Positions 1 through 64,000 of a stretch of DNA of 64,000 nucleotides are shown here, piece by piece. Location of the stretch: positions 363,878,001-363,942,000 of the forward strand of contig NW_027362769.1 of NCBI RefSeq assembly GCF_046119375.1, given 5' to 3'. Origin of the DNA: Phyllobates terribilis. Lineage: Eukaryota. Made by a program: the position numbers and the translations under genes. The notes under the pieces were generated by a model. That model ran no database searches, had not been told where the DNA came from, and saw nothing but the letters and a program-made list of their open reading frames with translations. Numbering within the stretch: the stretch's first letter is position 1; each line of letters starts with the position of its first letter.

Positions 1-1909
1 GCACAACCATCACACGGACATCATACACACAATGGGCACAACCATCACACGGACATCATACACACAGCGAGCACAACCATCACACACATACATCAGACAC
101 AAAGTGGTCACAACCATCACATGGACATCATACACACAACGGGCACAACCATCACACGGACATCATACACACAACGAGCACAACCATCACACACATACAT
201 CAGACACAAAGTGGTCACAACCATCACATGGACATCATACACACAACGGGCACAACCATCACACAGACATCATACACACAGCGAGCATAACTATCACACG
301 GACATCATACACACAGCTTGCACAACCATCACACGGACATCATACACACAACGAGCACAACCATCACACACATACATCATACACACAGCGGGCACAACCA
401 TCACACGGACATCATACTCACAGCGGGCAAAACCATCACACGGACATCATACACACAGCGAGCATAACCATCACAAGGACATCATACACACAACGAGCAC
501 AACCATCACAAGGACATCATACACACGAGCACAACCATCACACACATACATCATACACACAGCGGGCACAACCATCACACACACATCATACACACAGCAG
601 GCACAACCATCACACACACATCATACACAGAGCGGGCATGCCATCATACAGACATCATACACACAACGGGCACAACTATCACATGGACATCATACACACA
701 GCGGGCACAACCATCACACGGACATCATACACACAATGGGCACAACCATCACACGGACATCATACACACAGCGAGCACAACCATCACACACATACATCAG
801 ACACAAAGTGGTCACAACCATCACATGGACATCATACACACAACGGGCACAACCATCACACGGACATCATACACACAATGAGCACAACCATCACACACAT
901 ACATCAGACACAAAGTGGTCACAACCATCACATGGACATCATTCACACAACGGGCACAACCATCACACAGACATCATACACACAGCGAGCATAACTATCA
1001 CACGGACATCATACACACAGCTTGCACAACCATCACACGGACATCATACACACAACGAGCACAACCATCACACACATACATCATACACACAGCGGGCACA
1101 ACCATCACATGGACATCATACTCACAGCGGGCAAAACCATCACACGGACATCATACACACAGCGAGCATAACCATCACAAGGACATCATACACACAACGA
1201 GCACAACCATCACAAGGACATCATACACACGAGCACAACCATCACACACATACATCATACACACAGCGGGCACAACCATCACACACACATCATACACACA
1301 GCGGGCACAACCATCACACACACATCATACACACAGCGGGCACAACCATCACACACACATCATACACAGAGCGGGCATGCCATCATACAGACATCATACA
1401 CACAACGGGCACAACTATCACATGGACATCAAACACACAACGGGCACAACCATCACACGGACATCATACACACAACGGGCACAACCATCACACGGACATC
1501 ATACACAAAGCGGGCACAACCATCACACAGACATCATACATACAGCGGTCACAACCATCACATGGACATCATACACACAACGGGCACAACCATTGCACAG
1601 ACATAATACAGACAGCGAGCATAACTATCACATGGACATCATACACACAACGAGCACAACCATCACACATACATCATACACACAGCGGGCACAACCATCA
1701 CACGGACATCATACACACAAAGGGCACAACCATCACACGGACATCATACACACAACGAGCACAACCATCACACACATACATCATACACACAGCGGGCACA
1801 ACCATCACACGGACATCATACACACAATGGGCACAACCATCACACGGACATCATACACACAGCGAGCACAACCATCACACACATACATCAGACACAAAGT
1901 GGTCACAAC
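1..1909. repeat. CA-rich ~33-35 bp minisatellite (consensus ~ GGGCACAACCATCACACGGACATCATACACACAAC)
   Basis: Unit visibly repeated throughout; rare variants recur at ~700-740 bp spacing (CTTGCAC at 317 and 1021; GGGCATGCCATC at 634 and 1373), suggesting a higher-order duplication. Confidence 0.97.
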
Positions 1910-3226
1910 ATTAACCAGAGTCATTAACCAGATGATTAATTAATCATTAATCATTAATCATTAACCAGAGTCAGCATGGGTTTGTAACTAACAAGTCATG
2001 TCAGACTAACTTAATTTCCTTCTATGACAGAATCACTGACTGGGTGGATCAGGGAAATGCTGTAGATATAGTATATCTTGACTTCAGCAAAGCATTTGAC
2101 AAAGTATCTCACACCATCCTTATTGAAAAAATGACCAAGTATGCAATGGACCAGGCAACTGTTAGGTGGATTCATAACTGGCTTAGTGATCGGACTCAAA
2201 GGGTGGTTGTAAATGGCTTCACATCCAGCTGGATGAATGTCTCAAGTGGGGTACCACAGGGCTCCGTCCTGGGACCTGTATTGTTCAACATCTTTATCAA
2301 TGATTTAGATGAAGGAATTGAGGGTAAACTGATTAAATTTGCTGATGACACAAAGCTAGGAGGGATAGCTAATTCTAGAGAAGAGAGAGAGAGGATTCAA
2401 AAAGACCTAAATAAACTGGAGCAGTGGGCAGCAACCAACAGAATGGTTTTTAACAGGGAAAAATGCAAAGTACTACATCTGAGCAATAAAAATGAAAAAG
2501 CATATACAGAATGGGAGGAATAGAGCTATGCAACAGTACATGTGAAAAAGACTTAGGTATACTAATAGATCATAGACTGAACATGAGTCAACAGTGTGAT
2601 GCAGCAGCAAAAAAGGCAAATACAATTCTGGGATGTATTAACAGAAGCATACAGTCTAGATCACGTGAAGTCATTATCGGTCTTTACTCCTCTTTGGTCA
2701 GACCTCATCTGGAATACTGTGTACAGTTTTGGGCACCACATTTTAAAAAAGACATAGACAAACTGGAGCAAGTTCAGAGAAGAGCGACCAGAATGGTGAC
2801 TGGTCTGCAAACCATGTCCTATGAGGAACGGTTGCAGGATTTGGGAATGTTTAGCTTGCAAAAAAGAAGACTGAGAGGAGACTTAATAGCTGTCTACAAA
2901 TATGTCAAGGGCTGTCACATTGTAGAAGGATCATCTTTATTCTCATTTGCACAAGGAAAGACTAGAAGCAATGGGATGAAACTAAATGGGAGGAGACACA
3001 GATTAGATATTAGAAAAAACTTTTTGACAGTTAGGGTGATTAATGAGTGGAACAGGCGGCCACGAGAGGTGGTGAGTTCCCCTTCAATGGACGTCTTCAA
3101 ACAGAGGCTGGACAGACATCTGTCTGAGATGATCTAGTGAATCCTGCTTTGAGCAGGGGGTTGGACCAGATGACCCAGGAGGTCCCTTCCAACTCTACCA
3201 TTCTATGATTCTATGATTCTATGATT
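1910..3226 (+). mobile_element. 5'-truncated CR1 LINE (RT C-terminal part plus 3' UTR), frameshifted near 2500
   Basis: ORFs 2044-2523 and 2511-3137 give YLDFSKAFDKV, SGVPQGSVLGP, KFADDTKL, RPHLEYCVQFW; ends in (ATTCTATG)n, the typical CR1 tail. Confidence 0.95.
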
Positions 3227-4322
3227 CAACCATCACATGGACATCATACACACAACGGGCACAACCATCACACACATACATCATACACACAGCGGGCACA
3301 ACCATCACAGGGACATCATAAACACAACGGGCACAATCATCACACAAACATCATACACACAACGGGCACAACCATCACACGGTCATCATACACACAGCGG
3401 GCACAACCATCACACGGACATCATACACACAGCGGTCACAACCATCACATGGACATCATACACCCAACGGGCAGAACCATCACACAGACATTATACACAC
3501 AGCGAGCATAATTATCACACGGACATCATACACACAACGAGCACAACCATCACACACATACATCATACACACAGCGGGTACAACCATCACACGGACATCG
3601 TATACACAATGGGGACAACCATCACACGGACATCATACACACAGCGAGCATAACTATCACACGGACATCATACACACAGCGTGCACAACCATCACACGGA
3701 CATCATACACACAACGAGCGCAACCATCACACACATACATCATACACACAGCGGGCACAACCATCACACGGACATCATACACACAACGGGCACAACCATC
3801 ACACACACACACATCATACACACAGCGGGCACAGCCATCACACGGACATAATACACACAGCGGTCACAACCATCACACTGACATCATACACACAACGAGC
3901 ACAACAATCACACAGACATCATACACACAGCATGCACAACCATCACATGGACATCATACACATAACGGGCACAACCATCACACACACAGCGGGCACAACC
4001 ATCACACGGACATCATTCACACAACGGGCACAACCATCACACGGACATCATACACACAGCGAGCATAACTATCACACGGACATCATACACACAGCGTGCA
4101 CAACCATCACACGGACATCATACACACAACGAGCACAACCATCACACACATACATCATACACACAGCGGGCACAACCATCACACGGACATCATAAACACA
4201 ACGGGCACAATCATCACACAGACATCATACACACAGGGGGCACAACCATCACAAGGACATCATACACACAACAGGCACAACCATCACACACACACACACA
4301 TCACACACACAGCGGGCACAAC
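3227..4322. repeat. Continuation of CA-rich minisatellite
   Basis: Same unit resumes directly after the CR1 tail. Confidence 0.97.
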
Positions 4323-5560
4323 TGTGGCGCCCCTGAGGGTTCAGTCGCCACAGAGGTACTGCACCTCAACCAGAGGTGTGGTATCTCCTTCTCTCAGGTA
4401 AGGAGGGAGTGCTGCCCGGAACCCCAACACCCACATTCAACACTACACTGCTCCAGGCCGGCTGGAGGGGCAACATGCATTCGCAAAGCTGAACCCTGTC
4501 CCTGGCTGGAGTGGGGGGGAACCCAGAGGTAGGGGGAATCAGTAGTGGGTGTGGGTGGAGGAAATAGTTTAGAGGAGCACCATTACAGGAGGTATATAAA
4601 AAGGGAAGCCATCTTAGGGTGGCAGTGCAGTAGAGCTCAGTGAGTGAGGGAAATCAGTCTGGGAGCAGAGGTTCTTTAGGAGCTCTGCTCCACAAGTAGG
4701 GCCCAGTCCTAGAGGCCCAGGAGGGGAGCAGATGAGTAGGCTCCGATCTACAGAAGGGATCCTAGGGAGTACGGCGAGTGCAGGACGGCACCCGTACGTC
4801 CCGAATCTGTCAGAAGACAGAGGGATCGTAGGCCGCAAGAAGGGGACCGGCCCCTGGTCCAGCCGTGTTACTCTAAGTCTCGGCTGGGAAAACCGGAGGC
4901 TTCTGGCTTATATAGTCAGTTGCCGAAGCCTCATTCTAATCCCCGTGAGGGTCAAGCAGGTCCGGGAACTCCAACAAGACAGGAGGGACTTCAGAGCACC
5001 CGAGCAGGATTGAGAGTGGGGAAGCGCAGGGCAGGAGGGAGAAAGACCCAGCGTGAACACAAGAAAGTGGGGATCTGTCAGGTGCTTCAAATCTGCCTGA
5101 CAAAGAGCTGAACCACTGCCTGGTGAATGCAGAGCGACGTGGGAGGCTAGCACCCGTACAGTGCACCAGTGGAACTGTCATAAGAACTGTGAGTAAAAAC
5201 TCAGATGACTGCACCGTACTGCCTCCGTCCATTCTTTCATATGCGCCCTCTTGCCTCCTGGCACTACAACGCCCAGAGCAAGTTACACTACCTACACTGC
5301 CCTGGAGCTAAGCTCTACCTGTGGAGAGCCACACCATCCCTGCTGCCGTAACACCAGCTCCAGAGGACTGCTCTGCAGCGGCGGCTCCCTTTAGCCGCAT
5401 TCCACAGGTGGCGTCACGAACACTGCAGAAATCCCCTATAAATATTACCCCCCTTTTTGGTGACCGCCCTGGGCCACGGACCGGGCCAGCCACCGTGATA
5501 TCCCCCACCAGCATCCATAGGCCCGGCTGCCGAGTACCCCACGGCTCTGGGGGCGCGTCA
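4323..5560 (+). mobile_element. Solo LTR (1238 bp), Gypsy-like, related to the 6665-15168 element
   Basis: TGTGGCG...GGGGGCGCGTCA termini; flanks CAAC/CGAC (4-bp TSD, 1 mismatch); TATA-like GGTATATAAAAA near 4591; AGTAAA 5192-5197; last 12 nt GGGGGCGCGTCA shared with the LTR ending at 7906. Confidence 0.88.
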
Positions 5561-6052
5561 CGACCATCACACACATCATACACACAGCGGCACAATCATC
5601 ACATGGACATCATACACACAGCGGGCTCAACCATCACACGGACATCATACAGACATCATACACACAACGGGCACAAGCATCACACAGACATCATACACAC
5701 AACGGGCACAATCATCACACGGACATCATACACACAACGGGCACAATCATCACAAGGACATCATACACACAACGGGCACAATCATCACACGGACATCATA
5801 CACACAACGGGCACAATCATCACACGGACATCATACACACAACGGGCACAATTATCACACGGACATCATACACACAAAGGGCACAACCATAACACAGACA
5901 TCATACACACAACGGGCACAATTATCACACGGACATCATACACACAACGGTCACAATTATCACACGGACATCATACACACAGCGGTCACAACCATCACAC
6001 ACACACATCATACACACAGCGGGCACAACCATCATACACACAGCGGGCACAA
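5561..6052. repeat. Distal part of CA-rich minisatellite
   Basis: Unit resumes after the solo LTR. Confidence 0.95.
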
Positions 6053-6664
6053 CATGACATGTATATATTCACTTCTTCTCCATCATGTCTCCAGTGGCAG
6101 TGGTGGGGCCTGGTGTTTGCAATCAGCAGCAGAGGATGGGCTGTACGCAGGAGAGCTGTCAGCCCTGCAGTGTCCCTAAATCCCCTTCCCATCTCCCCTA
6201 GTCCCGACTGCAGAGCTGCTGGTGACTTTGCATGAGCCCCCTCCCATCCTGTAATAACAGCAGCTACAGATGGGAGAGGCTGAGGGTCTCCCCCCTCACC
6301 TCAGGACAGCACCTTGTTGTCATGTCCTCCGCAGACTTGGCCCCGCCCCCTGTCCCCTCACCTCCTCATGCTGTGCGGTCTCTCTGCACAGTAGAATTCC
6401 TCTGCACTGATGCCGGGGAGGAGCAGGGAGCGGGAGGCGGAGCTACAAGGAGTCACACACAGCATGGAAAGTCTGCATGTCTGGAAAAAAAAAGCCCAGT
6501 GCCTAGCAACGCCCCTGCCGGGAGAAGAGCTGAGCCGGGACGGGACTGAGCCCTCAAATCGGGCCAGGCCCAGGGAATAGGGGAGGGTTGTTAGCTATGG
6601 ATATTATACCAGCCTCCTATTATTCTGTGTATAATATGGGATGTCTGTGCCTATAGTATATATA

Positions 6665-7906
6665 TGTAGCACCCTGAGGACTCGGCTGCTACAGGGGTAT
6701 TACACCTCAAGCCAGAGGTGTGGTATTCCACTCCCGGGTAAGGATGGAGTGTGGAACTGAGCTCAGATAGCTGCATATACTACATACATCCCATTTCCGG
6801 GGGACAGATCGACGGTACTCCCACCAATATATGTGCAGGTACGATAGTGTCTGTCCCTGGCTGGAGTGGGAGGGGGGTGGAACATCCCAGTAGTGTAGGG
6901 GCAGATAGGGGGAGCAGTCTGGGTAATGCTAGGAGCTCATTGGGTGCTGGTCACCTGAGCTCACACATAGAGGGAGTATATAAGGTGGGCACCATCTTAG
7001 ATCAGGGTCAGTCTTTTGTAGTGTGAGTCAGAGGAGCAGAGCAGAGAAGCTCAGCCAGAAGGGCTGACAGGGAGTTGTGGTTCCGGCTGGGCCCAGCTCC
7101 AAGGCCAAGTCTGAGAGAGAGAGAGAGGAGTCAGAAGGACCCAGAGAGAAGAAGAAGGAACCCCAAGACCCCAGAATACAAACAGCAGGGTGAAGGGTTG
7201 GCACCCAGGGTACCGGATCCCAAGCTGGCAGAGAGAAAAGCACACCTTAGCCAGAGACCGGAGGTCGTGGGCAGGATCTGCCACGACCCTCACTAAATCC
7301 ACTAGGAAGGCATACCAAGTATAGGGTCAGGGAACCCAGAAGAGGTGTACCCACCAAGAGACCCGAGGGAGCCGGACATAAGTGGATCCCTAGTGAGAAC
7401 GGCCAGAAGAGAGGGAAAGTCAGACAGGAGCTCAGGACCACGCTCCAGAATTGCTTGGGGGTTGGCCGAGTCCAGGACCTGGTGGACGCAGCACAGCTCG
7501 GGTGGTCGCTTCAGGCCAGAGTGACCATAAGAACACCCGTAAGTAAAAACCCCTGAACTGCACAGCCCGACTCTGAGTCTTCTTGCTTAGCTCTCCTGCA
7601 CCTTCACAACCACCATCCTCTACATCTGACCCCCTGAGGCTATACCCCTCCCGTTGGGGGTTATACTACCACAGCGGCACACATACCACCAGCCTCAGCA
7701 GACCCTTCTGCAGCGGCGGCCTTTTGACCGCAAATCAACGGGTGGCGTAGTCGACACTAAGAACACCAATAACATCTATCAAGACTGCCACACACTGAGT
7801 TTGACACCCTGGGCACGGACCGGGTCGCCGCCACTCGGAGACTACAACCCCCATCTGATCCGGCTCCGGGTAATCCCCAAACAGCACTGGCCCAGGGGGC
7901 GCGTCA
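6665..7906 (+). repeat. LTR1 (1242 bp)
   Basis: TGTAGCACCC...GGCGCGTCA; TATATAA near 6977; CCATCTT; AGTAAA 7542-7547; near-identical to 10296-11537 and 13927-15168. Confidence 0.95.
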
Positions 7907-7910
7907 ACTT

Positions 7911-7929
7911 TGGCGTAGTCGGCAGGATT
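7911..7929 (+). promoter_or_regulatory. Primer-binding site, tRNA-Ser (AGA/TGA type)
   Basis: TGGCGTAGTCGGCAGGATT, 4 nt after the LTR, is the reverse complement of the vertebrate tRNA-Ser 3' end ...AATCCTGCCGACTACG-CCA (recalled sequence). Confidence 0.9.
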
Positions 7930-8023
7930 TCGTGCCCGCAACCACCGGGTACTGCGTGCCTGAAGAAAAGTTCCAAATTTACCTCAAGAAGAAGTTTCCC
8001 GCCGGTTCCAGAGGGTCCCCGCC

Positions 8024-9829
8024 ATGGGACGCCATCACGGATCGTTTCCCGCCGGTTGCCCGCCATCTGCAGCTTTTTCCCGCCATTTCCAGAAGATTTC
8101 CCGCCTTGGAAGAGCGGACGCCATTATGGGCGTGCCAGAGGGTGGCAAGAGGTCACCTCCCATCGTGGGCCAGGTCAAGGAATGGCGCCAAAAGCGGAAA
8201 CCGCCCCCACCAACGGAGACTGTGATGCTGGAGATGTCCATCAGCGTGAGAGAACTGCCCCTGGAACTGACAATCACAAAGTTGCCCCGGGACCACCTTC
8301 AATGTGGGCGGAGACAGAACAAGAGAGAGAAGATGGGTGCAGCCTGGAGGAGTCTGGAGAGAGCGCACCCGGAGACAAGAAGTCTGGAGAGGACTCCGGA
8401 GAAGCCGTACCCGGAGATGGAGGGAGAGGCAGGCAGCACCGACCCAGTGGTCAGGAGCCTGTTGCAAGCGACAACCCCAGAAGGCCTGGTGGAGATCCTG
8501 GCACAGCTCCCCCGAGACCGGGAGCGTGCACAGACCGCACTGGAGGGCTTGGCTCAGAGGATGGCCCGAGTGCAGCGGGACGTACTGGCCGCATGGAGCA
8601 GAGAGATGGCCCAGCAGGCTGGAACCCGCCAGCGAAGCACGCCACCCGAGACGAGGAGACAGACCGCCTCTGAGGATGGTGCAGGAGGAGTGAAGGCCGG
8701 AGACGGCGCCGAAGAGGGAGCTGAACAGATGGAGGCAGGTAAAGGGGACGTCACTACCCCGAGCCGAGAAACCGCGTGCCTGCCCCAGCTCCCCGTCGCA
8801 GAGCCCGAAATTCCCCCTGTCGTGCCCGTCGCTGCATCGTCACCGCTCCAGACAAGGCCTCAAGCAGAAGCCGCGGCCGCGACCCCTGTGACGTCACGCG
8901 CCTCAACCCTGAGCGCGGCAAAGCAGGAAACACCACCGGCCTGGTCGCAAGGTCTAGTACCCCCGGGCGCCGCAGTACCAACAGCGCCCTCTACCTCCAC
9001 TGAGCCACCGGCCTGGTCGCTGGGCCAAGTAACCCCGGGCGCCGCCGTCTTCACGGTGCCCTTTACGTTCAGGGTACCCCAGGCCTGGTCGCAAGGCCTG
9101 GCGAACCCGGGCGCCGCCACCACCACCGCGCCCTCAACATCTAGAGTGCCGCACCTGGGTGAAGATTTGTTTGCCCAGCACACGTGCCCGGATGGGCAGC
9201 CCTTTGTGTGGCCACCGGAGTTCCACCATCCCCGACTCCGGAAAGAAAGACCCCTAGATGAGCCCCTGATTCCGGTTCCGAAGCCCGTTAAGATCACCCC
9301 ACTCTCGTTGGAGGAAGCGCAGTTTGCGTGGGACCCCACCGGAGGAGACCTCATGGGATTCACCCAAGAGACTCGGGCAGCCGCAGCTGAGCGTGCGGAG
9401 TGCTGCCGGCAGCAGTTAGAGGTCTTTGACCGCGAGCGAAGAGAGAGGCGGGTCCGAGAGCAGCGGCTGCAGGAACAGAGCGCAGGGCAGAAGAGCAGGA
9501 CCAGGAGGAACCCCCGTGCAGCCCACGGTCCCCGTGCCACCGGGACTGTAATTAAATTCCAACTGCAGCACGGTTGGGGTTTCATCAGGGATCATCACAC
9601 CCCCGGCGACGTCTTTGTCACCCGCAGAGACGTGGAGTCCCATCTGCCGGAGGGACACAGAGGTCGTGACCTATATGTAGGGGACGAGGTCACGTTCACC
9701 CGGCACAAGTGTGCCAAAGGACCCTACGCCCTCCATGTACACCGGCTGACGGAGGAGGAGCTACGGTGTGAAGAGGAGCAAGAGGATCCGGACGGGTCTG
9801 AAGGAGGAGCAGGAGTACGCCGTCATTAA
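8024..9829 (+). CDS. 601-aa element-encoded protein with C-terminal cold-shock domain, copy 1
   Basis: Uninterrupted ORF with strong Kozak (GCCATGG); residues ~505-575 match the CSD pattern; preceded by a charged helical stretch and three ~24-aa repeats. Confidence 0.85.
   Translation: MGRHHGSFPAGCPPSAAFSRHFQKISRLGRADAIMGVPEGGKRSPPIVGQVKEWRQKRKPPPPTETVMLEMSISVRELPLELTITKLPRDHLQCGRRQNKREKMGAAWRSLERAHPETRSLERTPEKPYPEMEGEAGSTDPVVRSLLQATTPEGLVEILAQLPRDRERAQTALEGLAQRMARVQRDVLAAWSREMAQQAGTRQRSTPPETRRQTASEDGAGGVKAGDGAEEGAEQMEAGKGDVTTPSRETACLPQLPVAEPEIPPVVPVAASSPLQTRPQAEAAAATPVTSRASTLSAAKQETPPAWSQGLVPPGAAVPTAPSTSTEPPAWSLGQVTPGAAVFTVPFTFRVPQAWSQGLANPGAATTTAPSTSRVPHLGEDLFAQHTCPDGQPFVWPPEFHHPRLRKERPLDEPLIPVPKPVKITPLSLEEAQFAWDPTGGDLMGFTQETRAAAAERAECCRQQLEVFDRERRERRVREQRLQEQSAGQKSRTRRNPRAAHGPRATGTVIKFQLQHGWGFIRDHHTPGDVFVTRRDVESHLPEGHRGRDLYVGDEVTFTRHKCAKGPYALHVHRLTEEELRCEEEQEDPDGSEGGAGVRRH
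9536..9748 (+). other. Cold-shock domain (OB fold) coding segment, copy 1
   Basis: TGTVIKFQLQHGWGFI (RNP1-like) ... GDVFVT (RNP2-like) ... LYVGDEVTF ... AKGPYALHV parallels CspA TGIVKWFNADKGFGFI...DVFVH...LDEGQKVSF...AKGPAAGNV. Confidence 0.88.
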
Positions 9830-10286
9830 AGTACGGTAAAGAGACTGTATATAGTTACCCGTCAGGGTATAAGAACTGTTACTGCTGCTAGTTAAAATAT
9901 AGTCCCCGTTGGGACCAGCAAATTGAACTGAAACCCGTGTGTCCCTATTCCCACTGACCGAGGACTGAGAGCGGTCATTCCTTTCCTGATACCTGGCCGA
10001 GGACTGAGAGCGGCCATACCTTCCCTTGTATATAGTTGCGCTTTCTAAGGCGCCCCCTACCGGTTTATAGGAAACTGTTGTTTTTACTACAAGAGACTGT
10101 CGCACTTTACCCGGTCACAAGTTGCACCGTGGCCGGAGGAACAAGAGTGTTATTTATGAAAAGCTTTATATGAAAAGTTTATGCTGATAATATATGATGT
10201 TTTATATGTTTATGTTTTATGAAATAAAATGTATGTTTGTGGATGTTTATGTTCTCTTACAGCCCGAGGACGTGCTGTGATTTACC

Positions 10287-10295
10287 AGGGGGGAA
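10287..10295 (+). promoter_or_regulatory. Polypurine tract
   Basis: AGGGGGGAA immediately before the TG of LTR2. Confidence 0.85.
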
Positions 10296-11537
10296 TGTAG
10301 CACCCTGAGGACTCGGCTGCTACAGGGGTATTACACCTCAAGCCAGAGGTGTGGTATTCCACTCCCGGGTAAGGATGGAGTGTGGAACTGAGCTCAGATA
10401 GCTGCATACACTACATACATCCCATTTCCGGGGGACAGATCGACGGTACTCCCACCAATATATGTGCAGGTACGATAGTGTCTGTCCCTGGCTGGAGTGG
10501 GAGGGGGGTGGAACATCCCAGTAGTGTAGGGGCAGATAGGGGGAGCAGTCTGGGTAATGCTAGGAGCTCATTGGGTGCTGGTCACCTGAGCTCACACATA
10601 GAGGGAGTATATAAGGTGGGCACCATCTTAGATCAGGGTCAGTCTTTTGTAGAGTGAGTCAGAGGAGCAGAGCAGAGAAGCTCAGCCAGAAGGGCTGACA
10701 GGGAGTTGTGGTTCCGGCTGGGCCCAGCTCCAAGGCCAAGTCTGAGAGAGAGAGAGAGGAGTCAGAAGGACCCAGAGAGAAGAAGAAGGAACCCCAAGAC
10801 CCCAGAATACAAACAGCAGGGTGAAGGGTTGGCACCCAGGGTACCGGATCCCAAGCTGGCAGAGAGAAAAGCACACCTTAGCCAGAGACCGGAGGTCGTG
10901 GGCAGGATCTGCCACGACCCTCACTAAATCCACTAGGAAGGCATACCAAGTATAGGGTCAGGGAACCCAGAAGAGGTGTACCCACCAAGAGACCCGAGGG
11001 AGCCGGACATAAGTGGATCCCTAGTGAGAACGGCCAGAAGAGAGGGAAAGTCAGACAGGAGCTCAGGACCACGCTCCAGAATTGCTTGGGGGGTGGCCGA
11101 GTCCAGGACCTGGTGGACGCAGCACAGCTCGGGTGGTCGCTTCAGGCCAGAGTGACCATAAGAACACCCGTAAGTAAAAACCCCTGAACTGCACAGCCCG
11201 ACTCTGAGTCTTCTTGCTTAGCTCTCCTGCACCTTCACAACCACCATCCTCTACATCTGACCCCCTGAGGCTATACCCCTCCCGTTGGGGGTTATACTAC
11301 CACAGCGGCACACATACCACCAGCCTCAGCGGACCCTTCTGCAGCGGCGGCCTTTTGACCGCAAATCAACGGGTGGCGTAGTCGACACTAAGAACACCAA
11401 TAACATCTATCAAGACTGCCACACACTGAGTTTGACACCCTGGGCACGGACCGGGTCGCCGCCACTCGGAGACTACAACCCCCATCTGATCCGGCTCCGG
11501 GTAATCCCCAAACAGCACTGGCCCAGGGGGCGCGTCA
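10296..11537 (+). repeat. LTR2 (shared middle LTR)
   Basis: LTR1 + 3631 bp; preceded by a PPT and followed by a PBS. Confidence 0.95.
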
Positions 11538-11541
11538 ACTT

Positions 11542-11560
11542 TGGCGTAGTCGGCAGGATT
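11542..11560 (+). promoter_or_regulatory. Primer-binding site, tRNA-Ser (second unit)
   Basis: Identical to 7911-7929. Confidence 0.9.
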
Positions 11561-11654
11561 TCGTGCCCGCAACCACTGGGTACTGCGTGCCTGAAGAAAA
11601 GTTCCAAATTTACCTCAAGAAGAAGTTTCCCGCCGGTTCCAGAGGGTCCCCGCC

Positions 11655-13460
11655 ATGGGACGCCATCACGGATCGTTTCCCGCCGGTTGCCCGCCATCTG
11701 CAGCTTTTTCCCGCCATTTCCAGAAGATTTCCCGCCTTGGAAGAGCGGACGCCATTATGGGCGTGCCAGAGGGTGGCAAGAGGTCACCTCCCATCGTGGG
11801 CCAGGTCAAGGAATGGCGCCAAAAGCGGAAACCGCCCCCACCAACGGAGACTGTGATGCTGGAGATGTCCATCAGCGTGAGAGAACTGCCCCTGGAACTG
11901 ACAATCACAAAGTTGCCCCGGGACCACCTTCAATGTGAGCGGAGACAGAACAAGAGAGAGAAGATGGGTGCAGCCTGGAGGAGTCTGGAGAGAGCGCACC
12001 CGGAGACAAGAAGTCTGGAGAGGACTCCGGAGAAGCCGTACCCGGAGATGGAGGGAGAGGCAGGCAGCACCGACCCAGTGGTCAGGAGCCTGTTGCAAGC
12101 GACAACCCCAGAAGGCCTGGTGGAGATCCTGGCACAGCTCCCCCGAGACCGGGAGCGTGCACAGACCGCACTGGAGGGCTTGGCTCAGAGGATGGCCCGA
12201 GTGCAGCGGGACGTACTGGCCGCATGGAGCAGAGAGATGGCCCAGCAGGCTGGAACCCGCCAGCGAAGCACGCCACCCGAGACGAGGAGACAGACCGCCT
12301 CTGAGGATGGTGCAGGAGGAGTGAAGGCCGGAGACGGCGCCGAAGAGGGAGCTGAACAGATGGAGGCAGGTAAAGGGGACGTCACTACCCCGAGCCGAGA
12401 AACCGCGTGCCTGCCCCAGCTCCCCGTCGCAGAGCCCGAAATTCCCCCTGCCGTGCCCGTCGCTGCATCGTCACCGCTCCAGACAAGGCCTCAAGCAGAA
12501 GCCGCGGCCGCGACCCCTGTGACGTCACGCGCCTCAACCCTGAGCGCGGCAAAGCAGGAAACACCACCGGCCTGGTCGCAAGGTCTAGTACCCCCGGGCG
12601 CCGCAGTACCAACAGCGCCCTCTACCTCCACTGAGCCACCGGCCTGGTCGCTGGGCCAAGTAACCCCGGGCGCCGCCGTCTTCACGGTGCCCTTTACGTT
12701 CAGGGTACCCCAGGCCTGGTCGCAAGGCCTGGCGAACCCGGGCGCCGCCACCACCACCGCGCCCTCAACATCTAGAGTGCCGCACCTGGGTGAAGATTTG
12801 TTTGCCCAGCACACGTGTCCGGATGGGCAGTCCTTTGTGTGGCCACCGGAGTTCCACCATCCCCGACTCCGGAAAGAAAGACCCCTAGATGAGCCCCTGA
12901 TTCCGGTTCCGAAGCCCGTTAAGATCACCCCACTCTCGTTGGAGGAAGCGCAGTTTGCGTGGGACCCCACCGGAGGAGACTTCATGGGATTCACCCAAGA
13001 GACTCGGGCAGCCGCAGCTGAGCGTGCGGAGTGCTGCCGGCAGCAGTTAGAGGTCTTTGACCGCGAGCGAAGAGAGAGGCGGGTCCGAGAGCAGCGGCTG
13101 CAGGAACAGAGCGCAGGGCAGAAGAGCAGGACCAGGAGGAACCCCCGTGCAGCCCACGGTCCCCGTGCCACCGGGACTGTAATTAAATTCCAACTGCAGC
13201 ACGGTTGGGGTTTCATCAGGGATCATCACACCCCCGGCGACGTCTTTGTCACCCGCAGAGACGTGGAGTCCCATCTGCCGGAGGGACACAGAGGTCGTGA
13301 CCTATATGTAGGGGACGAGGTCACGTTCACCCGGCACAAGTGTGCCAAAGGACCCTACGCCCTCCATGTACACCGGCTGACGGAGGAGGAGCTACGGTGT
13401 GAAGAGGAGCAAGAGGATCCGGACGGGTCTGAAGGAGGAGCAGGAGTACGCCGTCATTAA
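11655..13460 (+). CDS. 601-aa CSD-containing protein, copy 2
   Basis: Intact ORF; 4 amino-acid differences from copy 1 (G/E, V/A, P/S, L/F); CSD identical (13167-13379). Confidence 0.85.
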   Translation: MGRHHGSFPAGCPPSAAFSRHFQKISRLGRADAIMGVPEGGKRSPPIVGQVKEWRQKRKPPPPTETVMLEMSISVRELPLELTITKLPRDHLQCERRQNKREKMGAAWRSLERAHPETRSLERTPEKPYPEMEGEAGSTDPVVRSLLQATTPEGLVEILAQLPRDRERAQTALEGLAQRMARVQRDVLAAWSREMAQQAGTRQRSTPPETRRQTASEDGAGGVKAGDGAEEGAEQMEAGKGDVTTPSRETACLPQLPVAEPEIPPAVPVAASSPLQTRPQAEAAAATPVTSRASTLSAAKQETPPAWSQGLVPPGAAVPTAPSTSTEPPAWSLGQVTPGAAVFTVPFTFRVPQAWSQGLANPGAATTTAPSTSRVPHLGEDLFAQHTCPDGQSFVWPPEFHHPRLRKERPLDEPLIPVPKPVKITPLSLEEAQFAWDPTGGDFMGFTQETRAAAAERAECCRQQLEVFDRERRERRVREQRLQEQSAGQKSRTRRNPRAAHGPRATGTVIKFQLQHGWGFIRDHHTPGDVFVTRRDVESHLPEGHRGRDLYVGDEVTFTRHKCAKGPYALHVHRLTEEELRCEEEQEDPDGSEGGAGVRRH

Positions 13461-13917
13461 AGTACGGTAAAGAGACTGTATATAGTTACCCGTCAGGGTA
13501 TAAGAACTGTTACTGCTGCTAGTTAAAATATAGTCCCCGTTGGGACCAGCAAATTGAACTGAAACCCGTGTGTCCCTATTCCCACTGACCGAGGACTGAG
13601 AGCGGTCATTCCTTTCCTGATACCTGGCCGAGGACTGAGAGCGGCCATACCTTCCCTTGTATATAGTTGCGCTTTCTAAGGCGCCCCCTACCGGTTTATA
13701 GGAAACTGTTGTTTTTACTACAAGAGACTGTCGCACTTTACCCGGTCACAAGTTGCACCGTGGCCGGAGGAACAAGAGTGTTATTTATGAAAAGCTTTAT
13801 ATGAAAAGTTTATGCTGATAATATATGATGTTTTATATGTTTATGTTTTATGAAAAAAAATGTATGTTTGTGGATGTTTATGTTCTCTTACAGCCCGAGG
13901 ACGTGCTGTGATTTACC

Positions 13918-13926
13918 AGGGGGGAA
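13918..13926 (+). promoter_or_regulatory. Polypurine tract (second unit)
   Basis: AGGGGGGAA before LTR3. Confidence 0.85.
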
Positions 13927-15168
13927 TGTAGCACCCTGAGGACTCGGCTGCTACAGGGGTATTACACCTCAAGCCAGAGGTGTGGTATTCCACTCCCGGG
14001 TAAGGATGGAGTGTGGAACTGAGCTCAGATAGCTGCATACACTACATACATCCCATTTCCGGGGGACAGATCGACGGTACTCCCACCAATATATGTGCAG
14101 GTACGATAGTGTCTGTCCCTGGCTGGAGTGGGAGGGGGGTGGAACATCCCAGTAGTGTAGGGGCAGATAGGGGGAGCAGTCTGGGTAATGCTAGGAGCTC
14201 ATTGGGTGCTGGTCACCTGAGCTCACACATAGAGGGAGAATATAAGGTGGGCACCATCTTAGATCAGGGTCAGTCTTTTGTAGAGTGAGTCAGAGGAGCA
14301 GAGCAGAGAAGCTCAGCCAGAAGGGCTGACAGGGAGTTGTGGTTCCGGCTGGGCCCAGCTCCAAGGCCAAGTCTGAGAGAGAGAGAGAGGAGTCAGAAGG
14401 ACCCAGAGAGAAGAAGAAGGAACCCCAAGACCCCAGAATACAAACAGCAGGGTGAAGGGTTGGCACCCAGGGTACCGGATCCCAAGCTGGCAGAGAGAAA
14501 AGCACACCTTAGCCAGAGACCGGAGGTCGTGGGCAGGATCTGCCACGACCCTCACTAAATCCACTAGGAAGGCATACCAAGTATAGGGTCAGGGAACCCA
14601 GAAGAGGTGTACCCACCAAGAGACCCGAGGGAGCCGGACATAAGTGGATCCCTAGTGAGAACGGCCAGAAGAGAGGGAAAGTCAGACAGGAGCTCAGGAC
14701 CACGCTCCAGAATTGCTTGGGGGTTGGCCGAGTCCAGGACCTGGTGGACGCAGCACAGCTCGGGTGGTCGCTTCAGGCCAGAGTGACCATAAGAACACCC
14801 GTAAGTAAAAACCCCTGAACTGCACAGCCCGACTCTGAGTCTTCTTGCTTAGCTCTCCTGCACCTTCACAACCACCATCCTCTACATCTGACCCCCTGAG
14901 GCTATACCCCTCCCGTTGGGGGTTATACTACCACAGCGGCACACATACCACCAGCCTCAGCGGACCCTTCTGCAGCGGCGGCCTTTTGACCGCAAATCAA
15001 CGGGTGGCGTAGTCGACACTAAGAACACCAATAACATCTATCAAGACTGCCACACACTGAGTTTGACACCCTGGGCACGGACCGGGTCGCCGCCACTCGG
15101 AGACTACAACCCCCATCTGATCCGGCTCCGGGTAATCCCCAAACAGCACTGGCCCAGGGGGCGCGTCA
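13927..15168 (+). repeat. LTR3
   Basis: LTR1 + 7262 bp; followed by TATA (TSD) rather than a PBS; TATA box altered (GAATATAA). Confidence 0.95.
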
Positions 15169-17735
15169 TATATATTATACCACATACAGGCTAATATGTA
15201 ACTAGTGCACATTACACCATGAGTACAGACATTAGATATTACACCAGTCACGTATTATCCTCTACAGCTCTTTAATATCTGTGGCGCTATTGTCCCCGCC
15301 GATCCTACCACAGACCGAATAATGCTACTGTCACACGATCAGTATTTTGTCAGTCTTTTTCTTGAGTATTTGGAAGCCAAATCCAGATGAGGAGCAATCA
15401 GAGAAAAGGTATAATACATACCAGTGCATATATTCTGCATTTATCACTCTCCTGGTTTGGCTTACAAATATGGATAGTGAGACCATATCCTCACATAATC
15501 TACCAGCAGCCTGATGGGTGTTATGCCGGGGTCTTAGTGCACAGGACCCGGTCATTACACGGCGTCCATCTACAGCTGGGACATTTCCTGTGAACACTCG
15601 CTCTCCCCTATCACCCGCACGGGTCTGATCCTGAAGATCTCATGTATCAGAATCCAGTTGTTCATCCCAAGATAGTTTGTATTTATCATCTGCCACATAA
15701 TGGATGAGTGGGACCGAACTCAGCATGGGCTGGGGGAGCAGACAAGGCACCAGTATAATTCAGGGGTGAATAAGCAGACACACGGCCACTGAGGAGTTAA
15801 ATGGAGGAAATACTTGTATCCGGTATTGGTCGGTGCCTGAGGATGTCTGTCAGTCATTGGCTGATCACAGATCCGTTGGTGATTTTGAAATTCCCGCTCA
15901 ATCGTTGTTCTTTGTCCTCCGGATTATTTATTAACGACTCCTGTTAATAGCGGAGATCGCAATTTGAGCAATCCGGTCTGGGGGCAGCTCTACCCCGCTG
16001 AGAATACAGGGTCCTCTCCTCCAGAGCGGTCTGCCCCCGAACAAATGTGATCGTTCTCCTGATTGGCAGGTGGAGGATGTGCCGGCCTTGTTATTATTCT
16101 GGGAGGTTATTATCCTTTTGAGGCCGCCATCCATCCGAGACTCCAGTGCCCAGGACGCGGTCATCACACAGACGTCCGTATTCCGGCTACACAGGGCGTC
16201 CATCCAGCTGCCTCATACGGACACATTCCCTGCGAGTATTCGCTGCCTCTACAACACAATCGTATTTGATCCTGTTAATATCAAGATCAACACATTCATC
16301 TGACTGCAGTATGATAGGATTTCTGCTGTGTATTAATCGCAGCACAGAGAGCTATGTACTGTGTGCACAGAGGTATCTATCATGTATGACATTGCTGCAG
16401 AGTTATGACTTGGTGACAGATTGCAAATGTCAGAAACTTCTTACTGCTGTCCATGTTTCTGCTGTATCATTTATTCTCTACAATCTGCATTAGAAACATA
16501 ATTTATTATACATATAATGATAGAAAAGGATCCAGAACCAAGATCTCATCTCATCCGTCTTCCTGATTGAGCCCAGCCGCTAATATCTCCCCATATCCTG
16601 CAGGAACAACAACCTGTAAGAGGCGGCAGCTGCACTGACAGCACAGAGGCCACTTCTCCCCGGGGAGACTTCATCTTCTTACAATCAGATTGGTGATCGG
16701 AGCTCTCTGCACTTCCGCAGTGATTTAATCTTATAGTATATTAACACTTTTCTTTCCAGACTACTAAAGTCCTCTGATCTTTTATGGACTTACTATTTTC
16801 ATCGTTGTTATTATACAGATGGAGATTGATGCTCAGATCTGAGTCTTATTGTTTGTTTTCTCAATGTGTCACCGAGATCCCCTATATTCGTTATACATCG
16901 CTACATCTGGTATTAGAGGAAGTTATCTAGAGATTGTATTGGGATATTTCTCCTCTTAACAAGGGATTCATTGTTCTCCTCTTCATTCTTGGAGCTTCTA
17001 CATGTGGATATATTGCCCGAGAGCCGCCCGTCCTGACACTGGATAAAGGGGAGGAGGACAAGTGAAAGAGCAGAAGAACGAGCAGTAACGGAGCAGGAAT
17101 CTATAGAAAAGGAATAAAGCTCCTGTGAGGGTGTGATGACCGATAACCTAACTGCATGTCTGACCTATGGGATCCGGACAACAGTGTAATTTTCTGAGCA
17201 ATCTGCAATACATGATCGTACATGTCCTGTCACACACTTCCTCCCTGTAGCTGTACAATTGATCTGTACATGAATTACTGGATTAAACTACTGGGGAGAT
17301 GATCGGGGGGATATGGTGGGGTCAAAGCAGAATTGGTCTTCCCTGAAATATCGCATGTAGGATGCGTCCCTGGCTAGTATATCGTATAAAGGGAGGTCAG
17401 ACACACGGGGCACATCACAGCTTTTGGCTGATTCACTCTATATATCTATGAAAGGAAACCGAAGCATCCCTGACCCCGGGTCTTGTATTATAGAAAGCGG
17501 AGACTGCTCAACTAAAATCTCCAGACTCCTGTATGGGATGTAAACGACCAATATAAGTCGGTCATAGAACCTCGTGTTATATGGGGACAAAGAACAGAAA
17601 AGCCATCAGCCACTGAGCGGGAACTTCAAACTCATGGACAAAAAGTCACGTGACCTGTGTAAGCTGCGCCCGCTGCGTCTTATTGGTGTTTCCACACGTC
17701 TGCTCTCCATTGGCGGCTTCAGATCCATCCAATGA

Positions 17736-18212
<477 letters not shown>

Positions 18213-18246
18213 GCGCCGCTCCTCCACATCTGTCCGAACAACCAAA

Positions 18247-18262
18247 GGCTCTTCTAAGAGCC
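18247..18262 (+). terminator. Histone 3' stem-loop
   Basis: GGCTCTTCTAAGAGCC followed by ACCA. Confidence 0.95.
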
Positions 18263-19100
18263 ACCACATCCTCCTCATCAGAGCCGGCACCGCTGATAGC
18301 AGGCGATGGTCCACACTATATAGAGAGAACAACACGATCTATTCTATGTTCTACTGTATGATTTACTATAGATCAGAAATGTAAAGCATTAAATAGGTTG
18401 ATCCTGCTATATTTCGTAGCGCAGATACTAATTTTAGTGACCCGGCTAATAGAGAGTTAAACGGTGGAGAAAACACTTGTATCTGGTATTGGTTGGCGCC
18501 TGCTGAGATGTCTGTAATTGGTGGTTTTGAGTTTCCCGCGCAATCTTTCTTTGTGCGTCGGATTATTACCGGCCCCTCTGCTTGTAGCGGAGATCGCAAT
18601 CTGAGCAATGCGGTCTGAGCACAGCTCTACCCCTCTGAGAATACAGCGCAGAGCAGCTTTCCCCGAACACGGTAATGGTTCTTATCGAAAAGAGGATGGT
18701 TCTCCACTAATCATTTATGTGAGGTCATGAACCTTCAGCGGCCTCCATATACACTGAGCCTGATACAAGCCCCGTCCTCAATCACAGGATCTTATGTTTC
18801 CATTCTGTAAGCAGCACTCGGAACATCACTACTGATGGGAGCAGTTGCGTATCTTGTATTAAAGCTGATACTGCTTCCATAACTCGGGATATCTACAGAT
18901 TGCTGTAAGGAACGCAATCAACCCGTCAAATACTATACATCACTCCAACCACAACAAACTCATCCCTTCAGTGCAAGTATCCTCAGTTATCAATGAGTGA
19001 ACATTTTTAACTCATGAACAGCGTATAAAGCTTGTACTGGCATTCACACAAGCACAGGGATTGCTACTCCGATTGTAGCCTCTCACTTAGAAGATGTGGT

Positions 19101-19116
19101 GGCTCTGAAAAGAGCC
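19101..19116 (-). terminator. Histone 3' stem-loop (H4)
   Basis: Reverse complement GGCTCTTTTCAGAGCC. Confidence 0.95.
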
Positions 19117-19148
19117 TTTGGGTTGTCAGGATGGAGCAGAGAATACAA

Positions 19149-19508
<360 letters not shown>

Positions 19509-21199
19509 TTATATATAGCGTATTGGTGGACCAGAGAGAAGACTGCAGTGATGACGCGTTTCCAGGGCGGGTCTTACAGAATCGAAATTAGCTCCTCCTT
19601 CCTCTGCTGATTGGCTGAACACAGAACTGTTGGGGAGTTTGAATTTCTCGCTCGTTGTGCAGTTTCCGCAGCTTCTAATTATATATGTTTTACCTGTGAT
19701 GAGAAATGTTTCAAAAACAGTCTGTAAATAAAAGGGCAGACACGACACCAGCTGCAAGTGATCTACACTTCATATAGAAACATCAGATCACTGCTGAATA
19801 TACCTGTAACGGCACTGACAGTGATTAACCCCCACTTCCATCATACCAGCATATTCGTAACATGCTATTCACTAATGTCCAGGAAGGGTCATTTCCGCAC
19901 CTTACTACTCCCCTCATCATCCCTTGCATTCTGTACAATCTACATGGGACATTCTGGCTGCTCCCGTCGACTAATCTATAGGATCCTGACTGAGCTCTGA
20001 CATTTCTAAGATGGGCTTGTCACTTCTGATAGAATTGCTCTTGGGGTGCGGTGATTTGAGGAGGATTGTGGCAGCCAGGATTATTGCCTCTTCTAAGGAC
20101 AGTGCAGGGAGGAAGCCGCGGTCAGCAGCACTGCTCCGATACTGACACCAGCTCATAAGCCGGGAATCCCCTCAGTTTGGCTTACAGAGGGTCTCTTCCT
20201 GCAAACGATAATGGCAGGACAGTACTGTTATCAATTGGGAACAGAATTATAAAACTTAATATTTTGCCACCACTGGGATTTTCCGCTCATCAGAAATGAC
20301 AATATTTACTTTCTCCTAATAACACTTGTATTGTAATTGTCAGAGATCATAAAACTCAGATATCACTTGTTTCTTCATATGAAGATTTGCATTTAGAGAA
20401 CATTTGTTATTTTCATGTAGAAGATAATGACAACAGCTCAGGTCAAATAAAAAAGGAACCGTATAAATAACAAAATCACTGAGCAGCTGATTGATTCTCA
20501 TTCCAGTGGTCCCATGTCCAATGGAGAATACACTGTGATCTGGAAGGTGATTACATGAATGTGGTCAGTGGAGTTTTATCTATAGACCGGACACTTCTCT
20601 TCACAGCAGAAGTAGTAACACAATTACATGTAGAAGCTGCGGAAACTCCAAGGAGCGGGAAATTCAAACTCCCTAACGTCCTGTGTTCAGCCAATCAGCA
20701 GAGGAAGGGGAGGAGCTAATGTTAATAGTTACCGAATAGGAAGTTCCCGCTCAGGGGCTGATGGCTTTTTCTGTCCTTCTGTATCACGTAGTTTCAGGAC
20801 TGTCGGATATCAGGAAATTTGCTTGTGTTGAGCGATCAATGGTCTCTTGGTTCCATACAGGAATTTCTATCATTTTCCAGGATCCAGGGAACAGTATCCG
20901 CTTTCTATAAACACAAAGTGCAGAACCGATTCTAACAATGGTGACTCCATCACACCAGCAATATTCCGAGTGCCGGGAATATAAAGAAACGAGATACTGC
21001 AGTTTACAGAGAACTTTGAAAGAAGGAGGTGGGGATTTTATAAAATGTAGGTTAATATTATCTAGATAAACCTACTACAGAGCTGCAGAGGATATTAGTC
21101 TCTTAATCCTGATGCGTTTTCAGGATCAGACCCGTGCGGCTGATAGGAGTCAGCGAGTGTTCACAGGAGATAGCGCTGGATAATGGACGTCCTATAATG

Positions 21200-21560
21200 T
21201 CAAAGGTGTGGGGCAGTTTTCTCAGACCCTCCCAGCGCCCAGGCCCTTATGAGCGGGGTAGTTTCACAAGGAGGGAAAAGTTTTGGAAGATGCTGAAGAA
21301 GTACCTTGCTGACCGTACCAGAGTCCTCCGTAATTCCTCTGTGTCTTACAACTATTGTGTATCCAAGCTGGACACGTGTCATGAACTGTCTCTCTACATC
21401 TTGGAGGTCCTGGCTTGCCCTGCCACTAGCGTTTTGTCAGAGCGGGTTTTTAGTGCCGCCGGGGGCATTATAACTGATAGGAGCATCTAACTGTCAACTG
21501 AAAATACTGAAAATGCTGACAGGCTGACTCATCAAAATGAACAAGGGTTGGATTGGGCCA
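21200..21560 (+). mobile_element. hAT transposase remnant (C-terminal dimerisation region)
   Basis: ELSLYILEVLACPATSVLSERVFSAAGGIITDR...IKMNKGWI matches the hATC motif; disrupted. Confidence 0.8.
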
Positions 21561-21667
21561 GACTTCTCGATACCTCTGGATGATAGCATCGTAACATAAA
21601 CTCAAATCCAGTGGGTTTTTTTGAAGAGTCTATTCCCATGCACCCCTTCACACCCAGACATGGGTAT

Positions 21668-23480
21668 TAGTGTTCAGCGAATTTGTTCGGCGAATGTTCG
21701 AAAGTTTCAAATTCGGCACGAATATGGCACATTCGGATTCGTGTTCGCAAAGGCGAGCAAATTTTCCTAAAATCGGAAAAGTTTGACGAATTTGCGTGGG
21801 ATCGTGAATACAGGGCAACCACGGCGTTTTGAACAATTTTGTTAGCATAGTGCAAGTGTATGATGAGTGGTGACATGTGCCAGGTGATTGTGGGGGCTGT
21901 GGAGAGTTTAGAACAGGTCAGATCAGCGGCACACTGTTTTGTTTTTTTTCCTGTGGGCGGTAACTTTAACTGAGGAAAGCGCGGCCAGCCAATCATAACG
22001 CAAGAAGCATCTACACTGTCCAGACATAAGGGCTTCTGCAATTGGCTGCAGAAATCACATGTCCTCTCAATATAAAAAGCGGCCATGTTCCCTCAGCGCC
22101 ATTATATCCATGTCACTGCTGGAGACAGACGCAGCTCAGTGTTCTCCTGTGTAATGAGAGATATGAGCTAGATAGATGGGCGCTTGTGTGGTAGTCAGAT
22201 AGTGTAGATAATTCCTGGCCTGTGTACCTCTGCAACCGCTGGTGCAGCACATTTTTGATGTTCTTGTGCAAGTACTGAGATACTGACAGAAACAGAGGCC
22301 CCGTGCCATACAATAGTGCTGTGCACCGCTGGTATAGAGCTCCATGTCTCAGTATACCTTGAATCTTTTTTTGCACTTGCTAATGTGATCAAGCAAGCGC
22401 AGTGCATCTTTTCATTTAGTTGGGTTGAAATTGTGCTCTGCGCAGTCTGCAGAGCTTCTTATTGCAGAGCACAAAATCTGTTTTTTGTTTTTTTTTCTGT
22501 TGCTATTGTGATATTGAAAGCTGTGTGCACTAAAGTTGTTTTAGTATCAGATACTATTTTATGATGTGGGCCATCCCTATCTGTGTATTGGTGGTGTAAG
22601 ATCAGTGTCCCAAAGTCATTTAACCCCTGAAAAACAACAGTTACTTATTAAAATCTGTGAAAACTGGCTATTTGCCCGCTTTGATGCCCACAACCCATTT
22701 GGGCCAGGCTGGAGTGATCTTAATTTTATGCGGGCCATCACTCTTTATGTAGTGGCTGTGTGAGCTCAGTGGCCCAAGTCATTTAACCCCTGAAAAACAC
22801 TAGTAAATGGCTATTTGCCCGCTTTGATGCCCGTTCTGATACACAGAACCCATTTTGGCAAGGCTGGAGTGACCTGAATTTTATGCGGGCCATCACTAGA
22901 TATGAAATGCTGATGTGAGATCAGTGGCCCAAAGTAATTTAATCCCTGAAAAACACAAATTACTTCTTCAAATCTGTGAAAAATGTCTATTTGCCGGTTC
23001 TGATGCCCAGAACTCATTTGGGCCAGTCTGGAGTGACCTGTTTTTGACGTGGGACATCACTATGTATATAGTGGTGGTGTGAGATCAGTGGCCCAAAATC
23101 ATTTTACCCCTAAAACACACCAGTTACTTATTCAAATCTGTGAAAAGTGGCTATTTGCCCTCTTTGATGCCCGTTCTGATGCCCAAAACCCTTTTGGGCC
23201 AGCCTAGAGTGATCTGAATTTTATGCGCGCCATCAGAATGTATGTAATGGTGGTGTGTTATCAGTGGCCCAATGTAATTTAACCCATGGAAAACACAAGT
23301 TGCTTATTCAAATCTGTGAAAAGTGGCTAGTTGCCCACTTTGATGCCCGTTGTGATGCCCATAACCCATTTGTGCCAGACTGCAGTAACTTGAGTTAGAT
23401 GTGGGGCATCCTAGTCCTTCGCCCAAAGTAATTTAACCTTTCCAATATCGCCCTTCATTGCCCACTTCGATGCTCATTTT
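21668..23480 (+). mobile_element. hAT-like element end with internal ~120-130 bp repeats
   Basis: Starts TAGTGTTCAGCGAA with TTCG/CGAA-rich subterminal motifs; GGCTATTTGCCCGCTTTGATGCCC repeated between 22660 and 23460. Confidence 0.5.
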
Positions 23481-23668
23481 TGTGCCAGTTTTATGACTTC
23501 TGTAGCCCCTTTTAAGAGTATTCACATAAGGGGACTTCGCTGCAATAAATTTTATTACTGTATTTTTTTGTTTTTGTAATTAAACCTGAAAAAAAAGAAA
23601 CTGGACGAATAAGAAACCAACTTCAGCATCGTCTACAACTGAGCCATTTCTTAAAATCCACATTCTTC

Positions 23669-23738
23669 CACGCTACACGGTTTACAATCATGCCCAAAGA
23701 CGTCCAGCTGGCTTTCCGGATCTGTGGAGAAAGATTAG
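23669..23738 (+). pseudogene. H3: Degenerate histone H3 C-terminal remnant
   Basis: Translates HATRFTIMPKDVQLAFRICGER versus [22 protein letters not shown]; no stem-loop follows. Confidence 0.8.
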
Positions 23739-24091
23739 ATCTGTCCCGATCACTGCACAGAGTCCTACTTCAATAAGATCATTCTAACTACTGTATCTGG
23801 GTTCTACCAGCGATACTCAATCTGCGGTTACAGGATGGCGGGAGAGGGGGTTAATCCCTGTCAGTGCTTCTATTTCGCTCCATCTACACAGGCAGGAGGC
23901 TCCTCATTCACCCACGTAATATTCTATCCGGATTCCCTGTAGTGTCTGCGCCGATCCTATAACAGACTAAGACAAGCCACATATGATCTACCAGGAGTCT
24001 GATGTGGGGGAAGTCTCCACTTATGAAAATAAGTGTGAAGCGGGGATCAGCAGACACACGGCTACTAAGGAGTTAAATGGAGGAAATACTA

Positions 24092-24607
24092 GTTTTTCTC
24101 TGTCTAGTGGCCTTATGTGAACATGCATTTACATTTTGCATGCACATCAATTTACGTTTCAGTTCAGACTCCCAGGTTTTTTCTTTGTAGTTTAGTGTGC
24201 TTCAGTGCATATAAGGGTGTGGCCGCCCTTTGTCTGAGCTGAAAGGTTCATTCTGCCTCTCAGGTCCATGCTTCTACTAGGGTTCAGTCTCTCTGCCCTT
24301 ATCCATATGTATGTCACTTGACAAATGGTAAGGTTTTAATATTAGAGTTAGGACTGTCGCATAAGGGTTGCCGTGACGTGCGGGATGGCTTTTACATTAT
24401 TTTGATCAAAATTATGTTAACTAAATACCCTTTATTATTTATCATTATTTTTATGCACTTGAGATTTATCGATTTAATTCCAGTTATTTGGGTATTTTGC
24501 TTGTCTTTGGTTTTTCTCTGTCTAGTGGCCTTATGTGAACATGCATTTACATTTTGCATGCACATCAATTTACGTTTCAGTTCAGACTCCCAGGTTTTTT
24601 CTTTGTA
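24092..24607. mobile_element. 516-bp insertion bounded by 98-bp direct repeats, unclassified
   Basis: 24092-24189 equals 24510-24607; paralogous spacer modules (~15800, ~34880, ~48230) lack it. Confidence 0.6.
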
Positions 24608-25758
24608 TGGGGTATTGGTCGGCGCTGGCTGAGGTCTCTCGTTCATTCTCTGATCACAGTTTTGAATTTCCCCTCAATCGTTGTTCTAAATCCGTCGGAT
24701 TATTACCGGCCCCTCTGCTTGTAGTGGAGATCGCAATCTGAGCAATCCGGACTGGGGGAAGCTGTACCCACTGGGAATACAGGGTCCTGCTCTCCTGATC
24801 CGCTTGTCACCCAAACACGGTGATCGCTCCCCTGATCGGCCGGTGGAGGATGAGCCGCCATCATTATTCTGGTGAGGGTATTAACCTTCAGAGGCCGCCG
24901 TCAACCCCAGTATTTAGTTCCCAGAACACGGGCATCAAATAGGCGTCTACATACAAGGTACACAGGGCGTCCATCCATCCATCTGCCTCATACATCGATA
25001 TTCACTGTGAATATTCGCTGCCATCTGTAACCCACACGGATCTGATCCGGAAATATGTAGCAGAATCAACTCATTCATTTCACGGCAGGACCTGGATCTA
25101 ATGCTCTGTGGTAAACGCATCACAATGGGTATGGACTGTGTGCACAGAGGTACATATGTACGACCACCCCTCCCCATACACCCGTGTGTAATATTTATGT
25201 TATAGATCAATGGGAAGAAACATCACCCGAAGTCAGTGGTGTCAGCTCCAGAGTGGAAAGACTGGGGGAGCAGACAAGACACCATCTCATCTGGTTGATG
25301 CGGCTTCAGTCTTTATACCCATTAACCCTCGCTGAACCCCGGGTCTTCTATCAGAATACTGCTCCCCTAATCCGGAAAACCTAGAGACCTAGTATCCAGA
25401 GGCAGTCTAGAGCAAGCGATCGTTACACAACACAGATCGTCCTATAGTCGCCAGTACTGACCACACACTGTATGAAAAAAATCAGCCTCAAAGCGGGAAT
25501 TTCAAATCTTACAACCAACCAATCATCAAGTCACAGAACCAACCGCCATACACATCACATGACATTAACCGGAATCCCGGATCAGAGTTAACCCATTAGT
25601 GTTAGAATTACAGTCCATCGATCTAAACAACTGTTTACATTATCTAACACCTCAGTATGCGGAGCATGAACCCTGCACTGATGAGAACCAGACACCCGAG
25701 CTTCCTACCAGCAAGAATACAGAGCACATGAGAGATCAGTGCCCAGCCCAAGAAATTG

Positions 25759-25875
25759 TAGCCTCTCACTTAGAAGATGTGGTGGCTCTGAAAAGAGCCT
25801 TTGGGTTGTCAAGATGCTCCACCCTGGCAACACAAAAGCTCTTTTCAGAGCCACCCAAATCTAAGTGAGAGGCTA
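25759..25875. repeat. Inverted pair of orphan H4-type histone 3' ends (stem-loop plus downstream element) with no CDS
   Basis: Stem-loops at 25784-25799 (-) and 25837-25852 (+); the arms are reverse complements. Confidence 0.85.
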
Positions 25876-27154
25876 GTTTCCTGTTGTGCTGGGGGTGATT
25901 TGCGCTCTGCTGATTTCTCCTCTTGCTGGTAGATCGCTCTGGTATCAAGTTTCGTGCTCCACATACTGGGGAGTCGGAAACGTTAATAATTGCGCAGAGC
26001 TGTGGACTGTATGTCCTGATTAGCACCAGGCTCAGTGTATATGCAGAGTACGAGATCCTTTGTGCGGCTGCCTGTAATATTGGTAGCTGTTACAGCCTGG
26101 GACGTGTCTGTTATACACTCCTGACATGTACTGGTGTGTCTGCTCCGCAGTCTTTCACTTCTGGAGCTGACACCGCTGACTTTGGGTGATGTGATGTGTC
26201 TTCTTATGGATCTATAACATAAATATTACACACAGTGGATGCGGGGGAGTGGTGATACATATAGCTCTGTGCACACAGCTCATACCCTGCTGTGATGCGG
26301 TTATTACAGAACAGAAATCCAAGTCTTGCCATGAGATGAATGTGTTGATTCTGCTACATGATATTTTTTTCAGATCAGTGTAGGACGCAGGGGCAGCGAA
26401 TATTCACTGCATGAGGCAGCTGGATAGATGGCCGCCCTGTGTACCCGGTATGTAGACTCCTATGTGATGACCGCGGATCTGTTTAGCCAATGACTAGGAA
26501 CCAGATATAAGGGTTTCCTCCTCCGTTTAACTCCTTAGTGGCCGTGTGACTGCTGATCACACACATGCTTTACACAAGCGGCTCCTTCCCCCACTCCAGA
26601 CCCGCAGCGCTCACATCAGGCTCCTGGTAGAACCTCAGAGACTTGTCTTAGTCTGTGGAGTGATCGGCGCCGACACCACAGGGAATCCGCAAAGAATACG
26701 TGGGTGAGTGAGGAGCCTCCTGCACGTGTAGATGGAGCGGAGAAGCATCAGATCACTGCTGAATATACAGATAACGGCATTGATTGGAATTAACCCCCTC
26801 TCCCCCCATCCCCTACATGAGGATTGTGTGGAGCTCAGAAAACCCAGGCAAAAATAATCGTCCAATTTATAGGTTTATTGGAATAAAAATGACTGGACTC
26901 CATGCTTAATCTTCCCCTATGCAAATATTTACCAATCATCCCTTCTATAATGTGCTGAATATACTAGATCACTGCCCAGCCAGGTAAAAGTAATCGCTGC
27001 ACCATCACCACACCAGTAACATGTAGCAGGATCGACCTGTGCATTTAATGCTTCTACTCTATAGTAAACAATGTATCGTGTAGTTCTATCTGACGCTGCA
27101 GGCGATGGTTCTCTTATCCACCAGCGGTGCCGGCTCTGATGAGGAGGATGTGGT

Positions 27155-27170
27155 GGCTCTTAGAAGAGCC
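27155..27170 (-). terminator. Histone 3' stem-loop (H2A)
   Basis: Reverse complement GGCTCTTCTAAGAGCC. Confidence 0.95.
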
Positions 27171-27204
27171 TTTGGTTGTTCGGACAGATGTGGAGGAGCG
27201 GCGC

Positions 27205-28310
<1,106 letters not shown>

Positions 28311-28343
28311 NNNNNTCCGTCTGCTGCTCGCCATCACCCCAAA

Positions 28344-28359
28344 GGCTCTTCTAAGAGCC
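28344..28359 (+). terminator. Histone 3' stem-loop (H2B)
   Basis: GGCTCTTCTAAGAGCC. Confidence 0.95.
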
Positions 28360-28365
28360 ACCACC

Positions 28366-28596
28366 CCGTCTCCATCAGAGCTGTGGCTGCTCCTGTGTCC
28401 TCTCCCGTCTACATCAGAGCTGTGGCTGCTCCTGTGTCCTCTCCCGTCTACATCAGAGCTGTGGCTGCTCCTGTGTCCTCTCCCGTCTACATCAGAGCTG
28501 TGGCTGCTCCTGTGTCCTCTCCCGTCTACATCAGAGCTGTGGCTGCTCCTGTGTCCTCTCCCGTCTCCATCGGAGCTGTGGCTGCTCCTGTGTCCT
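28366..28596 (+). repeat. 39-bp tandem repeat x6 containing the histone downstream element
   Basis: Unit CCGTCT(A/C)CATCAGAGCTGTGGCTGCTCCTGTGTCCTCTC at 28366, 28405, 28444, 28483, 28522, 28561. Confidence 0.92.
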
Positions 28597-29874
28597 GTCT
28601 ATTCACAGGATAAATGGCAGGTGGTGCTAGTAGAGCCGATTAACCCTTTCTAGACTGATTGTGAAACCTATGAATGAGTCCTTCACAGCTCTGATCCTTT
28701 CAGTAATCTTATGAGCGAGTTGTCCTGTGTTCAGTGGCTTTTTACTCAACCACTTGCTCCCCAGATCTGATATTCCGGGGTCTCCTCCATCCGGTATAAC
28801 CTGATTCGGTTAGTTCTTGTTTCTCCGAATAACATGAGATATTTGTGTAGAATTTATCTATAATTCCGGTCACTTCTTTTCACAGAGGAAGAAATTACAT
28901 CATTACATTTAGAAGTTGTGGAAACTGCAATGAGCGGGAAATTCATAATCCGCAGAGGAAGGGGAGGAGCTAATGTTACCAATGGGTGAATTCCCGCTCA
29001 GTGCTTGATGGATTTTCTGTTCTTTGTCATCATATAACACGTGGTCCTATGTCGGGCCGATATCGGGAACACCTGCATGTGTGCAGCGATTATTCCTCGT
29101 TTACATCACATACAGGAGTCTGTAGAGTTTCGGGATTAGGGCAGCAGATCTTTTTCTTCAGTACATTGCATCACAATCACTATTGTGGAGGACTATATAC
29201 TGATCGGGGATTTATCCTACAAGAAACATTTCTAGAAAGATCAATTCTACTTTCCCATGCAGATCTCATTATGTCTCCCCGATCATCTCCTCAGCAGTTT
29301 TCCAGTAATCCATTTACAGATCAATTCTACAGCTAAAGGCAGGAGGTTTGTGACAGGACTCGTACGATTGTGGATTGCAGATTGCTGAGAGTTCATTGCT
29401 CAGAACATTACACTCTGCTGTCAGGAGCCTATAGGTCAGGCATGCAGTATAGGTCAGGCATGCAGTATAGGTCAGGCATGCAGTTAGATCCTCAGTCATC
29501 ACATCCTCCTCAGGAGATTCTTTCCTGCTCAGGTACTGATCGCTCTTCTGCTCTTCCTCTTGTCCTCTCCCTCTTTATCCACTGACACTGAACATGGGCC
29601 CCGTCTCCTCCCAACAGAGTGAAGTTCCGCACTCCAGTTGTGCTTCTCTGCCCGGATAATGTCTGTCGTACAGAAAGCGGATTGTACGATGTGGAGACGA
29701 TCTGCAGCTGCTGAGAGCCCAGAAGGGTAACACAGGCGATGGCCTCCCTGACCTGTAATATAAGTACACCCCACTATTGTGCAAAAGGTGAACTACTGAG
29801 AGAAGACACAAAATGAAGCGTCTACACACAGAGCACAGCTGTATATAGTGCACAGACTACACAACAATTATATA

Positions 29875-30295
29875 CACTGTGTTCCAAATTATTATGCAAA
29901 TAATATTTTCTCAGATTTTCCCAAATTACCTATATGAATTGCAGTCATTGTAATTTTCCAGTCAAATAACTATTAGAGTACGATTGAAAGGTTTTTGTAC
30001 AAACTGCCTATGATAACAGTATATTTTTTAAAAAAATAAAAAACTCAAACTGCACTCAAAATGCATGTTCCAAATTATTATGCACAGCAGAGTTTTCAAC
30101 CTTTTCATTTTAATAAAGAACAAAAAAAATGGTCATTTTTGAAATTATAAGCATTAGCAGGTTATTACAAACTGAAATCAAACAGTTTTCAACTCAAAAC
30201 TTTATTCTAGGTGATGTTACATTTGCACATAGGACCCCTTGTTCGAAAGGAGCTTCTGAACTCTCTTGTCCATTGCATTTGTCAGGTTTTGACAA
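29875..30295 (+). mobile_element. Tc1/mariner terminal fragment (IR/DR type)
   Basis: TA|CACTGTGTTCCAAATTATTATGCA with a second TGTTCCAAATTATTATGCA at 30066. Confidence 0.7.
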
Positions 30296-30298
30296 ATG

Positions 30299-30456
30299 CA
30301 AATTTAAACACCGCCTTGCTGAGTGGTCGCGGTCGGCGGTCGCGACCAATCAGTGATTTTGGCTCCAAATTTAAACAACGCTCTGCTGATTGCGCTCGGC
30401 TTGACCGCATATATATACTAGAATACCCGATACGTTAGAATCGGGCCACCATCTAC
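30299..30456 (+). mobile_element. 3' fragment of the Helitron-type element seen at 54232-58266
   Basis: Two repeat units plus AATACCCGAT-ACGTTAGA-ATCGGGCCACCATCTAC|T. Confidence 0.8.
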
Positions 30457-33400
30457 TAATATTTATACTTGTGGATTTGCTGCGGTTCCATTAAAGTCAA
30501 TGGGCGGGAAACGCTGCAGAAACGCACATAGAGTGGTACCCGGATTGGCTGGGGAGGGCGACTACTCCCATCATCCGACCACCAGTCCCGCTGATAATAG
30601 CGAGAGCGGCGCGGCTGAGGGGATCAGCAGTGTTCTCAGCCGAGTCGGGGCTGCGCGCTGTGTAAGAAAAAATAAAAAATCACTATCTTCACCTGTCTGA
30701 CAGCTCCCGATGTCCTCCTGGTCCTTACAATGTCCCCGGTGACGTGTTCAGCCCGGAGGCCGGCGGTACACTGCTGGGAGAGTGCTCGCTTCCAGCAGTG
30801 TACTTTGCTGCGCTGCCAGGACCTGAGGTCACATGAGCTCTCAGCTGAAGATCAGCTCAGAGCTCACGTGACCTCACTTTACGGCACCGGTGCTGCGTGG
30901 GAACATTCTCAAGAATGTTCCCACATTCCACAGAGGCTGAGATAACCGGGCTGGGGCTGATCTTCTGATCTTCAGCTTATGAACCCAAGTGACCTCACTC
31001 TTGCAGCTGCAATATATACTGGCAGTAGTGATTACACCCCTGTCAGTGTACATTGCTGTCTTCTACAGCAGTGACATCAGTGATTGCTGATGTCACTGCT
31101 GTAGAATTGTCCCGAATCGCCGAGGGACAATCTGGATTGCGTGATGATGGCGGACATGTGAGGGATATGGTTGTTTTTTATTTTTTTTACAGAAGATCGA
31201 GGGTTTCGGGACTGAGCATATAATAAAAAAAATATTAAAACCGTGGGTATTTTTATTTCATTAAAATACTTTATTCTGGCCTTGTCTTTTATTTAATTTA
31301 AAAAGCAGTGAAAACTTTTTTTTATTTTACAAAGCGGTGAAAACTTTACTACACGGTTAGTAATGATGGCGTCTTATAGACGCCCTCCATTACTAACCTG
31401 AGCTTCACGTCAGCCGCCAATACAAGGCTGACATGAACCCAGACCCCATTACCACACTCGCCACTGCTACAGGGCAGTAGAAAAGCGGATGCGCCATTTC
31501 TGGGACTGCTGAGGGGTGATATTATTAGCCGCGGAGGGGACAGGATCCATGGCCCCTTCCTTGGCTATTAATATCAGCATGCAGCTGTCTGTATAGACTC
31601 TTCTGGTTAGAATTAATAGGGGGACCCTATGTCAATTTTTTTCTGGGATCCCACTGTAATCTAGCCAGTAAAGGCTAAGCAAACAGCTATAGGTTGTTAT
31701 TAATAGCCAGGGAACATTGTTGGGCTAATGGCCCCTTCCCAAGCTACTAATATCAGCCTCCAGCGGCCGGCTTTCCCTTTGCTGGTTATAAAAATGACTC
31801 AGGAGCCCATGCCATAATTGTTTAAAAATTTTAGGCTCTGTGCCCATGATTCAGACTTTGCAGGGCTTTAGACAGATATTCTTCCAAAACGTTGCATTCT
31901 TTTGAACGCAGGTAAATCCACATGTGTTCACTAAAATATGCGGATTTACCACATTTAATGCATTCTAGAGGTCACATTTCGGTTACGGAGACTAGCGTCT
32001 CTGCAAGAGAATTTGACATGCTGCGGTCCTGAAAGACGCGCCACATGACAATGTCCACGGGTGATACGCACACTCAGATGCATGCATAGTGGACATGGGA
32101 TTTCTAGAAATCCCATCCACTATCCTGTAACATCTCAACGCTGCAGGTTTCATCCTTTAAAAACACGCAGCGTCAAACCTGCAGCGGCTCCTGATCGTGG
32201 CCATATCCCCAAACTCACCCGCAGCATGTCAATTTCTGTAGCTAGTTTCTGCTGCAGATTTTAACCGATTGAAGTTTCATTTTATGCGGTGGATTCACAT
32301 GTACCGACAACAAAAGTGCGGCAATAGAACACCGTGTTTTTGAGACAGAAAAAATATGCTACGTCATAGGCTAATGAAACAACTGTGAGCTGTTATTATA
32401 GTCAGGGAACATGTTTGACTAATGGCACCTTCCTAGGCTAAAAGTAGCAGCTTTCAGCTGCCCCAGAAATTACATGAATGGGAATGCTGATGAAAATTGG
32501 GTGAATTGGATTAGCTGACACCTAGCTCTTTTGTTTCGTGATGACACAATGTCAATCAGACCCTTTCATTACCAAACCTAAATAAAATAAAGTAAAGAAT
32601 TAAATAAACACACAGACACAGAGTAAACACTTTATTTGAAATACAACAGACACATTATTTAAAGGGATTCTGTCACCCCTGGGAGATATCAGACCTCTAC
32701 TATGGGCATACAAGTTAAAGAAAAGAAAATCTATACATACCTGTATGGCCCATAGTAGAGGTTTGATTTCAGAGAAAAGTGCTTTCATCCACTTTGTTTT
32801 CCACAGGATTGGTGTCCCCCGGAAACCAATAAATCCCCATCTGTTTATTGTTCCCCAAAATATCCGCCTATATGCTTAGTTACCATATTATCCCACTGCC
32901 CTGCATGTCACAGGGACCTGTGATGAGCTCTGTTCTACCTCACTACTCGGGCATGCGCAAAATGCCGCTCACATAAGGCGCGCTTTGCTTCATCCTGGCC
33001 CCGTCTCGCCGTGCACTGTACCGCAGGGTTCCATTGTGCAGGCGTCGGGAATTGACAGTTACTGCATACGCAATAACAGTAAAGGAGACCCACTTTTTAA
33101 TAATGGGAACAATAAAGCATAGCCGGTTGATGGCCCTCTAACAATAGTGAGGGCCGACTGTTGATCCTTTAAGGGCCGCTGCAGAGGACTCATAGCTTGG
33201 TCCTCGTACATGTTACTCCTGTTATAGCGCAATGGTTGCTTTACTCATGCTGGACAGTGATATAGTCTATACTGAAGAGTACAAGGGACAACGGGGAAGG
33301 GTGAACATTAGGTCCTTGCCCGTGAGAAGCCAGTTTTTCATACATACAATGCGGCTGCTAATAAGGTAAGTCATACAATTGACAGCCTTCCTCACTAAAC

Positions 33401-33471
33401 TGTTTACAAACTTGCACAAAGACAACTTGCTGGACCTCCGGATCTGTGGGAAAAGAGCTTAGATCTGCCCC

Positions 33472-34481
33472 TGACTTGCCCCCTGAGCCGTGGGGCACCC
33501 GGAACCGGGCTTTAGTGCGATGATGGGGGTAGTAGTGGCAACCCCATCCCGTGGCTCAGGGTGGTCAGACCAAATGCTGTGGCAGTCTATTTGTAGAGTT
33601 ATGAATGTCCGACTACGCCACCCGTGGGTTGCGGTCAGGGATGACCGCCACTGCAAGGCAGACCGCTGATGCTGGTGTGCAGCACAGGGATAGGATAACT
33701 CCCAACGGGAAGAGTGTAGCCTCAGGGAAGCGTATGTGAATGCTGGTGGTGATAGTGCAGGCCGCAATAATAAGAGTTCAGAATCCGCTTCAAACAGTCC
33801 AGGGTCTTTATTGTAGGTATTACTAATGACCCGACAGGAGTACCGGGTAGGAATGGGCCTGGGTGTCTGAGAGCATTCGGGCGAGCCCCACTGGTCAGGG
33901 TGAGTGTGAAGGCCTACCGTTCTCACTCTGCCCTTGCTGACTATCCCCCTTTTCGTGGTGTAATAGCCCACGTCCCTGAGCTGGCCATGTACTTCGCCTG
34001 TATGGCTTGCGACTCGGGCCTTGGGTACCTTTTGCTTCCTCGTGCTGTACCGGTCCCTCTGTGTGGCGGAGCCTCCAGGCTTCTTAGGCCAAGGGACCTG
34101 AAATCCCTCGCGGGTTGGTTCTCTGCTGCTGGGCTTGCAACCCTGACAGCCTCGGACCCCAATGTCCGTTGGTGTAGTTCTCTCATCCAGAACCGGCTCT
34201 CGTCACCTCTGTCCCTGGCTCGCAGCTTCTCCTCTGCCTCACGGACTCCTTGGCTACAGCTGAACTGTCCCTCCTTCTCTGGGACTAGTCTCAGTCCTGA
34301 GCTAGGTCGTCCAGTTCTCTCTAACCCTGCCCTCAGTTCCAGCTTTTATAAGGGCAGCCAGCTCCACCTACTGGCCTGGGACAGGAGGTGCTGTATGCTA
34401 ATTGTCCCTGACCAGGGAACCTAACTCCTGCTCTCAGACACAGCCTATAATATTTGTGGCATCCAGGCCTGGGGTGACACA
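33472..34481 (-). mobile_element. Solo LTR (1010 bp) of the same lineage, minus strand
   Basis: Minus strand TGTGTCACCCC...GGGGGCAAGTCA; CCCC TSD (33468-33471 and 34482-34485); empty paralogous site at 47902-47905; TATAAAA, AATAAA (33807-33812). Confidence 0.9.
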
Positions 34482-35483
34482 CCCCGATCACCTGAGGATA
34501 ACAAGGTCCTAATTCTAGAAGAGCGAACTTTTAAAAATCTGACTTATTTTGGGAGTGGGTTCTATGAGCGCCATTCAATCCTCAAGTAGGGGATGGCGGG
34601 AGAGGGGTTAATTCCATTCAGTGCCGTTATCTGTATATTCAGCAGTGATCTGATGCTTCTACTCCGCTCCATCTACACATCCAGGAGGCTCCTCATTCAC
34701 CCACTAATCTACATTGATACCCTGTGGTGTTCGCTCCGATCCAACTGAGGAGAAGTCTCACAGGTTCTACAAGGAGCCGGATGTGAGCGTCGCGGGGTCT
34801 GGGGAAGACCCCGCTTCTGTAAAGCATGTGTAAGTGCGGAGTGGGGATCAACAAAACACACGGCTACTAGAGTTAAACAGTGGCAGAAATACTTGTATCC
34901 GGTATTGATCGGCGCCTGAGGATGTCTGTCTGTCATTGGCTGATCACAGATCCGTTGGCTGTTTTCAATTTCCCGCTCAATCGTTCTTTGTCTTTTGTCA
35001 TATTACCGGCTCCTCTGCTTGTAGGGAGAACGCTATCTGGTCTGGGGGAAGCTCTACCCCACTGTACGGCGCAGAGCCGCTTACCCCAATCACAGTGATC
35101 GTAGAGAGAAGGGTGGGCCTCAATTATTATTTTCGGGTTAACAATCTTCACCATCATTCAAGGTTTTCTCCAAGCAGCACTCGGAACATCGCTACTGATG
35201 GGAGCAGGAATGTACCTTGTATTACAGAAAGCGGATACTGCTTCCATAACTCGGGAGATCTACAGATTCCTGTATTGGACATAATCGGTGATTGACTAGA
35301 AATCATTCCAACCGCAAGAAACTATTAACCCTTCAGTGCCAGTATTCTCAGAGCTCCTTGTGAACAATGACTGAGTATTTTAATTCCTATTAAACAGAGT
35401 ATAAATCTCGCACTGACATTCACAGAAGCACAAGGGTTATTACTCGCCAGCAGGAAATTGTAGCCTCACTTAGAAGATGTGGT

Positions 35484-35499
35484 GGCTCTGAAAAGAGCC
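35484..35499 (-). terminator. Histone 3' stem-loop (H4)
   Basis: Reverse complement GGCTCTTTTCAGAGCC. Confidence 0.95.
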
Positions 35500-35508
35500 T
35501 TTGGATTG

Positions 35509-36048
<540 letters not shown>

Positions 36049-37440
36049 CTATAACGGCACTGACAGTGATTAACCCCCACTTCCATCATACCAGCATATT
36101 CGTAACATGCTATTCACTAATGTCCAGGAAGGGTCATTTCCGCACCTTACTACTCCCCTCATCATCCCTTGCATTCTGTACAATCTACATGTGACATTCT
36201 GGCTGCTCCCGGTGACTAATCTATAGGATCCTGACTGAGCTCTGACATTTCTAAGATGGGCTTGTCACTTCTGATAGAATTGCTCTTGGGGTGCGGTGAT
36301 GTGAGGAGGATTGTGGCAGCCAGGATTATTGCCTCTTCTAAGGACAGTGCAGGGAGGAAGCCGCGGTCAGCAGCACTGCTCCGATACTGACACCAGCTCA
36401 TAAGCCGGGGTATCCCCTCAGTTTGGCTTACAGAGGGTCTCTTCCTGCAAGTGATAATGGCAGGACAGTACTGTTATCAATTGGGAACAGAATTCTTCCT
36501 GTAGAAGATAATGACAACAGCTCAGATTGGTCAAATAAAAAAGGAACCGTATAAGTAACATAATCACTGAGCAGCTGATTGATTCTCATTCCAGTGGTCC
36601 CATATCCAATGGAGAATACACTGTGATCTGGAAGGTGATTACATGAATGTGCTCAGTGGAGTTTATCTATAGACCGGACACTTCTCTTCACAGCAGAAGT
36701 AGTAACACAATTACATTGTAGAAGCTGCGGAAACTACAAGGAGCGGAAAATTCAAACTCCCTAACGTCCTGTGTTCAGCCAATCAGCAGAGGAAGGGGAG
36801 GAGCTAATGTTAATAGTTACCGAATAGGAAGTTCCCGCTCAGGGGCTGATGGCTTTTTCTCTTCTTCGTCCTTCTGGATCACGTAGTTTCAGGACTCTCG
36901 GAAATCAGGAAATTTGCTTGTGTTGAGCGATCAATGGTCTCTTGGTTCCATACAGGAATCTTGTTTTCCAGGATCCAGGGAACAGTATCCGCTTTCTATA
37001 AACACAAAGTGCAGAACTGATTCTAACAATGGTGACTCCATCACACCAGCAATATTCCGAGTGCCGGGAATATAAAGAAACGAGATACTGCAGTTTACAG
37101 AGAACTTTGAAAGGAGGTGGAGATTTTATAAAATGTAGGTTAATATTATCTAGATAAACCTACTACAGAGCTGCAGAGGATATTAGTCTCTTAATCCTGA
37201 TGCGTTTTCAGGATCAGACCCGTGCGGCTGATAGGAGTCAGCGAGTGTTCACAGGAGATAGCGCTGGATAATGGACGTCCTATAATGATCGCATCATATA
37301 CACCAAGAAATCTGCGCATGCTTTCTAGATTCTTTCACAACACAGTCCAGACTCCAAATAGATTATATAAAGCTGACATTCAATAATCAGGGTAGAGAAG
37401 CAGATGTGAGGGTTCAGCTCGTTATTATGGAGGATTTGGT

Positions 37441-37456
37441 GGCTCTGAAAAGAGCC
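37441..37456 (-). terminator. Histone 3' stem-loop (H3)
   Basis: Reverse complement GGCTCTTTTCAGAGCC. Confidence 0.95.
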
Positions 37457-37485
37457 TTTGTGTTAGTCAGACGTGCAGGACGGAT

Positions 37486-37950
<465 letters not shown>

Positions 37951-38544
37951 TTATACTCCTCTGCTCCTGTTAGCGCGTCATGTGAACACGCCCCCTACAA
38001 TTCTATTGGCTAGTTCATAAATTAACATGAGCCGCCAAAACACGTGCGATGTCTGCGACCAAACATTATTCACGAAATCAACCCAACACCCAGTAATCCC
38101 GCCCTCATAAAGAGGGGCAGGGTCTCTGTTCACACTCTTTTCTGGCTGCGGATACTGGCACAGGGTCACACCATGTCTACATGCGGCTTCTACAGCAAGA
38201 GCCGCAGTCGTCACTGTTCTATGTCACCAGTACACGGAGCTGTACAGGCTCTAATCTATCATCAGTCAAATCACTGGTTCTCCAATTCTCACATCGAAGT
38301 AATAACCGCACACTAATCCTTTCACTAATAAAGACGCAGGTTACAAGTGGTGATTGATTAGGATGATGTAGATTTCTGTAGGACATCGGCCCCTTCCCTC
38401 CATTGATTACACTGATCGGTCACCTGCACTGGTGTGATCGGGACACAGCGCAGCTCTATGCGGAGATGTGGGGAAAAGCTTATTCATTATAACACTGGAG
38501 CCGCTCCCTGTACACACTATAATCTAGAAGAGGCAGGATATACG

Positions 38545-39062
38545 GGCACTGATCATACAGCTCTGCCGGGGACAAGATGATGGCATTGATCATACAGCTC
38601 TGCCGGGGACAAGGTGGTGGCACTGATCTTACAGCTCTGCCGGGGACAAGGTGGTGGCACTGATCATACAGCTTTGCCAGGGACAAGGTGGTGGCTCTGA
38701 TCATACAGCTCTGAAGGGGACAAGGTGGTGGCACTGATCATACAGCTCTGAAGGGGACAAGGTGATGGCACTGATCATACAGCTCTGCAGGGGACAAGGT
38801 GATGGCACTGATCATACAGCTCTGCAGGGGACAAGGTGGTGGCACTGATCATACAGCTCTGCCGGGCACAAGGTGGTGGCACTGATCATACAGCTCTGCC
38901 GGGGACAAGGTGATGGCACTGATCATACAGCTCTGTCAGGGACAAGGTGGTGGCTCTGATCATACAGCTCTGAAGGGGACAACGTGGTGGCACTGATCAT
39001 ACAGCTCTGAAGGGGACAAGATGATGGCACTGATCATACAGCTCTGCAGGGAACAAGGTGGT
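38545..39062 (-). repeat. ~37-bp tandem repeat (~14 units) directly downstream of the H1 stem-loop
   Basis: Sense unit GCCACCACCTTGTCCCCTGCAGAGCTGTATGATCAGT. Confidence 0.93.
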
Positions 39063-39078
39063 GGCTCTGAAAAGAGCC
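39063..39078 (-). terminator. Histone 3' stem-loop (H1)
   Basis: Reverse complement GGCTCTTTTCAGAGCC. Confidence 0.95.
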
Positions 39079-39109
39079 TTTGTGGGGTAATTAACAGGGC
39101 GGCTTTGGC

Positions 39110-39757
39110 TTATTTCTTCGCTGCGGGCTTCTTGGCTTTAGCTGCCTTCTTAGCAGGATTCTTGGCAGCTTTGGGTTTGGCCACTTTCTTAGCCGGACTC
39201 TTCGTCACCTTCTTGGGCTTCGGAGCGGCCTTTGGCTTCTTGGGGCTCTTGGCCGCCCTCTTGGCTGCTGCTGCGGGCTTCTTGGTCTTTTTCGGGCTCT
39301 TCTTGGCCGCGGTCGGAGCCTTCTTGGGAGACTTGGCGGCTTTCTTGGCTGCAGCAGGCTTCTTGGGCTTGGCTGCAGCTGCTGACTTCTTCCTGGCCGC
39401 TGTGTCCTTAGTCTCCTGCTGCTTCTTGTTCAGCTTGAAGGACCCGGAGGCGCCGCTGCCCTTCACCTGGAGGAGGGCGCCCTTGGTGACCAGAGACTTG
39501 ACGGCCAGCTTCAGGCGGCTGTTGTTCTTCTCTACATCGTATCCTCCGGCAGACAGAGCCTTCTTCAGGGCGGCCAGAGACACCCCACTGCGCTCCTTAG
39601 AGGCGGACACGGCTTTCACGATCAGATCGGAGACGCTGGGACCGGAGGGTTTCTTGCTTTTCTTGGAGCCCCCGGCGGCGGATTTCTTCGGCTGCTTCTT
39701 GGATTTGGCGGCCGGTTCTGCGGGAGGGGGAGCGGCGGCTGGTGCGGTCTCTGCCAT
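39110..39757 (-). CDS. H1: Linker histone H1 (215 aa)
   Basis: MAETAPAAA..., globular domain [12 protein letters not shown]...[15 protein letters not shown]-rich tail. Confidence 0.96.
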
Positions 39758-42517
39758 CGTGTGCTGCGGAACTAGAACACAAATATCTCCTGATAGGAAA
39801 CAAAACACTGAGGCCGGACCTGGAGGCGCCTGTTATATGTACAGGCTTACTGCGCACTGATTGGCTGCTGAGCTGCATCATCCTGAGCATCTATTGGCTG
39901 ACGCTGACACTGAGCACAGGCCCCGCCTCCTTCTAGCTGATCCCGAGTGGAGCTCCGCTCTCCCCTTGTGCTTCCCTGCCCGGGATAAAAGCCCTTTACC
40001 GGCTAACACCGGACAGCAGAGCGCGCTTTCTCCGTCGCTTCCTCTTCTCCATCATCTCCACTGACCATTTGTAGCCGTCACCAGCAGAGATGCCGCGAAA
40101 GAGCCGAGAGGAGGTCCCGGGATCATCGCCGCCGTCCTCCCGATCTGCGCATCACTGTGTATCCGGGGAGATAAAACTGCTGCGGGAGCTCGTTCCTCCT
40201 ATTCCCGGCTCTTGTCACCATCACAGGGATCTTTACTACAATATCCATCGTACAGGAAGCGGATTGTACGATGTGGGGACGACCTGGAGCTGCTGAGAGC
40301 CCAGAAGGGTAACACAGGCGATGGCCTCCGCTGACTGCCACCTCCCTGACCTGTAATATAAGTACACCCCGAATGTGCAGTGTTTTGGGGGATGAACTCG
40401 TATCCACATCAGTAGATGATCCACATAGGGAGCTGATTGCAATCACCTGTGTAATATCGTGTCTGACCCTGTGTGCAGCTGTGACGCTGCTGCAGGTAAT
40501 GGAGGGAAGAGCTCTGATAAGGCGCCAGCTTCACAATGCGACTCATCCCCCAACCAAACACATAAACATCTCCGGTGAGATAACTGGGACCACGCATACC
40601 AGGATTGGGAGATAATGAGGCCACACATACCAGGATGGGGGTATGAGGGGGTCATACATATCAGGATTGGGGGATAAGGAGGCCATGCATACCAGGATTA
40701 GGGAATGAGGTGGCTGCGCATACCAAAATTGGGGGATAAGGAGGCCACGCATATCAGGATTGGGGGATGAGGGGGGCATGCATACTCGAGTCAATACGTT
40801 TTCCCAGTTTTTTGTTGTAAAATTAGGGGCCTCGGCTTATACTCAGGTCGGTTTTTTAAAATATACAGTATTTTAAAATCAGTGAGTACGTGGTGCCCAT
40901 AATATTGCAGGACTGTGGGGTGCATTATACTACATGGGGGCTGCATTTTACCCTATGGGCTGTGTAATATACTGTATGGGGGACTAAGGGAAGTGCATTA
41001 TATTCTATGGAGGACCATGGGAAGTTCATTATACTATATGGAGGATTATGGAGGGCATATTATACTATATGGAAGGCTAGGTGGGGCCATTAAATATTTT
41101 GAGGCCTATGTGGGGGGCGATTATACTGTATGAAAGCAATTATATGGTGTGAAGGTTTGTGTGGGGTCCATCATACTGTTTGGAGGGCTGTGTAGGGGCT
41201 ATTATACTGTATGTAAGCCCATTATGCTGTATGGAGGGCTGTGTGGGGGTCACAATTGGGGGATCATACTGTGTTGGGGTCACCAAACTTTGCCTTGGGA
41301 TTTGAGGTGGGGTACAATAGCTTCATTATACTGTGCATGTGGAGTCATTCCCCTTGTGGGTGTCATACTGTGTTTGGGGTACACTTTTATGGGGTGTCAT
41401 ACTTTATGGGGGCAATGAAAGAGGAATCTAGGACTTCGGAAGGAGGAAAATTAGTAAGAAAAGGCTAGAAAGTTGTGAGATCTTCTTCTCTTCTGTGACA
41501 CAGATAAATATATATAAAGGAGACCCCAGAATATCTGTTCTGGGGAGCAAGTGGTTGAGTAAAAAGCCACTGAACACAGGACAACTCGCTCAAAATTACT
41601 GAGGATCAGAGCTGTGAAGGAACTCAATCATAGTTTTCGCACTATCGGTCTAGAAAGCGTTAATCAGCTTTGGAAGTGCATTGAGGTGGAGGGTACATTG
41701 CTGGAAAAGGAAGAAAAAAAAAAAAAACTCTTTAAATCTCTTAGTTTGCGAGTGTGAACGAGCTGCGTGTGTCCGGAGCGTAAGTGCGAACGAAAGTAAG
41801 TGTGTGACTTGTTTTTCAGTGAAGAGGTATTTGGGAATCCTGCAGAAAATACTTGTGTGAATTGCGGTGAGTGCTGCATTGTGACCTGCTGAGTGCTTTT
41901 CTACCTGTTTAGATTTATTGGGCATTTTAAAACCTATTTTCTCACTACAGTTTTAGTTTCTTAGGTAACTACCTGTGTATTTAAGGGTTAACTACATTGC
42001 AATAAAATCCTGAGGTGTAGATTTACTCACAAGGGGTTAATTAAGGGGAAGGGGTCATAATTAAGGGTTTATAAGGGGCAGCTGGTTGGACATCAAGTCC
42101 TTTGGAAGTGCATTGAGGTGAAGGGTACATTGCTGGAAAAGGAAGAAAAAAAAAAACTCTTTAAATCTCTCAGTTTGCGAGTGTGAACGAGCTGCGTGTG
42201 TCCGGAGCGTCAGTGCGAACGAAAGTAAGTGTGTGACTTGTTTTTCAGTGACTTTGGATTCTGGGAGTTTGGAAGGGAGGACTTAGGACTGAATTGTTGA
42301 CTGTATTTCATTCTTTCTTTACTTTACTTTTTACTTAATTAATCCACCTGACCTACTTATCTGATTCCCCCGTCCATACTTGATACTTAACTGATCCCCC
42401 GCCGATATCTAATTGATACACTTGCACATCCCTAATTTATCCCCATCCATACACCTATATATAAATAATTGTGTTTTGTACTTGTATATATATACTGACT
42501 GTATCCCCATATTTAGA

Positions 42518-43419
42518 ATGACGTCCATGTTGGCCGGAGCCGTGCAGTGTACATCTTGCGCAATGTATGCATTCCGTGAGCAACCGCTCGAGGATCCATA
42601 CTGCTGCGAGAGATGTGAGCATATCGTGCACTTGGAAGCCCAAATTCTGGATCTAAGTGCTCAGATAGCGGTACTGAGGAGCATCGACAACATGGAACGG
42701 AGTTTGCTGCTCACCGAGCAGACACTCAATGGGTCAATACTGGGGGTGGAGCATAGAGGGGAAGTGCAGGCTGAACAGGCAGGGAGCTGGATAACAGTTA
42801 GGAGGGATAGAGGGAAGAAGTATAGGAAGGCTGGTTCAGAACCGGCATTATTGGAGCACGACAGATCCTCTGACCGCCGGGGGAGTGGGGAAGTGTAGGG
42901 CAGGCAAGACAGGTTCTGGTAGTGGGTGACTCTATTATTAGGGGGACAGACAGGGTAATCTGTCACAAAGACCGGGATCGCCGAACAGTGTGCTGCCTCC
43001 CTGGCGCTCGAGTCCGGCACATCGCGGATCGGGTTGACAGGTTACTGGGTGGGGCTGGCGAAGACCCAGCGGTCATGGTCCACATCTGCACCAATGACAA
43101 AGTGAGTGGTAGATGGAGGGTCCTTGAAAATGATTTCAGGGACCTAGGTAGGAAGCTTAGGGCAAGGACCTCCAAGGTAGTTTTCTCAGAAATACTACCA
43201 ATCCCGCGAGCCACACAGGAGCGCCAACGGGAAGTTAGGGAGGTGAATAAGTGGCTAAAGAGTTGGTGCAAGGCAGAAGGGTTTGGGTTCATGGAGAACT
43301 GGGCCGACTTCGCGGTCGGCTACAGGCTCTATCATAGGGACGGGCTGCACCTCAATGGGGAGGGTGCAGCGGTGCTGGGGAAGAAGATGGCTAATAGGTT
43401 GGAGGAGTTTTTAAACTAG
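42518..43419 (+). pseudogene. CR1 ORF1 (Cys-rich N-terminus plus SGNH esterase-like domain), frameshifted
   Basis: QCTSC...CCERC; GDSIIRG, VHICTND, DGLHLN motifs in two frames. Confidence 0.85.
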
Positions 43420-43549
43420 AGACGGGGGGGGGGGGGACCAAGGAAATAGGTGGGATGTGAGGCAAGCAAGGGGGAAGGGGAGAAGTGAATATAATGAGGG
43501 TGGAGAGGGGGGTGGGGATTGTACAGTTAGATCGTTAGAGAAGAATAGG

Positions 43550-46366
43550 ATGCTAAATAACCCCAAAGTTTTATCTTGCATGCTGACCAACGCAAGAAGC
43601 CTGACCAATAAGGCGGATGAGCTGCAGGCGCTTATATCGGAGGAGAGGTATGACATCGTAGGTATAACAGAGACTTGGCTAGACGATAGCTACGACTGGG
43701 CGGTAAATTTATTAGATTATAGTTTATTTAGAAGGGACCGGAAACAGGGGAAAGGCGGAGGAGTCAGCTTATATGTAAAGTCATGTCTAAAACCCAGACT
43801 AAGGGAAGATATAGGAGAGGGAGAAGAGGGGGTCGAGTCCATGTGGGTAGAGATAGAGGGAACTAAAAATAATAATAAAATATTACTGGGGGTCTGCTAT
43901 AAGCCACCCAATATAACAGAGGAGAATGAGAATCTGCTATTAGGACAAATAGACAAAGTAGCAAAACATAATGAAGTGATTGTAATGGGGGATTTCAACT
44001 ACCCGGATATTGACTGGGAAACAGAAACCTGTAGATCTCAGAAAGGTAAAAGGTTCTTGACAAATATTAAGGATAATTATCTCTCCCAACAAGTGCAGGA
44101 ACCAACGAGAGGGAAGGCCGTGTTGGACTTAATATTGACTAATAGGACTGATAGAATAACTGAGGTACAGATAGGGGGGCACATAGGTAATAGCGACCAT
44201 AATATTATCGACTTCAAAATGCCCTTCAGTAGGGTTATCAATAAGGGAACAACAAAAACATTAAACTTTAGGAGGGCGAAGTTTGATCAGCTGAAAGAAA
44301 GCCTTCAACTTATAGACTGGGACAAAGTTCTTAATCAAAGGAATACGAATAGTAAATGGGAAACCTTCAAAAGAATTCTGAATACTCAGTGCGAGAGGTA
44401 TATACCGCATGGGAATAAAAGGGCCAGAAATAAGAGGAAACCAATATGGTTGAACAAGAACGTAAAAGGGGCGTTAAATAGCAAAAAAGAGGCATTCAAG
44501 AGATTAAAACAGGAAAACAGTAAGGAGGCACTAATGTGTTACAAGGAAAAAACGAGAACCTGTAAAAAAACAAATAAAAATAGCGAAGGAGGAAACAGAG
44601 AGACGTATTGCTAGGGAAAGTAGATCAAATCCCAAACTGTTCTTTACGTATATAAATAGTAAAAGGATTAAATCGGATAATATTGGACCGATAAAAAGTG
44701 AGGAAGGCAAAATCATAGAGAAAGATGAGGATAAAGCTAATCTATTAAATAATTTTTTTTCGACAACTTTCACAAAGGAAATAGAACTAACAGGAGAAAT
44801 GAGAAGTGACAAGCTTAATCCTCCACTAAGTATGACTAATCTAACCCAAGTTGAGGTACAGAAACGCCTCAGTAACATTAAAATAAACAAATCACCAGGA
44901 CCTGATGGCATACACCCACGGGTACTGAGGGAAATAAGTAATGTGATAGACAGACCGTTATATCTTATATTTAAGGACTCTGTTGAGACTGGGTCTGTAC
45001 CACTTGATTGGCGATAGGCGAATGTAGTGCCAATATTCAAAAAGGGAGCGAAAAGTGACGCCGGAAACTATCGGCCGGTGAGTCTGACGTCCGTTGTGGG
45101 CAAAATTTTTGAAAGCTTCATTAAAGAGGCAATTACGGAGCATCTTGATGCTAATAATCTTTTAATCCCGAACCAACATGGATTCATGAGGAATCGCTCC
45201 TGCCAAACAAACCTGATTGACTTCTACGAGGAGGTTAGCTCTCGAGTAGATCAGGGGGAACCAGTGGATGTCGTGTATCTCGACTTCTCAAAAGCGTTCG
45301 ATAGCGTGCCACATAATAGGTTGGTATACAAAATGAGAATGATGGGGCTGGGGGAAAATGTCTGCAAGTGGGTAGCGAACTGGCTAAAGGATAGAAGGCA
45401 GAGGGTGGTTATAAATGGAATATACTCAGATTGGGAGATTGGGTAAGCGTCACTAGTGGGGTACCACAGGGGTCTGTACTAGGCCCAATGTTATTTAATA
45501 TCTTTATTAACGACATAGTCAACGGGATAAATAGTAAAATGTCAATATTTGCAGATGACACAAAGTTATGTAAAACAATTAATACAAAAGAGGATAGTGC
45601 AGACCTACAGAGGGATTTGGATAAGCTGGGTAGGTGGAGCATTAAATGGCAAATGAGGTTTAACGAGGAGAAATGTAAGGTCATACATATGGGAAGGAAA
45701 AATGGAAGTCACCAGTACTCACTGAATGGGAAATCATTGGGGAATTCAGAGATGGAGAAGGACTTGGGCATCTTGATTGATAGCAAACTAAATTGGAGTG
45801 CCCAAAGTCAGGCCGCTGCTGTAAGGGCAAACAGGGTAATGGGATGTATCAGAAGAGGTATAGCTGCAAAGGATGAGAACATTGTTCTTCCACTGTACAA
45901 AGCACTGGTCAAACCACACTTGGAATACTGTGCTCAGTTATGGGCCCCAATATATAGAAAGGATATAAATGAGCTTGAAAAGGTACAAAGGAGGGCAACA
46001 AAATTAATAAAGGGAATGGAGGGACTGCAATACCCAGAGAGGTTGGCAAAACTAGGACTATTCAGCCTGGAAAAGAGAAGGTTGAGGGGGGACATAATAA
46101 ATGTGTACAAATATGTTAGGGGACAGTATAGAGATCTTGCCCGAGATTTGTTCAAAAGGAGGGATATTACGGTAACAAGAGGGCACTCACTAAGACTGGA
46201 AGAGAAAAGGTTTCAGCACCAGCATAGGAAGGGGTTCTTTACGGTAAGAGCAGTGAGACTATGGAATTCACTGAGTGAGGAGACGGTAATGTCGGATTCA
46301 CTACACCAGTTCAAGCGGGGACTGGATGCATTTCTAGATACCAGGCAGATTTCAGCATATACTTAA
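43550..46366 (+). pseudogene. CR1 ORF2 (AP endonuclease + reverse transcriptase), disrupted
   Basis: TNARSL, GITETW, MGDFNYPDIDW, SDH; NYRPVSLTS, YLDFSKAFD, PQGSVLGP, FADDTK; frameshift ~44600, stop 45015-45017, duplicated GATTGGG near 45430. Confidence 0.92.
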
Positions 46367-46595
46367 AAATAAAATAAAATAGTAGGTTGATACAGGGATT
46401 TATTCTGACTGCTGGTTTCAGAGTCGGGAGGGAATTTTTCCTCAGGTGAAGATTGGCCAAATCATTTGGGGTTTTTGCCCTCCTCTGGATCAACTTTAGC
46501 AATTACAGAACTAACAGGTCGAACTTGATGGACGCAAGTCTTTATTCGGCTTTACAAACTATGTTACTATGTTAATAGCGCCACCTGCCATCTAA

Positions 46596-47430
<835 letters not shown>

Positions 47431-48810
47431 GCGCCGCTCCTCCACATCTGTCCGAACAACCAAAGGCTCTTCTAAGAGCCACCACATACTCCTCATAAGA
47501 GCCGGCACCGCTGATAGCAGGCGATGGTCCACGCTAGGGTCTGCTGACACCTGTGTACCAGACGGTATATAGATCTATCTGTGTACACGATCTTTGCTCC
47601 ACTGTATGATTTGCTGCAGAGGACTCCTAGCTTGGTCCTCGTACATGTTACTCCTGTTATAGCGCAGCGGTTGATTTACTCATGCTGGACAGTGATCTAG
47701 TTTATACTGAAGAGTACAAGGGACAACGGGGAAGGGTGAACATGGGTCCTGGCCCGTGAGAAGCCAGTTTTTCATACATACAATGCGGCTGCTAATAAGG
47801 TAAGTCATACAATTGACAGCCTTCCTCGCTAAACTGTTTACAATCTTGCACAAAGACAACTTGCTGGACCTCCGGATGTATGAGGAAAGAGCTTAGATCT
47901 GCCCCGATCACCTGAGGATGACGAGGTCCTAATTCTAGAAAAGCTAACTTTTAAAAATCTGACTTATTTTGGGAGTGGGTTCTACGAGCCCCATTCAATC
48001 CTCCGCTCCATCTACACATCCAGGAGGCTCCTCATTCACCCACTAATCTACATTGATTCCCTGTGGTGTTCGCGCCGATCTGATCACAGACTAAGGAGAA
48101 GTCTCACAGGTTCTACCAGGAGCCTGATCGCCGCCGGGTCTGGGGAAGACACCGCTTCTGTAAAGCATGTGTAAGTGTGGAGTGGGGATCAGCAGACACA
48201 CGGCTACTAAAGAGTTAAACGGTGGAAGAAATACTTGTATCCGGTATTGATCGGTGCCTGAGGATGTCTGTCAGTCATTGGCTGATCACAGATCCGTTGG
48301 TGGTTTTGAATTTCCCGCTCAATCGTTTTTTGGATTATTACCGGCTCCTCTGCTTGTAGGGAGATCGCAATCTGGTCTGGGGAAAGTTCTACCCCACTGT
48401 ACGGCGCAGAGCCGCTTGCCCCAATCACAGTGATCGTAGAGGAGGGTGGGCTCCATTATTAATTTTCGGGTGAACAATCTTCACCATCATTCAAGGTTTT
48501 CTCCAAGCAGCACTTGGAACATCGCTACTGATGGGAGCAGGAATGTACCTTGTATTACAGAAAGCGGATACTGCTTCCATAACTCGGGAGATCTACAGAT
48601 TTCTGTATAGGACGTAATCGGTCATTGACTAGAAATCGTTCCAACCACAAGAAACTGTTAACCCGTCAGTGCCAGTATTCTGAGTTCGCTCTGAAAAATG
48701 AGTGAACATTAGTTCTTTATAAACAGCGTACAAAGCTTGCACTGGCATTCACAGAAGCACAGAATTATTCCACAACAGGAGATTGTAGCCTCTCATCTAG
48801 AAGATGTGGT

Positions 48811-48826
48811 GGCTCTGAAAAGAGCC
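48811..48826 (-). terminator. Histone 3' stem-loop (H4)
   Basis: Reverse complement GGCTCTTTTCAGAGCC. Confidence 0.95.
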
Positions 48827-48835
48827 TTTGGGTTG

Positions 48836-49294
<459 letters not shown>

Positions 49295-50871
49295 TTAGCT
49301 CCTCCTTCCTCTGCTGATTGGCTGAACACAGAACTGTTGGGGAGTTTGAATTTCCCGCTCATTGTGCAGTTTCCGCAACTTCTAATATATATGTTTTACC
49401 TGTGATGAGAAATGTTTCAGAAACAGTCTATAAATAAAAGGGCAGACACGACACCAGCTGCAAGTGATCTACACTTCATATAGAAGCTTCAGATCACTGT
49501 TGAATATACCTGTAACGGCACTGACAGTGATTAACCCCCACTTCCATCATACCAGCATATTCGTAACATGCTATTCACTAATGTCCAGGAAGGGTCATTT
49601 CCGCACCTTACTACTCCCCTCATCATCCCTTGCATTCTGTACAATCTACATGTGACATTCTGGCTGCTCCCGTCGGCTAATCTATAGGATCCTGACTGAG
49701 CTCTGACATTTCTAAGATGGGCTTGTCACTTCAGATAGAATTGCTCTTGGGGTGCGGTGATTTGAGGAGGATTGTGGCAGCCAGGATTATTGCCTCTTCT
49801 AAGGACAGTGCAGGGAGGAAGCCGCGGTCAGCAGCACTGCTCCGATACTGACACCAGCTCATAAGCCGGGAATCCCCTCAGTCTGGCTTACAGAGGGTCT
49901 CTTCCTGCAAACGATAATGGCACGACAGTACTGATATCAATTGGGAACAGAATTCTTCCTGTAGAAGATAAAGACAACAGCTCAGATTGGTCAAATAAAA
50001 AAGGAACCGTATAAATAACATAATCACTGAGCAGCTGATTGATTCTCATTCCAGTGGTCCCATATCCAATGGAGAATACACTGTGATCTGGAAGGTGATT
50101 ACACGAATGTGCTCAGTGGAGTTTATCTATAGACCGGACAATTCTCTTCACAGCAGAAGTAGTAACACAATTACATGTAGAAGCTGCGGAAACTACAAGG
50201 AGCGGGAAATTCAAACTCCCTAACGTCCTGTGTTCAGCCAATCAGCAGAGGAAGGGGAGGAGCGGAGAGAGCGGGATATTTATACTCCTCTGCTCCTGTT
50301 ACCGCGTCATGTGAACACGCCCCCTGCACTGCTTGATAATATCATAAATTAACATGAGCCGCCAAAACAGGTGTGATATCCGCGACCAATCATTATTCCC
50401 AAAATCATCCCAACGCCCATTAATCCCGCCCTCAAAAAGAGGGGCAGGGTCTCTGTTCACACTCTTTTCTGGCTGCGGATACTGGCACAGGGTCACACCA
50501 TGTCTACATGCGGCTTCTACAGCAAGAGCCGCCGTCGTCACTGTTCTATGTCACCAGTACACGGAGCTGTACAGGGTCTACTCTATCATCAGTCAAATCA
50601 CTGGTTCTCCAATTCTCTCATCGAAGTAATAACCGCACACTAATCCTTTCACTAATAAAGACGCAGGTTACAAGTGGTGATTGATTAGGATGATGTAGAT
50701 TTCTGTAGGACATCGGCCCCTTCCCTCCATTGATTACACTGATCGGTCACCTGCACTGGTGTGATCGGGACACAGCGCAGCTCTATGCGGAGATGTGGGG
50801 AAAAGCTTATTCATTATAACACTGGAGCCGCTCCCTGTACACACTATAATCTAGAAGCGGCAGCATATACG

Positions 50872-51423
50872 GGCACTGATCATACAGATCTGCCGGGGAC
50901 AAGGTGGTGGCACTGATCATACAGTTCTGCAGGGGACAAGGTGGTGGCACTGATCATACAGCTCTGCAGGGGACAAGGTGGTGGCACTGATCATACAGCT
51001 CTGCAGGGGACAAGGTGGTGGTACTGATCATACAGCTCTGCCGGGGACAAGGTGATGGCACTGATCATACAGCTCTGCCAGGGACAAGGTGGTGGCACTG
51101 ATCATACAGCTCAGCCGAGGACAAGGTGGTGGCACTGATCACACAGCTCTACAAGGAACAAGGTGGTGGCACTGGTCACAGCTCTGCCAGGGAAAAGGTG
51201 GTGGCACTGATCATACAGCTCTGCAGGGTACAAGGTGGTGGCACTGATCATACAGCTCTGAAGGGGACAAGGTGGTGGCACTGATCATACAGCTCTGCCG
51301 GGTACAAGGTGGTGGCATTGATAATATAGCTCTGCCGGGACAAGATGATGGCACTGATCATACAGCTCTGCAGGGTACAAGGTGGTGGCACTGATCATAC
51401 AGCTATGAAGGGGACAAGGTGGT
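50872..51423 (-). repeat. ~37-bp tandem repeat (~15 units) downstream of the second H1
   Basis: Same unit as 38545-39062. Confidence 0.93.
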
Positions 51424-51439
51424 GGATCTGAAAAGAGCC
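51424..51439 (-). terminator. Mutated histone stem-loop (H1)
   Basis: Sense GGCTCTTTTCAGATCC; the third stem pair is broken. Confidence 0.85.
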
Positions 51440-51469
51440 TTTGTGGGGTAATAACAGGGCGGCTTTGGA

Positions 51470-52126
51470 TTATTTCTTAGCTGCGGGCTTCTTGGCTTTA
51501 GCTGCCTTCTTAGCAGGACTCTTGGCAGCTTTGGGTTTAGCAGCTTTCTTAGCCGGACTCTTCGTCACCTTCTTGGGCTTGGGAGCGGCCTTTGGCTTCT
51601 TGGGGCTCTTGGTCGCCTTCTTGGCAGCTGCTGCGGGCTTCTTGGCCTTTTTCGGGCTCTTCTTGGCCGCGGTCGGAGCCTTCTTGGGCTTCTTAGGAGA
51701 CTTGGCGGCTTTCTTGGCTGCAGCAGGCTTCTTGGGCTTGGCCGCAGCTGCTGACTTCTTCCTGGCCGCTTTGTCCTTAGTCTCCTGCTGCTTCTTGTTC
51801 AGCTTGAAGGACCCGGAGGCGCCGCTGCCCTTCACCTGGAGGAGGGCGCCCTTGGTGACCAGAGACTTGACGGCCAGCTTCAGGCGGCTGTTGTTCTTCT
51901 CTACATCGTATCCTCCGGCAGACAGAGCCTTCTTCAGGGCGGCCAGAGACACCCCACTACGCTCCTTAGAGGCGGACACGGCTTTCACGATCAGATCGGA
52001 GACGCTGGGACCGGAGGGCTTCTTGCTTTTTTTGACGCCCCCGGCGGCGGATTTCTTCGGCTGCTTCTTGGATTTGGCGGCCGGTTCCGCGGGAGGGGGA
52101 GCGGCGGCTGGTGCGGTCTCTGCCAT
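51470..52126 (-). CDS. H1: Linker histone H1 (218 aa)
   Basis: Intact ORF paralogous to 39110-39757, with a 3-aa insertion. Confidence 0.93.
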
Positions 52127-52195
52127 CGTGTGCTGTGGAACTAGAACAAAACACTGAGGCCGGAGCTGGAGGCGCCTGTTATATGTACAGGCTTA

Positions 52196-52594
<399 letters not shown>

Positions 52595-54231
52595 TCAGTC
52601 TCCTCAGTCGCTTTTTATCCACCGCTGCCCCGACCTCCTACCTTATCATTGGATGGATCTGAAGCCGCCAATGTGAAGCAGACTTGTGGAAACACCAATA
52701 AGACGCAGCCTACACAGGTCACGTGACTTTTTGTTCATGAGTTTGAAGTTCCCGCTCAGCGGCTGATGGCTTTTCTGTTCTTTGTCTCCATATAACACAA
52801 GGTTCTATGACCGACCTATATCGGGAAAGCAGCTTGTGTTCAGCGATCATTGGTCGTTTACGTCCCATACAGGAGTCTGGAGACTTTAGTTGAGCAGTCT
52901 CCGCTTTCTGTAATACAAGACCCGGGGTCAGGGATGCTTCGGTTTCCTTTCATGGATATAAAGAGTGAATAAGCCATCAGCTGGCTATGCTTTGTTGTTC
53001 CCATTATTAAAGAGTGGGTCTCCTATACTGTTATTGCGTATGCAGTAACTATCACTTCCCGGTGCCTGCGCAATGGAACCCTGCGGCACAGTGCAGAGAG
53101 GGACGGCGCCAGGATGAAGCAAAGCGCGCCTTATGTGAGCGGCACTTTGCTCATGCCCGAGAAGTGAGGTAGAACAGAGCACATCACAGGGCCGTGTGAC
53201 GTGTAGGGCAGTGGGGTAATAAGGTAACTAACCATATAGGCGGATATTTTGGGGAACAATATACAGTTAGGTGGGGATTTATTGGCATCCGGGGGATGCC
53301 AAGCCTGTGGAAAATAGAGTAGATGAAAACACTTTTCTCTGCAATCAAGCCTCTACTATGAGCCATACAGGTATGTATAGATTTTCTTTTCTACAACCTG
53401 TATGCCCATAGTAGAGGTCTGATATCTCCCAGGGGGTGGCAGATTCCCTTAACAGAATGTGTCTGTTGTATTTCAAATAAAGTGTTTACTCTGTGTCTGT
53501 GTGTTTATTTAACTCTTTACTTTACTTTATTTAGGCTTGGTAATGACAGGGTCTGATTGACATTTTGTCATCACCAAACAAAAGAGCTAGGTGTAAGCTA
53601 ATCCAATTCACCCAATTTTCATCAGCATTCCCATTCATGTAATTTCTGGGGCATCTGAAAGCTGTTTTAATATTTTTTTTTATTATATGCTCAATCCCCG
53701 AAGCCCTATCTTTTGTAAAATAACTAAAAATAAAAAACAACCATATCCCTCACATGTCCGCTATCATGACGCAATCCAGATTGTCCCTCGGCGATCCGGG
53801 TCACATCTACAGCAGTGACTTCAGCAATCACTGATGTCACTGCTGTAGAAGACAGCAATGTACACTGACAGGGGTGTAATCACTACTGCCAGTATACATT
53901 GCAGCTGCAAGAGTGAGGTCACTTGGGTTCATAAGCTGAAGATCAGCTGATCAGCCTCGGTGATCTCAGCCTCAGTGGAATGTGGGAACACTCGTGATGA
54001 GCGACCATGCTTGCCACTGCTCGGTACTCGCCGAGCATCTCAGTACTCGAGATGCTGGGAGCTCGCCGAATACTGCATGTTTGGCGCTATTTAGAGCACC
54101 AATCATACAGGGATTGTCTACCACTCACTGTAATGTCACAGCCTTGGTAGATGTGGCATTACCCGACAATTTAGAACAGAAAGAATAGAGCATCACACAT
54201 AGATTAGACAGATAGAAACATGTGAGTCACA

Positions 54232-57200
54232 TCTACTATATAATTGTCTTATCCCATCTGTCTGTCTATCTGTCTGTCTGTCTTTCTGTTTGTCTGTCCT
54301 GGAAATCCCGCGTCGCTCATTGGTCCGGCAGCGGCCAATCAGCGCCGCGGGATTTCTGAAAAAAGATGGCGGCCGTTAGCGGCTCATCTGGCGGACGGAG
54401 GTCAGCGGCGATGCAGCGGGGAGATGAGCGGCGCTAGCAGCACAACTACCCCGACCGGCGCCGCTGACCTCCATGTGGCTAACGTCGGAAGATCAGCGGC
54501 TTGGCCCGTTGATCTCCCGACAGCAAGTGTGAACGGAGGACCGGGGAGCGGTGCCGCCGGTCGGGACGCTTCTGCTGCGAGCAGTCGCTCATCTCCCGGC
54601 TTCTCGCAGCAGATGAAGCCTCACAGGCAGCGGCGCTCCCCGGTCCTCGCTAATACGGAGCCGCACAAGCAGCGCCGCTCCCGGGCTCACACTAATACGA
54701 CGCTGATTGGTCGCAGTGGCCATACGCGACCAATCAGCGAGATGGGCGGCAAATTTAAACGCCGCTCTGCTGATTGGTCGCGGTGGCCGGCCGACCGCGA
54801 CCAATCAGCGAGATGGGCGGCAAATTTAAACGCCGCTGTGCTGATTGGTCGCAGTGGCCGGCCGCGACCAATCAGCGAGATGGGAGGCAAATTTAAACGC
54901 CGCTGTGCTGATTGGTCGCGGCCGGTCACCACGACCAATCAGCGTGATGGCCGGGAAATTTAAACGCCGCTGTGCTGATTAATCGCGGCCGGCCACAGCG
55001 ACCAATAAGCGAGATGGGCGGCAAATTTAAACGCCGCTCTGCTGATTGGTCGCGGTGGCCGGGAGTGACCAATGAGCGAGATGGGCGGCAAATTTAAACG
55101 CCGCTCTGCTGATTGGTCGCGGTGGCCGGGAGTGACCAATGAGCGAGATGGGCGGCAAATTTAAACACCGCTCTGCTGATTGGTCACGGTGGCCGGCTAC
55201 CGCGACCAATCAGCGAGATGGGCGGCAAATTTAAACGCCGCTCTGCTGATTGGTCGCGGTGGCAGACCGCGACCAATCAGCGAGATGGGCGGCAAATTTA
55301 AACGCCCCACTGCTGATTGGTCGCGGTGGCCGGCCGCGACCAATCAGCGAGATGGGCGGCAAATTTAAACGCCCCACTGCTGATTGGTCGCGGTGGCCGG
55401 CCGTGACCAATCAGCGAGATGGGCGGCAAATTTAAACGCCCCACTGCTGATTGGTCGCGGTGGCCGGCCGCGACCAATCAGCGAGATGGGCGGCAAATTT
55501 AAACGCCCCACTGCTGATTGGTCGCGGTGGCCGGCCGTGACCAATTAGCGAGATGGGCGGCAAATTTAAACGCCGCTGTGCTGATTGGTCGCGGCCGGCC
55601 ACCGCGACCAATCAGCGAGATGGCCGGGAAATTTAAACGCCGCTCTGCTGATTAATCGCGGCCGGCCACAGCGACCAATGAGCGAGATGGGCGGCAAATT
55701 TAAACGCCGTTCTGCTGATTGGTAGCGGTGGCCGGCCGTGACCAATGAGCGAGATGGGTGGCAAATTTAAACGAGGCTCTGCTGATTGGTCGCGGTGGCC
55801 GGCTACCGCGACCAATCAGCGAGATGGGCAGCAAATTTAAACGCCGCTGTGCTGATTAATCGCGGCCGGCCACCGCGACCAATCAGCGAGATGGGCGGCA
55901 ATTTTAAACGCCGCTCTGCTGATTGGTCGCGGCCGGCTACCGCGACCAATCAGCGAGATGGCCGGGAAATTTAAACGCCGCTCTGCTGATTAATCGCGGC
56001 CGGCCACAGCGACCAATGAGCGAGATGGGCGGCAAATTTAAACGCCGTTCTGCTGATTGGTCGCGGTGGCCGGCCGTGACCAATCAGCAAGATGGGCGGC
56101 AAATTTAAACGCCGCTCTGCTGATTGATCGCGGTGGCCGGCTACCGCGACCAATCAGCGAGATGGGCAGCAAATTTAAACGCCGCTGTGCTGATTAATCG
56201 CGGCTGGCCACCGCGACCAATCAGCGAGATGGGCGGCAATTTTAAACGCCGCTCTGCTGATTGGTCGCGGCCGGCTACCGCGACCAATCAGCGAGATGGG
56301 CGGCAAATTTAAATGCCGCTCTGATGATTAATCGCGGCCGGCCACCGCGACCAATCAGCGAGATGGGCGGCAAATTTAAACGCCGCTGTGCTGATTGGTC
56401 GCGGTGGCCGGCCGCGACCAATCAGCAAGATGTCCGGCAAATTTAAACGCCGCTCTGCTGATTGGTAGCGGTGGCCGGCTGCAATTAATCAGCGAGATGG
56501 GCGGCAAATTTAAACGCCACTCTGCTCATTGGTCGCGGCCGGCCACCGCGACCAATCAGCGATATCGGCGGCAAATTTAAACGCCGCTCTGCTGATTGGT
56601 CGCGGTGACCGCGACCAATCAGCGATATGGGCGGCACATTTAAACGCCGCTCTGCTGATTGGTCGCGGTGGCCGGCCGTCCGCGACCAATCAGCGAGATT
56701 GCCGCCAAATTTAAACAACGCTCTGCTGATTAGTCGCGGATGACAGACGCGACCAATCAGCGAGATTGGCGCCAAATTTAAACAACGCTCTGCTGATTGG
56801 TCGCTGACGCCAGACGCGACCAATCAGCGAGATTGGCGCCAAATTTATACAACGCTCTGCTTATTGGTCGCGGACGGCAGATGCGTCCAATCAGCGAGAT
56901 TAGCGCCAAATTTAAACAACGCTCTGCTGATTGGTTGCGGTGGCCGGCCGCAACCAATCAGCGATTTTGGTGCCAATTTGAAACACCGCTCTGCTGATTG
57001 TTCGCGGTCGCCGGCCGCGACCAATGAGCAGTATTGGCGCCAAATTTAAACGCCGCTCTGCTGATTGGTCGCGGTGGCCGACCGCGACCAATCAGAGAGA
57101 TGGGCGGCAAATTTAAACGCCGCTCTGCTGATTGGTCGCGGTGGCCGGCCGCGACAAATCAGCGAGATGGCCGGCAAATTTAAACGCCGCTCTGCTCATT

Positions 57201-58266
57201 GGTCGCGGTGGCCGTCCGCGACCAATCAGCGAGATGGGCGGCACATTTAAACTCCGCTCTGCTGATTGGTCGCGGTGGCCGGCCGTCCGCGACCAATCAG
57301 CGAGATTGGCGCCATATTTAAACAACGCTCTGCTGATTGGTCGCGGCTGCCAGCCGCTGCCAATCAGCGAGATTGCCGCCAAATTTAAACAACGCTCTGC
57401 TGATTGGTCGCTGACACCAGACGCGACCAATCAGCGAGATTGGCGCCAAATTTAAACAACGCTCTGCTTATTGGTCGCGGACGGCAGACGCGACCAATCA
57501 GCGAGATTAGCGCCAAATTTAAACAACGCTCTGCTGATTGGTTGCGGTGGCCGGCCGCGACCAATCAGCGATTTTGGTGCCAATTTAAAACACCGCTCTG
57601 CTGATTGGTCGCGGTCGCCGGCCGCGACCAATGAGCAGTATTGGCGCCAAATTTAAACCCCGCTCTGCTAATTGGTCGCGGCCGACGGTCACGACCAATC
57701 AGCAATTTTGGTGCCAAATTTAAACCCCGCTCTGCTGATTGGTCGCGACCGCCGGGCGCGACCAATCAGCGATTTTGGCGCCAAATTTAAACACCGCTTC
57801 GCTGATTGGTCGTGGTGGCCGGCCGTGACCATTAAGCGATATTGGCGCCATATTTAAACACCGCTCTGCTCATTGGTCGCGGTTACCGGTCACGAATAAC
57901 CAGCATTATTGGCGACAAATTTAAACACTGCTCTGCTGATTAGTCGCGGCCGTGACCAATCACCATTATTGGCGACAAATTTAAATAACGCTCTGCTGAT
58001 TGGTCGCGACCGCCGGCCGCGACCAGTCAGCATTATTGGCGCCAAATTTAAACCCCGCTCTGCTGATTAGTCGCGACCGCCGGCAGTGACAAATCTGCGA
58101 TATAGGCGCCAAATTTTAACACCGCTTTGCTAATTGGTCGCGGTTGCCGGCCTCGACCAATCAGCGATTTTGGCGCCAAATTTAAATACCGCTCTGCTGA
58201 TTGCGCCCGGTCGGCCGCATACCTATTCTAGAATACCCGATGCGTTAGAATCGGGCCACCATCTAG
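54232..58266 (+). mobile_element. Non-autonomous Helitron-type element (4035 bp)
   Basis: A|TC start, hairpin CCCGAT(58236-58241)/ATCGGG(58250-58255), CTAG|T end; no TSD. Confidence 0.8.
54690..58205. repeat. ~65-70 bp palindromic tandem repeat (~50 units) inside the Helitron
   Basis: Unit CGCGACCAATCAGCGAGATGGGCGGCAAATTTAAACGCCGCTCTGCTGATTGGTCGCGGTGGCCGGC. Confidence 0.95.
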
Positions 58267-59668
58267 TATATAATAAGTACAGTGACAGTGTTGGTTACTG
58301 TACTTGTCATTTAGTGTTAAAATAAAGGATTTATTAAAAAAAAAATTGGCGTGGGGTTCCCCGTTATTTTAGTCTCTAGCGGAGGTTAAGCAGATGGCTG
58401 GGGCAGATGTTTGAAGCCTGGGAAGGGGGTAATTCCCACGGAGCTTCCCAGGCTACTAATATCAGCCCCCAGCTGAATACCTAGCCTTTACTAGCTATTA
58501 AAATGGGGGACATGAACTCGACTCATCTGGATGCCGTCACAGCCAGACACTGAGGAGCTTCACTGAGGAGCTTCTCAGTGTCTGCGGCATGGCAAACTGG
58601 ATGGCAGCGTTCTGCTGCGATCCAGCCTGTCATGTCAATGTAGCAGAGCTAAAGCCATCCTGGGAACCATGGAAAGGTAAGGAATCCTAACCTCTAGTAT
58701 TAAAACCTTACGTATGTAAAGTGACGTAATGTTAATAAGGGATGAGAAGGCCTGAGACCTGGCTAATGGACACCCAGCCATGGAGAAATATACAAATGTA
58801 ATGTCCAGCTCAAGGAAAAAGGAAACCACTCCTTTATTTGCAAAGAGTGCAAAAATCCTGAAACCGAAGCCTAAAGAGAAAAAGTGGAAAATAAATGCAT
58901 GTGCATGCACTGTGTAGGCCCATGTTCACACTGGCCACCAAACATTCCAGGGGGCATCGTTTTTCTACAAGAGGTGTATATGATTATATTCCAGGCGGAT
59001 GTTATTTAACGTAATGTTAGTATAAAAAATATATAAAACAACTTGCGCTAGTGTATAGGGTATGTGGCAAGAAATAACATTGAAGATGTTAAAAATGTCC
59101 AATTTTATTTAAATATGTAGGTTACAAGAAGTTAAAAATCATTGCTCGGTATAGAAATTTGAAAAGATTGAAATTTGGACGTGACGCTATCCCAGACATT
59201 AACACACAATATCACATACGGGAAGGATTAGTTTTTGAAGTTGTGAACGAGGCCATAGCCAGTCCACCACCATCAGACACCCAAATATCAGAGGACAGAT
59301 TTTCCACCCATCCAACACCAGACTATTATCATCAAACACAACTGGATGGCCATAGAGGCACAACAACCAGCCCTCAACCTTCCACTGAAGCTACCTCCCC
59401 AATACTTACGCCCATTAACACACAAAACTGCTTTGACCCACTGGAAAAAAATTAATGAAAACCCTAGCAATAATAATCAATATCCTACCGCCTCCCAAGA
59501 CAACGGCTTGAGAACCAGATCGAACTCTCAACACCCACAAATTAGTAAAAGGGCCAGCAACTCAAATTTTTTTCAGTTGGCCCAAAGAAAAGGCGCCAAA
59601 GGGGCTGTAGAGGAGGGCAATTCTCCAAAAAGAAGAAACAATTAGAAGAGATAAACAGTAAAGGTGAT

Positions 59669-59830
59669 TCTATTTTTAACCTAAGTAAACACAACCTAAA
59701 ACCCAATGAAATCAACCTACTTAATAAGGGCCTGAAGTTTGCCCCCTCGATAGGCCTTAACAAATTTCAGGCCTTTATTGGAATCAAACAATTCATGAGA
59801 AAATTGGCTCTCAAAAAATATTACATAAAA
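59669..59830 (+). mobile_element. Degenerate Penelope-like element fragment
   Basis: SIFNLSKHNLKPNEINLLNKGLKFAP...FMRKLALKKYY resembles the N-terminal region of PLE ORFs; surrounding 58.9-59.9 kb probably belongs to it. Confidence 0.6.
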
Positions 59831-60489
59831 AAGGAAACCCAAACTCCAACACAGGATCAAGCTAATCCGCCCACTTCATCGTATATACACACCAGGGCCG
59901 GCTCCAGGTTTTTGTGGGCCCCGGGCGAAAGAGTCTCAGTGGGCCCCTTTAACAGATATTATGATTCCAGATGCACCCCTTAAGTGTGTAAGCCCCCCAA
60001 CATGCAGCATCAGTCAAATTCTACATGCAAGAGGAATGAAATGCAACAACACCCCCTTACATATGCAAGGCGCCAACATGCAACATAAAGGGTATGTGCA
60101 CACGGTCAGTAAACGCTGCTGATTGGATGCAGCACACTTGCGCTGCGTGCAAACCACAGCATTCGATAATACAAGCAAAGTGGATGGGATTTGAAGAAAT
60201 CCCATGCCCACTATGCATCTCCAGGCACCTGCGGATCACCCGCGGACACGGACTTGCGGCGCGTCTTTCCGTCAATTTCTCTTGCGGAGTCGCTAGTCTC
60301 CACAAGAGAAATTAGATCAGTGCAGTGTATAGGATGGGGTGAATCCGCATGGTTCAATGAACACATGCGGATTCACCTGCGTGCAGCGCTTTGGACGCAG
60401 CATAAAGTATACTGCGTTCAAAGCGTTGACAGTACAGATGGTGTGCCCATAACTCATTCCCTGTAAAAGCCCCCACAACATGCAACACA

Positions 60490-60837
60490 TGCATGCATCA
60501 CCCCCTTCCCTGTGCTAGACCCTCAACATCACCCACTTACATATGCAAGTCCCCAACATGCAACATCACTTCCCTATGCAATTCCCCACAATATGCAGTG
60601 CCATGCATGCATCACGCCCTTCCCTCTGCTAGACCCTCAACATCATCCACTTATATATGCAAGTCCCCAACATGCAACATCACTTCCCTATGCAATTCCC
60701 CACAATATGCAGTGCCATGCATGCATCACGCCCTTCCCTCTGCTAGACCCTCAACATCACCCACTTATATATGCAAGTCCCCAACATGCAACATCACTTC
60801 CCTATGCAATTCCCCACAATATGCAATGCCATGCATG
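60490..60837. repeat. 114-bp tandem repeat x3
   Basis: Period 114 (60493, 60607, 60721). Confidence 0.9.
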
Positions 60838-63714
60838 TGTGGCACCCCTGAGGGTTCGACCGCCACAGGAATGCTGCACTTCTCTAATGGAGTGTAGTGT
60901 TCCTCCTCTGAGGTAAGCCCGGTGTGATGGTCGCGACCCAGCCTTGCATCCAACACCACACTTCTCCACCAGAGGGAGCTAGTATGCACTAGGTGTTGCT
61001 CCCCTGGTTACAGGGAGACTGGGGAACACAAAGTGGTAGGAACCAGTTAGTGGGTGTGGGTGGAGGACTTACAAGTTAGTTACACCTTAAATTTCATATT
61101 TAATAGAAAGCCATCTTTGATCTTGGTCTGTTGTTCTTCTCTGGTCCTTTGTCTAGCCCAGGGGTCCTCAAACTTTTTAAACAGGGGGCCAGTTCACGGT
61201 CCCTCAGACCATTGGAGGGCCGGAATATAGTTTTTAAAAAAAACTATGAACAAATTACTATGCACACTGCACATATCTTATTTTGTAGTAAAAAAAACAA
61301 TACAGGAACAAATACAATATTTAAAATGAAGAACAAGTAAAGTTAAATCAACCGGTATTTCAATAGGTAGGTAACTGTACCCAATAGGCAGCATAGGTCC
61401 TCAATAGGCAGGTAAATGTCCCCAATAGGCAGCATCGGTCCTCAATAGGCAGGTAAATATCCCCAATAGGCAGGTAAATGTCCCCCATAGGCAGGTAAAT
61501 GTCCCCAATAGGCAGCATAGGTCCCCAATAGGCAGGTAAATGTACCCAATAGGCAGCATAGGTCCCCAATAGGCAGGTAAATGTCCCCAATAGGCAGCAT
61601 AGGTCCTCAATGGGCAGGTAAATGTTCCAAATAGGCAGGCTGTTTCCCCCTTATAATGCCATATGCAGGCTGTTCCACCCCTTATAATGCCCCATGCAGG
61701 CTGTTCCCCCCCATATAATGCCCCATGCAGCATGTCACCCCCCCATATAATGCCCCATGCAGCATGTCACCCCCCCATATTATGCCCCATGCAGCATGTC
61801 ACCCCCCCATATTATGCCCCATGCAGCATGTCACCCCCCCTATATTATGCCCCATGCAGGATGTCACCCCCCATATAATGCCCCATGCAGGATGTCACCC
61901 CCCATATAATGCCCCATGCAGGATAACACTCCCCTGTCTTTATTATACCCCATGCAGCATGTCACCCCCCACATATAATGCCCCATGCAGCATGTCACCC
62001 CCCATATAATGCCCCATGCAGCATGTCACCCCCCCAATATAATGCCACATGCAGCTTGTCACCACCCCCATATAATGCCACATGCAGCATGTCACCCCCC
62101 CCATATCATGCCCCATGCAGGATGTTTACCCCCCCCATATTATACCCCTTGCAGCATGTCACCCCCCCATATAATGCTCCATGCAGGATGTCACCCCCCA
62201 TATCATGCCCCATGCAGGATGTCACCTCCCCATATTATACCCCTTGCAGGATGTCACTCCTCCATATAATGACCTATGCCTCCATACATTAAAAAAAAAA
62301 AAAAAATCCAATACTCACCTCACTTCTCACCTGCTGCCGCTGCCGCTGCCCTACTCTGGTCTGGACTCCAGCGTCGCGGCGGCGTCGTCCCGCTCTGCGC
62401 TGCCTGTGACGGCACTCGGGAGGGCGCGGTGTAAAGACGTCACCGCATCCTCTGACCTGAGACGTCACAGAAAGCGCAGAGCAGGAAGACAGCGGATCTG
62501 CAGAGGCACAGGGAGAGGTAAGTATCCGCCTGCCGGGGCCCTGAGCAAGCGGGGGAGAAGGGCGGGTGCTGACACCGCTCCCCTCTCCTCCACCCATAGC
62601 CCGGCGGGCCGGATAAAAGTCCTCCGCGGGCCGCATGTGGCCCGCGGGCCGTAGTTTGAGGACCCCTGGTCTAGCCTTTGCTAGTCTGTCGGCTGTGTCT
62701 GTGCGGTCAAAATACTGTGTGCAATGTGACCTCCCTCCGGGAGCGCAGATCCTATGTGGGCCTGCGCCGGTAAGGGACACAGCCCTCGTACCCTGGCCTT
62801 GGGACGAGAGGTAGGTTGTAGACAAGGAATGTCTCAACCCGGCCAAGGACCAGGATCAAGAAGGCCCTGGGAGCTTTAGAGTGTGGCTCCCCAGCAAATG
62901 GGTCCCGGGGAGGATGCAGACGGAGCGGAGCACGCCACCTGTCATCGCCTACCTGATCTATTCAGAGGGATTCCGGCTGCAAGAGGGGTACCGGCCCTCG
63001 ACACCCGACCTTGTACTCTATGTTCTGGACGGGAAAGCCCGGTTAGGCCCTGAGGATCCCACCGGGCATCGGATGGAGAGGAATTGCCATCCGTGCCCTA
63101 GTCCTGAGAGGAGCTCAGAGGGAGACCCGGCCTATCTACACACGCACAGACGGGAAAGGGTGAAGTTTATAGTGCAGGAACACTCTGGTGTAGGGTCGCT
63201 ACCGAACACTGGACTTTCTCGGAGGTAGTCGGACCCCCGTCCCTGGTGGCCGCAGGACTCCGCGGGGAGCAGGGAGTCGCCTTCCCGCTGACATCTCTAA
63301 GTGAGTAAAGCCTTGGAAGTTCACCCCTATGGCCTCTGGAGTGTTCATTACGCGCCATACCATGCGACGCGGTGCCCGTACTCCCCGCACTACTACCCCC
63401 TCTCTTTCCTGTTTGCCTGCCCTGAGGCCTTGCTCCGCCTGTGGGGAGCAGCGAGAACTTTAGCCGCCATGACACCGGGCCTCAGCGGACTGCAGCGGCG
63501 CTGGTGACCCTTCACCAGGCACCACAGGTGGCGTAGTCGTTAAAATAAGCCACTCAACCCGGACAAGCCCACAGCATCTCTTTCTAATGTGACGGCCCTG
63601 AGCACGGGTCGGGCCTAGGCCACGGCTGCATCCCATCTCTCCATCACAGGGCCCGACACCGAGTCCCCCATCACCCAGGGTAAAACATGGGTTTCTCTGA
63701 GTAGAGGCGTCACA
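60838..63714 (+). mobile_element. 5' LTR (~1.36 kb net) of a further related LTR element, interrupted by a hAT MITE; internal region runs off the window
   Basis: TGTGGCACCCCTGAGGG start, AGTAAA 63304-63309, ends GGCGTCACA, followed by a PBS. Confidence 0.82.
61159..62668. mobile_element. Non-autonomous hAT (Charlie-like) MITE, 1510 bp
   Basis: 16-bp TIR CAGGGGTCCTCAAACT/AGTTTGAGGACCCCTG; 8-bp TSD GTCTAGCC (61151-61158 and 62669-62676); internal minisatellites. Confidence 0.93.
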
Positions 63715-63717
63715 ACC

Positions 63718-63735
63718 TGGCGTAGTCGGCAGGAT
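63718..63735 (+). promoter_or_regulatory. Primer-binding site, tRNA-Ser
   Basis: TGGCGTAGTCGGCAGGAT, 3 nt after the LTR end. Confidence 0.88.
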
Positions 63736-64000
63736 CGCGTGCCCGCAGCAAAGGAAGAAGTGCCCATTGCTATCGGGTACTGTGTGCCTTACACCTTGAA
63801 CTGTTGTTTACACTTAAAATGGCGCCCGCCCAAGAAGAACAGACGCCATAATGCTGTGAAAAACTGTCTTTGAACACCTCCCATCGTGGGCTGGGCTCCC
63901 GCTTGGCGCCAAAAAGGTGGACTGCCCCTTCCATCAGAGACTGTCCGCGGGGTAATGCCCGTCAAACTGGATGGGCTGAACAAAGGCGGGCCTGTCAGCA

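Follow-up and report, generated by a model that had tools for sequence, protein, structure and literature searches.

The mechanism by which LTR elements choose and change their primer tRNA has been called unknown (PMC10886601). Drosophila gypsy contains two 11-nt binding sites for tRNA-Lys,2, and its cDNA synthesis depends on the 5′ PBS alone (PMC1635307). Barthez1 and Barthez2 are 7.6–7.9 kb long, with LTRs of 1,025–1,116 bp and a gag of 355–359 aa (PMC11117352). The animal Helenus elements generate 4-bp target duplications and are likely mobilised by Gypsy (PMC10886601). In Gmr1 the integrase precedes the RT, which corresponds to the copia-like order (PMC4131045).

The locus described here is a solo LTR within a 64-kb window (the whole stretch of DNA that was analysed). 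It carries two short complements of one tRNA, the first matching its 3′ end and the second its 5′ end. The genome-wide counts of PBSs and of site–PBS pairs given below are exact matches in the 10.6 Gb genome of one species, the host. The features of the LTR are as follows.

4323–5560, plus strand: solo LTR of a tRNA-Ser(CGA)-primed Gypsy family, 1,238 bp, TG...CA ends, situated in a 35-bp satellite
5192–5197, plus strand: likely poly(A) signal AGTAAA, with AATAAA at the aligned position of the LTR at 33 kb
5318–5324, plus strand: 5′ strand of helix P1 (CCTGTGG), covarying with 5402–5408
5402–5408, plus strand: 3′ strand of helix P1 (CCACAGG), immediately preceding the site
5409–5422, plus strand: U5 site, the 14-mer TGGCGTCACGAACA, complement of the last 14 nt of tRNA-Ser(CGA), CCA included
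5489–5499, plus strand: 5′-end box GCCACCGTGAT, complement of tRNA-Ser(CGA) nt 1–11 with one G-U pair

The site lies about 150 nt inside the LTR and is 10–14 nt long in the elements studied; judging from the position of the likely poly(A) signal, it would belong to U5. Within the window TGGCGTCACGAACA has a single match, even when up to two mismatches are allowed. The first-pass annotation had identified these 14 letters as the reverse complement of the tRNA-Ser(CGA) 3′ end. The host gene confirms this: TGGCGTCACGAACA is exactly complementary to CCA together with the final 11 nt of the tRNA-Ser(CGA) gene L033 (ARAGORN), the sole full-length 100% match among 40 scored of 676 candidates. ARAGORN finds no tRNA gene in the 64-kb window itself. 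The tRNA-Ser(CGA) matched by more than 8,000 PBSs is apparently encoded by this single gene; the arrayed Ser(CGA/TGA) genes on contig C11 (L176–L204) differ in the acceptor stem.

The relatives of the solo LTR within the window carry a different motif, TGGCGTAGTCG, which matches host tRNA-Ser(AGA/TGA) genes (28 matches; ARAGORN calls Ser-AGA for both loci given). It occurs eight times in the window against 0.42 expected, five times inside LTRs at the homologous place (7743, 11374, 15005, 33610–33620 on the minus strand, 63529) and three times as a true PBS (7911, 11542, 63718). The earlier statement that the other LTRs bear the complement of another tRNA is thus correct. The AGA-type features of the window are listed below.

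6665–15168, plus strand: tandem array of a non-autonomous AGA-type relative, with three 1,242-bp LTRs and two internal parts
7743–7753, also 11374–11384 and 15005–15015, plus strand: AGA-type U5 site, by motif match
7830–7845, plus strand: bulged AGA-type 5′-end box, by complementarity to the tRNA 5′ end
7911–7928, also 11542–11559, plus strand: true PBS for tRNA-Ser(AGA/TGA), 18 nt, by match to the host tRNA
7964–9829, plus strand: 621-codon open frame with a C-terminal cold-shock domain (Pfam CSD), without RT
33472–34481, minus strand: solo LTR of the AGA type, U5 site at 33610–33620
63529–63539, plus strand: AGA-type U5 site of a second AGA lineage, by motif match
63618–63629, plus strand: unbulged 12-nt AGA-type 5′-end box with two G-U pairs, by tRNA complementarity
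63718–63735, plus strand: true PBS for tRNA-Ser(AGA/TGA), by motif match

The array is arranged head-to-tail with shared LTRs and a period of 3,631 bp; its LTRs differ at 2–4 of 1,242 sites and a TATA duplication flanks it. The start of a further related LTR is found at 60838–61067. Long low-complexity frames with a cold-shock domain at their end (Pfam CSD, E 1e-7) occur at 7964–9829 and 11595–13460 and in L147, L152, L244, L245, L247 and L249, and are carried by non-autonomous members of several lineages. Their product is possibly an RNA chaperone. The literature search returned no description of such a frame.

The solo LTR had been described as having switched from one tRNA complement to another. 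The differing site is real; it is not specific to this copy, being the normal state of a separate CGA-primed family. Among 30 loci of this family, the exact 12-mer is present at the U5 site in 25 and a form with one or two changes in four, and one site was not extracted. Three of the loci have a 5′ LTR, and in each of them the PBS is of the Ser(CGA) type, unaltered in one and with a single G-to-A change in the other two, so full-length copies with this LTR use the matching PBS, as had been anticipated. The family copy L021 possesses a PBS and a gag match. The target duplication flanking the solo LTR reads CAAC/CGAC, and perfect 4-bp duplications were found at the family loci L009, L010, L012 and L022. 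The solo LTR with an identical satellite flank was found repeatedly on contigs C9 and C11 (L002–L008, L010–L016), implying that it spread along with the satellite or through segmental duplication. In CGA families (L039–L068) the terminal CA of the LTR is separated from the PBS by a spacer of variable length (about 3 to 10 nt), which suggests variable end trimming at integration.

The autonomous relatives are about 7 kb long and encode a PNMA-like gag, a protease, RT, RNase H and integrase, together with a weak dUTPase-like match. The order gag–PR–RT–RNase H–integrase, found in L140, L145 and L149, is that of Ty3/Gypsy, and so are the TG...CA LTRs, the PBS, the polypurine tract and the target duplication. 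Membership in the Gmr1 clade is rejected because the integrase sits after RNase H. In L140, L145, L148 and L149 no frame of at least 200 codons lies between pol and the polypurine tract, where an env gene was sought by frame length only. The nearest named pol proteins (96–98%) come from a dendrobatid frog, and many more at about 52–80% come from other frogs and from teleosts. A search of viral contigs for relatives gave no matches, and three metagenome matches are due to chance. Rfam has no match in 4200–16000, and a ribozyme or known RNA family there is rejected on this basis.

The relation between the U5 site and the primer was studied genome-wide by counting 13-nt U5 motifs located 125–175 nt upstream of an exact PBS. 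The exact pairs comprised 52,033 AGA/AGA, 3,166 CGA/CGA, two AGA/CGA and one CGA/AGA (U5 site/PBS). The correlation between site and PBS identity across families, on which the first-pass annotation had staked its reading, therefore holds in 55,199 of 55,202 pairs. The three mismatched copies include L101, a chimera with two different LTRs, and L100, in which two 97%-identical AGA LTRs surround a CGA PBS. Mismatched forms arise and have not spread. In samples anchored on the PBS, the cognate 11-mer was found upstream with at most one mismatch in 25 of 30 CGA and 29 of 30 AGA loci, and the other type in none of the 60. Five of the 11 letters differ between the types, in step with the PBS, and a reading of the site as a DNA motif is rejected. 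A search for a third tRNA type at the U5 site gave 55 matches; none of the 20 inspected adds a type, as 13 are AGA LTRs in decay, one is an LTR interrupted within the site, and the remainder are gag sequence or unrelated. The duplicate site is absent from all 30 control elements with a third Ser-like PBS; tRNA-Ser priming therefore does not generally require it.

The site repeats nt 1–11/14 of the PBS. Its match covers CCA, the discriminator and the acceptor strand and then stops, after nt 10–11 in the AGA type or nt 13 in the CGA type, which is near the end of the acceptor strand. In the AGA type nt 1–10 are conserved in 27–29 of 29 and nt 11 in 22; in the CGA type nt 11–13 are conserved in 29, 28 and 25 of 29. 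At nt 15–16 at most two of 29 match. The true PBSs are numerous, with 8,117 exact CGA and 69,769 exact AGA copies (77,886 in total). In L031, L034 and L035, three of eight loci inspected, the PBS continues far into the tRNA-Ser(CGA) sequence, up to the anticodon arm. We read these extensions as probable footprints of priming by tRNA-Ser(CGA), likely produced by read-through beyond the usual 18-nt stop.

A second U5 element that changes with the tRNA type, the 5′-end box, is an addition to the earlier observation. It typically lies 70–100 nt upstream of the PBS and is complementary to tRNA nt 1–11/12. The cognate tRNA is predicted to pair better at the box in 22 of 27 CGA and 29 of 31 AGA elements, a comparison that excludes four of the 60 sampled loci and the three mismatched loci; the main AGA lineage favours the cognate tRNA by no more than about 1–2 kcal/mol. 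The AGA type has two box forms, unbulged in the lineage at 63.5 kb and bulged in the main lineage. A transitional lineage (1,091 matches to its pattern) combines a CGA-like U5 core and an AGA site with a CGA box to which three letters have been added, giving the AGA match; its PBS is AGA in all 20 loci inspected. Since this lineage keeps the CGA core and box together with the AGA site and PBS, we infer a CGA-to-AGA polarity for the main lineage. Three elements with the third Ser-like PBS (L109, L120, L123) have, upstream of the PBS, a near-perfect match to the 5′ end of arrayed tRNA-Ser genes and no duplicate site, so that the 5′-end box may be more widespread than the site.

The box also bears on the partner of the site. 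The first-pass annotation had proposed selection for pairing with a tRNA or a 3′ tRNA fragment and not for the DNA sequence. The tracking of the PBS type by the site agrees with the tRNA part of this proposal; the fragment is a less likely partner than the whole tRNA because the box, which matches the tRNA 5′ end, covaries too. It is correspondingly very improbable that the site is a decoy for inhibitory 3′ tRNA fragments: such a decoy would explain why the match begins precisely with CCA and tracks the PBS, but one of 11–13 nt would be expected to compete poorly with the 18-nt PBS, and the box indicates a whole tRNA.

The number of primer switches was estimated from trees. The RT tree needs one switch, with four CGA copies forming a clade and the fifth weakly sister (74) to six AGA copies. 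LTR trees of 71 LTRs, obtained after near-copies and poor sites had been thinned out, need four changes (three forced) when the site and the box are removed, and the tree of the tightly linked core, likewise without site and box, needs two. None of 200 bootstrap trees allows a single change. The counted changes are inflated since the LTRs are mosaic, and AU tests on the core and upstream sets, which also omit L058, leave a single switch unrejected (p=0.24 core, p=0.08 upstream). Together with the single switch needed by the RT tree, this implies that descent and tight linkage explain much of the concordance. The change is one of families, and no more than about 160 nt separates the site from the PBS; the large pair counts therefore reflect roughly two evolutionary events and are not independent evidence. 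On these trees there was at least one switch, and two are likely.

Products of priming at the site are rare. A U5 context followed by the full 18-nt match is found at only three loci genome-wide. Two of them are deletions that fuse the site to the PBS. In the third, L135, the match spans all 18 nt in the 5′ LTR and the usual 12 in the 3′ LTR, a templated overwrite of one LTR only, which indicates that a switch need not be built by selection. LTRs breaking at the CA upstream of the site number two against 2,454 intact, and routine priming at the site is rejected on this count; a control position gave one match, a point mutant. Of the 59 matches in an AGA context, 30 were inspected, and 28 of these continue as LTR. 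L302 shows the form expected of priming at the site, with a full 5′ LTR and a 3′ LTR that ends at the CA before the site, with an imperfect duplication in CA-rich satellite. A true PBS comprises 18 nt just 3′ of the LTR end and leaves LTRs that end there; this is not the pattern found at the site. The rare overwrites and truncated LTRs hint that a tRNA may sit at the site and occasionally prime there, and DNA-level rearrangement would explain them equally well. An identical short deletion of the start of the U5 site was seen in four LTRs of different subfamilies (L317, L322, L323, L328), and the search pattern favours that breakpoint.

The L135 overwrite, confined to one LTR, and the unrejected single switch are what would be expected if the site were a functionless relic, occasionally rewritten from a tRNA or PBS and carried along by linkage. 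We regard this as quite unlikely, as the site is nearly invariant while the next 30–50 nt are free to diverge, overwrites and fusions amount to three in the genome against 77,886 exact PBSs, and the box has changed too.

The RNA predicted around the site is structured. P1 occurs in three covarying forms, each with complete Watson-Crick pairing, which together account for 53 of 71 LTRs (38+9+6). RNAalifold, unaided, predicts P1 and two inner helices with compensatory changes; it leaves the tRNA-specific letters of the site unpaired, and the first six nt of the site, weakly paired, are able to extend P1. In the named structure 93% of cells pair against 30–48% when it is slid; the kinship of the sequences inflates the shuffle control. 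The covarying P1 would speak for selection at the RNA level and is counted in favour of the best explanation given below. The box lies in the loop of a further helix that is 87.5% paired, and its unpaired fraction in single-sequence folds is 0.77 in AGA and 0.45 in CGA elements. In the same kind of folds, which are heterogeneous, the site is predicted to be mostly paired (mean unpaired 0.27 AGA, 0.34 CGA), and in many AGA elements a downstream strand can pair with it.

Such pairing could mean that the site acts in cis, as a copy of the PBS that absorbs leader strands otherwise blocking the PBS, and that the tRNA never binds it. An AGA strand 110–135 nt upstream of the PBS is indeed predicted to pair with the site or the PBS, and in CGA elements a 6-bp helix between site and box is possible. 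Against this, predicted pairing between site and box is low (mean 0.07 pairs AGA, 0.73 CGA), and nt 11–13 of the CGA site are conserved and complementary to the tRNA and have no partner in the box, as is seen in the LTR of the window. The order of the box fits the tRNA 5′ end, and in this LTR the box has a C opposite G7 of the tRNA where the site has an A. A folding switch in cis is therefore considered unlikely.

The adjacency of the site to P1 is also relevant to a second tRNA, which might reside at the U5 site as a structural ligand, with a role in dimerisation, in packaging or in switching between translation and packaging, and leave priming at the PBS to another tRNA molecule. Its binding would displace the weak extension of P1, the same site–PBS covariation would result, and tRNA-bridged dimers have been described for Ty3 (PMC5371799). 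However, each element was found to have a single 5′-end box, in whose absence the short match is weak, and a bound 3′ end could misprime, whereas such products are nearly absent. We consider this arrangement unlikely.

Pairing of the site with a tRNA in trans is probable. We propose that the site on the element RNA would dock the 3′ end of the primer tRNA, that site and box, which match both strands of the acceptor stem, would unzip it, and that the 3′ end would then move on to the 18-nt PBS, with the 5′ strand still held by the box. Capture and unzipping followed by transfer are favoured because one tRNA cannot pair with the site and the PBS together and because site and box match both acceptor strands. 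The complementarities, their joint change with the tRNA type, the covarying helices and the rarity of priming products were observed, whereas the binding, the U5 location in the transcript and the hand-off are inferred. The overall explanation, in which site and box form a docking site that opens the acceptor stem before the tRNA moves to the PBS, has in our judgement about an even chance of being right, and the hand-off from site to PBS, taken by itself, slightly less than that. More tentatively, U5 might be an RNA primer-loading device, a two-sided clamp working by strand exchange, whose three-part code is rewritten for each new tRNA with the help of rare tRNA-templated overwrites.

In this superfamily a change of primer went along with matching changes in three sequence elements. 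A sequence rule also follows by which the primer of a family can be read from its solo LTRs. More than 55,000 copies can be scored, in two primer states, along with a lineage caught in transition and a few copies in which site and PBS disagree. As a loading dock, the site would represent a new way of primer annealing. A U5 duplicate of the tRNA 3′-end match was not found in the literature searched, mainly open-access papers.

The described systems share single traits with these elements. Barthez-type vertebrate Gypsy elements resemble them in size, the only feature compared (an element of about 7 kb, LTRs above 1 kb and a gag of about 350 aa here), and the Barthez clade, suggested by sizes, is a lead only (PMC11117352). 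Like the Helenus TRIMp3 elements, they have tRNA-related sequence inside the LTR (PMC10886601). In Helenus the LTRs of short non-coding elements hold tRNA-derived sequence that is regarded as a Pol III promoter (PMC10886601), whereas the present elements are coding, 3–7 kb long, and contain short antisense matches and no tRNA gene. Drosophila gypsy is likewise a Gypsy element with a second tRNA-binding site (PMC1635307). Its second site, however, lies near the RNA 3′ end and binds anticodon/T-stem sequence (PMC1635307), while the one described here lies in U5 and duplicates the 3′-end match. The bipartite and multipartite PBSs of Ty3 and Ty1 also involve element–tRNA pairings beyond the PBS and tRNA-linked dimerisation (PMC5371799). 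Their parts bind separate regions of one tRNA simultaneously (PMC5371799), whereas the elements described here have a complete 18-nt PBS and a site that would compete with it for identical nucleotides; in a bipartite PBS of the Ty3 type the second site matches a different tRNA region, which is true of the box and not of the U5 site. The box is best compared, by analogy, with the PAS and A-rich loop of HIV-1 and the U5–T-arm interaction of HIV-2 and avian viruses, where U5 sequence pairs with a tRNA strand freed by PBS annealing (PMC3185550, PMC11251516). Its complementarity and covariation were observed, and by this analogy it may serve as a PAS-like U5 activator. The excerpted accounts of the HIV and avian systems describe no duplicate of the 3′-end match, and the PAS binds the 5′ strand of the T-stem (PMC3185550, PMC11251516), whereas the box matches the 5′ acceptor strand and nt 8–11.

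Follow-up and report, generated by a model that had tools for sequence, protein, structure and literature searches.

A Gypsy-type LTR retrotransposon of a poison frog whose only ORF encodes a cold-shock-domain protein

Results

The window analysed here, a stretch of 64,000 nt from Phyllobates terribilis (contig NW_027362769.1, positions 363,878,001 to 363,942,000), contains an element that on sequence evidence is a Ty3/Gypsy-type LTR retrotransposon which has retained the termini, U5, PBS, leader and PPT of a tRNA-Ser-primed autonomous Gypsy clade. Its sole ORF carries no detectable likeness to gag-pol and, as read from the same sequence, ends in a cold-shock domain (CSD). The element is non-autonomous, having no coding capacity for RT, RH or IN, and is part of a group of several families, present in high copy, in the 10.6-Gb frog genome.

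Structure of the insertion

An earlier note on this DNA placed the element at 6665..10295. An LTR and an internal region are indeed found there, but the full insertion extends to 15168 and is a young tandem of the order LTR-internal-LTR-internal-LTR, where two units have the middle LTR in common. The LTRs are 1242 nt each with TG..CA ends and differ pairwise at 4, 4 and 2 of 1242 nt, and the two internal regions are mismatched at 7 of 2389 nt. The LTR, tRNA-Ser PBS, PPT and 4-bp TSD described in the note are all present, the TSD flanking the tandem as a whole. The features are as follows.

6661..6664, + strand: left TSD (TATA)
6665..7906, + strand: 5' LTR, 1242 nt, TG..CA, with TATAA at 6979 (presumably the promoter) and AGTAAA at 7542 (presumably the polyA signal)
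7609..8109, + strand: U5, PBS and leader block with 72% identity over 527 nt (E 1e-63) to the autonomous Gypsy family E, a candidate priming/packaging signal
7743..7753, + strand: second tRNA-Ser-complementary 11-mer, in U5, 168 nt upstream of the PBS
7830..7845, + strand: segment able to form a duplex with either the 5' strand of tRNA-Ser or the U5 11-mer/PBS
7911..7928, + strand: PBS, tRNA-Ser(AGA/TGA)
8024..9829, + strand: ORF, 601 aa counted from the first ATG; likely start Met35 at 8126, ~567 aa
8444..8623, + strand: N-terminal helical segment, aa 141-200, conserved in families A-C, dN/dS 0.16
8932..9150, + strand: three 72-nt (24-aa) repeats, predicted disordered Pro/Ala-rich linker
9329..9508, + strand: conserved GGDLMGF motif and 45-aa charged helix, dN/dS 0.15
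9533..9745, + strand: cold-shock domain, aa 504-574, dN/dS 0.06
10287..10295, + strand: polypurine tract, adjoining LTR2
10296..11537, + strand: middle LTR, common to both units
11538..13926, + strand: second internal unit, intact ORF at 11655-13460
13927..15168, + strand: 3' LTR
15169..15172, + strand: right TSD (TATA)

Because the insertion site is TA-rich, the TATA duplication at 6661-6664 and 15169-15172 would be weak as sole evidence. A 4-bp TSD of varied sequence was found in 14/14 other multi-LTR copies tested, with LTR pairs 99.4-99.8% identical, and it is clear that the element has spread recently by true integration.

Copy number and absence of gag-pol

The CSD group comprises tens of thousands of first-look candidates and at least five families in an LTR context, shown or likely. 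For family A1 all 150 scored matches to the CSD (among 38,308 candidates) were 98-100% identical, and in the sister family A2 97/97 scored at ≥97% identity. Protein relatives were found in Ranitomeya, Anomaloglossus and Bufo. NCBI gene models exist for such proteins; in Bufo bufo some of them bear the name "Y-box-binding protein 2-A-like", and two models join the CSD to host genes. Two loci with related CSDs (L193 and L191) showed neither an LTR pair nor a PBS within 7-7.5 kb.

Among 198 loci, 77 carried the CSD, 83 gag/pol and 2 both, with pol outside the LTRs; thus gag/pol lay between the LTRs in 0/77 CSD loci, which supports the earlier description as a non-autonomous LTR element. Each of families A1, B and G has a pair of LTRs spaced 3.2-3.7 kb apart. 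On C2, an LTR pair spanning 11 kb turned out to be a three-unit tandem, and an 8.7-kb LTR pair of family C held no pol.

The ORF outside the cold-shock domain

The single ORF is intact as reported, but 601 aa is probably too long a reading and Met35 the true start: the ATG at 8126 is retained in 18/18 loci, giving a protein of ~567 aa, while at the position of the first ATG, among 16 loci picked by their LTRs, 10 have ATG, 5 have ATC and one is unmatched. The first 30 codons of the longer reading fall inside the leader common to the autonomous element.

AlphaFold2 predicts helices at the N-terminus, then a disordered linker, and at the C-terminus a nucleic-acid-binding domain. The N-terminal model has three helices, two of them short and one long, and its segment at aa 141-200 gave no significant Pfam, PDB or Gag match. 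In structure searches it met generic helical folds (best Z 5.3, rmsd 7.9, 78 aligned); capsid was not among the matches listed by the Foldseek PDB/BFVD or VIA searches, a result still compatible with a capsid fold, and ESM Atlas searches (best 0.76 and 0.85) gave leads only. The earlier note had seen no RT, IN, protease, CCHC or capsid motif, and a Pfam search of the ORF likewise returned neither Gag, Pol nor a CCHC knuckle; the knuckle was detected in family E Gag as a positive control. Against family E Gag, the N-terminal profile reached a probability of 0.1% in hhalign, and tblastn was empty at E≤1.

The cold-shock domain

The C-terminal CSD with RNP1 and RNP2 motifs, first proposed by eye, is borne out by Pfam and by structure prediction. 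PF00313 is the sole Pfam match of the ORF at E≤1 (aa 506-573, E 1.2e-7, 32 bits against a cut-off of 27), and AlphaFold2 builds a five-stranded OB barrel at aa 504-574 (block pLDDT 89-96) that matches the CSDs of CspA, YBX1 and Lin28 in a structure search. Among nine further relatives, five score above the PF00313 cut-off, three below, and one has no match.

The proposed YBX-type character holds in part. By profile score YBX1/2 come out on top (45 bits, against 37 for CspA and 21 for Lin28), but single-sequence and Foldseek searches place bacterial Csp proteins level with or above YBX. Two Phe positions are retained. Since on the binding face the YBX Trp before RNP1 aligns with Lys, and the His after RNP2 with Thr, YBX-like binding should not be assumed, and the nucleic-acid binding of the element CSD may differ from that of YBX or be weaker. 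A tree of CSDs built without YBX rows contains two element clades whose joint monophyly is weak (61/63). On balance we lean towards a single capture of the domain from a Y-box gene.

Selection on the protein

The protein is under purifying selection, which is strong in the CSD. Between A1 and A2 the CSD has dS 1.40, dN 0.09 and w 0.06 (P 3.5e-16), the helices w 0.15-0.16 and the linker w 0.40. Within A1, where we used 17 loci picked by LTR and left out 20 loci chosen for CSD identity as biasing, the shared CSD variants are 7 synonymous and 0 non-synonymous. Singleton variants also lean synonymous (8:8 on 58:170 sites), so this class is no neutral control. Of the 150 scored A1 matches to the CSD, 148 are free of stops.

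tRNA priming sites and a candidate helper

Host tRNA-Ser(AGA/TGA) genes were located in the genome, and the PBS is the complement of their 3' end. When 20 of the 60 matches to a tRNA pattern were fetched, 15 were element PBSs behind a CCA complement, and 7 of these extend the match by 32-50 nt of tRNA sequence, including one from the family of the window element. The type of the second 11-mer in U5 tracks the PBS type across families. Pairing of 7830..7845 is bulged and not significant in the window family, and significant in families B and C, one of the U5-site pairing tests having used columns picked after viewing the alignment. RNAalifold found no helix between the U5 site and its anti-site, because the families align out of register, and Rfam gave 0 matches at E≤1.

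The tRNA-pattern search also located a helper-type element. Pfam had been of no use here, as a Ser PBS next to the element's own LTR was seen in 0/15 integrase-picked elements and 0/30 PNMA loci. Family E (L185, L186) is a young autonomous tRNA-Ser Gypsy whose Gag is weakly PNMA-like; L185 has gag (zf-CCHC), PR-RT-RH-IN and a 4-bp TSD. All 104 scored matches to its pol are 99-100% identical, and ~60, counted by hand, carry the complete frame of 1448 aa. The U5-PBS-leader of L185 is 72% identical to that of the window element over 527 nt, with the same PBS and similar termini. The helper supposed by the earlier note thus has a plausible candidate. As the likeness of families E and A is confined to U5/leader and termini, U3 and 3' UTR not being alignable, a different family may be the actual helper.

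Discussion

Role of the protein

An enzyme-less selfish element that keeps a strongly selected protein must gain something specific from it. Given the common cis signals and the youth of both families, the Gag-Pol of family E, or that of a sister family, very probably acts in trans to package, reverse-transcribe and integrate the element RNA. Selection can maintain a protein encoded by a mobile element only if the benefit comes back to the same lineage, and from this argument we infer a cis preference; that the protein acts on its own RNA and raises the element's share of helper particles we hold to be about an even bet. The protein would bind the RNA that encodes it through the CSD and the adjoining basic helix, the bound RNA would be stabilised and stored as mRNP, and the conserved helices would deliver it to the sites where helper Gag assembles, giving the element a bigger fraction of the particles. 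This would be a private counterpart of the role of host YB-1, which aids the assembly of MMTV and the production of HIV RNA and virions (PMC4486188; PMC6040738). Among the roles put forward earlier, competing for a helper fits the evidence best.

The earlier note had also read the double tRNA site as fitting a nucleocapsid substitute, with the CSD annealing tRNA-Ser and chaperoning strand transfer, either within helper particles or as part of a capsid-free RNP that draws on the helper for Pol alone. CSD proteins melt RNA structure, the ORF occupies the gag position with a helical N-terminus, a disordered linker and a nucleic-acid-binding domain at the C-terminus, and the U5 tRNA complementarity is extended and changes with primer type. 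The second site at 7743-7753 is real, but it is not special to the CSD element: it recurs in an autonomous Gypsy with a normal CCHC knuckle and no CSD, and was not seen in CSD family G, so the site is no argument for a nucleocapsid substitute. With a N-terminus unlike family E Gag in either search, and with no capsid domain to offer an obvious route of co-assembly, we consider this role unlikely. Quite unlikely, too, is its bolder form, where the protein replaces Gag altogether, helices and linker forming a capsid-free RNP or condensate, the CSD serving as nucleocapsid, and only Pol being borrowed. If true, a hyloid-frog LTR lineage would have traded its capsid/zinc-knuckle module for a host Y-box domain and converged on the LINE-1 ORF1p design.

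An anti-silencing or expression factor, which shields the RNA from piRNA or tRNA-fragment silencing and decay, aids export/translation, or activates transcription via single-stranded LTR DNA, is somewhat unlikely. Both the purifying selection on the ORF and its very large number of copies are compatible with it. Stabilisation of mRNA and regulation of transcription are functions of Y-box proteins; some LTR elements carry accessory ORFs for RNA handling (Cer1 CERV, orchid AlkB), and ova of O. pumilio contain abundant Gypsy RNA (PMC6278860). The idea overlaps with the preferred one if the action is in cis; a diffusible factor would help ORF-less cheaters too, yet 13/16 LTR-picked loci keep a frame of at least 600 aa. 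That the element is a deletion derivative of an autonomous Gypsy with the CSD as accessory ORF could be argued from the small autonomous sample (15 integrase loci, 30 PNMA loci and 2 Ser-PBS elements, outside Repbase/Dfam) and from the flanks of only 1.5 kb at many CSD loci; it is nevertheless very unlikely in view of the 77 CSD loci free of gag/pol between LTRs, the 3.2-3.7 kb LTR spacing of A1, B and G, and the lack of a CSD in both autonomous Ser-PBS copies (L185, L186). Hardly credible is a passenger or host-domesticated gene serving the frog or nothing, despite the Bufo bufo and host-fused gene models and the developmental roles of zebrafish bhikhari Gag (PMC13269885): w 0.06 rules out a neutral passenger, and the constraint acts on replicating lineages since it was measured between dispersed, young, TSD-flanked families.

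Under competition for helper particles, the element's gain would be an RNA-chaperone domain like those that retroviruses recruit from their host, and the group would offer a testable model of non-autonomous LTR elements competing for particles and of cis preference beyond LINEs. The group may contribute to giant dendrobatid genomes, and relatives of its protein are carried as Y-box host genes in the Bufo annotation. The group would escape surveys based on counts of Pol ORFs or on a 4-kb requirement (PMC12822217).

Comparison with known systems

Pol-less single-ORF LTR elements are already known, while the cold-shock-domain cargo seems to be without published precedent: we found no LTR element with a CSD in the literature searched (Repbase/Dfam being outside this scope), and "cold shock" is absent from the main text of the frog TE papers examined, whose supplements and repeat libraries could hold unnamed copies. 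Vertebrate examples with one long ORF and no pol are 1A11 and Xretpos of Xenopus laevis (PMC4585706) and zebrafish bhikhari/crestin (PMC13269885). The 1A11 and bhikhari ORFs are described as Gag-like, whereas the window element has no Gag match and a conserved CSD. The wheat RLG_Sabrina variants and their helper RLG_Wilma similarly have PBS, termini and short motifs in common, and resemble our element as high-copy Gypsy elements with other ORFs replacing gag-pro (PMC9744471). They are of a plant lineage, with a cargo described as short and in some cases capsid-like, and the available text of that source does not mention a CSD (PMC9744471).

Family E shares PBS, U5 sites, leader, LTR termini and 4-bp TSD with the window element, but has gag-pol with a CCHC knuckle and no CSD, and a U3 and 3' UTR that do not align. 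YBX1/YBX2 (FRGY2) share the CSD fold, RNP1/RNP2 and the loop insertion, and give the best profile score (45 bits), whereas the element CSD is only ~30% identical, has changed Trp and His positions, and sits C-terminally behind a long helix in an intronless ORF inside a mobile element. Y-box proteins have a near-invariant CSD followed by a C-terminal tail alternating between basic and acidic; this tail is without counterpart in the element, where the CSD is followed by just 25 aa of acidic tail. Captured domains serving the element are also seen in the LTR elements with bdelloid ORF3, orchid AlkB and Cer1 CERV. Those domains were added to elements with gag-pol, unlike the window element, where the captured-domain ORF is the only ORF.

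Structure of the tandem element

The features of the window needed here are:

4323-5560, + strand: solo LTR of family C, with a tRNA-Ser(CGA)-type U5 site, inside a 35-nt satellite
6665-15168: tandem element under study (LTR-internal-LTR-internal-LTR, period 3631 nt)
7911-7928: primer binding site (PBS), matching tRNA-Ser(AGA/TGA) genes of this genome at their 3' end
60838-61140 and 62689-64000, + strand: family B element with a cold-shock domain (CSD), extending into the fetched locus L013

The three LTRs of the tandem are 1242 nt long with TG..CA ends and differ pairwise at 2-4 nt, the two internal regions differ at seven sites, a polypurine tract (PPT) directly abuts the following LTR, and the whole tandem is bounded at both ends by TATA as target-site duplication (TSD). 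LTR ends, PBS match and TATA on both sides bear out the LTR element with tRNA-Ser PBS, PPT and 4-bp TSD described in the earlier note. The host assembly measures 10.57 Gb. The window also holds CR1-type LINEs (about 1.9-3.1 and 42.4-46.4 kb), a 67-nt tandem array (54.7-58.2 kb) and, at 17.7-52.2 kb, a cluster of histone genes, assigned by sequence likeness to H2A, H2B, H3, H4 and H1.

The encoded protein and its conservation

A Pfam search of the ORF gave the cold-shock domain as sole match (32 bits, cut-off 27), in agreement with the domain claimed earlier. An AlphaFold2 model (11-row alignment, mean pLDDT 56) predicts a confident barrel at residues 504-574, a long helix at 451-495 and helices at 141-200, the remainder being disordered; Foldseek matched the modelled domain to CspA, YBX1/2, CRHSP-24, Unr and Lin28. 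The loop insertion is YBX-like, as had been proposed, and a nine-row family profile scored the Y-box proteins YBX1/2 highest (45 bits; CspA 37, Lin28 21). YBX and bacterial Csp were indistinguishable by single-sequence or structure search, and a CSD tree built without YBX sequences gave two clades with weakly supported joint monophyly. The Trp and His positions of YBX are Lys and Thr in the element, and two aromatic RNP positions are retained.

The CSD protein is conserved, and its dN/dS is clearly not near 1, the value at which the earlier note would have abandoned its reading: between the window and the related family A2 it is 0.06 in the CSD (dS 1.40, dN 0.09, Fisher P 3.5e-16), 0.15 in motif plus helix, 0.16 in the N-terminal helices, 0.40 in the linker and 0.51 at residues 36-131. 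Comparison with families B and C gave about 0.2 for the CSD, with dS near saturation. Among 17 loci picked by LTR, CSD variants common to at least two loci were synonymous in seven cases and non-synonymous in none. The first ATG is not conserved (kept in 10/16 loci); Met35 is kept in 18/18.

Copies and relatives

The element belongs to a large group of young insertions. All 40 LTR matches scored, out of 4309 candidates, had 97-100% identity, and the 150 scored for the C-terminal 129 residues, out of 38,308, had 98-100%, 148 being stop-free; these candidate totals are not copy numbers. Twenty fetched regions yielded 14 complete multi-LTR copies, all with a 4-bp TSD and 99.4-99.8% LTR identity (a split tandem on contig C2 and one copy without 3' LTR were left out), and two of three solo LTRs had a TSD. 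The tandem arrangement recurs as two units at L019 and three at L011-L012.

Family A2 (protein P0001, Phyllobates terribilis) had 97/97 scored matches at 97% or above. Family B gave 12,405 candidates; an insertion splits the 5' LTR of its copy beginning at the window's right end, and a CR1-type LINE just past the window interrupts the CSD. Full copies of family C elsewhere carry a CSD ORF, and family G (L196) has 1-kb LTRs spaced 3.6 kb, a Ser PBS and no pol. At 364.3-366.6 Mb of contig C9 of frog genome G000, near-identical insertion copies adjoin family C solo LTR copies (L005, L007, L131, L132), which suggests segmental duplication of the region; in L131 the insertion is reduced to a solo LTR, its TSD still TATA.

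Protein records place relatives in Ranitomeya variabilis, R. imitator, Anomaloglossus baeobatrachus and Bufo bufo; in Bufo the annotation reads 'Y-box-binding protein 2-A-like'. In the NCBI models P0133, P0134, P0089 and P0135 the CSD of the element is joined to R3HCC1 (P. terribilis) or a serine protease (B. bufo), or bears the name YBX2-A-like; these models reflect misannotation or exonisation. Near the Bufo-like-clade CSDs of L191/L198 and L193/L197 no LTR pair or PBS was detectable.

Absence of pol and a candidate helper

Across 198 loci (overlapping ones included, many short) a CSD occurred in 77, gag/pol in 83 and both in two, where pol lay outside the LTRs; no locus had CSD and pol between LTRs, and the claim of a pol-less element stands. 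It retrotransposes through a tRNA-Ser-primed, 4-bp-TSD integrase pathway without enzymes of its own.

Searching with tRNA-Ser 3' ends gave 60 matches, and the 20 fetched comprised five tRNA genes and 15 element PBSs with the CCA complement. The PBS was prolonged 32-50 nt into the tRNA in seven of the 15 (L166, L170, L172-L175, L182), followed in some by internal deletions; judged by sequence, such runs are apparent fossils of reverse transcriptase reading through the primer. Two of the 15 (L185, L186) belong to family E, an autonomous Gypsy with 997-nt LTRs, a 4-bp TSD, PR-RT-RH-IN and a Gag that carries a zinc knuckle and matches PNMA weakly; it has no CSD. It is young (104/104 scored pol matches at 99-100%). 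Family E is 72% identical to window 7609-8109 over 527 nt, with similar LTR termini; no protein similarity to the CSD element was found. The autonomous partner sought by the earlier note has a candidate in family E, sharing PBS, U5-leader block and similar termini, which may mobilise the CSD element in trans. A further related LTR (type D, window about 33472-34481, - strand) has a U5 tRNA-Ser site and is 66-72% like parts of the family E LTR. Another young Gypsy family (L096-L098, L109) has a single 1650-residue frame, 1.2-kb LTRs and a different PBS.

The double tRNA site

The primer is tRNA-Ser(AGA/TGA) in families A, B and E and tRNA-Ser(CGA) in family C. The type of the U5 11-mer, the second tRNA-Ser-like site, agreed with the PBS type in 50 of 56 PBS rows, with six unresolved and no conflict; near-copies account for many of the rows, one of the six unresolved being a U5 site itself and one of the concordant ones a duplicated PBS. 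In a tree of 18 U5 regions with tRNA sites masked, the type changed at least twice (AU p 0.026). For a third segment, pairing with the 5' strand of the cognate tRNA is better than in shuffles in 3/3 B, 10/11 C and 0/4 A/E rows, and a non-cognate duplex occurs elsewhere in 5/11 family C rows. The U5/PBS/third-segment arrangement resembles the multipart primer contacts of Ty1/Ty3 (PMC4974528). The double tRNA site is a trait of the Gypsy clade. It fails to explain the CSD, to whose role it had been taken to point, because it exists in CSD-less family E and was not seen in CSD family G.

Role of the protein and comparison with known systems

A helper Gag-Pol would supply particle, RT and IN, and the CSD protein would be retained because it benefits its own encoding RNA. 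As a cis-acting coat or escort it might stabilise the element RNA and carry it to helper Gag; by analogy this is the most economical role, to which we give an even chance. A role in anti-silencing or expression seems unlikely, and substitution for nucleocapsid or Gag, for which the double tRNA site had been invoked, somewhat more doubtful still. That some autonomous element as yet unseen carries this ORF as an accessory is, given the 198 loci, improbable, and that the ORF serves a host function very improbable.

The element is a real, protein-coding non-autonomous LTR retrotransposon, apparently undescribed in this form: searches of open full-text literature and of the main text of frog TE papers turned up no cold-shock domain in any LTR element. 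Single-ORF LTR elements without pol are already known from Xenopus (PMC4585706), zebrafish bhikhari encodes Gag (PMC13269885) and wheat has LTR elements with replaced cargo (PMC9744471). For the wheat Wilma/Sabrina pair, the same paper lists PBS, termini and timing as criteria, and in all of these family E and the CSD element likewise correspond. The coat or escort reading may find its model in YB-1, which co-localises with MMTV Gag and RNA (PMC4486188) and aids the RNA metabolism and virion output of HIV-1 (PMC6040738).
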